A stretch of 49,327 bases of DNA from a virus (taxonomy: Duplodnaviria; Caudoviricetes): positions 1 to 49,327 of IMG/VR virus record IMGVR_UViG_3300020171_000041; one strand, 5' to 3'. Shown here piece by piece: positions 1 through 49,327 of the stretch; the first letter of the stretch is position 1, and every line of letters begins with the position of its first letter. The position numbers and the translations under genes are program-made. The notes beneath the pieces are model-generated. The model saw only the letters and a list, made by a program, of their open reading frames with translations. It did not search any database and had not been told where the DNA came from.

Positions 1-8
1 ACCCGTCC

Positions 9-32
9 TTTTTTTTTTTTTTTTTTTTTTTT
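9..32 (+). repeat. Poly-T tract (24 T) at left contig end
   Basis: Seen directly; homopolymer length may be unreliable. Confidence 0.8.
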
Positions 33-128
33 ATCTATATATATTTATACTGTAACTTTTATTCATGGACATTATTTATAAATATATATTGCTAAGAATA
101 AAAGAATGGCCAGGGAGTAAAATATCCT

Positions 129-239
129 TGTTCACGTGGTGAACGACAAAGTAAATCGTTGTTCAGCGATATCAAAAGACGTGAACAACCGTATTTCGGT
201 CGCCGGGAACAAAAATACACATTACGTATTACGTGTAAC
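129..239. repeat. Left arm of degenerate subterminal inverted repeat (partner 49057-49166)
   Basis: Aligns to the reverse complement of 49057-49166: shared TGTTCA..TGAAC, ATCGTTGTTCAGC, ACGTGAACA, TTTCGG.CGCCG, AAAATACACATTACGT.TTACG.GTAAC. Confidence 0.85.
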
Positions 240-315
240 TATTTTTCCAGCCAATTATAAAATATTCCATATTGGAGTGAAAGAAAAAGATTAGAAAAAC
301 TTTTTGCGTCTGCAC

Positions 316-344
316 GTGACTTTGTAAGCAAAACGTGATATACT
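316..344 (+). promoter_or_regulatory. Putative sigma70 promoter for first early gene
   Basis: GTGACT-17bp-TATACT with TG extended -10; AAGGAG RBS before ATG 379. Confidence 0.5.
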
Positions 345-378
345 TCCCATATGATCAATATTATAAAAGGAGAATGTT

Positions 379-912
379 ATGGGAAAATATTGGGATGTTC
401 AAGATTATGTGGAGAAGAATCTAATTGATTATTTTTGGCAGCATGTAGATGATACAACTGGGATTAATGGTTGTTGGGTTTATGTTTCCAAAGCAAAGAG
501 GAATTATGACACAATATCAGTATATAACGGTTATAAGGTTACAGACTTAGCATTGAAATTAATCATTGGATTGAAACATGAGCATGATGATAAATATCAC
601 GTTGTTAATACCTGTGGAACAATTAATTGCTGCAATCCGTTTCATCTTAAAGAAAGCCTGAAGATAATAAATAAACTTACTGGCTCAACATTTAATTCTA
701 TTGATGTAGAAACAATTTTATGGATTTTAACGTATAAAGCTGATTTTATCACAGTTAAAGAATTAGCGGAATTTTATGGCTGTACTAAATCAGCTATTTA
801 TAGAATTAAGAACAGAACTGCCTGGAAGTATATAAACATTCCAGAGAAAGAAAATATCCCACCAGGAATAAAATCATTTTTGGAACCAAAAAATGGAAGA
901 TATATACCATAA
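379..912 (+). CDS. Degenerate HNH-like protein with C-terminal HTH
   Basis: FW..VD...CW and TCGTINCCNPFHL resemble HNH_3; C-terminal ELAEFYGCTKSAIYRIKNRTAW; same layout as 15315-15779. Confidence 0.65.
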   Translation: MGKYWDVQDYVEKNLIDYFWQHVDDTTGINGCWVYVSKAKRNYDTISVYNGYKVTDLALKLIIGLKHEHDDKYHVVNTCGTINCCNPFHLKESLKIINKLTGSTFNSIDVETILWILTYKADFITVKELAEFYGCTKSAIYRIKNRTAWKYINIPEKENIPPGIKSFLEPKNGRYIP

Positions 913-943
913 TTTGTAACATAAACCATTAAGGGAGAAAAAA

Positions 944-1501
944 TTGAAAAGAACAAAAGCAGTTATCACATTGTTAAACATTGGAGAAGAAATTCCAGAT
1001 GATGTATTAGACGATTTTTTAACTACAAATGAGCAATATATTCTTGATGTTTTACAAACAAATATTACTAAAGCTGAAAAAATTTTTAATATAAAGATTC
1101 CATTAATACCATTTAAAATGGATTTGAAAGGAAAATGTGCCGGAGAATTTTGGTTTAATAATACTGATTATTGGTTTAGATTTAATGAAGTTTGTTTTAT
1201 GCTCAATCAATCAAAATTTGATAAAACAATCATCCATGAGTTGTGCCATTATATTGCACATTTAAAATATGGTAAAGGACATCATCACGATAATACTTGG
1301 AAATATGTTATGCACAAAATGAAGCAAAAACCAGAAATATACCATAATTTAAAGACAGTTCCTGCAAGAAATGTTGTTTATTATATTTATAAATGTTCTT
1401 GTAAAGAGCATAATGTTTCAGCAGTAATTCATAAAAAAATGCAAAAAGGACAAAAAAGAAGTTGTATTCGATGTAAAGGAAGTTTATATTTAATTGATTA
1501 A
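944..1501 (+). CDS. SprT-like zinc metalloprotease
   Basis: AG motif, HELCH, later HDNTWK, C-terminal YKCSC..H..CIRC zinc ribbon. Confidence 0.85.
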   Translation: MKRTKAVITLLNIGEEIPDDVLDDFLTTNEQYILDVLQTNITKAEKIFNIKIPLIPFKMDLKGKCAGEFWFNNTDYWFRFNEVCFMLNQSKFDKTIIHELCHYIAHLKYGKGHHHDNTWKYVMHKMKQKPEIYHNLKTVPARNVVYYIYKCSCKEHNVSAVIHKKMQKGQKRSCIRCKGSLYLID

Positions 1502-1518
1502 ATTAAAGGAGAAAAAAC

Positions 1519-1668
1519 ATGACATTCATTGAAGCAATGCGTACTGTGGCAGAGATGGCAAGAATCATCCGGGCGATAAAGATTAATATTAAGCCATATT
1601 ATGTCTTTATAACTGATGGAGGAATATTTTATGTTATAAAGCGAACGGGGAGGATTATAGTCAAATGA
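1519..1668 (+). CDS. Small hypothetical protein (49 aa, not in ORF track)
   Basis: AAGGAG RBS then ATG; MTFIEAMRTVAEMARII. Confidence 0.6.
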   Translation: MTFIEAMRTVAEMARIIRAIKINIKPYYVFITDGGIFYVIKRTGRIIVK

Positions 1669-1859
1669 GGCCTTGTTCTTTATTCCAGAGGCCAAAGGCC
1701 CCATGGCGTATAAGCGAACAAACGATTTATGCTCAACAAATAGTTTGAAACAAGTAAAAAATGTGCTTTCAAAAGCAACAAAAACGTGTTACTGTAACAT
1801 AGTACCCAAAATATTTTGCACCATATTTCAACAACACAACCTAAATGGGAGGAACGAAA

Positions 1860-2045
1860 ATGGAAAGTATCAAACAGATTCTTATGAAAAGAGATGGCAT
1901 GAGCAAACAAGAGGCAGAGGAACTTATTGATGAAGCAAAAGATCAGTTACAGGAATATTTATTTAATGAGGAAATGTCTTTAGCAGAAGATATTTGTGCG
2001 GAATTCTTTGGTCTGGAACCAGATTATATTGATGAGTTATTATAA
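1860..2045 (+). CDS. Small acidic phage protein
   Basis: GGAGG RBS before ATG 1860; ILMKRDGMSKQEA...FGLEPDY. Confidence 0.75.
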   Translation: MESIKQILMKRDGMSKQEAEELIDEAKDQLQEYLFNEEMSLAEDICAEFFGLEPDYIDELL

Positions 2046-2054
2046 GGAGAAGTA

Positions 2055-2183
2055 ATGATGTTTAAAATCTACCGGCATGATATGAATTATAATACTGAAT
2101 TATTATTCATAACTGATGATGAAAATATCGCATTCCGAATCTGCTTCAAATCATCCCAAGGATTATTTTATTCAATTAATTAA
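2055..2183 (+). CDS. Small hypothetical protein (42 aa, not in ORF track)
   Basis: AAGGAG RBS; fills the gap between neighbours. Confidence 0.55.
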   Translation: MMFKIYRHDMNYNTELLFITDDENIAFRICFKSSQGLFYSIN

Positions 2184-2193
2184 AGGAGGTATT

Positions 2194-2406
2194 ATGCCAC
2201 AAAAACCTGGACACTTAGCAAATGGTTGTTTGATTCCTCCAGATTCTTTTGACATCGAATATCAAAACAACTATTATAAAAAGATCAATAATGTATGGTT
2301 TATTTTTGGTAATCAGGCGTTATATCCATTGAAAGATGATAGTATGACAAATGAAAACAGTATCATCATTCAACTTGATTATTTATTACTTATAAAGGAG
2401 AAATAA
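2194..2406 (+). CDS. Hypothetical protein
   Basis: AGGAGG RBS before ATG 2194 (MPQKPG). Confidence 0.6.
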   Translation: MPQKPGHLANGCLIPPDSFDIEYQNNYYKKINNVWFIFGNQALYPLKDDSMTNENSIIIQLDYLLLIKEK

Positions 2407-2409
2407 AAC

Positions 2410-2595
2410 ATGAAGGCAAAAACTGCAAGAAGATGGCTAACCAGGAATCAAATGACAAATGCGAAAAAGCGCATAAATGGAATCAAGGTTCATGGGTTTG
2501 AAAAAACCTGTATTAAGGTCTTGAGAATTGATGCAAAAATTAATAAAGATTCCAGAAGGTTATTCAATCAATTAATTGTTGGAAAATATCAATAA
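2410..2595 (+). CDS. Small basic hypothetical protein
   Basis: AAGGAG RBS; operon packing. Confidence 0.6.
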   Translation: MKAKTARRWLTRNQMTNAKKRINGIKVHGFEKTCIKVLRIDAKINKDSRRLFNQLIVGKYQ

Positions 2596-2713
2596 AAGGA
2601 AATAACCATTGAAAGTGATAAAGAGATGATTATACCACCAACCATCTCTTTATCATCATTGAGTGGTTATTTTTATTAAATTAGAATAATAATAATAAAA
2701 GGAGGATGAAAAA

Positions 2714-3247
2714 ATGCCTAAAAAGAAAAAAGCAGAAAAATCAATAATCACATCAGTTCGTCTCACAGAGACTGAACTATTAAAAGGAATCCAGGTATTC
2801 CTCCTGAATGACCAAAAACCCATCCATATTTCCGATATTGTAAAGGAAATATACAACGCTGGGCTAAAAGCCACATATGGCAATGATGCCGAAGCAATAA
2901 TCCCGACAAAGCTTGCCATAGGAATCCTTGATACCTTAACCCGGCAGAGAATCCAGAAACCCTCATTCAACCTCAAGGTGAAAGACACAAAGTTGTTGCG
3001 TCTCACTCCTCAAGCAGAACAAGACCTGGATGTTCGTAATGCAGAGTTGCTTTCCTACCTATCCCTTGAGGATAAATCCGCTGGTTTTATGATCCTAAAG
3101 AATCTTGAGATCACAAAGGATATTACTGGAAACTTAAAATCTGAAAACAAGAATATTAAACGAATAACATCCGAATTGTTCTTCCCAATCTGTCATTCTA
3201 TGCCAGAGAAGGATTTAATCATCGAAGTTTATAACTCAACGAGATAA
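2714..3247 (+). CDS. Hypothetical protein, possibly DNA-binding
   Basis: AGGAGG RBS; N-terminal ITSVRLT strand followed by helices, RHH-like. Confidence 0.6.
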   Translation: MPKKKKAEKSIITSVRLTETELLKGIQVFLLNDQKPIHISDIVKEIYNAGLKATYGNDAEAIIPTKLAIGILDTLTRQRIQKPSFNLKVKDTKLLRLTPQAEQDLDVRNAELLSYLSLEDKSAGFMILKNLEITKDITGNLKSENKNIKRITSELFFPICHSMPEKDLIIEVYNSTR

Positions 3248-3259
3248 AGGACCAAAACC

Positions 3260-3490
3260 ATGAAAGATGAAATTAAGCAAATAAATGATTTGGAAAAGAT
3301 GATCTTAATCTTCATAATCATTGGTCTAATGCTCGCATCCTTCACTTTCGGCGTATATCACGAAAGGACTAATGGACGTTCACGACATGAACACCAATTA
3401 TATATGGAAAAAATCAACAAATGGGTTCCGTATGAATGGCAAAAAACCAAAGAACGGAACAAAACCTTGATTCAGAAATATAAAGGATAA
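3260..3490 (+). CDS. Small membrane protein
   Basis: Hydrophobic ILIFIIIGLMLASFTFGV. Confidence 0.65.
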   Translation: MKDEIKQINDLEKMILIFIIIGLMLASFTFGVYHERTNGRSRHEHQLYMEKINKWVPYEWQKTKERNKTLIQKYKG

Positions 3491-3494
3491 TTTC

Positions 3495-3836
3495 ATGGAA
3501 CAGATTTATAACTACAAAACAGAAGAAATCGCCTCCCGGAGAAGGATCGCTCAAAATGAGTTTAAAAAATCCATTCGCTTTCTCAAAGCAATGCAAATCA
3601 TCTACGACAAGGCCATTGCTCGTTATGACTCAACCAAAAAAACCTACATGAAACTTGATCTCCAATACGCTAATCTCACAAAAGTAACCATCTGCCCATC
3701 TCGGGCCAAAGATCCAATAACTACAGAAAAGATAGTTCGGAAAACCAGCACTAAAAAGATTATAGAAAACCTGGATTCATTGTCCATAGATCAGTTAAAT
3801 TCATTAATGGAAAAACTACAAAATAAGGAGATTTAA
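3495..3836 (+). CDS. Hypothetical basic protein
   Basis: ORF with RBS; C-terminal LDSLSIDQLNSL helix. Confidence 0.65.
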   Translation: MEQIYNYKTEEIASRRRIAQNEFKKSIRFLKAMQIIYDKAIARYDSTKKTYMKLDLQYANLTKVTICPSRAKDPITTEKIVRKTSTKKIIENLDSLSIDQLNSLMEKLQNKEI

Positions 3837-3946
3837 AAAAAATGAAAAAGGACATTCTGAAATAGCTATAGATTTTTGTCCTTTTTGTGGGGAAAAAGTT
3901 ATTGGTGAAACAGAATAAATAATAACAAAACAAGGAGTCTCATCCC

Positions 3947-4246
3947 ATGCAAAGAAAACAACTATCCCCAGAACAATTCTACATCCTTTACGATCACGTC
4001 TCTAAAAACAAAGAAAAACTCCAGAATCTCACCAAAGTAGATGCTGCAAAAGAGATCCGCAGAGAACTCCATTTCCCTGTTGGAGTTAATTCCTGTAAGA
4101 GAGCAATGGCATATTTCAATCTCAAAAAAGATCCTTGTGCACAATCCAATACCTGCAAAATTTCAATCCTTACCAAGCACCTTGCAATACTTTACAAAGA
4201 ATCCCTTCTTCCAATCCCGGAAGAATTACGAAAATTATTAGAATAA
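3947..4246 (+). CDS. Hypothetical protein, possible HTH
   Basis: AAGGAG RBS; TKVDAAKEIRREL. Confidence 0.6.
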   Translation: MQRKQLSPEQFYILYDHVSKNKEKLQNLTKVDAAKEIRRELHFPVGVNSCKRAMAYFNLKKDPCAQSNTCKISILTKHLAILYKESLLPIPEELRKLLE

Positions 4247-4259
4247 AGGAGAATGAAAA

Positions 4260-4496
4260 ATGCCTCAAGAATTAAAAGCAATGATTACTTATACAGGATT
4301 TTTTGATATGCAAGTATGTGTTCCAAAATCCTGGTCAGACGAAGAAGTAACAAAATACGCAAATACAACAAGTCCATCCGGAACTCGAAACGGCTGGACA
4401 ATTAGAAAACAAGGAAGTGAATATCTAAGTGGCTGTGACGAAAGAGTTCAGTGTGCAGAAAATGAAAATAATTGTCACATAATGCTTGACGCATAA
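4260..4496 (+). CDS. Hypothetical phage protein
   Basis: RBS; MQVCVPKSWSDEEV..SGT.NGW..RVQC pattern. Confidence 0.7.
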   Translation: MPQELKAMITYTGFFDMQVCVPKSWSDEEVTKYANTTSPSGTRNGWTIRKQGSEYLSGCDERVQCAENENNCHIMLDA

Positions 4497-4513
4497 AAGG
4501 AGAAGATAAAAAA

Positions 4514-4948
4514 ATGCTAACATCACAAATCAAAGTAATCCGTCTTGAAACAAATGACATCTGCACCATGGGAGCCATTCTCATCAATGGTCGATTAATC
4601 GCCATGTCACTCGAACCGCCAAAATTTGGCAATACGCAAGATTTATCCTGTATTCCTTGTGATACATATAAATATCTAAAGAGATATTCTGCTAAGCACA
4701 AATATGAAATCATTGAACTTCAAAATGTATTCAACCGATCTGCAGTGCAAATCCATATTGGAAACAAACCGAATCAGACTTCCGGATGTATCCTTCCTGG
4801 CTTAGCAATCCAAACTCACCTTCCAACATTCGTAGACCCCAACAAGTTTACCTATGTCCCAGAAATTCATTCATCCAAGAAGGCTCATGACCTAATTCTT
4901 TCTCTCACAACTCCTGAAGGAATTCTAACAATAATTGAGGCTTTTTAA
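4514..4948 (+). CDS. DUF5675-like protein, candidate endolysin
   Basis: TMG..SLE..SCIP..Y..RS..IHIGN...TSGCILPG signature. Confidence 0.75.
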   Translation: MLTSQIKVIRLETNDICTMGAILINGRLIAMSLEPPKFGNTQDLSCIPCDTYKYLKRYSAKHKYEIIELQNVFNRSAVQIHIGNKPNQTSGCILPGLAIQTHLPTFVDPNKFTYVPEIHSSKKAHDLILSLTTPEGILTIIEAF

Positions 4949-4994
4949 TGAACCTTAAAAGCTCTAAAAAGTTTGAAAACACACGAAACTGAGC

Positions 4995-5023
4995 TTGACT
5001 TTCAAAACCCTTTGTGCTATTAT
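4995..5023 (+). promoter_or_regulatory. Strong sigma70 promoter
   Basis: TTGACT-17bp-TATTAT with TG extended -10. Confidence 0.7.
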
Positions 5024-5122
5024 GCAATCATAATTAAGAGTAACAGAAAACACCTTCTGTTGCTTTCAATACGAACGGAGTCATCTTGACTCAAAAAAAC
5101 CTTTAATTTAGGAGAATAGCAA

Positions 5123-5539
5123 ATGTCACAAATCACAACCGTAGGAAAGTTCGCCGCAGATCTGAAAAAAGAAGATCGTACAATCACCACCACTTGCCCC
5201 AGAGTTCTTGAAGTCGAAACCCTGGAAGAACTCGCAGGACTCATCGGATCAGATGTTTGTATGAACAAGATTAAGGCTCAGCTTACTGTTGACTATCGTG
5301 CCAAGATCCGTGGGATGCTCACTAAACTGGACGACAACGGGGATATTGAAAATACCGATGAGACAATCATGGCTGAAGCAGAAAAACTGGTCGACTGGGT
5401 CCCCGTGATCCGTGTGAGAAAATCTGAAGAAGAAAAAGCCATGGAATCCATCTCTGGTCTTTCCTCTGAAGCTGACCTTGACGCTATTATGGCGGCAATC
5501 AAGGCGAAAAAGAAAGAACTTGCCAACGCCCAGGGATAA
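5123..5539 (+). CDS. Hypothetical protein with its own promoter
   Basis: AGGAG RBS; charged helical C-terminus. Confidence 0.8.
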   Translation: MSQITTVGKFAADLKKEDRTITTTCPRVLEVETLEELAGLIGSDVCMNKIKAQLTVDYRAKIRGMLTKLDDNGDIENTDETIMAEAEKLVDWVPVIRVRKSEEEKAMESISGLSSEADLDAIMAAIKAKKKELANAQG

Positions 5540-5651
5540 TTCATCATCATTACTTATTTAGCTAAGTAACTAAGACTATCTGGGCCGGGAATATAAAATA
5601 AATCATTGATATTAGACTGTCTTCTGAATTATAACCCTCCTGGCCCAGATT

Positions 5652-5779
5652 TTATTAAAGCCTTTATTATAAAGTATTTTTATTGCTTTCACAACAAAGC
5701 TTTTTAATCAGAAAGAGTTTGCGCAACTCACCAAAGATTCCAGATTATTATAAAAGAAATATAATAAAGGCTTTAATAA
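5652..5779. repeat. Perfect 20-bp inverted repeat with 88-nt spacer
   Basis: TTATTAAAGCCTTTATTATA (5652-5671) / TATAATAAAGGCTTTAATAA (5760-5779). Confidence 0.9.
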
Positions 5780-5821
5780 GATAAAGTAGTCCACACCACC
5801 ACCAAAACAGGAGAATTAAAA

Positions 5822-6094
5822 ATGGCCAAAAAGACAAAAGAAGAACTATCTGCCCTTATTGAAGAACTTAAAACTAAGTTAAAAGAAGCATCTGAGCGAC
5901 CTGTTGACTATCGAAAGATTGAAATGCAGGAGAAGTTATACGAAGCTGGAATCGAGCCTCGTCCTACCATCATGCAAAAGATTATTGACAGAGAAAAAGA
6001 ACTTTTCAATCATATTGATTTTTGTGTAAAAGAATGTGAGAAGGAAACTGGCAGAAGGCTGTATGTAAGAATTGAAACAGAAGTTCCATACTAA
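5822..6094 (+). CDS. Hypothetical coiled-coil protein
   Basis: GGAG RBS; ends ETEVPY. Confidence 0.7.
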   Translation: MAKKTKEELSALIEELKTKLKEASERPVDYRKIEMQEKLYEAGIEPRPTIMQKIIDREKELFNHIDFCVKECEKETGRRLYVRIETEVPY

Positions 6095-6096
6095 AA

Positions 6097-7068
6097 ATGA
6101 ATTTCAACGAAAAAATAGACTATTCCTCATTAACTGAATATATCGACTGTCCACGGTCATTTATGTTCAAATACGTCATGCACATGAAATCCATCCACCC
6201 GAAGCTGGACCTCATATTCGGTTCATGTTGGCATTATGGCCTGGAAGTAGTTTATATTCAACTAATGAATGATCCAAACAGCCTGAATGTTTATGATGCA
6301 ACTGAAATGGCTCGCTTATCATTCAACCTTCTTTGGTCCATTGAAGGCGAGCCACATTTTACGGAAGAATCATCTTTTCCAAAATCCCCAGGTAATGCTG
6401 CAAATATGTATTTTGATTACTTTTCTCGTTATTTGCAAAAAGATCTCAAGAATACGATACTTGGAGTAGAAACCGGATTTGCCATTGACCTTTCCCTCCT
6501 ATACCCTGGCCTACCCCTATATATTGGCAGGATGGATCTGGTAATGAAGAACGAGAAAGGCCGAATCATTATAGATGACCATAAATCATCAAAATACATT
6601 ACCAAAGCAACATCTTTTGGTTATGACATGTCTTATCAAACTCTTGGATATCTTACCGCTGGGCAGCTTTATTACGATCAACTTGCTCTGATGCGTTATC
6701 GTATTGCAATCTGCCAAGTATCTAAGATCGACTTCCATGAGTTTGAATACACAAAGACACAAAATAACATAGATAACTTTCTCCATGATCTCGTCTACCA
6801 TATGCAGAATATCTTACTTGACATAAATCAATTTCATCGGGATAAAGAAATCTTCACCAAACCTGCTGATATGCTCAACTGTTTTCATCGTCACCAAGGT
6901 TATGCTTGTACAAAGTATTTCCAACAATGTAGTTATTTTGACCTTTGTAAGATCCGTAATAATCCTTTAGGATGGCTTGATAAACCTCCCCAAGGATTCA
7001 TCATCAAAGAATGGGACCCGAATCAGCATGAGGAAGAAATGAAAAGAAAGTTACAGGAGGTAATGTAA
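6097..7068 (+). CDS. PD-(D/E)XK (RecB/Cas4-like) exonuclease
   Basis: YSSL..Y..CPR, FGSCWH, GVE, GRMD..IDDHKS, Q..GY, C-terminal C..C..C. Confidence 0.85.
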   Translation: MNFNEKIDYSSLTEYIDCPRSFMFKYVMHMKSIHPKLDLIFGSCWHYGLEVVYIQLMNDPNSLNVYDATEMARLSFNLLWSIEGEPHFTEESSFPKSPGNAANMYFDYFSRYLQKDLKNTILGVETGFAIDLSLLYPGLPLYIGRMDLVMKNEKGRIIIDDHKSSKYITKATSFGYDMSYQTLGYLTAGQLYYDQLALMRYRIAICQVSKIDFHEFEYTKTQNNIDNFLHDLVYHMQNILLDINQFHRDKEIFTKPADMLNCFHRHQGYACTKYFQQCSYFDLCKIRNNPLGWLDKPPQGFIIKEWDPNQHEEEMKRKLQEVM

Positions 7069-7338
7069 ATGTTCTTTTTTAAAAAGAAAAAATCTTTTAA
7101 AAATTATAATGAAGAAGCAATAAAAAATTTACAAATAGATATGGAATTTCTACTTTGTGAAAGGAAAGGTCATAAGTATGAGTATTTAATTCAATATCAT
7201 AATTCTCGTGTATATGTCAAGAAATGTTATCTTTGCGGGTATAACGAGAGAATGCAAAAAAAAGATTTTATAAAAGAAAAAAGAATAAAAGCAAGGCAAG
7301 ATTTTATAGATGCTTTAAAAGACATTAGTTATATATAA
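7069..7338 (+). CDS. Hypothetical Cys/His-containing protein
   Basis: GGAGG RBS; C..GH..CYLC. Confidence 0.55.
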   Translation: MFFFKKKKSFKNYNEEAIKNLQIDMEFLLCERKGHKYEYLIQYHNSRVYVKKCYLCGYNERMQKKDFIKEKRIKARQDFIDALKDISYI

Positions 7339-7354
7339 AAAAGGAAATAAAACA

Positions 7355-7555
7355 ATGTATAAAGTAATCGCCAATGGCCAAACACCAATAAACAAACTCC
7401 CGCCTGGGGAATACAACATGATTCTCCGGGCAAAACTAATCATAACCCCTGACAAGAAGTTCATGCAATTAACATATTCTCCTTTGAGCAAGAAGGTAAC
7501 TGGAGAATTAAAACAATTGATTCTTATTGAGGATAATTCCAAAGAGGACTATTAA
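7355..7555 (+). CDS. Hypothetical protein
   Basis: RBS and operon packing. Confidence 0.55.
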   Translation: MYKVIANGQTPINKLPPGEYNMILRAKLIITPDKKFMQLTYSPLSKKVTGELKQLILIEDNSKEDY

Positions 7556-7686
7556 TAATGGTTGATTGGGATTGTGTTCAAGGAGGACCAGATGAATCAA
7601 GCTGTTGTGATGATATTGAATGTTATCCTAATTTAGTAATGGGAAATAATATAAGTATAAAAGATAAATTTGAAAGGAGAACATTA

Positions 7687-8493
7687 ATGCCACTCCCAGA
7701 AGTTAAAAAATACATCCCGAACAAAACACCTGTAACCAACACCCACAATATCTTTGATCTAAAGATCCTTCTTGAGGGTGATTCAGGTTCAGGTAAGACC
7801 CATCTCTGTGCAACTTACCACCTCGGCCCGATTCATTTTTACATGTTTGACAAAGGTGGGATTGTCACAGTCAAGAAGCTTATGAAAAATCGTCCGACTT
7901 GTTCTCCAATAACGTATGACGACTTTTCTGACAAAGACATGCCTTTTTCCAAATGCTGGGATCAGATTGTTCTCGATGAAAAAGAAGGTTTATTTCAGTA
8001 TCTTGCAGAGAATAATGGCATTGTAGTCTGTGACTCCATCACCTCTGCAAATGTAAAAGCAATTAAGGAAATTGCCAGATTAGACAATCGAACTCCTCCG
8101 GCTCCAGGTAAAGTTGTAATGGCAAAGAAGAAATTCGAGTTTGTGCACTGGGATCAACTTGCGTCATGGATCGGAGGCTTAATCGAAGGTATGCAATCAA
8201 CACCCTGCGCTTCAATTTGTACTGTTCATCTTACCGAACATACAAATGATGATGGGGCAGTAATTGCCAGAAAACCTTCGGTGAATGGAAAACTACAGAA
8301 TCTGATCTCCATAAACTATGATGAAGTATACAATGTTGTAGAAACAAACGGGAAATATGTAACTCATTTTAAAGACTTCAAGATGGTCAAGGCTGGAACA
8401 CGAGCCTTTTCTTGCAAAAAGATTGAAGATTTAAACCTCACCATGCTTGCCAAGGCATATCTTAATGGTGATTTACTTGAGAAGATGATTTAA
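7687..8493 (+). CDS. AAA_24/Sak4-like ATPase
   Basis: Walker A GDSGSGKT, Walker B VVCDS; AAGGAG RBS before ATG 7687; sits between exonuclease and SSB-like genes. Confidence 0.8.
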   Translation: MPLPEVKKYIPNKTPVTNTHNIFDLKILLEGDSGSGKTHLCATYHLGPIHFYMFDKGGIVTVKKLMKNRPTCSPITYDDFSDKDMPFSKCWDQIVLDEKEGLFQYLAENNGIVVCDSITSANVKAIKEIARLDNRTPPAPGKVVMAKKKFEFVHWDQLASWIGGLIEGMQSTPCASICTVHLTEHTNDDGAVIARKPSVNGKLQNLISINYDEVYNVVETNGKYVTHFKDFKMVKAGTRAFSCKKIEDLNLTMLAKAYLNGDLLEKMI

Positions 8494-8562
8494 ATTTGTT
8501 GGCCAAGGGCAGGAATGTTTCCTGCTCATTTTATATTAATACCTAAATTTAGGAGAAAGAAA

Positions 8563-8988
8563 ATGGCGTTTATTAAAAACCTATCGTCCCTTCCAGAACT
8601 AACCCTCATGCCCGAAGCAGAGTACAATTTTCGTATTGTACGAGCATTACGCTCTAAGCCTGCGAAAACAGGTCGTAATGGTCTCATGTTGGTTCACAAG
8701 TTCATTGATGAAGACAACGCAATTGATCTGATCGAAACCCTCTGGTTTGGCAATGATGATCCGAATGATCCGAATGCGCCTGAAGGATTCATCCCTTACA
8801 CTGGTGATGATGATGCAAAGTCAGACCTGATGTGGCGCATGGTCCAGGATAGGCTCAAGGCCTGGGACATGAATACCGATGGGGATTTGGAACCAGAGGA
8901 TTTTATCGGAATTGAATTCTCTGCCCACGTTGTAATTGAGGATGATGGCCAGTATCCGGCAAAGAATGTGATTAAAAAGATCACCTAA
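8563..8988 (+). CDS. Putative ssDNA-binding protein (DUF669-like)
   Basis: LMPEAEYNFRIV..K.G..L..KNVIK pattern; follows Sak4-like gene; AGGAG RBS. Confidence 0.65.
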   Translation: MAFIKNLSSLPELTLMPEAEYNFRIVRALRSKPAKTGRNGLMLVHKFIDEDNAIDLIETLWFGNDDPNDPNAPEGFIPYTGDDDAKSDLMWRMVQDRLKAWDMNTDGDLEPEDFIGIEFSAHVVIEDDGQYPAKNVIKKIT

Positions 8989-9050
8989 TTGGGAGAAACA
9001 GTATAATGGATGTTCACTTTCTGAACACCGATTAGTGAAAGATTAACCTC

Positions 9051-9084
9051 GATAAGGATAAGTACTCACCTGCTTATCCTTATC
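9051..9084. terminator. Stem-loop, probable terminator
   Basis: GATAAGGATAAG / CTTATCCTTATC. Confidence 0.6.
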
Positions 9085-9105
9085 AATAAAAAAGGGCCAA
9101 AAATT

Positions 9106-9342
9106 ATGAAAGTAAAAGTTGTCACTGAAAAGTGGGCATATAAAGAAGTTGAAGGGGTTAAGAAAATCGTTGGAAGTTATAAAGTCTTATGCGGAGGAAC
9201 TCAAATCGCAAGACAAGATTTCAACGATGGATATAATTCTACAACAATTATCTTCCCTACAGAACTCCTTCTTGAGATCGAAGAACTGGGAAAGAAGATT
9301 GAGAAGGCAATAACAGAAAACTTCACAGGAGGAGAAGAATAA
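9106..9342 (+). CDS. Hypothetical protein
   Basis: ORF coupled to the next gene by TAATG. Confidence 0.65.
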   Translation: MKVKVVTEKWAYKEVEGVKKIVGSYKVLCGGTQIARQDFNDGYNSTTIIFPTELLLEIEELGKKIEKAITENFTGGEE

Positions 9343-9557
9343 TGGATTTAAAAGCTCTTAGAGATCAGGCGATCATGGAAGCAAACGATGAATTTTATCA
9401 GTTGAAAGTTTATCAGTATAAACACAACGTAAAAAACTGTATTCGTAAGATTTCAGAAAACAATGCACAGATTGAACTTCTCCAAGCAAACAATGCTTCA
9501 TTGAAAAAACAACTTTCTGAGTACGACCTGGAAGAATTTAAACGTGTGCAACTATAA
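9342..9557 (+). CDS. Small coiled-coil protein
   Basis: GGAGG RBS; heptad pattern. Confidence 0.65.
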   Translation: MDLKALRDQAIMEANDEFYQLKVYQYKHNVKNCIRKISENNAQIELLQANNASLKKQLSEYDLEEFKRVQL

Positions 9558-9706
9558 TTAATAAAAAACAAACAGTATCAGGGAAGTTCCTGACCAGTCG
9601 GCAAACGATAGGATAATAAATCCGGCAAGCCTATCACTGTAAGGTGACTATACAAGTAAGTCTTGACAAATCCTTACCTGTTTGTTTTCAAACAAGGATA
9701 TTAAAT

Positions 9707-10039
9707 ATGAAAGACCTCATAATCTCTGCACCATATTTTTCCTCCGACGACTATGAAATCCATTCAAATATTTATGAAGCCTCAATGATGGCTAAGTTCT
9801 ACTGGAAACTTGGGTACAATGTATTCTGTCCTCACATGAACTCGGCTTTCTTTGGAGGCCTGGTTCCAGAGGAGCAATTTCTCGCCGCTTGTATTGAAAG
9901 AATAATGAAAGCAGACATCATTGCCTTTCATCCCTCCTGGGCTAAGAGTTCAGGTTGTAGAAAAGAACGCCTTGCCGCAAAAACAGCAGGATTGGAATTA
10001 CTCTATCCTTTGTATGAAAACTTTATGGGGAGGAAATAA
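9707..10039 (+). CDS. DUF4406/DUF1937 nucleoside deoxyribosyltransferase-like protein
   Basis: IISAPY..G.NVFCPH..D.I..W.KS.GC.KE. Confidence 0.75.
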   Translation: MKDLIISAPYFSSDDYEIHSNIYEASMMAKFYWKLGYNVFCPHMNSAFFGGLVPEEQFLAACIERIMKADIIAFHPSWAKSSGCRKERLAAKTAGLELLYPLYENFMGRK

Positions 10040-10260
10040 TGACTAAAAGAATAAATCCGTTATTTACTAAAAACATAGAGAACCTTGTAAGTGAAAATAA
10101 GAAAATAGACATGACTTTATCATTTTTGCCTTGTATAAAATGGTTAATTGTCTTCTTAGATTATAGGAATATTCCTTTTAAAATTTTTAATCTTGGGGCA
10201 GGTGTTAAAAGAATAACAACTGAAACAGATGCTTGTCCTTGTTGCAAAAGGAAATTATAA
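10039..10260 (+). CDS. Hypothetical protein with C-terminal CPCC
   Basis: GGAGG RBS; translational coupling. Confidence 0.6.
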   Translation: MTKRINPLFTKNIENLVSENKKIDMTLSFLPCIKWLIVFLDYRNIPFKIFNLGAGVKRITTETDACPCCKRKL

Positions 10261-10261
10261 A

Positions 10262-12013
10262 ATGAACAAAAACGAACTAATACAAAAACTCTCTCTCGCA
10301 AATCGTACTTACGCATCAGGTTTCCCAATCATGACTGATACAGAATATGATCTGCTTTGGTCCCATCTTTATGCTATCGACCCTCATTGCCCACTCCTCT
10401 ACCATACCGCCAATGATCCAACTCTCGACATAAACATAGAGCCACACTTACACCCAATAATGGGAACTCAAAAAGCCTTTGATATAGATCAATTAAAGCC
10501 CTTCTTAACTCGCTTTGGTCACACGGCATTGATTCTCCAGCCAAAATATGATGGATGTGCCGCAGTAATCTATCGTCAGGATAATGAGAAGTATAAAATC
10601 CTCCTTGAAGGAAATGGATTATCCGGACGAAACATTACCTGTCATATCGAAAACTTGCTTATGATAGATACTCCCAGGTCAATGGAATCAGTTGAGATCA
10701 TCATCCCCATGAAGGACTGGAAACCATCTTATGGTGCAAATCCCAGAAATGTTGTCTCTGGATGGATGAACAGAAATGAGACTGATTTTCCTCCAGTCCG
10801 AGTTATCTTCCATGACAAGGGGCCATTGAACGAAATCTATAATTTCGATGGAGATTTTGATTACCTAAATGAACTGCTTCTCTCCCTTCATTACAAATGG
10901 TCTCAGGAATATCCCATTGACGGCATCATGATTAAGGTAAAAGATGAGGAACTTCGTGTCCGAGCAGGTCACAATGGCTCTGTTTCTAATTGGTCCATTG
11001 CATGGAAACCTCCAATTCAAGTTGCTGAAACAACAGTTACTAAAATCGAATGGAACGTCTCTCGCCAAGGAAGAGTTGTTCCAACTGTTATTTATGCTCC
11101 AATAGAGCTTTGCCAAACAATGAATACCAAGGCCACAGGTAATAATGCTCAGTGGATTACTGCGAAACATCTCTGTATTGGATCAAAAATAATTGTTGGA
11201 AAAGCAGGGGAGATAATTCCGAAAATACTTTCTTGTGAAGATTCTGTGCTTCCATTACGCCTCCCGGATAATTGTCCAGCGTGTGATTATCCTTTAGAAG
11301 TTGTAGGAAAGCACTTGGTTTGTAACGGCCCAGAATGTTTGTCAAAAATAGTCTCCAGGCTTGAATTTTTCTATGGTGATCGAGCTATGTTTATTAAGTC
11401 AATTGGTCGGGCATTATATCATAAGATTTTACAAAATCCATTAATCTATCGAGTATTGAAAGATCATATATATGCCTTGCTTGAACCAGAGGCTTTCTAC
11501 ATTGATGCAATTCTTGAGGCTGAAATGGGAGATGTAAGTTATACTAATTATAAGAAAGCCTTAAGTAAAATTTATGGAAAACGCTCAATTATTGCCTTTA
11601 TGTCCGGACTTGGTTATGAAGGTTTGGGTGAAAAGACTGCTACAAAACTATACCATTATATCAATGGTGCAAAATTAGAACAAAAAGTAAATTCTGATGT
11701 CATAAACTCTTTTGCGAAAGCCTATGCTGAATATGAAAAGGCAGTTGGAATATTCAAGATATTTAAATTCTCTGCTCCTCCAAAACCACCCCTAAAGAGA
11801 TATTGCATTACCGGAACGGTTTCTATTGATCGAGCGGATATGATTAGATATTTGGAAAAATACCAACTTGGTTTTACTAATACTGTTCTTAAGCATCTTG
11901 ATTTTTTAATCGTTGGAGATAAACCTGGAAGGGTTAAAATCGAAGTTGCAAAAAGACTTGGCGTTCCAATAATAACAGAAGAAGAAATATATAAATATAT
12001 TAATAAGGAGTAA
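10262..12013 (+). CDS. ligA: NAD-dependent DNA ligase
   Basis: Y..G.P.MTDTEYD, KYDG, NPRN, DGIMIK, IAWK, OB fold, Cys4 finger, HhH, BRCT (ITGT..LIVGDKPG..K). Confidence 0.9.
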   Translation: MNKNELIQKLSLANRTYASGFPIMTDTEYDLLWSHLYAIDPHCPLLYHTANDPTLDINIEPHLHPIMGTQKAFDIDQLKPFLTRFGHTALILQPKYDGCAAVIYRQDNEKYKILLEGNGLSGRNITCHIENLLMIDTPRSMESVEIIIPMKDWKPSYGANPRNVVSGWMNRNETDFPPVRVIFHDKGPLNEIYNFDGDFDYLNELLLSLHYKWSQEYPIDGIMIKVKDEELRVRAGHNGSVSNWSIAWKPPIQVAETTVTKIEWNVSRQGRVVPTVIYAPIELCQTMNTKATGNNAQWITAKHLCIGSKIIVGKAGEIIPKILSCEDSVLPLRLPDNCPACDYPLEVVGKHLVCNGPECLSKIVSRLEFFYGDRAMFIKSIGRALYHKILQNPLIYRVLKDHIYALLEPEAFYIDAILEAEMGDVSYTNYKKALSKIYGKRSIIAFMSGLGYEGLGEKTATKLYHYINGAKLEQKVNSDVINSFAKAYAEYEKAVGIFKIFKFSAPPKPPLKRYCITGTVSIDRADMIRYLEKYQLGFTNTVLKHLDFLIVGDKPGRVKIEVAKRLGVPIITEEEIYKYINKE

Positions 12014-12017
12014 TACT

Positions 12018-12227
12018 ATGGATAAAGAATGTATTTGCCAGGAATTTTTTCGTTCTGCATACTGTTCAGTTCATGGGATTAAAAAGAAAGATTCTTTAAA
12101 TGAATTTAATAAGTATAATGTTTTAAATGAAAAAATTAAAAGATTACGAAACACTAGACAAATTACTCAAGACATATCAGAAGTTCTTGAAAATATTCTA
12201 ACACTAATTAAGAGGAACGAATCATGA
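12018..12227 (+). CDS. Hypothetical protein
   Basis: AAGGAG RBS; CxC..CxxH. Confidence 0.6.
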   Translation: MDKECICQEFFRSAYCSVHGIKKKDSLNEFNKYNVLNEKIKRLRNTRQITQDISEVLENILTLIKRNES

Positions 12228-12466
12228 ACCCTCACACGATTAAAACCAAAGGTTACAAAGACTACATGGTTCGAGTAGGTGCATGGATTGACAAAGATGA
12301 TTATACTCCAATAGCAATGGAGTTTCGCCATGGACAGACTAATGCTTTTTGGAGATCAGTTTATGCCTCGATTAGTCAACTAATCAAAGACGGGAAGTTT
12401 ACTGATGTTTTGTTATTCATTCAGGGGAAGAAAGATTTATTACTCAAGGTTGTAAAGGAGAAATAA
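12224..12466 (+). CDS. Hypothetical protein
   Basis: ATGA overlap with upstream gene. Confidence 0.6.
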   Translation: MNPHTIKTKGYKDYMVRVGAWIDKDDYTPIAMEFRHGQTNAFWRSVYASISQLIKDGKFTDVLLFIQGKKDLLLKVVKEK

Positions 12467-12469
12467 CTC

Positions 12470-12736
12470 ATGCCTCTAATGGATAGGATAAAAATAACCT
12501 CTTTTCTCGACCTGCATCATGGAGAACAATATCTAAAGATTCAAAAGATCCAAGCTCTCCGAGTCCAAATGCTTGCAGAAGCCAAGGTTAAGAAAACAGG
12601 AATGACTAAAACCCAACGGAAGATAAGGGAGAAGAAAGGAACTTTGCCGAAATCTAAGGTTCCCAACATCCTTAAAACTATTGACAAACTCTCGTTGGCA
12701 GAACTTGAGAATTTACTTTTACGAATGGAGAATTAA
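12470..12736 (+). CDS. Hypothetical basic protein
   Basis: AAGGAG RBS; C-terminal IDKLSLAELENL. Confidence 0.65.
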   Translation: MPLMDRIKITSFLDLHHGEQYLKIQKIQALRVQMLAEAKVKKTGMTKTQRKIREKKGTLPKSKVPNILKTIDKLSLAELENLLLRMEN

Positions 12737-12739
12737 AAC

Positions 12740-12931
12740 ATGGAATACCAAATATTAGTTGGCTCTTGTTCACACTGTCAAAAAGTATTAAATACTTGGA
12801 AACATACATATGATCTTATTATTTTGTCAACTGCATTTAATGGTGTTGGCGATCTTGCAAATGATCTGATTATTGTTTTAACAAGAACTCCAAAAGAATT
12901 TAATAAAAAAGGATTAAATGCAAATGTCTAA
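12740..12931 (+). CDS. Hypothetical protein
   Basis: GGAG RBS. Confidence 0.55.
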   Translation: MEYQILVGSCSHCQKVLNTWKHTYDLIILSTAFNGVGDLANDLIIVLTRTPKEFNKKGLNANV

Positions 12932-14387
12932 AAAATCTCATAAAATTAAAGAACTATTGATCTCAGAAATCATTGTGGATGCTAAGCCTCGTCGGGAACT
13001 TGGAGATCTTGAATCTCTCAAACAATCCATTTCCGATCAAGGCATGTTTCATGCAATCCTGGTAGATGAAAACTATGTTCTCGCCGCAGGAGAAAGGCGT
13101 TATACTGCTTGTAAAGAACTCGGTTATGAAACAATCTCTGCAAAGATAATCAAAGGTTTGTCCAAAGAAGATAAGCTTATGATCGAATGGTTGGAGAATA
13201 AAGAGAGGAAAGATTTCCTGTGGTATGAGGAGCTTGAACTCAGATATCGTCTCCACTTAATGTGGTCCTCAGACCCTAATCTTAATCCTTGGGGGTATAG
13301 GGAAACAGCAGAGAAACTTCGTTGCTCTATCGGAGGACTTTCTACTGATCTTACGCTGGCAAAAATGATGGCAAGTCTTCCTCATCTTAAGCAATACGAT
13401 ACAAAGACCAAAGCCCGGGATGCATGTAAGAAACTAATAGATGATATTAAAGCAGATGAGGCGATTCAAAAGCTCCCCGAAGAAGCCAAGCAGAAGTTGC
13501 AAGACTTGCGAGACGGGAATCTTCCTGCTATCACCAAGGCTAAAGAGGAAGTTAAGGAGCTAAAAGCTAAAGAAAAGAAAAAGAATCCATTACCCAATGC
13601 TAAGAATCCAGACGGCTCACCTGACTTAAAAGATCTAATTGACGTTCATGTGGTGAACAGCGAGAAAGCGTTTGATACCAATACAGATGTCAGAGTTAAG
13701 AAGAAGCCTGAAATTATCTATGCGATAGAACCTATTGAAACCTTTCTTCCTAAAGTTCCAGACGACTCTGTAGGTTTTGTAGAAATAGATCCTCCTTATG
13801 CAATAGATTTTAACAACACATACTGTCAGCTGAGCAACACAGAAGTTAATGCAACTGACTGGACAGTGGAAACCTTAATGAAGTTTTACAAAACACAATT
13901 ACCAATAATCTACAACAAAATGATGGATAATTCTTGGTGCCTGTGTTGGACAGGAAAAGAACATTGGAAAGAAACAAATGAGATAGCTCTTGAAGTTGGT
14001 TTCAAGATCCAGTATCCAGGGATATGGAATAAAGTCGGAGGGTCATGTAACACTCCCAAAACTACGATGATAAGTAACTATGAAACTTTCCTCTTATTCC
14101 GAAAAGGCATACCAATATTTAATGTCCCGTCTGTTCCGGCTGTCTGGAATTATTCATCTGTCCCCGCATCCAAGCGTATACACCAGTGGGAGAAACCAAT
14201 GGAGATGTATAGATATATGATGGATATCATGGGCAGGCCTGGGGCTTTCTTTCTCAGTCCATTCGCAGGTTCTGGCAACTCTATGATCGCCGCTGCAGTA
14301 AATGGTATGCTCCCTCTTGGCTGTGATACAAGTGAGAAATATCTCACTCAATTTTACTTAAGACTTGATAATTATTTTCTTGAATAG
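12918..14387 (+). CDS. ParB N-terminal domain-HTH-amino (N4/N6) DNA methyltransferase fusion
   Basis: PRR..L.SL..SI..G..ILVD..LAAGERRYTA..EN.ERKD; HTH YRETAEKLRCSIGGLS; DPPY, H..EKP, PFAGSGNS. Confidence 0.9.
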   Translation: MQMSKKSHKIKELLISEIIVDAKPRRELGDLESLKQSISDQGMFHAILVDENYVLAAGERRYTACKELGYETISAKIIKGLSKEDKLMIEWLENKERKDFLWYEELELRYRLHLMWSSDPNLNPWGYRETAEKLRCSIGGLSTDLTLAKMMASLPHLKQYDTKTKARDACKKLIDDIKADEAIQKLPEEAKQKLQDLRDGNLPAITKAKEEVKELKAKEKKKNPLPNAKNPDGSPDLKDLIDVHVVNSEKAFDTNTDVRVKKKPEIIYAIEPIETFLPKVPDDSVGFVEIDPPYAIDFNNTYCQLSNTEVNATDWTVETLMKFYKTQLPIIYNKMMDNSWCLCWTGKEHWKETNEIALEVGFKIQYPGIWNKVGGSCNTPKTTMISNYETFLLFRKGIPIFNVPSVPAVWNYSSVPASKRIHQWEKPMEMYRYMMDIMGRPGAFFLSPFAGSGNSMIAAAVNGMLPLGCDTSEKYLTQFYLRLDNYFLE

Positions 14388-14399
14388 GAGAAATAAATA

Positions 14400-14612
14400 A
14401 TGGCTGTTACTAAAAAATGCAAGCACCTTGGTGCAGTTCCTCTGGAAATCACCTTCGGAAAGCGCAAAAGAATTGAAGGAACTAATGACTGGATTACTGA
14501 TTTCTCGTCAGTAATTTCCAACTCAACTAAAGCAAGGGTTACTAAGTACTATTGCTTTTCTTGTGAAGAAGAAATTGATGTTCCATTAGAGATTATTAAA
14601 AATGAAATTTAA
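14400..14612 (+). CDS. Small putative zinc-binding protein
   Basis: AGGAG RBS; CKH..CFSC. Confidence 0.6.
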   Translation: MAVTKKCKHLGAVPLEITFGKRKRIEGTNDWITDFSSVISNSTKARVTKYYCFSCEEEIDVPLEIIKNEI

Positions 14613-15315
14613 CATACCAAAACGACTGCCGAAGGTCAGTGATTTTGATCCTTTGAAAATCGACTGTCCTCCAACAGATAATATTGTCCATGCATCCATT
14701 GCCATTGTCGGAGAATCTCCTTCATCAGTAGATGCCACAGAACGAATCCCTTTTAAAGATTCTGCTGGAAGTCAATTAAACAGAATCTTCAACCACGCTA
14801 AAGTGCCAAGATATAAGTTATATCTTACCTATGCATGTAAGGCTATGATTCCTCTTGGAAAAGATTCTAAGACTAATTATGGCAAGTTATGGACTCCCAA
14901 AGGATTCAGGTGTCCTGAATGGTATACTTTGCAAGAATCCTTAATGGCAGAGCTTGAGCATTTTAATGGAAAGTTAATCTTCTTACTCGGCAATACCCCC
15001 ATGAAACTTCTCCTCGATGATCCTCGTATAGACTTTGTGGATAAATATCATGGAAGTGTTTATCGAGCAGAAGAATTTCCGCATCTGGCCGAAAGGTTCA
15101 AAGGGAAGTTTTTCTGCATTTCATATTGTCCTTCATTCACTCTACCTCGAAACAAACCTATTAGCTTCTACACTATGTTGGGAGAGTTTCAAAAGTTTAT
15201 GGACCTTGAGGAGGATGAAGAATTATATGACAAGACAAAGGTAACCATTAAAACCAATCCTTTATTAAATGAAATCCTATCGTTTTATGCAAGAATAAAA
15301 GAAGGAGTTGCCTAA
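14602..15315 (+). CDS. Uracil-DNA glycosylase-like domain (family 4/5 fold), probable detached N-terminus of PolA
   Basis: IAIVGESP..PF..SAG.QL, LLGNTP; usual YHP appears as YCP. Confidence 0.75.
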   Translation: MKFNIPKRLPKVSDFDPLKIDCPPTDNIVHASIAIVGESPSSVDATERIPFKDSAGSQLNRIFNHAKVPRYKLYLTYACKAMIPLGKDSKTNYGKLWTPKGFRCPEWYTLQESLMAELEHFNGKLIFLLGNTPMKLLLDDPRIDFVDKYHGSVYRAEEFPHLAERFKGKFFCISYCPSFTLPRNKPISFYTMLGEFQKFMDLEEDEELYDKTKVTIKTNPLLNEILSFYARIKEGVA

Positions 15316-15779
15316 TGTATTTAGCAGAGCAAGATAAAAAAAGATTTTGGAGTAAGGCAGATGTCAGAGGTACTGATGATTGTTGGGAATGGCAAGCAAG
15401 CAAGAATAAGGTTGGTTATGGGCAGTTTTGGTTATCAGGTTATTATGAAAAAGCTCATAGGGTTGCTTTTTTTATTTCTAATGAAGGAAAACAAGTAAAA
15501 AAATTTGTTTTACATACATGTGATAATCCTTCTTGTGTAAATCCTAATCATCTTTATGAAGGTTCACAAGCAAATAATATGAATGATATGTATAGACGAA
15601 ACTCAACTACATATTCTAAAGGAAAGTTAAACGAAGAATGTGTTAAGGTTATTAAATGGATGTTAAAGTATAAATATAAAAGAGGATTAGTTAATAAATT
15701 AGCAGAGTTACATAAAGTAAGACATACTACTATAAGTGAAATTAAAAATAATCATACGTGGGCTCATATAACGATATAA
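15315..15779 (+). CDS. HNH homing endonuclease
   Basis: RFWSK..CWEW..GYG..AHRVA..VLHTCDNPSCVNPNHL.EG...NMND plus C-terminal HTH; AT-rich. Confidence 0.9.
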   Translation: MYLAEQDKKRFWSKADVRGTDDCWEWQASKNKVGYGQFWLSGYYEKAHRVAFFISNEGKQVKKFVLHTCDNPSCVNPNHLYEGSQANNMNDMYRRNSTTYSKGKLNEECVKVIKWMLKYKYKRGLVNKLAELHKVRHTTISEIKNNHTWAHITI

Positions 15780-15788
15780 GGATATCTT

Positions 15789-17627
15789 ATGAAAAAGCAT
15801 ATTGTAGCATTTGATATTGAGTCTAATCCAGTATTTATTACTTGTTTTTCCTTGGCTTTTGAAAACGATGAGGGTATTATAGAAACCATGAGTATTCCCT
15901 TAATGAATAATAAGGGAAACATGTGGACTATTGAGCAAGAAATACTTATTTGGAAAGGCTTAGCAGAAATTTTAATTAATCCGGAAATCAAGATTATCTG
16001 TCAAAACGGGATGTTTGATTTAATGTTTGTTTTACGGACAATGAATATTATTACAGACAATTTCTTCTTCGACACAATGCTCGCACAGCATTTAGTATTA
16101 ACCGATCTACCAAAGGGCTTAGACTTTCTCACTTCTGCATATACCTATTTCCCATATTATAAAGATGAAGGAAAGCAATCCCACCTCAGTGCTATTAAAA
16201 ACTGGCCACAGTATTGGGAATATAATGCAAAAGATTCTGCATATCTATTTCCAATTATGGATAAGCTCCAAGAGGAGATTGACGAACTTGGGGTGCAAGA
16301 ATTCATGGATGAACAAATGAATCTGCATAAACCATTAATGGAAATGGAATACAATGGTATTATGACAGATCAGATCGGTTTGCTCAAAGCGAAGAAGACT
16401 TATGAACGGAAGTATAATGCCATATTGCATGGACTGAAAAAAATCGTAGGCTTTGATCTAAACACAAATTCTTCAAAGCAAATGTGTGCATATTTCTATG
16501 GAATTTGTATGATAAAACCTTATGTCCAACGATCAGGGAAGGGTAAAGGAAACCCAACTTGTGGAGCTATGGCGTTGAGCAGAATAGCCAGAAAGAAAGT
16601 CAAAGGATCTGTTGAAGCCAAGATGATAATGAAGCTCCGAAAGATCGGAAAACTCCTATCTACTTATTTTATCAAAAACACTGATGATGATGATAAGTTA
16701 AGGGGAGCATACAAGATTGGTGGAGCCAACACAGGTAGGCTTAGTTCCGAGAAGACCTTCTTTGGCACTGGAGCGAACTTGCAAAACCAACCATATCTTT
16801 TTAAGAAATATCTCATTCCTGATAAGGGAAAACTTCTATGTGAATGGGACCTCCAGAAAGCAGAAGCTCATGTAGTAGCACATCTTTGTCAAGATGAAAT
16901 GATGATTCAAGCCTTTGAAGATGGAGTAGATGTTCATTCCCTCAACGCCTCTGTTATTTTTAATTGTAGTATTGAAGAAGTGAAGAATGAAAAAAGAATA
17001 CCTGGAAAATTGACGATGCGTGACATGGGAAAGAAAGTAAAACATGCATCTAACTATGGCATGGGTGCACAAACCTTTTCAGACGATCTTGCCAAGGAAG
17101 AAATCTATCTTGATTTTAGTGAATGTAAAGAACTTCTCCTGGCAAATGAACGTCAGTCACCATCATTATCTAATTGGCAGAAGCAAATAGAACAGGAAGT
17201 TGCCTCAAACAGGATTCTTTACAACCTCTTCAATCGTCCAAAGCGTTTTCTTGGTATGATGGATAGGAATCTTTTTGGTTCAGCTTATGCTTATAAACCT
17301 CAATCAACTGTTGCAGAACTTCTTAATCGTGGAAGTATTAAAATTGCCAACGATCCAATGCTTGGTCGAGGCCATTATGATATCGACCTTCTCGCCACAG
17401 TACATGATAGTGATTTAGGTCAATGGGATATTTGTAATGCAGATAGATTGGTTGAAATCTTATTAAGATTAAGAGATCACCTCACTCATACATTTACATA
17501 CAAAGGAAGGAATTTTTCCATCGGACTTGATGCAAAGATTGGCTTCCAGTGGGCAGGTAAGACAGCGGAAATCTTTCCTTTTACAAAAGAAAATTGTGAG
17601 ATAGCCTTGCATAAAATAGGAGCGTAG
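15789..17627 (+). CDS. polA: Family A DNA polymerase with 3'-5' exonuclease
   Basis: AFDIE, QNGMFD, YNAKD; TGRLSS, NLQNQP, DLQKAE, R..GKKVKHASNYG, PQSTVA, VHDS. Confidence 0.95.
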   Translation: MKKHIVAFDIESNPVFITCFSLAFENDEGIIETMSIPLMNNKGNMWTIEQEILIWKGLAEILINPEIKIICQNGMFDLMFVLRTMNIITDNFFFDTMLAQHLVLTDLPKGLDFLTSAYTYFPYYKDEGKQSHLSAIKNWPQYWEYNAKDSAYLFPIMDKLQEEIDELGVQEFMDEQMNLHKPLMEMEYNGIMTDQIGLLKAKKTYERKYNAILHGLKKIVGFDLNTNSSKQMCAYFYGICMIKPYVQRSGKGKGNPTCGAMALSRIARKKVKGSVEAKMIMKLRKIGKLLSTYFIKNTDDDDKLRGAYKIGGANTGRLSSEKTFFGTGANLQNQPYLFKKYLIPDKGKLLCEWDLQKAEAHVVAHLCQDEMMIQAFEDGVDVHSLNASVIFNCSIEEVKNEKRIPGKLTMRDMGKKVKHASNYGMGAQTFSDDLAKEEIYLDFSECKELLLANERQSPSLSNWQKQIEQEVASNRILYNLFNRPKRFLGMMDRNLFGSAYAYKPQSTVAELLNRGSIKIANDPMLGRGHYDIDLLATVHDSDLGQWDICNADRLVEILLRLRDHLTHTFTYKGRNFSIGLDAKIGFQWAGKTAEIFPFTKENCEIALHKIGA

Positions 17628-17811
17628 TGTTGGTAAATCTTTCGTTTAACAGCGTTTTAAAACGTATCATTACACTTTTTACGTGTGGCATGTCAAAAAC
17701 CCCAACAACAAAGCGTGAACCCCCTACGATTTGATTTTTGAAGCGTATTTAACTTGGGCTTTTGCTAAATTTTTATGTTTGTTAAAAAGTGTTAAAAAAC
17801 AATAAAAAGTG

Positions 17812-17840
17812 TTGACAAAATATAACACCCATGTTATTAT
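17812..17840 (+). promoter_or_regulatory. Near-consensus sigma70 promoter with overlapping palindrome
   Basis: TTGACA-17bp-TATTAT; ATAACA-N4-TGTTAT at 17822-17837. Confidence 0.8.
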
Positions 17841-17877
17841 AAAAGATAGTTAATAATAACAAAAGGAGTTTAATTTT

Positions 17878-18030
17878 ATGAAACAGACAGGGTTTAGAGT
17901 CAATGAAGAAATTTATAAATGGCTAAAAGAACAGGCAGAAAAAGAACATCGAAGTATAAATAATTATCTTCTTCTATTAGTTATCAAAGATAAAGAATCT
18001 AAAAAGGATGCTGAAAATGGAAAATTATAA
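17878..18030 (+). CDS. Arc-like ribbon-helix-helix protein (50 aa, not in ORF track)
   Basis: MKQTGFRVNEEIYKWLKEQAEKEHRSINNYL; AAGGAG RBS. Confidence 0.8.
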   Translation: MKQTGFRVNEEIYKWLKEQAEKEHRSINNYLLLLVIKDKESKKDAENGKL

Positions 18031-18448
18031 AGAAGAAATTCAATATGCGATGACAAGAAAAGATCATATTTTTTATAATGAGTTTTATAAAATCAGAGAA
18101 CATTTAACTCTTATTTTATATAAATTAATAAATAAATGTCATAATGAAAAAGATCCTTTTTACTTATATTTTGGCCGAAAAGATATTAATGTTTGCAAAG
18201 AATGGAGAACTAACTTTAATTCTTTTGTTGGTTGGGCATTAAATAATAATTATATAATTGGAATGTATATACACCGAATAAATATACATCAAGATTATTC
18301 TCCAAACAATTGTATTATTTGTACACCAGAAAGACACGAAGATCTTAGAATGGATCTTAACAGATCTCAAGACGAAAATGAATTTAAATATTCTAAGAAA
18401 GAACTTGATAATGCAATTAAATTTTTAGAAAACCTGAGAGATAAATAA
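18008..18448 (+). CDS. Divergent HNH-like phage protein
   Basis: C.N..D.FY.YFGRKDINVCKEW..F..WA..IHRIN...YSPNNC. Confidence 0.65.
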   Translation: MLKMENYKEEIQYAMTRKDHIFYNEFYKIREHLTLILYKLINKCHNEKDPFYLYFGRKDINVCKEWRTNFNSFVGWALNNNYIIGMYIHRINIHQDYSPNNCIICTPERHEDLRMDLNRSQDENEFKYSKKELDNAIKFLENLRDK

Positions 18449-18449
18449 T

Positions 18450-19694
18450 ATGTCCCGACAACTTGATGATTGGCTCGAAAGATATCTCCAGCTCACTCAA
18501 TCTCTTGAATCCCCAATGCAATATAATCTTTGGTGTGGAATTAGTTGTATAGCCTCTTGTCTACAACGAAAGTGTTATTGTGATTGGGGACCTCTTGTTG
18601 GTTGTGCTTATCCTAATTTATACATAGCTCTTGTTGGTCCTCCTGGAGGAAGGAAAGGAACAGCTATGCGTCCAGCTAAAAAGTTTCTACAAGACTTGGA
18701 AGTTAGGCTTTGTTCAGATTCTCTTGGATCGTCACAGGCTTTATACCAAGAATTAAGTATGGCAGTTTCATCCTATCCAGACTTTTATGGAAAGGAAAAA
18801 GAACATAGAAGTTTGTCCGTATGGGCAGATGAATTCGCAGTATTTCTTTCTGACAAAGATCCGAAGCTAATAAACTCCCTGACTGACCTATTCGATTCTC
18901 CGCCTCAATGGAAGTATTTTTCCCTTTCGAGAAAAGAGATCGCTCTGAATAATTGTTGGTTGAATATCGTAGGAGCTATCACCCCATCGTTACTCCAAGA
19001 CAGATTGTCTCGTGAATCAGTCGGCGGTGGCCTTGTCTCCCGGATAATATTCGTAGTTGGTTATGGACCAGAGAAGTTGGTAGCACTACCATTCTTATCT
19101 AAAGAAGAGATTGAATTGCATAAAATGCTTTTTGAAGACCTTCAGCAAATCTCTCTCCTATCCGGTCCATTCATCCTAACAAAACCGTTTCTTAAAGATT
19201 GGGCACAATGGTATGAGAATGAGTCCCAGAATTCTTCTATCGAATCTGATAAGTTTCTTGGCTACAACTCCCGGAGAGCCACTCATGTTAAGAAACTTGT
19301 AATGGTAATTTCCGCCAGTGAGAGTGATAAGATGGAGATTCGTTCTCATCACCTTCATAAGGCTGTGGCATTAATGGAACATAATGAAAAGGAAATGACA
19401 AATGCCTTCCAGGGAATAGGCAGAGGGAAGCATTCGGAAGTATATACTTCAATCTTATCCTATCTTGAGAATAAGAAATCATTTTCTTTCAATGAACTTG
19501 CAGCTGTGTTTCAACTTGATGTTCTTCCTCATGAACTGGAAACTTATCTCGAGAGTATGGTTACGAATGGGAAGATCAAGAGGATACAAAGTACAGTAAA
19601 TAAGAACGAGATTCGATTTGATGTATTGCATAAGATTAAAGAAAAGAAAGTTCCAGAACTATTAACCAAGAGTATTTTTAAACATATTTATTAA
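18450..19694 (+). CDS. DUF3987/YfjI-like P-loop NTPase, putative replicative helicase
   Basis: PNLYIALVGPPGGRKGTA, WADEF, GLVSR. Confidence 0.8.
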   Translation: MSRQLDDWLERYLQLTQSLESPMQYNLWCGISCIASCLQRKCYCDWGPLVGCAYPNLYIALVGPPGGRKGTAMRPAKKFLQDLEVRLCSDSLGSSQALYQELSMAVSSYPDFYGKEKEHRSLSVWADEFAVFLSDKDPKLINSLTDLFDSPPQWKYFSLSRKEIALNNCWLNIVGAITPSLLQDRLSRESVGGGLVSRIIFVVGYGPEKLVALPFLSKEEIELHKMLFEDLQQISLLSGPFILTKPFLKDWAQWYENESQNSSIESDKFLGYNSRRATHVKKLVMVISASESDKMEIRSHHLHKAVALMEHNEKEMTNAFQGIGRGKHSEVYTSILSYLENKKSFSFNELAAVFQLDVLPHELETYLESMVTNGKIKRIQSTVNKNEIRFDVLHKIKEKKVPELLTKSIFKHIY

Positions 19695-19707
19695 AAGGAG
19701 AGAAAGC

Positions 19708-20322
19708 ATGAACATGAATCGTAATGACCTACACTTATTTTTTGATACAGAAACATCAGGTTTCATCAACAAAGCAAAATCATTTGATGATCCGACACAA
19801 AACTGGTGCTGTCAACTTGGGGCAATTCTCAGTACCAAAGATGAGATTCTTGGAGAGCTGAATGTAATTATCAAAGCAAATGGACGCTCCATGCCCCAAT
19901 TTCTTGTAGACACCTGTCACGGAATCTCAGCTGAAAGGGCTGATCGAGAAGGCGTTGAAGAATATCAAGCCTTGGAAGAATTCGCTTTGCTTCTTGTCGA
20001 CATGCCTATGAAAGTATGTCATAATTATAACTTCGATTCTGAGTTTCTTGACCACTTGTTTAAGAGAAACTTAGATAACTTGACCGACATCGCTCGGAGT
20101 AAATACTTCCTTGAGTATCCTCACTTCTGCACAATGAACAACAAAGAGATTACAACCTTTTGTAATTTGAAAAATAAGAAAGGTGCTCCGAAGAAACCTA
20201 AGCTTGAAGAACTCTATGAGATATTGTTCCACGAACCTATGCTTCATGTCCATGATGCTATGGCAGATACTCGAGCGACTCGAAGATGTTTTTATGAGCT
20301 TCAAAGATTAGGGGTTATATAA
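19708..20322 (+). CDS. DEDDh (DnaQ-like) 3'-5' exonuclease
   Basis: FFDTETSG, HNYNFD, HDAMAD. Confidence 0.9.
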   Translation: MNMNRNDLHLFFDTETSGFINKAKSFDDPTQNWCCQLGAILSTKDEILGELNVIIKANGRSMPQFLVDTCHGISAERADREGVEEYQALEEFALLLVDMPMKVCHNYNFDSEFLDHLFKRNLDNLTDIARSKYFLEYPHFCTMNNKEITTFCNLKNKKGAPKKPKLEELYEILFHEPMLHVHDAMADTRATRRCFYELQRLGVI

Positions 20323-20567
20323 TGATGGAGGAATTAAACTTTAAAGAACTTGACTTAATGATTAATCTTAACAATAAGAAGGACTTACTAAGCATAAGTA
20401 AATCATATGGATCTGATTATGTGTCTGAATGTGTTTATGACTTATATTATCATGAACATTACTCCACAATAAAGATTGCAAGAATTCTTGAAGTAATCCC
20501 TCTAACAATTTTAAACTGGATGAAAAGATGGGGAATGGATAGAAGGGGAAGGAAGTCTAAAAAATGA
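20322..20567 (+). CDS. HTH DNA-binding protein
   Basis: STIKIARILEVIPLTILNWMKRWG. Confidence 0.75.
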   Translation: MMEELNFKELDLMINLNNKKDLLSISKSYGSDYVSECVYDLYYHEHYSTIKIARILEVIPLTILNWMKRWGMDRRGRKSKK

Positions 20568-20926
20568 AACCAGTTTTCGTACACGACGTGATCAGAGAAC
20601 ATTTACTATCCCAAAAAGGAATCATAGAATCTAAACCCAAACCATCTCTTGAAGAACTTAAACTTACTGAGTGGAATACTGAGTTCGAACAACTCATGAG
20701 AAATAGATTAATAATGGGAGCATTAAGATATGGATTATTAAAGGAAAAAGTATCTTATGATTCCATAACATCTATGAGACAACGACTAGATTTACTTGAA
20801 CAAGATGGAAATGGAGAACATCTTGTAGATATAGCTAATATCGCATTGGTTATGTTTACTCGAAAAGATCATCCGAAGTTTCATTTTCATGCTCAAGATG
20901 ATAAGATTCATACAGACAAAAGATAA
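20564..20926 (+). CDS. MazG-like all-alpha NTP pyrophosphatase-like protein
   Basis: G..RYG...EHLVDIAN. Confidence 0.6.
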   Translation: MKPVFVHDVIREHLLSQKGIIESKPKPSLEELKLTEWNTEFEQLMRNRLIMGALRYGLLKEKVSYDSITSMRQRLDLLEQDGNGEHLVDIANIALVMFTRKDHPKFHFHAQDDKIHTDKR

Positions 20927-20969
20927 ATAATGCGTGTTCACTTTATGAACAGCCATTAGACGAAAAGAA

Positions 20970-21006
20970 AAATGGGAAGTAGGCGGCCAATACCTACTTC
21001 CCATTT
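20970..21006. terminator. Probable bidirectional terminator between convergent arms
   Basis: AAATGGGAAGTAGG / CCTACTTCCCATTT, 14-bp stem. Confidence 0.85.
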
Positions 21007-21074
21007 CCTCATATGATCAGCCAGGAGAGTAACTAATCACACAATCCATCGGACACCACTCCGATATCCCACCA

Positions 21075-21437
21075 TCACCACCTCGGACCATATCTATTAA
21101 CCGCATCATACAATAACTTCACTTCATCCTTACTCATCCCTTCTGCAATCAACATCTCTTTCCAACAATCATGTACTGCTTGTGCAGGTCTTAAATGACT
21201 CTTACAATATTCGTCATGAATAACTGAAGGTCTTCTATGATATCCTACATAAGGACTACCTACAAGTCCCCAAAGCCACCTTGGAATATCCGCTCCATTA
21301 ATTATTGAATACGCATGAGCTGTCCAAATAACTCCTTTTGAATCTGTAAATCTTACTGGTTCCAACAACCTCATGCTTCTCGAATCATCTTCCAACCATT
21401 CAGTTTTAACTGTATTATCAAATTGTTCTCGGCCCAT
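21075..21437 (-). CDS. DUF1353-like protein
   Basis: GADIPRWLW..PSVIHD..AV..YG. Confidence 0.8.
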   Translation of the reverse strand: MGREQFDNTVKTEWLEDDSRSMRLLEPVRFTDSKGVIWTAHAYSIINGADIPRWLWGLVGSPYVGYHRRPSVIHDEYCKSHLRPAQAVHDCWKEMLIAEGMSKDEVKLLYDAVNRYGPRW

Positions 21438-21450
21438 TCAAGTCATTCCT

Positions 21451-21627
21451 TTATATGGTCTTAGAAGATCGTTTTAAATATCCAATTAATCCTCCGAGTC
21501 CAGCGGAGACAAGATTAGAAGCATCAGCCTTTAATACCACCATGCTAATAATTAAAACTACTGCAATAGCCATTATGGTTAATTCTTCTGAGAAATCTTC
21601 TTCCCATATTTTCTTATCTTCTGGCAT
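21451..21627 (-). CDS. Small two-TM protein, holin candidate (58 aa, not in ORF track)
   Basis: MPEDKKIWEEDFSEELTIMAIAVVLIISMVVLKADASNLVSAGLGGLIGYLKRSSKTI; AAGGAG RBS. Confidence 0.7.
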   Translation of the reverse strand: MPEDKKIWEEDFSEELTIMAIAVVLIISMVVLKADASNLVSAGLGGLIGYLKRSSKTI

Positions 21628-21638
21628 CTTGTTTCTCC

Positions 21639-24600
21639 TTATTTTAAATTAGATTTTAATCTTGACTTCCTACTTTTATCTAATCCAGAACTCAACCCAC
21701 CTTTCTTCTTTGACTCTTCATAAATCCTTCCAATAAGACTTCTCGGAATAGATTCTCCACGTCTTTGTCCTCTTGCGAACTTTGCAGCCTGGGCTGTGCC
21801 AGGAACTCCCATAGTCTTTCCAAGAATCTCTGCCAACGCAGTCATTGCTTTTTCATCTCCCATTGACGCCTTCGTAATCATATCTTCATTAAAAGTAGTC
21901 GTACCGCTTAATGCCTTTGCAATATCATCTGCATGTTTTACCAACGGACCTAAAGGATTAGACCCAAACTTTACGCTACCACCACCTGGGAAGGCTTCAG
22001 AAATTTCCTTGAGCGTCCCAAGCATTATCGCACTCGTTTGATCTCCTGCTTCAAGTCCTCTGATGATTCCTTGCACAGGAGCTGGCATAGGTGATTGAAT
22101 CCCAAGACCCTGCTCGAACAAAGAGTTAATAACTAATGCTCCAGCAACATACCTCAAGGTTCTTTTTGCAGCTTCCATTGGCCTTAACTCCGGATTCTTA
22201 ATCCCCAGAACATCCTTAGCTACAAAGTTCATATGATTAATTGTGAATGTCTGCCATTGAGTTGCCATCTTACCAATTACATTTCTTTGCACAGGAGATA
22301 ATTCCACCGCATCCCCTGAGCCCTGAGTCCTAATAACTTCTGCGTCAGCCAATCGTATTGCTTCTTTCTTACTAAGTTCTCCTTTCTTGACTAATGGTTC
22401 AAGAGAATTCCACACAGTCCTAAATGTAGCTTCTCTTGCAAAGTAATCAACACTCTTCATCAACCATGCAGATTTCTCTTTAATATTCCCTGTAACTTTT
22501 TGATACTTTGTTCCTGCAAAAGTGCTTCCCATATCCGCAACAGCCACATCCCATGCAGCGGTATTAAGAACTGAAGATTCCTTAACCGGAGCATTTCTCC
22601 TACCAATAACCGCTTCACCAATTCCTTTTGCTGTAGGACCATAACCAAACTTCACAGCTGTGGGGAATAAAGCTGTTGATTGGATTAAAGAAGTTCTAAG
22701 GTTTCCAAACAGTTGAGCCACAGTTAAATTATTCATTCCTTTATTAAGAAGTTTACTAAATACTCTTGGAACTTCCATGTTATCCAATCCGGCAATCTTG
22801 TTATTCCAGCTTGCAAGCTCAGCGGCAACATTAGGCCTCTGCTCAGCAAACACCGCAGTCTTACCAGTTTTAAAATCAGTAAGTTCCGCAGTTAATAGTT
22901 CTTTAACAAATGCGTTAATCGGACTCATATGAATATGCCGCAAGGAATCGTTTAGATATCTCGAGTATATAACTAAAGGATCTAATTCCAGCTTAACACC
23001 TTCCCGTAAACCTGTTCGCTTGATATGTGCAAATGCAGGGGAGTCTTTTATATTAGTCGCTTGTCTTTGTTTAATAGTTGCCAGATCGTCAAGAACAAGA
23101 TTACTATATCCTCCTCTTGCTTCTTCTCCTTTGATAAGATTCTTGAAGTCTGTCAGCAAAGATTCTTTGCCAAAGAAGGATAAGTAATCTCCAGTTTCTT
23201 TAATAGGACGCTTACCCAGCTTTACTCTCTGTGCATTAATGCGTTTAAAAAGATCCTGGAACTTCGGTTCAAGTTTAGTCTTAAGCTCTTTATACTTCGG
23301 ATCGGCTTTGACTTCAACCTTCATCTGTTTCATCGCATCCTTACCAAGAATAGAGAAGCTATGCCAATACGCTCCAACTTCCTCTCTGAGTTTCTTATTA
23401 GAATATTCTTTAGCAAGTTCTTCTACGTGCTTGGAGGATATTTCAAGCTCATTCTTAATGGTTGACTGAACCTCTCTTGCTTGATCAAGAAGGTTACGAA
23501 GTTTCGGATATCTATCAAACATAAATTCCGCTGGTTTAAACCAAGACCCTACACCTTTTCGTCCAGGAAGAGATTCGAATATCGCATTAGCATCGGATTC
23601 TCCAATAAGTATCTTCTTATTCCCTTTACCTTTTGTGATGTTTACTTGTCGTTCGCCAGGTTTGAGTTCAAAAGGAGTCATATCACCCTTCGATCTTTTC
23701 ACTGGCTCAAGAGCAGAGGCAATTGGATTTTCTTCTTTAACAAATTTATGAAGCTTCTCCATCGCATGAACTTCTTTTGGAGTTAGTCCAGTCTCAGAGA
23801 GAAATTCTTTAAACGTCTTCCCTTGTTTCTCAGCCATCATACCGAACTTCCGTAACTGGTTTCTTTGTGATTCAGATACTTTCATCTCAACTTCTTTTCT
23901 TCGAATCGGTATTCTTATTGAACCTCTTTCATTTCTTAATGGATTTAATAACGTATCAATAATTGTAGGTTTTTCAATAATATGAATATTCTTTGCGTCA
24001 AAAACATTAATTTCATTTGCATGAGAAATAACCTTACCTTCTATTACAGAATCATATCCAGCTTCTTTAAAAGCTTTAGTTGCCTTTATCCCATCTTCTT
24101 TATTTAAGATACTCTTTTTACCTATTGAACTCATAAGTAAATCATTATACTCTTTACTATATTTAGTCAATGGATTTTTAATATCAAAAACAGCTTCAAT
24201 AACTCTTCCTGTACCATCTCCAATTTGTGAATATAATTCTGCAGACTCTTTCTTAGTAGAAAAATAATGTCCAGCACCTGCCCAACCATGTTCTAACTTT
24301 TGAATCATCTTATTATTAAATTTTTTAAACCTTGCTGCTTGTGTTCCGTGATAACCAATAACAGGAGTGTTAGTTTCATCTTTAAATATTTTTTCTGGCC
24401 GAATGGTAATAGAACCAGATTCATTTTTTATTGGGTCAGTTAATATCTGCCAAACGCTCTTCTCTCCAGGGACTTTTTCGATCAGTTTAACTTTACTGTC
24501 TAATGAACTCATTTTATTTTTAACAGCATCAACTGTAAGTTCTTCTACTGCAAATGTTCTACCCTTCATTGGACCTTCTTGAGGAGTAAATTGATATAAT

Positions 24601-25730
24601 GGATCTTTCTTTAAAGCAGTTCTATCGAACTCTCCATCATATTTAACGCCAACTTCGTTAGCAATTTCTTCAGGAGTTTTAATATTTTTTGTAAGACCAC
24701 TAACTGGCTCTGCTCCAAGATCAGGCTTTCTCACATCACCTTCAAAGCCCTTCCCTGACTGACTGAGTTCCGATTTACTCCCTTTCAAACTTACAACTTC
24801 TTTTCCTGTAATCGGATCAATGATCTTAGGAGCTTCTGGCTTGGCAATATCTATTGCACTAAATCCCTCTGCACCATCCATTAATTGTTGATTTTTCTCC
24901 AGTCTCTCATTAATCAAAGCTTTCATTTCATTCATTTGAGTTGACTCAAGATCAGCTTCCATCTTCTTCATCAATGCATCTTGTTCTTCAAGGATCTTTA
25001 AATCCGCTGCAGCTTTCTCTTTTCCTTTTAATTTAAGAGATTCTTCTCTCATCTTCTTAATCTTACTTAACCCCGATTTAACCTTAGGAATCGTAGCAAA
25101 CAATCCGAACTCCACTCCAGTAGCCACAGCATTATGTAAGTTTGGATGCTTCTCTGGATTAATTCCTTGAGCAGTCCAATGTGCAACCTTTTGAATTGGT
25201 TCAATAACTTTCCCAACAGCTTCAAGGGATTGCTGGCCAGACTGAGATTTCGGTGTAGCCAACCCTCCCATAGTCTGAATATAATTCGCAACATTCTCAC
25301 CCATTGCTGCTTGTTGTTCAGGAGTCATACTCGGAACCAGCCCAAGACTCTGTTGGATCTTCTGTCCCGCCACAGCTCCATGACGAACGATCTGAGCAAC
25401 TGGCCAAGACAATGCTCCCCACGTAACATCACGAGCAAGTTCTACTGTTCCTTGAGCAACATCGAGAGCACCATAAAGATAATTATATTCTGGCGTATCT
25501 TTCTCCGGAATGCCTTTAGCAAGAGGATTCATCTCAGTAACAGGCTCATTACCACTTGAGACCTCTCCACTCATAGGATCTATTATCATAACAGATGGAT
25601 CAATATCTTGTTGAGTAGTATCATCCACTAATGACTGTTCAGTTGGTGAACGGGGATTAGTCAAGTCTTGTTCAGTATTTGCTCCTCCAACCTCTTGTTC
25701 AATCTTACCTGTTAATGGGTTGATAATCAT
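21639..25730 (-). CDS. Large internal virion/ejection protein with ADP-ribosyltransferase-like module
   Basis: 1363 aa, last of three ejection-type genes; YHGT..F..F..GAGHYFS..KNP..GYDSV..EINVF. Confidence 0.8.
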   Translation of the reverse strand: MIINPLTGKIEQEVGGANTEQDLTNPRSPTEQSLVDDTTQQDIDPSVMIIDPMSGEVSSGNEPVTEMNPLAKGIPEKDTPEYNYLYGALDVAQGTVELARDVTWGALSWPVAQIVRHGAVAGQKIQQSLGLVPSMTPEQQAAMGENVANYIQTMGGLATPKSQSGQQSLEAVGKVIEPIQKVAHWTAQGINPEKHPNLHNAVATGVEFGLFATIPKVKSGLSKIKKMREESLKLKGKEKAAADLKILEEQDALMKKMEADLESTQMNEMKALINERLEKNQQLMDGAEGFSAIDIAKPEAPKIIDPITGKEVVSLKGSKSELSQSGKGFEGDVRKPDLGAEPVSGLTKNIKTPEEIANEVGVKYDGEFDRTALKKDPLYQFTPQEGPMKGRTFAVEELTVDAVKNKMSSLDSKVKLIEKVPGEKSVWQILTDPIKNESGSITIRPEKIFKDETNTPVIGYHGTQAARFKKFNNKMIQKLEHGWAGAGHYFSTKKESAELYSQIGDGTGRVIEAVFDIKNPLTKYSKEYNDLLMSSIGKKSILNKEDGIKATKAFKEAGYDSVIEGKVISHANEINVFDAKNIHIIEKPTIIDTLLNPLRNERGSIRIPIRRKEVEMKVSESQRNQLRKFGMMAEKQGKTFKEFLSETGLTPKEVHAMEKLHKFVKEENPIASALEPVKRSKGDMTPFELKPGERQVNITKGKGNKKILIGESDANAIFESLPGRKGVGSWFKPAEFMFDRYPKLRNLLDQAREVQSTIKNELEISSKHVEELAKEYSNKKLREEVGAYWHSFSILGKDAMKQMKVEVKADPKYKELKTKLEPKFQDLFKRINAQRVKLGKRPIKETGDYLSFFGKESLLTDFKNLIKGEEARGGYSNLVLDDLATIKQRQATNIKDSPAFAHIKRTGLREGVKLELDPLVIYSRYLNDSLRHIHMSPINAFVKELLTAELTDFKTGKTAVFAEQRPNVAAELASWNNKIAGLDNMEVPRVFSKLLNKGMNNLTVAQLFGNLRTSLIQSTALFPTAVKFGYGPTAKGIGEAVIGRRNAPVKESSVLNTAAWDVAVADMGSTFAGTKYQKVTGNIKEKSAWLMKSVDYFAREATFRTVWNSLEPLVKKGELSKKEAIRLADAEVIRTQGSGDAVELSPVQRNVIGKMATQWQTFTINHMNFVAKDVLGIKNPELRPMEAAKRTLRYVAGALVINSLFEQGLGIQSPMPAPVQGIIRGLEAGDQTSAIMLGTLKEISEAFPGGGSVKFGSNPLGPLVKHADDIAKALSGTTTFNEDMITKASMGDEKAMTALAEILGKTMGVPGTAQAAKFARGQRRGESIPRSLIGRIYEESKKKGGLSSGLDKSRKSRLKSNLK

Positions 25731-27030
25731 TATTCTCTCCCTTGGTTAGAATTCCAATTCCAGGTGAAGCGAGATAATCTTCAACAGACATTCCGTATTT
25801 CTTTGCACTTGCTCTAACAGAAGCCATATCCATTTGAATACCATTCTTAGTTATTAGTGGAACCTTAGAGCCAGTAAGACCTCCGGTGAATGGAACACCC
25901 TTAATTCCAGGATCAGTATGCTGAGTATAATAATAAGGCTTGTTTTGATTCTGATTTATAAAATCCATCATAGGAGCAACTTCTGGTGTGTCTAAATTAC
26001 TCAAGATAACTTCTTCATATTTAACCGCATCCTTCTGCTGTTCTACTGTATCCTTTTGTTTAGAAACCTCAGTTGCTGCAACAGCCATTTCAATTCTATT
26101 CTTCTCATTATCTAATCTTTCTCTTTCAGCAGGAGTTATTGTTTTTCCTTTTGCCCGCTCAGCAATTTTAGAATCAAGATTTTCCATCTCTTTCACAATC
26201 TTATTATATTCAATTGTCCCAGGCTCTGCTTTACCAAGTTGATTCTTCAGTTTCGCCATACCAACCTCGAATATTCTATCCTGTTGCCTATCAGCAACTT
26301 TCTGGTTTCTTTCAAGAATTTTCTGCTGAGCAGCCGCATCAAGTTTCTTTTCTTCTAATGTTAACTTCGCCTGATTCTCTTTTGTATTAACATCAAGAAC
26401 CTTATTCTTATATTTGTTATCAAGATAAGATTCCACAGCCCTTTGAGTCAATGCACCAGCGCTTTGCTTAACACCAAGAATCATTTGTACATCTGCAGGA
26501 TCAAGACCAGAGAAGTCAGCATTACCAGTACTCCCCTGGTCAGAAGTAAAATCCGGCAAACTGGAACCTCGATTAGCAGTATTTGTAGGCTTATTCGTTA
26601 TTGCCTCCAAGGGGTGTTGTTCACTCAATGGTCCAACAGGAGCAGGAGACTTCTTAGCCTTAATAGTTATATTCCCGTCTCCGTCATATGTAATCATATC
26701 CGCTCCAACATTATCACTTGTTGGAGACAGCAATGATCCATCCATTAAACCAGCTAACATCCTTTCCTGGAATGATTGATTCTTAGCTGCTTCCTTCGCA
26801 CCTTCTCTCTGAACCGCTGTGTTTCTGACAAAACTACTCGCACCTTCTCCAACAGCAGTTCCTATAGGAACTCCAGCACTGATCTTCGCACCAGTCTCAC
26901 CAAGACTTCTAATAAAGGTTTCATTAGAAAATAAGTTTTCAAAAGCACTCGGTTTCTTTGCTACAGATGGCCCACCAAAATCACCAGCATAATCAGGAGT
27001 ATTCCCTGACAAAAAATCAAATATTCCCAT
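25705..27030 (-). CDS. Putative internal virion (ejection) protein
   Basis: Gene position; Gly-rich N-terminus and coiled coil. Confidence 0.65.
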   Translation of the reverse strand: MGIFDFLSGNTPDYAGDFGGPSVAKKPSAFENLFSNETFIRSLGETGAKISAGVPIGTAVGEGASSFVRNTAVQREGAKEAAKNQSFQERMLAGLMDGSLLSPTSDNVGADMITYDGDGNITIKAKKSPAPVGPLSEQHPLEAITNKPTNTANRGSSLPDFTSDQGSTGNADFSGLDPADVQMILGVKQSAGALTQRAVESYLDNKYKNKVLDVNTKENQAKLTLEEKKLDAAAQQKILERNQKVADRQQDRIFEVGMAKLKNQLGKAEPGTIEYNKIVKEMENLDSKIAERAKGKTITPAERERLDNEKNRIEMAVAATEVSKQKDTVEQQKDAVKYEEVILSNLDTPEVAPMMDFINQNQNKPYYYTQHTDPGIKGVPFTGGLTGSKVPLITKNGIQMDMASVRASAKKYGMSVEDYLASPGIGILTKGENNDYQPINR

Positions 27031-27050
27031 TTTATATAGCTCCTTATATT

Positions 27051-27941
27051 TTATAAAAATCCTGCAAGACCGCCAACTAACGCACCAATACCTGCTCCCA
27101 GCGGACCACCAACTGCCCCAACTTGTCCACCAATCATTGCCCCAGCAGCAGCTCCACTTAAGGCACCTCCAAGGACAGAACTTGCTGTGCTTATACCTTT
27201 ACCTGTTTGAGTCGTACCACCAGAAGCAGAAGCAAGCATGTTTGCACAAGGCGTATATGCTTCAAGATTCCACATTGCGGATTTCTCATCAAATAAAAGA
27301 TTCTTTGCAACTTCTTCAACCTTTGCAACAATCTTTATCCTATTAGTTTCTATGGTATAATGAGTTACGAATTTAAAATACTCAAGTTGAGCAATAAACA
27401 TTTCTAACATCTTATCTGCAGCATGCGAAATAAGTTCGAGCTTTTTCTGCTCATTATCTCTTTTCAAATCTGCCTCGAATTTATTAACATCTCTGGTCAC
27501 ATCTGCAGTAACAAGTGCTGTTCCGATTGTATAAGAACTTGTCATAACCGCACGAACATTCTGTAACCCTCTCTGCAAGACAGGTAACACATCATTGGTT
27601 AATCTGGCCATTACAGCAGCGCTGTATGCTGAAACCTTTGCATTAATCAACGCATCTGAAAATACATCAGCTTCAAGTTTTGCTTGAGCTACTGCCCATA
27701 CATCAACCCAGTCTCCGTCCGGGTCAAACGCAGAAACAATATTAGAAAATGCTAACAAAGATGTTGCATTTGCTGCAAGGTCTGTATCTGGATCATAATC
27801 AGTCGCCGCAGAATAAGGATTCGCTGCTTGTGCCGCAGATAAGAATGTAGTAATACTCGTAAGCCAACTTGCATGAGCAGTTTCCATATAGGCAGGATAA
27901 CTTACTGCTCCTGAACTTGATCCACCACCTGAACTTCCCAT
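27051..27941 (-). CDS. Putative internal virion/pilot protein
   Basis: MGSSGGG start; glycine-zipper hydrophobic C-terminus. Confidence 0.7.
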   Translation of the reverse strand: MGSSGGGSSSGAVSYPAYMETAHASWLTSITTFLSAAQAANPYSAATDYDPDTDLAANATSLLAFSNIVSAFDPDGDWVDVWAVAQAKLEADVFSDALINAKVSAYSAAVMARLTNDVLPVLQRGLQNVRAVMTSSYTIGTALVTADVTRDVNKFEADLKRDNEQKKLELISHAADKMLEMFIAQLEYFKFVTHYTIETNRIKIVAKVEEVAKNLLFDEKSAMWNLEAYTPCANMLASASGGTTQTGKGISTASSVLGGALSGAAAGAMIGGQVGAVGGPLGAGIGALVGGLAGFL

Positions 27942-27953
27942 AAGAACCTCCTC

Positions 27954-28379
27954 TTATTGTTCTAAGCTTAATTGAATATAGGTTGCTTCATGTATTACAT
28001 TAAACATTCTGGCGTATTTTAGAAGCTCTGGATTATCAGAATAAAAATCTACTACTTTACAATCATGGGCTTTTGCATATTTAACCAGTGTTGGAAAACC
28101 TTCCATGAAGCTTCTCTCCTCAGTTCCTTCTGGAGCATACACGCATAAGCAAGTGAATACCTTTTTCCCAAGAGCGATATCATGACGAGTTTGAGTTATC
28201 AAAATCCCATCAAATTTATCATCAAGTTCTGATAACCAGCATTGGGCGGTTTCCATCAAAAGCTCTTTGATTAAATTCGTCTTAGTTTCTTCATCACAAT
28301 GAGGAATACTTTGATTAACTGTTTCTTTAATCGCGTCTATGTAATTTGGTATCTGTTCTGGTAATAATCTAATTAGCAT
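27954..28379 (-). CDS. GNAT-fold-like virion assembly protein
   Basis: Between nozzle and ejection genes; LVKYAKAHDCKVVDF. Confidence 0.55.
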   Translation of the reverse strand: MLIRLLPEQIPNYIDAIKETVNQSIPHCDEETKTNLIKELLMETAQCWLSELDDKFDGILITQTRHDIALGKKVFTCLCVYAPEGTEERSFMEGFPTLVKYAKAHDCKVVDFYSDNPELLKYARMFNVIHEATYIQLSLEQ

Positions 28380-29649
28380 TTATTCTCCCTCTTAGATTTC
28401 TCTTATCAGAGAATTTAACTTTAGCGGTTAATGAGTTTAAACTAAAACTTCCACTCGTGACATAATCTGATTGCATATGGATTTTGAAATCATTTCCAGT
28501 TACCTTTTGTGTAAACACCCTTTGTGGATTAAGCTGCATCCAACCAAGTTGTAGAAAGTCAGTATTATATCCATACTTCGTACTCATGGCTCCATAAATA
28601 ATTGCATCAGTTGTAGTATCATATGTTAATCCAAGTTCAACAGCCTCAATTGTTTGCAGTCCTTGAGACCCAACATCAAATGGAGTAGTAGCAAGACGAA
28701 TCTTTGTATCTGCATTATCTTTATAAAAGCCACATTGAATGTTATTAAAATTACATACACTTGTGGCACATTGGTTTGTCGAATACATTCCAAATTTATT
28801 AAACACAAAGGAATAAGTTCCATTCGAGATATAAAACTTTTTCTTACTTGAATCATATCTTACAATAATTCTGCCAGTCATGGTTTTTAAATACTGACTA
28901 TAACCGGTATTTGCTCTCTTTTTCCTTGTGGCGATATTCCAATTATAATTATTATCAATATACCCATGAACAGTTTCATCACCATCAATTGCATCTTTAG
29001 AAAGAATCCCCGGGCGTTCAACAACATCTACTCCAAAACCAGTTGTTTTTCCAACAGTGTAGGGTTTAAGATTAGTAATCCCCCTATCACCATATACTCG
29101 CACAGAGTTACCAAGAGGAAGAATTCTATATACTTTCCCATTATTATTCTCATCCCACGGCATTGGAGCAAAACCAGCAGAGACGTAATCTTCTGGATCA
29201 ATTCCAGTACTTCCAATCTCACTCCATACAACTATACAAGGACTAAGGCTTGTCCATGGAGCAGCAGTAGATGTTATTCCTCCAACAAGAAACTGCCCCA
29301 GATAATTACAACAAGTATTCCCAACTGGTATTGTACTGGAAGCAATTTCTGCTACAGCTCCAGTTGATGGATTCTTGGCAAACAGCCTCTTCCCTGTAGT
29401 AAGCTCCACAGCGATGATATAATAATTAATAAAGTCTGCCACATCAACAGAAACTATTGTAGCCTTTGTTCCAATCACAACTCTTTCTGTTGCTGTCCAT
29501 GTATTTGCCGCATTGGTTAGTTCATACAACGAGACATCATTATCAGCCTTAATTGCCACAACAAGATTATAGTATGATGTAAAAAATGCTTGTGGCCATG
29601 GCCAATTGGCTCCTACTGTCCATATTCCTGTTCCCGAAGATATTGTCAT
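28369..29649 (-). CDS. Tail nozzle/stabilization protein (tubular protein B or P22 gp10-like)
   Basis: Beta-rich; VVWSEIG; gene position. Confidence 0.65.
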   Translation of the reverse strand: MTISSGTGIWTVGANWPWPQAFFTSYYNLVVAIKADNDVSLYELTNAANTWTATERVVIGTKATIVSVDVADFINYYIIAVELTTGKRLFAKNPSTGAVAEIASSTIPVGNTCCNYLGQFLVGGITSTAAPWTSLSPCIVVWSEIGSTGIDPEDYVSAGFAPMPWDENNNGKVYRILPLGNSVRVYGDRGITNLKPYTVGKTTGFGVDVVERPGILSKDAIDGDETVHGYIDNNYNWNIATRKKRANTGYSQYLKTMTGRIIVRYDSSKKKFYISNGTYSFVFNKFGMYSTNQCATSVCNFNNIQCGFYKDNADTKIRLATTPFDVGSQGLQTIEAVELGLTYDTTTDAIIYGAMSTKYGYNTDFLQLGWMQLNPQRVFTQKVTGNDFKIHMQSDYVTSGSFSLNSLTAKVKFSDKRNLRGRINAN

Positions 29650-29652
29650 AAT

Positions 29653-32600
29653 CTAATTCCCCGCCCATGTTGCTCTTAATGTACCGTCTACGTACATATA
29701 AAAGTTAGGTGCTGACCAATTTATTTCAAGATAACTACCGCTTCTTAATCTTATTTTAGCTGCACTTCCTGTGCCAGTTCCCATAAACTGTCCCCCGCAT
29801 ACCATATTACTATCAGCTCCCATTGAACCAGTCACATTTAAATCACCTGTAAGTTTTCCTGCGCCACCTTCTGATATTGATGTTACACCAGAAAGAGCTC
29901 CGTTCATTGTTATAGAAGTAACACCAGTTACTGCACCAGCAATATCTGCAGCACCATTAATGTCTAATGATCCACCAACTACTTGTCCAGTTCCTGCAGA
30001 AAGATTCCCGCCAGTAATGGTTCCTCCAGCATTAACTGTAGTGTTTACTTGTAATGCTCCCCACACATTCAGCGGAGACGTTGATCCACTTGATCCAAGA
30101 TTAAATGTAGTTCCGTTAGGAGAGGATAATGTATTTGCTGTGGCGGTTAAGTATGGAGTTCCTCCTGCTGAAAGAGCACTGACAGTAGCTCCTGTGGAAA
30201 CTGCCGCAAAATTAATCGTTTGTTCAAACACATCCATTGTACTATCAGCGAGTAGGATTCCATAAGCTACTGTATGATCTGCAACTGTTGTGCTTACTCC
30301 AAGTTGATAAGGACAAAATGTATGAGCATAAACTCCATTGTCACTAACCACTTTTCCAGAATCAACCAAATTAGCCGCATCCCAGGCAAAGTATATCTTT
30401 GCTCCAACATCACATCCAGTGAACATAGCGGTTGTTAAATAATCTCCGCTATAACCATACTCAGGCCCAACATAAGCAGTTAATGTTTCTTGCTTATACA
30501 TCCACATCTGACTTCTTTGTACAATATCATAACTACTGTAATTAGCAACAGCTCCTGCAAACGAAGTAGTAGTTGTTCCAGCAACTACAGAAGCATAATA
30601 AGCATCGAGATCAAAGAACAATGAACTTGTTGAAAGCAATTCAACATTAAGAACATTATCATCCACTCCATTATTCGTAGCTAACCACGCAAGAACTGTA
30701 AATGCCCACCACATATGACCAAAGGAATCTATATGCCCCCAATCTACATTGCATCCAAGTCTGGCAATTTTCCATAAATCAACATGGAAGTTGTCGTCAT
30801 AGATTGCATTAAGAGCTGTAGCCACATTCCCCCACATCTGATGCTTAGCAAGATTAGTTGCTCCAACGGAAGTTCCAAGCCAGGTAGCATTATTAACCCT
30901 TACGCCTGTTTGACCTTTATAGGTTATTGTTGAATGGGAATAAGTAATTGCAGCAGTGTTTGTAAGAGCTCCAGGATATAATCCTAAAGTTGCTACATCA
31001 TGTGGATATTCGTTTATTAAAACAATTTGAGCACTCGGCAGCCCTGCTTTCAAAGCATTATAAACATCCGTACCATCCTGAATAATCTGCGCCTGAGTTC
31101 TTGTATTTGCATAAATACTATCATTAATACCAAGAGCAACAAAAACTATATCTGCTCCATGAGCTATGCATTGTTGAACCTGAGTTCTTGTTCCAGATTC
31201 ATGAGTGGTAGCGTCTGTATAAGCAAGATAAAATGTCGATCCTGCTACAGCCCAATTCTTAACATTAATATTCAATCCCATTTGATTAGTCATCTTCTTC
31301 AATTGATCTGCCCAAGTATCACGAAACGCATATGCTTGTGAGAGACTATCACCGATAATGGCAATATTAATCTCTGGAGCAGAAAATGGAGAGGAGCCAG
31401 AACCAAAGGAAGTAAAGTTTGTAGGAGTATCTTCTGTATGACTGAAGGTATTTCCCAAATCGTATACTTCAATTCCAGGACCAGACCAGGCAATTGACAT
31501 TCTACTTGAGGATACTGTATAACCTTCACTCACAGCGTTATAAAAACCATTTGATGAAAGAAGAATTTTTGTTGCCGTTGAAGGAGCACTTGTGCCAATT
31601 AAGATGTGATTAGTTACATCATTTGTAAGTCTATTAAACACACAGTTGCTAATCGAATGAGAAAGATCATATGTAGTGTTACTAAGAATAACCTGTGAAC
31701 CATAATTATTCTCAAAATAAGTGCCTATTATGTTTACTCCTGATCTTCCTTCAATACCGCCACCAGATACTTGTAGCCCAAAGTTTGCTCCTCCAGGACC
31801 TTGAGAGTAAAGATCAATACCATTACCCTCAAAAGATCCTCCATAGAAATTAACTGGAGTGCCTTCCGTAAACCACATTCCCCATTCTTTGTTTAATGCT
31901 GTCACCACATTATCAAAAATATGTGCATTAGGACCAGTAAAATAATCTCCATCTGGTGCAGACTCTACTACTCCTCTTTCAAATTTAGCCCCATAAAAAT
32001 TATATGTTAAATGACAGTTTGAAAATCTACAAGTTACAGTATCTACTCCATAGATTCCATAAGAACATTCAGCAACATAAAGTTCATCTGTGTGAACAAA
32101 AGCTGCGTCAACTAACAAAAGTCCGATTGAAGCAAAGGCTGTTGTAGAATAAAGCGACATTCCAGAAATTCTTTGATAACTGTTTACGCCAAGAGATGTA
32201 AGACTATCTCCTAACCCTTTAATTGATATAACTGCACTATCTTCTCCATGAATCTTTGTAATATGAACCCCATCACCAATGATGCTTATACGATTAAGAT
32301 TAGCATCAGCCGGGTTTATTATTTCTATTCCGTCAATGTAATAATCTCCACCTGGGATATATAAAATACCTCTTCCACCAGCCGCAGCAAGTGCTGCAAG
32401 CGCCGCATTTTTTCCAATAATATCTTGCGCCTGTCCTCCAACACCTGTACCAACTGCGCCATAGGTTTTCATATTTACAATGAACGCGTTTGGAGTGGTT
32501 AAGAGAGTGTGTTGAGCAGCAGTTAAATGGTAATACTCACTCGCTGCGCCTCCTTGCAGATTACTCAACTCAGCATGATCTCCAGGAGTAGAAGAAGTAA

Positions 32601-34116
32601 AACTAATATCAGTAACACTTGCAATTTCTGTAAAAACAACTGCGTCTTTTGCAACAATAATTTTTGCTCTAAGAACTCCCATCTCTTCTACATGGGTTGG
32701 AAGGCTTGATGGAGGTTGGGCGGCCTGGGCTTCGAGGAGTTTATAACTCCCTTGCCCATACAAGACATATGTATGAACATGCCCTCCTTTATAAACCCAA
32801 TGAACTCCATATCGAGCAACTCCAATAGCAGTTAGTCCAGTCGCAACATCATTATAATTTGCTGAATCAATTGCAGATGCGGAAGTTTCTACCCATCCAG
32901 GTGTTGCAAGATCTCCGTCATAGTAATAATACTTAAAAGTATCCGCAGCCCCTGCAGGATTGGTATCAATACCTTCGGTAATAATACGATTATTTCCAGC
33001 GTGCATAATCCCAGCAGATATGGAAATATTCAAAGTTCCAGTTTCACCAACAATTGCTCCAGATACAAAATGCAATCCTTCATCTTCAAGCTGAACTTGG
33101 TGAGATCGTTTAGCGAGATCTTCAATGCGTAATCCAGAATTTAAAATATCAATTATTGTATCTTCTTTATATACTTTTCCAAGATTGAATATTGTATGTC
33201 CATTTGCAACATTCGTAATAGTAGTCTGGAAAATAGGAGTTCCAGAATTATAATTAACAGCTATATAATTAATCGAATCGTTTGTAAGAACTAAAGTAGT
33301 TGATTCTTCAATATTGAAGAAATAATTATCTCCAATAATAGAATCGGTAGATTTGATTATCCCTTCACAGACTGAAACAGTAATTGTTCCATCGCCATCA
33401 TCTGTGATCATTCCTCCAGAAATGACTCCTGCAGATTGGATTGTATTATTCCAGTCTTGTATAGTAGTATATGCAGCAGGAAAAATATTCTCAAGTTCAA
33501 TTAAAGATTCTCCATATAACATAACAGCATTTGTACTTGGAATATTTGTTGTGCTATCAGTTATGTTTTGAGTTAATTGAGAAGCTTTTAGTTGTAAGTC
33601 ATTAGTAACATTTGGAAGAGTTTCATGTGGATTTGATCCATCAGTTATTGCTCTATGAGCATTGTTAAATACCACATCATCATGATCCTTACCATCAGAA
33701 GTTCTATGCGTATCATTTAACTCTACATGTGAATGGTCAGTCCCATCGGAACCAACATGCGTAGTATTTGTTTTAGTTGTAAGACCAAGTTCTTGCAGAA
33801 CTGCTTCTACATTAGTTCCAGTAAAATAATCTCCAGAATCAACAACAGAAACATTACCCGCAGTATTTATAACTCCCGCCTCATTAATCGTAATAATCAA
33901 AATCCATCTTTTATTCCCTGCATTAGCATCAGGCATAATAACATCAGGAGAACTTTCCATTGCGCCAGAAGTAGCACTTAGGATATAAACATAGAACGTA
34001 TCTTCATTTATAACAAAAGCTCGATAACCATCAAGGAGTTCATTCCCATCTATCCCATCAAGACTACTCTCAACTCCTCCGGTCAAAGTATTCTTATAAA
34101 AGATTTTGCTTGCCAT
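29653..34116 (-). CDS. Tailspike/fibre with pectin-lyase-like beta-helix and SGNH esterase
   Basis: VNMKTYGAVG..LYIPGGDY; IGDSLS, AVAGS, LGIND, DWGH. Confidence 0.85.
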   Translation of the reverse strand: MASKIFYKNTLTGGVESSLDGIDGNELLDGYRAFVINEDTFYVYILSATSGAMESSPDVIMPDANAGNKRWILIITINEAGVINTAGNVSVVDSGDYFTGTNVEAVLQELGLTTKTNTTHVGSDGTDHSHVELNDTHRTSDGKDHDDVVFNNAHRAITDGSNPHETLPNVTNDLQLKASQLTQNITDSTTNIPSTNAVMLYGESLIELENIFPAAYTTIQDWNNTIQSAGVISGGMITDDGDGTITVSVCEGIIKSTDSIIGDNYFFNIEESTTLVLTNDSINYIAVNYNSGTPIFQTTITNVANGHTIFNLGKVYKEDTIIDILNSGLRIEDLAKRSHQVQLEDEGLHFVSGAIVGETGTLNISISAGIMHAGNNRIITEGIDTNPAGAADTFKYYYYDGDLATPGWVETSASAIDSANYNDVATGLTAIGVARYGVHWVYKGGHVHTYVLYGQGSYKLLEAQAAQPPSSLPTHVEEMGVLRAKIIVAKDAVVFTEIASVTDISFTSSTPGDHAELSNLQGGAASEYYHLTAAQHTLLTTPNAFIVNMKTYGAVGTGVGGQAQDIIGKNAALAALAAAGGRGILYIPGGDYYIDGIEIINPADANLNRISIIGDGVHITKIHGEDSAVISIKGLGDSLTSLGVNSYQRISGMSLYSTTAFASIGLLLVDAAFVHTDELYVAECSYGIYGVDTVTCRFSNCHLTYNFYGAKFERGVVESAPDGDYFTGPNAHIFDNVVTALNKEWGMWFTEGTPVNFYGGSFEGNGIDLYSQGPGGANFGLQVSGGGIEGRSGVNIIGTYFENNYGSQVILSNTTYDLSHSISNCVFNRLTNDVTNHILIGTSAPSTATKILLSSNGFYNAVSEGYTVSSSRMSIAWSGPGIEVYDLGNTFSHTEDTPTNFTSFGSGSSPFSAPEINIAIIGDSLSQAYAFRDTWADQLKKMTNQMGLNINVKNWAVAGSTFYLAYTDATTHESGTRTQVQQCIAHGADIVFVALGINDSIYANTRTQAQIIQDGTDVYNALKAGLPSAQIVLINEYPHDVATLGLYPGALTNTAAITYSHSTITYKGQTGVRVNNATWLGTSVGATNLAKHQMWGNVATALNAIYDDNFHVDLWKIARLGCNVDWGHIDSFGHMWWAFTVLAWLATNNGVDDNVLNVELLSTSSLFFDLDAYYASVVAGTTTTSFAGAVANYSSYDIVQRSQMWMYKQETLTAYVGPEYGYSGDYLTTAMFTGCDVGAKIYFAWDAANLVDSGKVVSDNGVYAHTFCPYQLGVSTTVADHTVAYGILLADSTMDVFEQTINFAAVSTGATVSALSAGGTPYLTATANTLSSPNGTTFNLGSSGSTSPLNVWGALQVNTTVNAGGTITGGNLSAGTGQVVGGSLDINGAADIAGAVTGVTSITMNGALSGVTSISEGGAGKLTGDLNVTGSMGADSNMVCGGQFMGTGTGSAAKIRLRSGSYLEINWSAPNFYMYVDGTLRATWAGN

Positions 34117-34128
34117 TATACATATCCT

Positions 34129-34404
34129 TTAAGAGTCTTGCCAAATATCAGAACCATGATCTTCCCATACATACTCCTGATTATCTTCCCACACATTTGA
34201 ACCCATTTCAGGAGAAGAACTTGCGGGAGTTCCCCAGGCGTATCCTGTGGCATTTAAATCTATCATGAGTTCATGAAGATCATAATCATCCTTTACAGGC
34301 TCAAGATTGTGACATTCGCTCAAAGATATTATTTTCTTACTAAATACCTTGGATGGATAAAGACCTTTGAAAATACTATTAATTGGAAGATTAAACTCTT
34401 TCAT
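34129..34404 (-). CDS. Small virion protein, possibly detached nozzle N-terminus
   Basis: KGL..LSECHNLEP; C-terminal Trp repeat WED..WED..WQD. Confidence 0.6.
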   Translation of the reverse strand: MKEFNLPINSIFKGLYPSKVFSKKIISLSECHNLEPVKDDYDLHELMIDLNATGYAWGTPASSSPEMGSNVWEDNQEYVWEDHGSDIWQDS

Positions 34405-34406
34405 AG

Positions 34407-34889
34407 TTACTCTCCAATAAGCTCAGAAAGAATAATTTGTTTCCTTGTCTCGAAGTTTTGTTCAAAGTCAATAAGAACAGAAATAAAAATCCCTGTAATA
34501 ACACATTCTTTATCAATGTTTGTTTGATAGATTTCAATAAAATCCTCATCATTTACCATGATATCTAATGGATGAATTAGAGATAATTCTTTTGAAGATA
34601 TTTTAAATTCTCTTTTTTCATTCTTTGAATTTATAATTATCTTGTACTCCGGGATATCTTTTCCAACAAGGGAAGTAAGTTTAAATAAAACCTTCCGGAG
34701 CTTCCCACTGAATAAAGCCATTTTGAATAAATTTCCACTTGCATCAGGAGCTTCTTTAAAAGTATGAACTAATGAAGAAGGAGTGAATGAGATTAAATCA
34801 CTTGAGTTTCTTCGTATTACTCGCTCAAGAACAGTTTCTATCTTTTTAAAGTTCTCTTCTGTAGAGCCTTTAAGCTGTAATTTTTGCAT
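34407..34889 (-). CDS. Hypothetical protein
   Basis: AAGGAG RBS before ATG 34889. Confidence 0.6.
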   Translation of the reverse strand: MQKLQLKGSTEENFKKIETVLERVIRRNSSDLISFTPSSLVHTFKEAPDASGNLFKMALFSGKLRKVLFKLTSLVGKDIPEYKIIINSKNEKREFKISSKELSLIHPLDIMVNDEDFIEIYQTNIDKECVITGIFISVLIDFEQNFETRKQIILSELIGE

Positions 34890-35211
34890 CTTTAATCTCC
34901 TTAATCTTTTGCTTAACCATTGGGATTGCTTTAGCAAAAACTTCTTCAACACTTAGCTCAGGATTTTCTGCAGAAATTGTGTTTATAATTCCTTGGGCAA
35001 GTGGTTTATGGTTTTTAAATTCCTCATTGTCCTTGTAGAAATTCTCAACCGTTGTGGTATAGTTTGCATTATTTTGCACAAATTTTAGAACAAGAACTGG
35101 GATGGAAAGAAGAAGATCTTGTTTTATCTTCTCACCATAATCTTTCATATAAGAGTTGAATTTATCAACATCTTCAAAGAGTTCTAATAACTCATCATTT
35201 GTCTTAATCAT
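34870..35211 (-). CDS. Hypothetical helical protein
   Basis: Operon packing. Confidence 0.65.
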   Translation of the reverse strand: MIKTNDELLELFEDVDKFNSYMKDYGEKIKQDLLLSIPVLVLKFVQNNANYTTTVENFYKDNEEFKNHKPLAQGIINTISAENPELSVEEVFAKAIPMVKQKIKEIKDAKITA

Positions 35212-35216
35212 TTTTA

Positions 35217-35942
35217 TTACCCCTTAAGTTGATCTACATCATGAGCTTCTTCTTCAATAAAGTCATGGTTTAATTTTTTTATTGCTATAGAAATAAAATT
35301 ATCCCAATCCTTAACTCCTTCGGAGTTTCGATTATGGATTTCCAAATCTCTCCGAGCAGCCATAAGGAGTAAACCTGGGTGCATAGTTGCCCAATAATTA
35401 TTATCAGTATCACTGGATAATTCTTTCTGTTCAAACTTTCCAGTAATTTCAACTACAAGGGCTTCCTCTGCAGGAGGTACGATTATCAAACCAGTGTAAT
35501 CATACTTAGTGTCTGATTCTGCATGAGTGAGATTTATAAAGGTTCCGAGACTTACTTGCGATGTGGTTTCTAAGGCCATCAAATTTGCCAACGCATAATA
35601 ACCTGGTGCACCAGAAGTAACTGCAGAGGCAAGTTCGGAGTAACAGGTTTTAAGGTCTTTAAGTTCAACCTTCTCAAGTTCATATCTTTCAGAAGTTGAA
35701 TTGACAAAAACCCCTGTAACATTTCTACATTGATTTTGAAACGTGATGGAGTATCCGTTAATTGCAAGCGGAAGAAATACTTGTGCAAGCATAGGACGAT
35801 TTTCGATTAATCCAGACAAGTATTTTTGTCCTTCATATATATGAAAATTTGCACCATTATCAGCATAAGCAGTCGTATCCACGACCAAGTCATATCGCCC
35901 TGATAATTGCACAAGTTTTGTTCTCAAAGCAAGTAAGTTCAT
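35217..35942 (-). CDS. Head-tail adaptor (tubular protein A-like)
   Basis: Follows MCP; MNL..LR..P..NYW..HP.LLL.AA pattern. Confidence 0.7.
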   Translation of the reverse strand: MNLLALRTKLVQLSGRYDLVVDTTAYADNGANFHIYEGQKYLSGLIENRPMLAQVFLPLAINGYSITFQNQCRNVTGVFVNSTSERYELEKVELKDLKTCYSELASAVTSGAPGYYALANLMALETTSQVSLGTFINLTHAESDTKYDYTGLIIVPPAEEALVVEITGKFEQKELSSDTDNNYWATMHPGLLLMAARRDLEIHNRNSEGVKDWDNFISIAIKKLNHDFIEEEAHDVDQLKG

Positions 35943-35972
35943 TATTTAATCTCCGAATATCCGGGAATGGGT

Positions 35973-36006
35973 AACTCGGCAAGGATGCCTTCACACCCCT
36001 GCCGAG
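35973..36006 (-). terminator. Stem-loop downstream of MCP
   Basis: CTCGGCAAGG / CCCTGCCGAG. Confidence 0.55.
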
Positions 36007-36037
36007 GTTGTTCACTTTATGAACAGCGATTAGTCAG

Positions 36038-37360
36038 TTATGACGCAGTGTTGTCAAGACCAAATCCATACAAATAACCCCAACCATTTGGATTCTGATA
36101 CTCAATACCACGCTCAGTGAGGTATTCTTCCTTAATACCGTCTCGGCGAGTATAACCAGTGTTGGTCTGTGCAATGCCTTCACCAATAAACTTCGTATCA
36201 CGATTCCGGAGAGGCCGATACACCAAATTCTCAGGTTCAATAATAACCATGATCCGTCTGGTCGTAGTTTCATAATTAAACAATGGATGCATGATCAATC
36301 CGATAGAACCAAAAGGAGTCTTCCATTCTTTAATTGCCATCCCATACAAAGTCGTATCAGGACCCCAAGAGTAATCTCCACCATTCTGCACGAGTTTGTT
36401 CAACGCAGCTACAGTAAGAGAACCACAGAAAGCCAGTTTCATTTTCTTGCCATAACGGAAGATGATTTCCAACTGCTCATCTAACCAGTCAGCACCACCA
36501 GATAACCATGTCTGCCCAGCATAGTCAGTATTAAGGACATAATCATCAACAGTACCAGATGCTCCACCATGTCCAAGATACCCACCTTTGATTGCAGGAA
36601 TGATCCCCATTGTGGTCCGGATGGGTTTACCATTAGCTCCAGTTCCGACACTCGGGATACTCCACCAAGTATTCTTTTCCAGAAGAATTGAATGATCCTG
36701 GAGGGTTTCTTTCTGGAGTTTTGCATACGCCTGAGGATTGGTTCTCAGATTAGTTTCCATTGCCGTTCCAGTGATTTCCAACGGAGTTCGCAGGATCTGA
36801 GTATAATTATACCACTCAGTCGGATCGTAGGAAATAGAATCAGGCATACCAGCGCCTTCTTCGTTTGCTGAACCAATAGCAAGGATTCTGTCTGCGTTAG
36901 CAAGAGTATGGGAGTCTCCAGAGTTATCATCAGCTTCCAGCAATTTAACCTGTACATATGAACTTGAGCCAGATTCAACCCGATCAACTACAAGACCAAT
37001 ACAATCTGTTGACATATCAGAGGCATCACGCAGGATAACCTGATGAGAGACAATGAATTTCATGATATCCGCAGCAGTCATTTTGACATAAATCATCGCC
37101 CCAATTGCAGCACCTGAAACATAAGCAACAGATAAACCAGCATCAGAATATACCCCGGTGATATCTGCTGCATGAGAAGGCAGACCTTGTGTCCACCAAT
37201 GCCATACAGGAGAATCAAGCGGTTTAGTTTGCATCTTACTCATGATTGCCGTAAGGGGAGCATCACCATTCGGAAACCAATAAAGAATTGCCTCGTTCCA
37301 GTTTTCCGGCATTTGATTTGCTACCCAATCACCAGTTCCTCTCATTCCATAAAAAGCCAT
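36038..37360 (-). CDS. Major capsid protein (DUF5309/SU10-like)
   Basis: APLTAIM..WW, EEG..P..NYTQI.R..ITGT, RTTMGI, TPFG..HP. Confidence 0.85.
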   Translation of the reverse strand: MAFYGMRGTGDWVANQMPENWNEAILYWFPNGDAPLTAIMSKMQTKPLDSPVWHWWTQGLPSHAADITGVYSDAGLSVAYVSGAAIGAMIYVKMTAADIMKFIVSHQVILRDASDMSTDCIGLVVDRVESGSSSYVQVKLLEADDNSGDSHTLANADRILAIGSANEEGAGMPDSISYDPTEWYNYTQILRTPLEITGTAMETNLRTNPQAYAKLQKETLQDHSILLEKNTWWSIPSVGTGANGKPIRTTMGIIPAIKGGYLGHGGASGTVDDYVLNTDYAGQTWLSGGADWLDEQLEIIFRYGKKMKLAFCGSLTVAALNKLVQNGGDYSWGPDTTLYGMAIKEWKTPFGSIGLIMHPLFNYETTTRRIMVIIEPENLVYRPLRNRDTKFIGEGIAQTNTGYTRRDGIKEEYLTERGIEYQNPNGWGYLYGFGLDNTAS

Positions 37361-37401
37361 AATATTATTCCTTATATTTTAATTAATTTATTAACTATCT
37401 A

Positions 37402-38331
37402 CTAAGCACCAGAGAATGGAGTAGCAGGATTAGAACCAGTTGGGCACTGCATTTGAGCAAAGACCATCCATTTATCAGTAGCCATATCAATGAACTGAAT
37501 AAAATCACCAACGGCTCCACCAGTTGAGGTTCCATTAAGAGTCATGATTTCATCAGTTGCCGCAGGAGCATATGCTGCCTGTGCTGCTGCATCCTTATCA
37601 AGAATGTTTACACTCCCAAAAAAGGAACAGTTGCCAGCATCAGCAGTTGTAAAGATAGTGTTGCTGGTATTAACTTCATTCATGATAAAAGTATACTTTG
37701 CTCCACTTCCAGTTGCCTCAGGCAGAGTATAGGTATATTCTGCACCTGTGCCTGTAATAACACAGGTTTTACCTTCATGAAGAACTTCTGTAATCGCAGC
37801 CGTACCAGTTAAAGCTACTTTTCTTGTGCTAACATCACAAGCACGATTAACTTCTGCAGCAGTTGCCAGATTATTGATCTTCGCAATTGTAACAACACCA
37901 GCATTGTTCATAGTAATGTCTTGACTAAGAGCAACACTTGTCATTGTAGTACCATTACCAACAAGAATCTGAGTAGTTGTTTTACCATCAAGAGCTGTCG
38001 CTGCACCGGAGGCATTACCAATCAGGACACTCCCTTGAGCAAGAGTAATTTCATCAGCAGTTATAGCTCCAATTGCATTAAACACACAGGAAGTTGTAGT
38101 GCCGATATTTTCATACAATCCGGATGATCCAGTCACAACATTCCTGTCAATAAAAAGGCATCCTTTCGCATACCCTGCAGTTGCATTTACCGGAACATCC
38201 AAGCCTGTAGCCCGAGAGATCTTTCCTTGAAAATCCCGTTCTAAGACCGTGATGTCCGCAGTAGTACCTGCAACACCATTGCCAAGTTTCTCTCCATAAA
38301 GATGGAGAAGTCGAATATATTCAGTTTTCAA
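37402..38331 (-). CDS. Putative capsid decoration/head fibre protein
   Basis: TTG start with AGGAGG; fibre-like LAQGSVLIGNASG; C-terminal TLPEATGSG module. Confidence 0.65.
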   Translation of the reverse strand: MKTEYIRLLHLYGEKLGNGVAGTTADITVLERDFQGKISRATGLDVPVNATAGYAKGCLFIDRNVVTGSSGLYENIGTTTSCVFNAIGAITADEITLAQGSVLIGNASGAATALDGKTTTQILVGNGTTMTSVALSQDITMNNAGVVTIAKINNLATAAEVNRACDVSTRKVALTGTAAITEVLHEGKTCVITGTGAEYTYTLPEATGSGAKYTFIMNEVNTSNTIFTTADAGNCSFFGSVNILDKDAAAQAAYAPAATDEIMTLNGTSTGGAVGDFIQFIDMATDKWMVFAQMQCPTGSNPATPFSGA

Positions 38332-38342
38332 ACCATACCTCC

Positions 38343-39107
38343 TTATTGAAGACCAACTTCCAGATTAATCAAGATTATTGTATCACAAAGATTAGCTGCT
38401 TGCAAGAATTGGAAGAACGGAATAAATGAATCGCCAGTATCAAGAGTTACAGCAGCAGTCACTGTCGGAGCAACACCATCAATCTTAAAGGTAGCTACGC
38501 CTGCAGTTGAGACATAGACTTCCAACTCGTGTGTTTCAGTATCGGCCCAATCATCAGTTGTATCAGTCGTGGAGATACCCGCGGAATTGAGATTCGTGGA
38601 AACACTAATGTTGCCAGAAACCACATTCAGGGTTGCAAAGTCAGTGTAAGCTGTTGCATCTGCATTATGTGCAGCAGCTTTACGAAAGCCAAACATGCAG
38701 AGGTCAGTCCCAGATACATCAGCAAGAGAGAATTTGAGCTTGCCATAAAATGCACCAGCACCAACTTTGTATGATTTCTCCGGAACAATAACTGCACCAG
38801 CACCAGAGAAGTCAATTTCTCTTCCATCATTATCTGTCTGATCTCCAGCAACATCCAGACCAGTTGCCGCAATTACCGGGGCAATAAGAGTCTGGCCTAC
38901 AATTGGAGTAGTAAGAAATGTATTCTTCCCCATATGCATAAGACTTGCGCTTGTAGCTGTTGCTGCAGAACCAAGAGCAGCAGACATAACAGGTGCAACC
39001 TTAAAATCTTCAACGATCATTTTCTTGTTATTACCCTCATTAACCCTTCCTTCAAACTCGCCATTACCTTTATGCAATCCTGTGAAAAACTTTCCTTCAC
39101 CGCTCAT
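38343..39107 (-). CDS. Putative capsid decoration protein
   Basis: Beta-rich; located in head operon. Confidence 0.6.
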   Translation of the reverse strand: MSGEGKFFTGLHKGNGEFEGRVNEGNNKKMIVEDFKVAPVMSAALGSAATATSASLMHMGKNTFLTTPIVGQTLIAPVIAATGLDVAGDQTDNDGREIDFSGAGAVIVPEKSYKVGAGAFYGKLKFSLADVSGTDLCMFGFRKAAAHNADATAYTDFATLNVVSGNISVSTNLNSAGISTTDTTDDWADTETHELEVYVSTAGVATFKIDGVAPTVTAAVTLDTGDSFIPFFQFLQAANLCDTIILINLEVGLQ

Positions 39108-39120
39108 AATAGAACTCCTT

Positions 39121-39981
39121 TTAATTGTCTAATGACATAATTGCTTGAATGTCATTCTGCATTTTAGATGTTTTAGAAGCACCCTTGCGAGCATTGCTCC
39201 TGTTTTTTGGAAATGCAGGATTAGGCTTACCACCTCGGGACTCACCATCTTTCTGTTTTTCCGCTTTTTTTATGCCTAAATTCTTATAGGATTGTTTTGC
39301 CGCTTCATTTAAGATATCTTGCAAAGAAGCTTTCTTTCCTATTTGTTTATATTCAGTAGCGATTGTTGACGCAATCTCAGCCACATATTTCTTTACTGGG
39401 GCAAGAGCACTGTGATCAGTAAAAAAGTTCTTTCTGATTTCTGAATGAGTCTGATTTGCTGTAACCGATGTGTTCACAATATCAGGAAGGTCTTTCATAG
39501 CAGCTTTGAGAGTTTGCTTCGAGTTATTTTCAAGAGCTTTGGATAAAAAGACCTTCATGAGTTTTGTCTCTTTATCATCCCATGCCATACCTTCTGCAAG
39601 ACTTGTGAAATCTTCAGATTCAAAGATATCGATTTCAGGCTCAGGTTCATCAACAACTTCTTCTTTCTTACCTGCAAGAGAAGTAACCAGGCTGGTTAAA
39701 TTGGATATTTGATCCTGAAGCATTTGAATCGTCTGATTGGGTTTTTTATCATCAGAGGAATCATCGTCCTGATCGTCTTGATTATCCTGACCATCATCGT
39801 CCTGATTATCATCTTGATTGTCGTCTTGTCCATCATCAACACCATCATCATTATCATCGTCAAGATCTGGATCAGGAGTACTCTGACTTCCTCCGCCAGC
39901 TTTAAGAAATTCTGCAAAATTAGGGTCAGCTTCCCCATAAATTAGTCTCATTGATCTTAGGTAAAAATCTTTAGTTTTCAT
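39121..39981 (-). CDS. Scaffolding protein
   Basis: Asp-rich low-complexity N-region, helical body, basic C-terminus; downstream of portal. Confidence 0.75.
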   Translation of the reverse strand: MKTKDFYLRSMRLIYGEADPNFAEFLKAGGGSQSTPDPDLDDDNDDGVDDGQDDNQDDNQDDDGQDNQDDQDDDSSDDKKPNQTIQMLQDQISNLTSLVTSLAGKKEEVVDEPEPEIDIFESEDFTSLAEGMAWDDKETKLMKVFLSKALENNSKQTLKAAMKDLPDIVNTSVTANQTHSEIRKNFFTDHSALAPVKKYVAEIASTIATEYKQIGKKASLQDILNEAAKQSYKNLGIKKAEKQKDGESRGGKPNPAFPKNRSNARKGASKTSKMQNDIQAIMSLDN

Positions 39982-40267
39982 CTTTTACACTCTCCTTTTC
40001 TACATTAATAAAACCATCTCGGATATCTATAAACATATTCTTAACTTCTTCTGCCATTCGGAGGCCACCCCGAAAGACATCATAATCTCTTCCAGTATGG
40101 ATGAGCTTTGGATCGCTTAACATATTGTTCAACATCTCTATTCTCAAATTTATCGCTGTTTGAAAATCGGTGTGTAGGGTACTCTTAATGAATAGGTCAA
40201 AATCTGCAGGAGCAGACACAACCTCAAGAATATCATAATCTTCATCATAAGCTATATAATCTGTCAT
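39971..40267 (-). CDS. Small portal-adjacent protein
   Basis: Gene position; RGG helix motif. Confidence 0.6.
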   Translation of the reverse strand: MTDYIAYDEDYDILEVVSAPADFDLFIKSTLHTDFQTAINLRIEMLNNMLSDPKLIHTGRDYDVFRGGLRMAEEVKNMFIDIRDGFINVEKESVKDEN

Positions 40268-42165
40268 TACTGTGCACTCCTGTTAAATGGAACAAGATTC
40301 CCTGCCTGAACTTCCTTGGCAACATTATCATCTTGTTCAAGTACCGGATTGATGTTTCCTCCACCTCTTAATATGTAATCATCCATGTTCTTTGCACCAG
40401 ATTCTCTCCCCATCGTCTTAAAGATCTTAACCAAATCAAATGTCTGACGAAGTTGTGGATCTTGAGCAATTCTATCAAATGACTGTGCCCAAAACGCTGC
40501 ATTACCACTCCCAGGGATTGATCCATCTCGAACGAGAACATCATAATTTATATCCAATTCTTCCGGAGATATTGCCATACGGCCACGGGAGATTCTATTG
40601 TTCTGAGATGTCGGACCAAACTCTGCAAGAAGCATTTGTTGTTGATATCCAGCAATTTTAATAAATTGTTCTTCAGTAAGCATTTGTTGTGTATGATATC
40701 CGAACAATTCTCCAATATCTTGAAATGCCTGGAGGCCAGCGATCTGAGCTGTCTTTTTCAGTCGAGATACTTGTCCACCAACAGTACCTTGAAACTCTGC
40801 TTTAGTGAGACGATCAGGCCCACTCTGACGTTGCTCACCCATTGAGGCGGGATTAGTTCCCATAAGGGTTTGCATATTTGAGACAATGAAATTCACATCG
40901 TTAATGTTATTCTTAGTTACATCATCAACCCGGAGCTGGTGAACTGCATCAGCAATTCTTCCCTGTCCCCAGGCTTGTCGTTTCATCCGAACAATTCCGC
41001 CAGGCTTTCCATCAGCCATGTCCTTAATGTTAATCATTGATGGATCAACAATAAGAGTATTATTTACTGCCTTTCTTACATTCGCAATATGAGAATTGAA
41101 TTCGAAATCAATTACAGTTTGCAATCCTCCAACTATTTCGAGCTTGGCAATTGGACTTGAACTATAACCATCAAAGTCTGGAACAAGCTTTGCTGTCGGA
41201 AAGGAGTTATGAAGTAAGTCCGCAGGTCGAGCACTTATAATAACAGCATCGGCAGCGACTCGAAATTGCCAAAGTTCAGGATAATTGCTTGGACCGAGAT
41301 CATGTTCAGCCGGGATGAGTTTAACATAACGGTATAGTTCGGTAATGATTCCATCTTGAGAAGTATTCAAAGACTTTGGATTCTTGATATACCTTCCGGA
41401 ATTTTCCTTCCCATAAATACTCGTGCCTCGGAAATTCAGCTTGGATAAATATCTAACATTGAATATTGTGTCTGGATTATTCTGTTCTTCCGATAACAGT
41501 TCCATGTAATTCGTATCAGCAGACCAACCATAAGACTCCCCTTTTTGAAAGTCATGTGCTGCAACATTATGATCTGGAAGCAAACGATATTGATCTATAT
41601 TCATCAAGGCATTTCCAGAAAAACCATTCGGACTGGTGGCCCAGTATGCTCCGACATCGCCAGCTCCATAAGCAAATCCATCTCGGAACATCGTATGGAG
41701 GTTAAGCATAGCTTTGAATTTTCTTACATGAAGACTTATGATCTTAGTCAGAAGTATCCCACCAACAACATCTTCGCCTGAATAACCTTCATAGGTGAAT
41801 ATAGGATCTTGAAAGAATGCTGCAATCATATAAGCAAGCTGAGTTTCGAGAATCGCATATGAGTATGGGAAGACAATTGAAATTGGCCTCCGATCATCTT
41901 CATCGGTAACTTTCTTTTCATCCTTGTCAGGACGTTTATAAGCGATTAATGATTGGTCCATTTTATTCCAGTCAGAAAACCGCTGGGATTGAATGGAAGC
42001 AGAATAAGAAGATTGTTCGAGAATATAGGACAACAACTTCTTGTGTTGTTCAGACCCAGGCTTAAGATTCAAACCTTTTGGATAGTTATAAGATATGTCT
42101 TTATCCCAAGTTAGACTCTTAACATCTTCTCTTTCTTGAACTGCTCCATAAATATTAATAGGCAT
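40267..42165 (-). CDS. Portal protein
   Basis: 632 aa after TerL; LQ..I..N..IAN, PGGIVR, TKAEF. Confidence 0.85.
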   Translation of the reverse strand: MPINIYGAVQEREDVKSLTWDKDISYNYPKGLNLKPGSEQHKKLLSYILEQSSYSASIQSQRFSDWNKMDQSLIAYKRPDKDEKKVTDEDDRRPISIVFPYSYAILETQLAYMIAAFFQDPIFTYEGYSGEDVVGGILLTKIISLHVRKFKAMLNLHTMFRDGFAYGAGDVGAYWATSPNGFSGNALMNIDQYRLLPDHNVAAHDFQKGESYGWSADTNYMELLSEEQNNPDTIFNVRYLSKLNFRGTSIYGKENSGRYIKNPKSLNTSQDGIITELYRYVKLIPAEHDLGPSNYPELWQFRVAADAVIISARPADLLHNSFPTAKLVPDFDGYSSSPIAKLEIVGGLQTVIDFEFNSHIANVRKAVNNTLIVDPSMINIKDMADGKPGGIVRMKRQAWGQGRIADAVHQLRVDDVTKNNINDVNFIVSNMQTLMGTNPASMGEQRQSGPDRLTKAEFQGTVGGQVSRLKKTAQIAGLQAFQDIGELFGYHTQQMLTEEQFIKIAGYQQQMLLAEFGPTSQNNRISRGRMAISPEELDINYDVLVRDGSIPGSGNAAFWAQSFDRIAQDPQLRQTFDLVKIFKTMGRESGAKNMDDYILRGGGNINPVLEQDDNVAKEVQAGNLVPFNRSAQ

Positions 42166-42178
42166 TTGTAATTCCTCT

Positions 42179-43792
42179 TTAGACTAATTGATAATTATTA
42201 CCAATCACATTCTCAATATCTTCATCAAGATCTTCGATTAGATCAAAAAATTCATCCTCACCATCTTCATCATCTTCACCTTCAAAGTATAAATAATTAT
42301 TATCAACTAACCAAGTAATGTATGATTCTGCATCAATTAAATCCTTAAGCTTGGACTTAGGATGCCACTTCAACTGGTTTTCTAATGCCGAGCAATTAGT
42401 TTGATTATGGTAGATGTAGCCTTGTTTGTATTGCGGTGCAAGAGCATTTGATATTCTAACATCCTTATCACCTTTAGCATTAAGTTCTATGAAGATCGGG
42501 AAGATGCTTCGAATCTTCATCTGTTGTTTTATCGGTTGGGATATGTATTCATTCAAACCAGTTACTTCAACAGCGAGGAACCGAGCACGATAGGTTAGGA
42601 CACACCTAAAGAGTTCATCATAAAATTGATCAGGACGTACCTTACCAGACCAGGGTTCTCGAATAAAGATTTTGTGTGATTTCCGATGAACCGAACAAAC
42701 AACTATGGCGGATTCAGCAGAGTGCATTTTCACTGTCTTTGCAGGATCACCAATAACAACAGTTATGAGTTCATTAATTGGGATACGTTCCACCTGTTCT
42801 AAATTCCTCCCCTGCGTGTTCATGTGGTGAACAACCTCGACTGAATTGCGTACCAAGAGATAACTTCCACGCTCTTCATAATATCTCCAAAATTCTTCTT
42901 TAAAAACTGCGTCTTTAATAGATATAGGAATGTTCATATATTCCATATAGAACAAATCAGTCTTATCTGGTCTTCCATCTATTCCACGATGATTCTCATA
43001 TTCTTGTTTAATCTCCTCTGTTGTCATGTAATTTGGATCAAAGGTATTAAAGTTTTCATCACAGATGGCAAGAACTTTATCAGGGGTGTTTACCTTCAGC
43101 CAATCAGGAGAATCAATAAGGTTTTGTAGCAACGAGTCTTGATGTTTCACAGTATCGATGTAAATGAATTCTGCTCGTTCACCAAACTTAGACTCTGACT
43201 TCATCAAATCTGAGAAGAACCAATCGGATAATTTTTGTCTCTGGTCAGGTGAACGAACTCCTTCAGTTGTTTCAAGATCGTCTATGATGAATAATCCAGG
43301 CCGATGACCCATCCAGTTCTTACCACGAACTTGCTGACCTGAGCCACGGGGCAGAACATATACATCTCCATAAGCTACCCAAGATTGCTTCGAGAATCCT
43401 TCTTTAAAGCCTTTTTCAGAAAAAGTAACCTTCCCAAACAACTTAATAATAAGTTCATTCTCAAGAAGCATACGTTTAATATGTTCTGTTTGCTCAACAG
43501 CACTTGTTTCCGAATTGGACAGATAAACTATAAAATTCGTTTCCCGAAACACAATAGCTTTAACTGTCCGGATCTTTGCAATCGTCGTCTTGCCAAGCCC
43601 ACGTGGAGCAACAGGAGCTTTCTTCTTCGCTTTCGGATGATCGATAACTTCAAACATCTTATCATGAAGAGAGTTAAATGCGCTTGTTACTTCATCAGGA
43701 AAGAATGTCTTAGCGAATAGCTTCGTAGACTTCATGCACCTAAGCAACAAGTCTTGAATTTCTGGAGGATGTTGATCGAAAAATGAAGCCAT
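42179..43792 (-). CDS. terL: Terminase large subunit
   Basis: APRGLGKTT, RG..RP..IIDDLE, EYMN.P, DPA, DLIDA. Confidence 0.92.
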   Translation of the reverse strand: MASFFDQHPPEIQDLLLRCMKSTKLFAKTFFPDEVTSAFNSLHDKMFEVIDHPKAKKKAPVAPRGLGKTTIAKIRTVKAIVFRETNFIVYLSNSETSAVEQTEHIKRMLLENELIIKLFGKVTFSEKGFKEGFSKQSWVAYGDVYVLPRGSGQQVRGKNWMGHRPGLFIIDDLETTEGVRSPDQRQKLSDWFFSDLMKSESKFGERAEFIYIDTVKHQDSLLQNLIDSPDWLKVNTPDKVLAICDENFNTFDPNYMTTEEIKQEYENHRGIDGRPDKTDLFYMEYMNIPISIKDAVFKEEFWRYYEERGSYLLVRNSVEVVHHMNTQGRNLEQVERIPINELITVVIGDPAKTVKMHSAESAIVVCSVHRKSHKIFIREPWSGKVRPDQFYDELFRCVLTYRARFLAVEVTGLNEYISQPIKQQMKIRSIFPIFIELNAKGDKDVRISNALAPQYKQGYIYHNQTNCSALENQLKWHPKSKLKDLIDAESYITWLVDNNYLYFEGEDDEDGEDEFFDLIEDLDEDIENVIGNNYQLV

Positions 43793-43805
43793 TTACTTTC
43801 CTGTT

Positions 43806-43931
43806 TTATTTGAGTAATGAACTAATCTGTGGCCAATACAAGCCAATAAGAAAACCTATCCCGAGTAAATATGCCGTATAGATTCCAATCCATGATGAGG
43901 TAATTTTATCTTGCCATCTACGATTTTTCAT
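43806..43931 (-). CDS. Small single-TM protein (41 aa, not in ORF track)
   Basis: MKNRRWQDKITSSWIGIYTAYLLGIGFLIGLYWPQISSLLK; ATGA overlap. Confidence 0.55.
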   Translation of the reverse strand: MKNRRWQDKITSSWIGIYTAYLLGIGFLIGLYWPQISSLLK

Positions 43932-44308
43932 TCGAAACCGTACCATTTAGAAGAGTCAATCTTATCTCGCATAATCGGGTTTCCATCCTCATCAACACCG
44001 TCTTGATATTGACCAGCAAGTTCCGGGTACAGAGCAATGATATCTGATTCTTTATCGCCAATGTAATACCACTCCAGAGCCATCTCTTGCACAGCATCAA
44101 GCGTAAATGGATCATCAATACCCTTTGTTTCTTTGATGTAATTACAAGTTTCAGTTCCGATAAGCATATCAAGTATAACCACATCGCCTACCTGGGCAAT
44201 TTTCGTTGCATTCGTGAACCATTCTAAATGGGGGGCAAGATAAACCTTTTTCTGTTCATCGTCGTAATCAGTCACAGGGCATCTAAGATATCGGACTTGG
44301 CTTATCAT
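43928..44308 (-). CDS. Hypothetical acidic protein
   Basis: AGGAGG RBS; ATGA coupling. Confidence 0.65.
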   Translation of the reverse strand: MISQVRYLRCPVTDYDDEQKKVYLAPHLEWFTNATKIAQVGDVVILDMLIGTETCNYIKETKGIDDPFTLDAVQEMALEWYYIGDKESDIIALYPELAGQYQDGVDEDGNPIMRDKIDSSKWYGFE

Positions 44309-45969
44309 GTTGCCTCCTTGAAAACACCCGAGAATGGTTTGATTGTGATTTTCTCACCTACTGCGATCAATGCGGTGCTGGCTGAATCACCAAGAGTTAC
44401 TTTGGTGGTATCGGTTTCGAGCATTGTTCCGGTAAAATCTGCCTGGGCAGATATTGTCTCTGTACCAGCGATTGTGGCAGATAATTGCATTGCGTCTGTA
44501 TACCAAGCCGCCCATATTGGATAGGGGGTTGCTATTGACGGGGTAAATGGTACGCTTATTGTGTTCGTCCCATCAGTCAATATAAGCAGATTGTTTGTAC
44601 CATCAAATGAAATCCAAGCGATACCAGAGAACTGAAACAACTTGTGGATGCCTGTGGGAACGTAGGAGGGGAAGGTTACTTCTGTTTGGATTTGACCTTT
44701 GGCTGGGGAGATAGGGATATACTCTATATCCGCTATGTAAAATTCAGACCCCACATCTGATGCATAAAATCTAAAAATAGTATCTCCACTTGTCCACCGA
44801 TAAGCATACTCTGCCCATGCAGCATTAACGAAATTGATCCCAGCAACTTTATTGTTAGATTTTCCAAGATATACTCCACCAGATACGACCTTAATCTTAA
44901 ATCTGACAGCTCCATATAATCCCGATGCTATCCCTTGCTGATTGTATCCTTGATCAGAATTTCCTATAATATGGGCGGCATTTGTTACACCTTCGTGGTC
45001 AATAACCTCTGCTGTGGAGGGGGGGCCTGCTGCAATCCAACCCGTAAAATCACCTGTAGAAAAATCACCATTAGTCAATACCTCAACCCCATCAGCCACC
45101 CCATCCAACGCATCCAGCATCTTATCGGAGATAGTCTGAGATTCGGTCCCGGCTCTTGTGGCTGTGGTTACTGGGGCCCCTGCTGCTGGGATATAAAGGT
45201 CTGATAGGATTGCCTGGTGTTGAGATACTGCTGCTCCGAGGACTTTTATGGTTTGGTTGGTAGACGAGTTTGGGCCTATATGTAGTTTTAAAGTATTATT
45301 TAAACTATTAAAAAGTACAGATCCTGTTAGAATTCTATGCCCCTTAACTGCATCATATGTATCTGATAATATTGTCAAAGTTCCAGAATTGTTTACATTA
45401 ACTATGGCAGACCCTATATCTCCTCGATACAAACAGTCAAGACCACTCGTTAAGTCATTTGCCTTTAAGCGAATCTTTCCAGATGTTCCCGCGTTATAAT
45501 ACACAGCAAAATATAATATACCGCTTGGCTGCCCAGAGGTTAAAGAACTCCAAAATATAACATCGTCTCCCACGTCTCCCGCGTCAATTATATTATATTC
45601 AGTGTATGGTCCGAATACTCCCCCTGTCGCAGTCCGTGTTGCCCCACTAAAAAGCACCCACTCCCCAGGATCATTAGGATACAAGCACTTCTGGGGAACA
45701 GCGCCAACAGAAGTAAACCCATGCTGCGTAACCCAAGGCACAGTCGCTGCCGTTGTGACCAAACCCCCGGATTCGTTTATGTGGGAGATTGGTCCGGCTG
45801 ATGTGTCGACCATTAAGTTTCTGGAGATCAAATCCATTTGAGTAGAACTGCCTTCTGTGGCCTTAAGAAGCATGGCAAGATCAGAAGCAAAAGAAGAAAG
45901 AAATAATCCTCCTGTCCATACATTTTCTTCCCACAGTCCTTGAACGAATAAATCAGTTTGAATAGTCAT
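44305..45969 (-). CDS. Beta-rich virion-associated protein with carbohydrate-binding-like modules
   Basis: EVLTNGDFSTGDFTGW CBM-like start; N-terminal Trp repeat. Confidence 0.6.
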   Translation of the reverse strand: MTIQTDLFVQGLWEENVWTGGLFLSSFASDLAMLLKATEGSSTQMDLISRNLMVDTSAGPISHINESGGLVTTAATVPWVTQHGFTSVGAVPQKCLYPNDPGEWVLFSGATRTATGGVFGPYTEYNIIDAGDVGDDVIFWSSLTSGQPSGILYFAVYYNAGTSGKIRLKANDLTSGLDCLYRGDIGSAIVNVNNSGTLTILSDTYDAVKGHRILTGSVLFNSLNNTLKLHIGPNSSTNQTIKVLGAAVSQHQAILSDLYIPAAGAPVTTATRAGTESQTISDKMLDALDGVADGVEVLTNGDFSTGDFTGWIAAGPPSTAEVIDHEGVTNAAHIIGNSDQGYNQQGIASGLYGAVRFKIKVVSGGVYLGKSNNKVAGINFVNAAWAEYAYRWTSGDTIFRFYASDVGSEFYIADIEYIPISPAKGQIQTEVTFPSYVPTGIHKLFQFSGIAWISFDGTNNLLILTDGTNTISVPFTPSIATPYPIWAAWYTDAMQLSATIAGTETISAQADFTGTMLETDTTKVTLGDSASTALIAVGEKITIKPFSGVFKEAT

Positions 45970-45976
45970 AATACAC

Positions 45977-46309
45977 CTATATAACTACTTCAATTGAGAC
46001 TTCTCCAGAGACAGACACTCCACGAATTCCGGTAATTGGCCCAGAAGCAACATCAGTATATGTTCCTGTAGTTGTTGAATTAAACCAGTCTTGCCATACG
46101 GCTGTGCCGGCAACGATCTTTGAGTTTGAGCTTGTAGAGAATTGAAACTTTCCAGTATTGGCTCCAGCAATTATTGTGCAAGTGATCTTCTTAACTTGTG
46201 GACTGGCAGGGATAATTACATCAGCACCAGTTAGGCCATTTCCAATTGTTTCTTCATAATGCCAAGCTGTTTGCTTCGAATTACGTTTATCCATTCTTGC
46301 AAGGGTCAT
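45977..46309 (-). CDS. Small beta-sandwich virion protein
   Basis: WQDW..P.TGIR pattern; AAGGAG RBS. Confidence 0.6.
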   Translation of the reverse strand: MTLARMDKRNSKQTAWHYEETIGNGLTGADVIIPASPQVKKITCTIIAGANTGKFQFSTSSNSKIVAGTAVWQDWFNSTTTGTYTDVASGPITGIRGVSVSGEVSIEVVI

Positions 46310-46310
46310 T

Positions 46311-46562
46311 TTATAACTCCTTCTTTGTTACTAATGTATCAAGTTTATTTTCAATTCGCTCTAAGTAATAACGGTTTATTTGCAGATCGTTTAAATATCG
46401 TTCTAATCTAACATACTCTTTTGGGAGATAGGACATGTCTTGATTTAGTTTAACGTCTAATTTCTCTATCTTATTTGTATTCCATGCGGTGATTATACTG
46501 ATGTAAAAGGATAAGCCAATTATTCCAAAAATAAGAACCTTTGCAGGGAGATTAGAAAACAT
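46311..46562 (-). CDS. Membrane-anchored coiled-coil protein, holin/lysis candidate
   Basis: N-terminal TM; LERIENKLDTL. Confidence 0.6.
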   Translation of the reverse strand: MFSNLPAKVLIFGIIGLSFYISIITAWNTNKIEKLDVKLNQDMSYLPKEYVRLERYLNDLQINRYYLERIENKLDTLVTKKEL

Positions 46563-46572
46563 AAAACACTCC

Positions 46573-47034
46573 TTAGTTTACGGTTATGGCGTCAAGATAA
46601 GATGTATCAACTTGCTGGGCACGATTCTTTAATTCAAGAAGGTCAGCGGCAGTTATTACTGAATGGTGATGGAATGATTTTTCTGGAGGTTTATACCCTG
46701 TACGATCAAGTATGGAATTAGATGCGTTGAGTTGCACGGAGGGGTTAATATGAGCATTTCGTTTTGGATCAAGCATAAGAGCCTGAACTTCTATCGCCGG
46801 AAGAATAAGTTCTGCCATTCGTTTCCGAACATCTATTACCTGCTCATCTGCACGATCTTGCAAGCCATTGATATATCCCTGCATTAATGGGTTGTTTAGT
46901 AATGTACTTACTGTTGCGGGGGATAGGTCAACTCTTTCGGCGATCTCGTTTGTGCCAAGTCCTTGGAACTTAAGCCTCCCTATTTCCCTGTGGTGAGTTT
47001 TTAATGTTTGTAAGGGTTTCATAAGCTGATCCAT
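46573..47034 (-). CDS. Putative terminase small subunit
   Basis: N-terminal HTH; AS.SILDRTG motif; first gene of late arm; start 47034 or 47022. Confidence 0.7.
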   Translation of the reverse strand: MDQLMKPLQTLKTHHREIGRLKFQGLGTNEIAERVDLSPATVSTLLNNPLMQGYINGLQDRADEQVIDVRKRMAELILPAIEVQALMLDPKRNAHINPSVQLNASNSILDRTGYKPPEKSFHHHSVITAADLLELKNRAQQVDTSYLDAITVN

Positions 47035-47061
47035 AATAAAATTTGTGGGGATTATATAAGA

Positions 47062-47091
47062 AGGATAGCATGGAAGATATTGAAATGTCAA
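47062..47091 (-). promoter_or_regulatory. Putative sigma70 promoter of late arm
   Basis: TTGACA-18bp-TATCCT with TG extension. Confidence 0.55.
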
Positions 47092-47130
47092 GGATTATTT
47101 TGTGTTTTTTAAAATTATTTTGTTGCTTTT

Positions 47131-47147
47131 TGTTCACTTTCTGAACA
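47131..47147. repeat. One copy of dispersed palindrome YGTTCA-N5-TGAACR (11 copies found)
   Basis: Copies start at 129, 3377, 9011, 13643, 20935, 25636, 36009, 42817, 47131, 49018, 49150. Confidence 0.9.
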
Positions 47148-47515
47148 GTCATATATTTTAATTTGCCCATAAGAACATGATAATACTGCTTGGAGCTTTT
47201 CGACCTGAGGCTTTATATAATAATATTCCCCTTTATAATATAACCCAGATGATGATTCTTATGATGGCTTCGTCGGAGCTTTTGATTATTTAATTTATGA
47301 AAGTATAATTTCTGATTTATGATTTGTAATGGAGCTTTTAAGTAAATTTTCTAAATGCATTCGTTATTACCCCCTATGTACGCGAATCTATTCCATCCCC
47401 CTTTTGTCTTTTGATTATATATATCGTGGGAGGTTTTGATTGATTCATATGGATAGGTGGATAAGGATGAGGATGAAGGATTATATGGATAAAAGAACAA
47501 GTATTGTTATCACCC

Positions 47516-47531
47516 TGGCACGCTTCTTGCT
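47516..47531 (+). promoter_or_regulatory. sigma54 (-24/-12) promoter motif
   Basis: TGGCACG-CTTC-TTGCT. Confidence 0.7.
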
Positions 47532-47848
47532 ATCCTTATATATACCCGTGGGATGGGGTGATTTGTCGATATTTTCCCTGAGTTCATAATTATAAACCAA
47601 TGATTGGTAATGATTTCAGATAGTTACTTAATAGTTGACATAATAAGTTCATTATTTTGAATCGGCTAAGTTGTTGAAATTGTTAAAGAAAGCCAATTAG
47701 TTTACATAACGGGTTTATTAATTTGAACTATTTTGGATGATTTATGGGGGGATTTGTTTTCCTGAAATATTCTCAGAATATCCCGATATTTATTTTTTCC
47801 ATTAATATTTGTAATAATTCCGGTTAGTTAGATTATTACGGTAATATG

Positions 47849-47864
47849 TGGCACGTGGATTGCA
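47849..47864 (+). promoter_or_regulatory. sigma54 (-24/-12) promoter motif
   Basis: TGGCACG-TGGA-TTGCA. Confidence 0.75.
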
Positions 47865-48201
47865 ATACCTTTATTCATACAAGAACGGAAGAAACGTACA
47901 AGAAGATTAAACCTTTAAAATTTTTCAAGATTTAAAATTTTATTTCGATCTTTTACATTCATAGGGATTTATCAAAAACTCAAAAACCGCCAGTAAGATT
48001 TCACAGGTTACACACGTAAGACTCGGGCCGTTAATTTTGAGGGATAATATTCCAAGAGGGGGTTAGGAAAACAGATAAAGGGATATGGCCCCCGGCAGGC
48101 GAAGCCTGCAAATCATCTTTATAATCAGGTTATTGATCCGTCCGGCAAAGCCGGTTTTGATAAGCAAATTATTTATATAAATCAAAAGGGAGAAAATAAC
48201 C

Positions 48202-48738
48202 ATGAGTAAATCTATTTTCACAACATTGGAAGAGGGATCGTTTGAGGTTGTTCATATCGGGAATGAAGTTATACTTGATTTACCGGTCTGGATGGAAGGT
48301 CTGGGAGAGGTTTTCACGGATGAAGAGAAGATGCTGGAATGGGCAAGAAAGAATGAGATTCTTTTGCCTATGTTACAGACAGCGATTCAAGCGGTGCTGA
48401 TATCATTAAGAGCGGTAGCTCGTCCGGGGGTTAAGACTTACAAGAATGTGAATGACTTCAATCAGGCGATAAAGCTATTGGGAGATGATGCTCCATATTA
48501 TGACAAGGATAGCAAAAAGCTCACCATCAGTAAGAATATCATCGCTGATAGTGTTGATGCTCAAGACCGAGTGAATGATTTTGTTTGGAAGGAATTGAAG
48601 AAGCCCGGAGAGAAGAAGGCTATCAGTGAGGATCAGGCACTTGAAGCATTGGCAAAAAGCGGAAAGAGTGATGAAGAATTATTAGAAATGCTGATGAAGA
48701 AAATTGCAGAGAAGAAATCAGCAGAAGCAGGGCAATAG
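48202..48738 (+). CDS. Hypothetical protein downstream of the sigma54 motifs
   Basis: GGGAG RBS; charged helical C-terminus. Confidence 0.8.
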   Translation: MSKSIFTTLEEGSFEVVHIGNEVILDLPVWMEGLGEVFTDEEKMLEWARKNEILLPMLQTAIQAVLISLRAVARPGVKTYKNVNDFNQAIKLLGDDAPYYDKDSKKLTISKNIIADSVDAQDRVNDFVWKELKKPGEKKAISEDQALEALAKSGKSDEELLEMLMKKIAEKKSAEAGQ

Positions 48739-48846
48739 GATAGGTAGTGAAGTAGTGATGTTGTTGTAAGAGAAATGGATTGATAACCTGATTATGGGGA
48801 TGATTTAAACAAGGTTTAATGATATAAATTTAAAGGAGAGATTAAT

Positions 48847-49002
48847 ATGTTTTATTATTGGATCACATGGCAAGAAGAAATTCATGGTCAGCTTAATTTA
48901 AACATTGACCACGAAACATTAAATGAATACACATATAATTTATGTTATGATGCTTATATGTATGTAAACTATTTTATGGATTTTGATGATGTTCCATATT
49001 AA
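48847..49002 (+). CDS. Small acidic/aromatic protein with SSB-tail-like C-terminus (51 aa, not in ORF track)
   Basis: AAGGAG RBS; ends YFMDFDDVPY. Confidence 0.65.
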   Translation: MFYYWITWQEEIHGQLNLNIDHETLNEYTYNLCYDAYMYVNYFMDFDDVPY

Positions 49003-49056
49003 TAAAAGAACAATGATTGTTCATAACGTGAACGGGAAAGTTAGGTGCGGCAAACT

Positions 49057-49166
49057 GTTACGCGTAAAACGTAATGTGTATTTTCATTGTCGGCGGCCGA
49101 AAAAGCCCTGTTCACGTGAATCTAAATAGCTGAACAACGATATGGTTTTTGTTCACGGAATGAACA
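49057..49166. repeat. Right arm of degenerate subterminal inverted repeat
   Basis: Reverse complement aligns with 129-239. Confidence 0.85.
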
Positions 49167-49261
49167 GCGAGATTTCGTCTCAAGCACATATAGCAAAGCC
49201 ACAAATGGGATTAAGAATCAGTTACGCTGTAACATAGTTACGTTTATAGGCCCCCGGCCCT

Positions 49262-49327
<66 letters not shown>

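Follow-up and report, generated by a model that had tools for sequence, protein, structure and literature searches.

Dispersed palindromes and their predicted reader, a ParB-HTH-methyltransferase fusion, in a family of phages

Results

Location of the ParB-methylase gene

The window, by which we mean the whole stretch of 49,327 nucleotides analysed here, is a 49.3-kb phage contig with 37% GC. Its plus-strand arm is a replication arm, with genes for a PD-(D/E)XK nuclease, a Sak4-like protein, an NAD-dependent ligase, UDG and PolA and a primase-like gene, and the terminase, portal and capsid genes are located on its minus-strand arm. The gene studied here (12918..14387, plus strand) encodes a protein of 489 aa that joins a ParB-CTPase domain, a helix-turn-helix (HTH), a linker and a beta-class amino-methyltransferase, and it is located in the replication module with the NAD-dependent ligase gene on one side and the UDG and PolA genes on the other. 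TerL is approximately 28 kb away, and the adjacency to terminase genes that characterizes ParB-terminase (Tls) methylase loci was not found for the window gene. The ParB-methylase gene is likewise located in the replication arm of OP947158. The only full-length match to the window protein in the phage collection came from Desulfofustis phage MD01, whose protein is 28% identical and whose gene order is that of the window; the host of MD01 was predicted by means of CRISPR spacers (PMC10370329). A search of 27 relatives gave no integrase, nor was a prophage context found: GTDB yielded four contigs, 3-46 kb long, from MAGs that carry the labels Bacteroidales, Gallionella and 'bacterium', and these are probably binned phage DNA.

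Other genes of the window were recorded in passing. An HNH endonuclease gene lies between the UDG-family gene and the PolA gene (14602-17627), and since the homologous UDG/PolA family in the relatives has a median length of 828 aa, this suggests that a UDG-PolA fusion has been split here. An ORF of 1363 aa (21639-25730, minus strand) contains an ART-PolyVal ADP-ribosyltransferase domain at aa 451-583 (E 5e-14) and is possibly an injected host-takeover enzyme. For another ORF, of 1487 aa (29653-34116, minus strand), a match to GDSL-like hydrolases fell slightly under the cut-off; it is possibly a tail-associated esterase.

Domains of the protein

All coordinates in this section are on the plus strand. 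The ParB nucleotide-binding domain, at the N terminus, covers aa 11-94 (12948..13199) and was identified by Pfam (PF02195, ParB_N, E 2e-9) and by profile and fold matches. The profile of the domain matched ParB, Spo0J, Noc and KorB chains, its alignment continued through the HTH to Noc (7ng0/7nfu), and the fold of the N-terminal model matched pNOB8 ParB, Noc, ParB and KorB. The GERR motif occupies residues 58-61 (G58-E59-R60-R61) and the EN..R motif residues 93-97 (E93-N94..R97). The HTH at aa 127-153 (13296..13376) was supported by the profile alignment, the AlphaFold2 model and co-variation; the model places its helices at 127-134 and 138-153, and the mean pLDDT over residues 1-220 was 92. 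I138, at the start of the recognition helix (13329-13331), is aligned with the glutamine of GKGQSTIAN in Noc (Q158), which is equivalent to R173 of ParB. A variable, charged linker modelled with low confidence follows at approximately aa 220-262 (13575..13703); pLDDT values below 50 at 220-256 indicate disorder, and the DNA encoding it contains one palindrome.

The beta-class amino-methyltransferase domain (13776..14351) was identified by Pfam (PF01555, N6_N4_Mtase, residues 287-478, E 1e-11) and by fold, as the full model matched CcrM, M.BceJIV, M.MboIIA and M.RsrI, although identity between the window protein and solved beta-class structures is 12-22%. DPPY (motif IV) is located at residues 291-294 (13788-13799) and FAGSG (motif I) at 449-453 (14262-14276); motif IV precedes motif I, which is the beta order, and together with the fold this places the protein in the beta class. 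The architecture read from the letters in the earlier note, with intact GERR and EN..R motifs, an HTH, a charged linker and DPPY before FAGSG, was thus borne out by the Pfam domains, the motif positions and the AlphaFold2 model. The protein has the features of the ParB-CTPase superfamily, namely a ParB/Srx fold in which GxxR and the gate asparagine are present, and a homologous central HTH; the C-terminal dimerisation domain of ParB was not detected in it by Pfam.

Conservation of the fusion

The protein search gave 219 relatives, of which the best 120 are at least 41% identical to the window protein and nearly all full length. A locus search with the single protein as query gave no matches, and alignments were required. 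When motifs were counted by alignment over the 118 full-length homologues among the best 120 of 219, G58, R61, E90 and N94 were invariant in both clades, DPPY was kept in 117 of 118 and FxGSG in all 118, so the methyltransferase motifs are maintained across the homologues listed. Both catalytic glutamates, E59 and E93, occur in 43 of the 118 homologues listed, and 71 have neither. A clade with genomes of 60-68 kb (G004, G006, G009, G012, G017 and G022) has GLHR, GLRR or GFRR together with SN or AN, both glutamates having gone together, and judged by these motifs it is a natural hydrolysis variant. Sequenced records of the glutamate-less clade nonetheless retain palindromic sites.

The fusion was intact in all 43 records examined, that is, the window and 42 relatives. 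Among relatives picked by their terminase, the gene was present in all seven that are at least 90% complete, and the 4 of 12 terminase-picked records without a match to the gene are 44-57% complete. Because all seven near-complete relatives have it, the ParB-methylase gene is a core gene of the family.

Palindromes in the window

The window contains 11 copies of GTTCA-N5-TGAAC, compared with zero or one copy for every other spacer length from 0 to 12 and with a mean of 0.07 copies (maximum 2) in 100 order-3 Markov resamples of the window. Their flanks extend the palindromes to approximately 27 bp. The cores are found at 129..145 (left contig end, within an inverted-repeat arm), 3377..3393 (in a small putative ORF, 3260-3490), 9011..9027 (intergenic), 13643..13659 (linker DNA of the ParB-methylase gene), 20935..20951 (the gap where two gene arms converge), 25636..25652 (inside the 1363-aa ORF), 36009..36025 (intergenic, downstream of the major capsid gene), 42817..42833 (inside the terminase large subunit gene), 47131..47147 (upstream of the terminase small subunit gene), 49018..49034 (near the right contig end) and 49150..49166 (right contig end, within an inverted-repeat arm).

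The copy in the linker DNA, to which the earlier note had drawn attention, is present in the window, but it is not a trait of the family: it is characteristic of the subclade of the window only, being kept 701-743 nt from the gene start in 5 of 42 records. It is translated as DVHVVN in the window and, in another frame, as DRSLGEH, DRSKIEH or NGSTIEH in the relatives. The retention of the site in two reading frames points to selection on the DNA.

Two further parts of the window may be mentioned here. Where two arms diverge, 1.1 kb without long ORFs (47100-48200), with a palindrome at its start, is a probable promoter or packaging region. The contig ends (120-248 and 49049-49175) are imperfect inverted copies around poly-T runs, which are found at 9-32 and 49263-49327, and in each end arm there is a complete site along with a widely spaced pair, TGTTCA-N16-TGAACA. 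Should the contig be circular, its ends would make up a symmetric region rich in sites that surrounds a T tract and may be an origin or a genome end. G001, G028, G044 and G046 also have long A/T runs.

Site families in related phages

The sequence GTTCA-N3..7-TGAAC was found in 35 of 40 relatives, compared with 0-1 matches for the reversed control. A de novo search identified a family of 5-19 palindromes in 42 of the 43 records with the gene, the exception being a 24.6-kb fragment (G034); for six records, seeds were chosen by eye from the output of a cluster search. At p < 1e-3 a seed was obtained in 29 of 43 real records and in 0 of 43 null records (order-4 resamples), and clusters of at least seven sites in 33 real records compared with one null record. 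The half-sites are lineage-specific (TGTTCA, TGGTAA, TGGGGA, TGTCCA, ATGTGA, TCACCA, CGATCC, CGTAAT, TCTTAC and others), with at least a dozen types in the family. The 60-68 kb clade has a spacer shorter by one base, and an A/T-rich centre of the site is retained across lineages.

Sites every few kb had been proposed, and this is what was observed, with dispersed sites at a median density of one per 4.6 kb and a spacing that in each of the 39 records tested was more regular than random (mean CV 0.49). With a crude ATG-ORF gene model, 296 of 422 sites were intergenic compared with approximately 46 expected, and 126 were inside ORFs. A start codon was within 30 bp of 94 of the 194 sites in co-directional gaps, and divergent gaps contain 26 sites. 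Sigma-70 promoter and terminator signals were no more frequent in site-bearing gaps than in other gaps; as a test of a promoter link of the KorB type, this comparison bears on sigma-70 signals at the sites, with distal action and other promoter types outside it. The even spacing and the lack of a sigma-70 excess favour putative loading sites over operators, while the intergenic bias and the closeness to start codons mean that the sites may also have a regulatory role.

As a control, Vibrio phage MG592583 (L350), which encodes a ParB-methylase on the terminase side, was found to contain 10 dispersed TGTGA-N6-TCACA sites, a sequence that corresponds to the CRP consensus. Dispersal alone therefore proves nothing, and the argument rests on co-variation. 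Three named phages, MF497422 (L345), PP438425 (L344) and MW202489 (L352), have the same gene order and a distant ParB-methylase, and two of them have stated hosts, Vibrio and Microcystis. Site families are small in MF497422, with four or five CAATCG-N6-CGATTG palindromes, and in MW202489, and no clear family was found in PP438425.

Co-variation of the HTH with the sites

The position of R173 in ParB, which is a glutamine in Noc, switches site specificity between these proteins (PMC7383237). At the equivalent residue 138 of the phage proteins, H or R occurs with G at base -6 of the half-site, Q with A, and hydrophobic or small residues with T. In a scan of 5,104 alignment columns drawn from 15 families of core proteins, among them the HTH-bearing TerS, over 39 records (after removal of G051 and G056, which are near-duplicates, and of the degenerate G029), the column of residue 138 ranked first for base -6, with a phi of 0.87 compared with 0.69 for the next column; the residue class HRQK was picked post hoc, yet it was offered to all columns. 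With G029 scored as a miss, residue 138 still ranked first, of 5,240 columns (phi 0.81). Among nine independent pairs differing in residue class, taken from a tree that FastTree built with PolA, primase, nuclease and Sak4, the base changed in the same way in seven, in the opposite way in none and was unchanged in two (p 0.016). The exceptions to the rule were G026 (R with T), G044 (H with T, and C at -5) and G029. Four other positions of the site were not led by HTH columns, whose best ranks were 79, 129, 9 and 6. Residue 164, equivalent to G201 of ParB, was considered as a second tracker of the site and failed across the wider set.

A first held-out test was underpowered, with 25 mostly partial loci of which eight gave recognisable sites; seven fitted and one, L343 (K with T, and C at -5), did not. 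Because of this miss the rule was refined, and it was fixed before new records were scanned. The second test used the first 39.95 kb of each of 17 new long records, in 16 of which the protein is 36-49% identical to the nearest earlier protein. Site families of 5-13 sites were found in all 17, and the refined rule fitted 16: G was found in both records with H or R compared with 0 of 15 others (p 0.007), C at -5 in all three records with K compared with 1 of 14 others (p 0.006), and T in 11 of the remaining 12, G087 being mixed (C/T). There was no case of Q at residue 138 among the 17. The link between the HTH and the palindromes that the earlier note had proposed has thus gained the support of 60 records, through the first-ranked column, the 7:0 pairs and the 16 of 17 new records, and we consider it very likely that the HTH reads the palindromes. 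Because base -6 is invariant in the clade of the window, the evidence for the window itself is borrowed from the family.

Sequence biases and methylation

The family under-uses CTAG, CATG, GATC, GGATCC and GAATTC, and k-mer bias gave no motif for the methylation target. As restriction palindromes are still avoided, methylation, if any, would not be a blanket cover against restriction; the persistent avoidance fits a mark of narrower purpose or the mere inheritance of host composition. The product of methylation would probably be N6-methyladenine. The accessible text of the pink-berry methylome paper (PMC9296519) contains nothing on the ParB-methylase family.

Discussion

The intact ParB motifs of the window protein, when considered with the biochemistry of ParB and KorB, make it likely that the protein is a CTP-gated clamp. 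In KorB, R117 is needed for CTP binding and N146 for hydrolysis and gate closure, while the glutamate of the P-motif matters for hydrolysis and not for binding and is dispensable, in that CTP is hydrolysed with alanine in its place (PMC11790492). We slightly favour an explanation in which the HTH binds the 11 dispersed palindromes and the protein closes on CTP, slides and methylates the phage DNA in cis. The HTH, as co-variation suggests, would dock on the phage palindromes; CTP would close the N-terminal gate at the site, and the dimer would slide as KorB does. Since no C-terminal domain of ParB was detected and beta-class enzymes need dimers (PMC7544214), the ring could be closed by a methyltransferase dimer in place of the dimerisation domain. 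With loading every 3-10 kb the 49-kb genome would be covered and the methyltransferase directed to the phage rather than the host, and newly replicated genomes would then be marked or protected, which is the least certain step. Sliding gated by CTP and a methylation that stays on phage DNA, the latter proposed in the earlier note for anti-restriction or self-marking, are compatible with the domain layout and, taken jointly, have in our estimate somewhat better than an even chance. The chance is about even that the clamp, carrying the methyltransferase, loads only at the private palindromes of the phage, so that self-specificity would lie in the loading address instead of the methylated motif, and that address and reader evolve together under a simple residue-base code throughout a large family of phages.

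Two other explanations keep some weight because of the glutamate-less clade, a phage ParB activator that works independently of NTP, and the composition of the 11 NTP binders named in section 8 of PMC12704722, none of which is an N6N4-methyltransferase fusion. According to the first, which is possible but doubtful, the protein is an organiser or regulator like KorB or Noc, in which the clamp represses or times transcription or coats replicating DNA and the methyltransferase acts independently of the sites or serves mainly as a dimerisation domain. KorB silences promoters from distant OB sites by sliding (PMC11790492), the NBS sites of Noc are scattered over the genome (PMC7383237), and an organiser could account for the 70% of sites that are intergenic, many of them by start codons and 26 in divergent gaps, as well as for the continued avoidance of restriction palindromes in the family. 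In contrast, sigma-70 promoters are not enriched in site-bearing gaps, 126 of 422 sites are in ORFs, and nearly all homologues retain the catalytic and SAM motifs, with the fusion intact in 43 of 43 records.

The second, a static tether, is improbable. Here the HTH-bound methyltransferase would modify the site or the adjoining DNA, as a switch or local mark, and the nucleotide domain would be vestigial or structural. The joint loss of both catalytic glutamates in 71 of 118 close homologues listed would be explained in this way, and so would the A/T-rich site centre kept across lineages; moreover, mutations of the NTP residues in a phage ParB-dioxygenase pair did not abolish activation (PMC13229309). 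However, the CTP-binding arginine and the gate asparagine are invariant, the lost glutamate serves hydrolysis and is replaceable by alanine in KorB (PMC11790492), and even genome-wide spacing suits coverage more than point marks.

It is very improbable that the reader of the palindromes is a host transcription factor or the HTH-bearing small terminase, with the gene encoding an ordinary orphan methyltransferase. The MG592583 control has dispersed palindromes that correspond to the CRP consensus, so that dispersal by itself is no proof of a phage reader, TerS has a weak HTH match, and no gene-less relative was found among the seven near-complete terminase-picked relatives; but the base of the site follows residue 138 over sister pairs and new records, TerS columns were among those scanned without leading at base -6, and the site within the gene persists in two reading frames. 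Hardly any weight is left for partition or episome maintenance, with the sites as centromeres of a plasmid-like prophage using host ParA: the ParB fold, an N4 variant with parS-like geometry and the lack of an integrase in 27 relatives speak for it, but the absence of ParA noted earlier held among the window ORFs scanned (most ORFs), ParA (PF13614) was found in 0 of 35 related records, a ParA-binding N-terminal peptide was found in 0 of the 120 proteins listed, only about 10 residues precede the ParB domain in the window protein, the sites are evenly dispersed instead of clustered as in a centromere, and the relative MD01 is predicted to be strictly lytic (PMC10370329). By these counts the system is not ParABS partition.

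ParB-methyltransferase fusions are common and phage-enriched and have no established logic in the available text of PMC12704722. For one family of them, specific DNA sites and a predicted code of recognition are now at hand, so that a single protein and a 27-bp oligonucleotide would suffice to test whether it depends on CTP, slides and methylates in cis only, and MF497422, PP438425 and MW202489 are possible laboratory models. If the preferred explanation, of a clamp that loads at the palindromes and methylates in cis, is true, this would be a DNA-modifying enzyme aimed at one molecule by an address and spreading, not by a motif, and possibly a tool for targeted DNA marking on a kilobase scale. 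As a natural collection of paired readers and sites, the family would also serve for the study of specificity switching of the ParB type, extending the ParB-to-Noc case.

Comparison with known systems

The closest parallels in enzyme and context are other phage fusions of ParB-CTPase and N6_N4 domains (PMC12704722), including those of ParB-terminase loci (PMC4738411), which have the same Pfam pair and are phage-enriched. Their proposed function is anti-defence or packaging-linked marking, the ParB-terminase methylase loci being predicted to mark DNA for packaging (PMC4738411), and no sites are described for them in the accessible text of these two papers. A literature search, thin on subscription papers, likewise found no cognate dispersed sites described for a ParB-methyltransferase fusion. 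Unlike these fusions, the window family has an intervening HTH of the ParB type, a place in the replication module, core status and cognate dispersed sites. The methyltransferase shares the order of motif IV before motif I, DPPY and FxGxG with CcrM, M.RsrI, M.MboIIA and M.EcoGII (PMC7544214) and differs from them in being fused to ParB-HTH. In the ParB-activated phage thymine dioxygenases a ParB fold has also been repurposed for modification of phage DNA, but in them ParB acts as an activator apart from the enzyme, lacks a DNA-binding domain and does not require its NTP residues (PMC13229309), whereas in the window protein ParB, HTH and enzyme are in one chain with predicted site specificity. 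A plasmid protein, HerB, is described in the available part of PMC13370423 as ParB-like and without a parS-like motif.

In addressing DNA, the system is more like Noc/NBS and ParB/parS, with the ParB-CTPase fold and HTH, a palindromic site, an NBS-like spread over the genome and the same specificity position (R173/Q173, I138 in the window) changing with the site (PMC7383237). It differs from them in having no ParA and no ParA-binding or membrane-binding N-terminal peptide, in the methyltransferase that replaces the C-terminal dimerisation domain, and in being phage-encoded with a site of approximately 27 bp and lineage-specific half-sites. KorB/OB of plasmid RK2 is likewise a ParB-family protein of a mobile element with its own sites; its gate residues R117 and N146 correspond to R61 and N94 of the window protein, and it tolerates the loss of the P-motif glutamate (PMC11790492). 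KorB has a ParA partner (IncC) and a lock (KorA) and represses promoters (PMC11790492), whereas the window system has no ParA and no promoter enrichment and has an enzyme fused to it. Taken together, the sequence comparisons indicate a real, family-wide reader-site system that is like Noc and KorB in how it addresses DNA and that most likely delivers a methyltransferase in cis.
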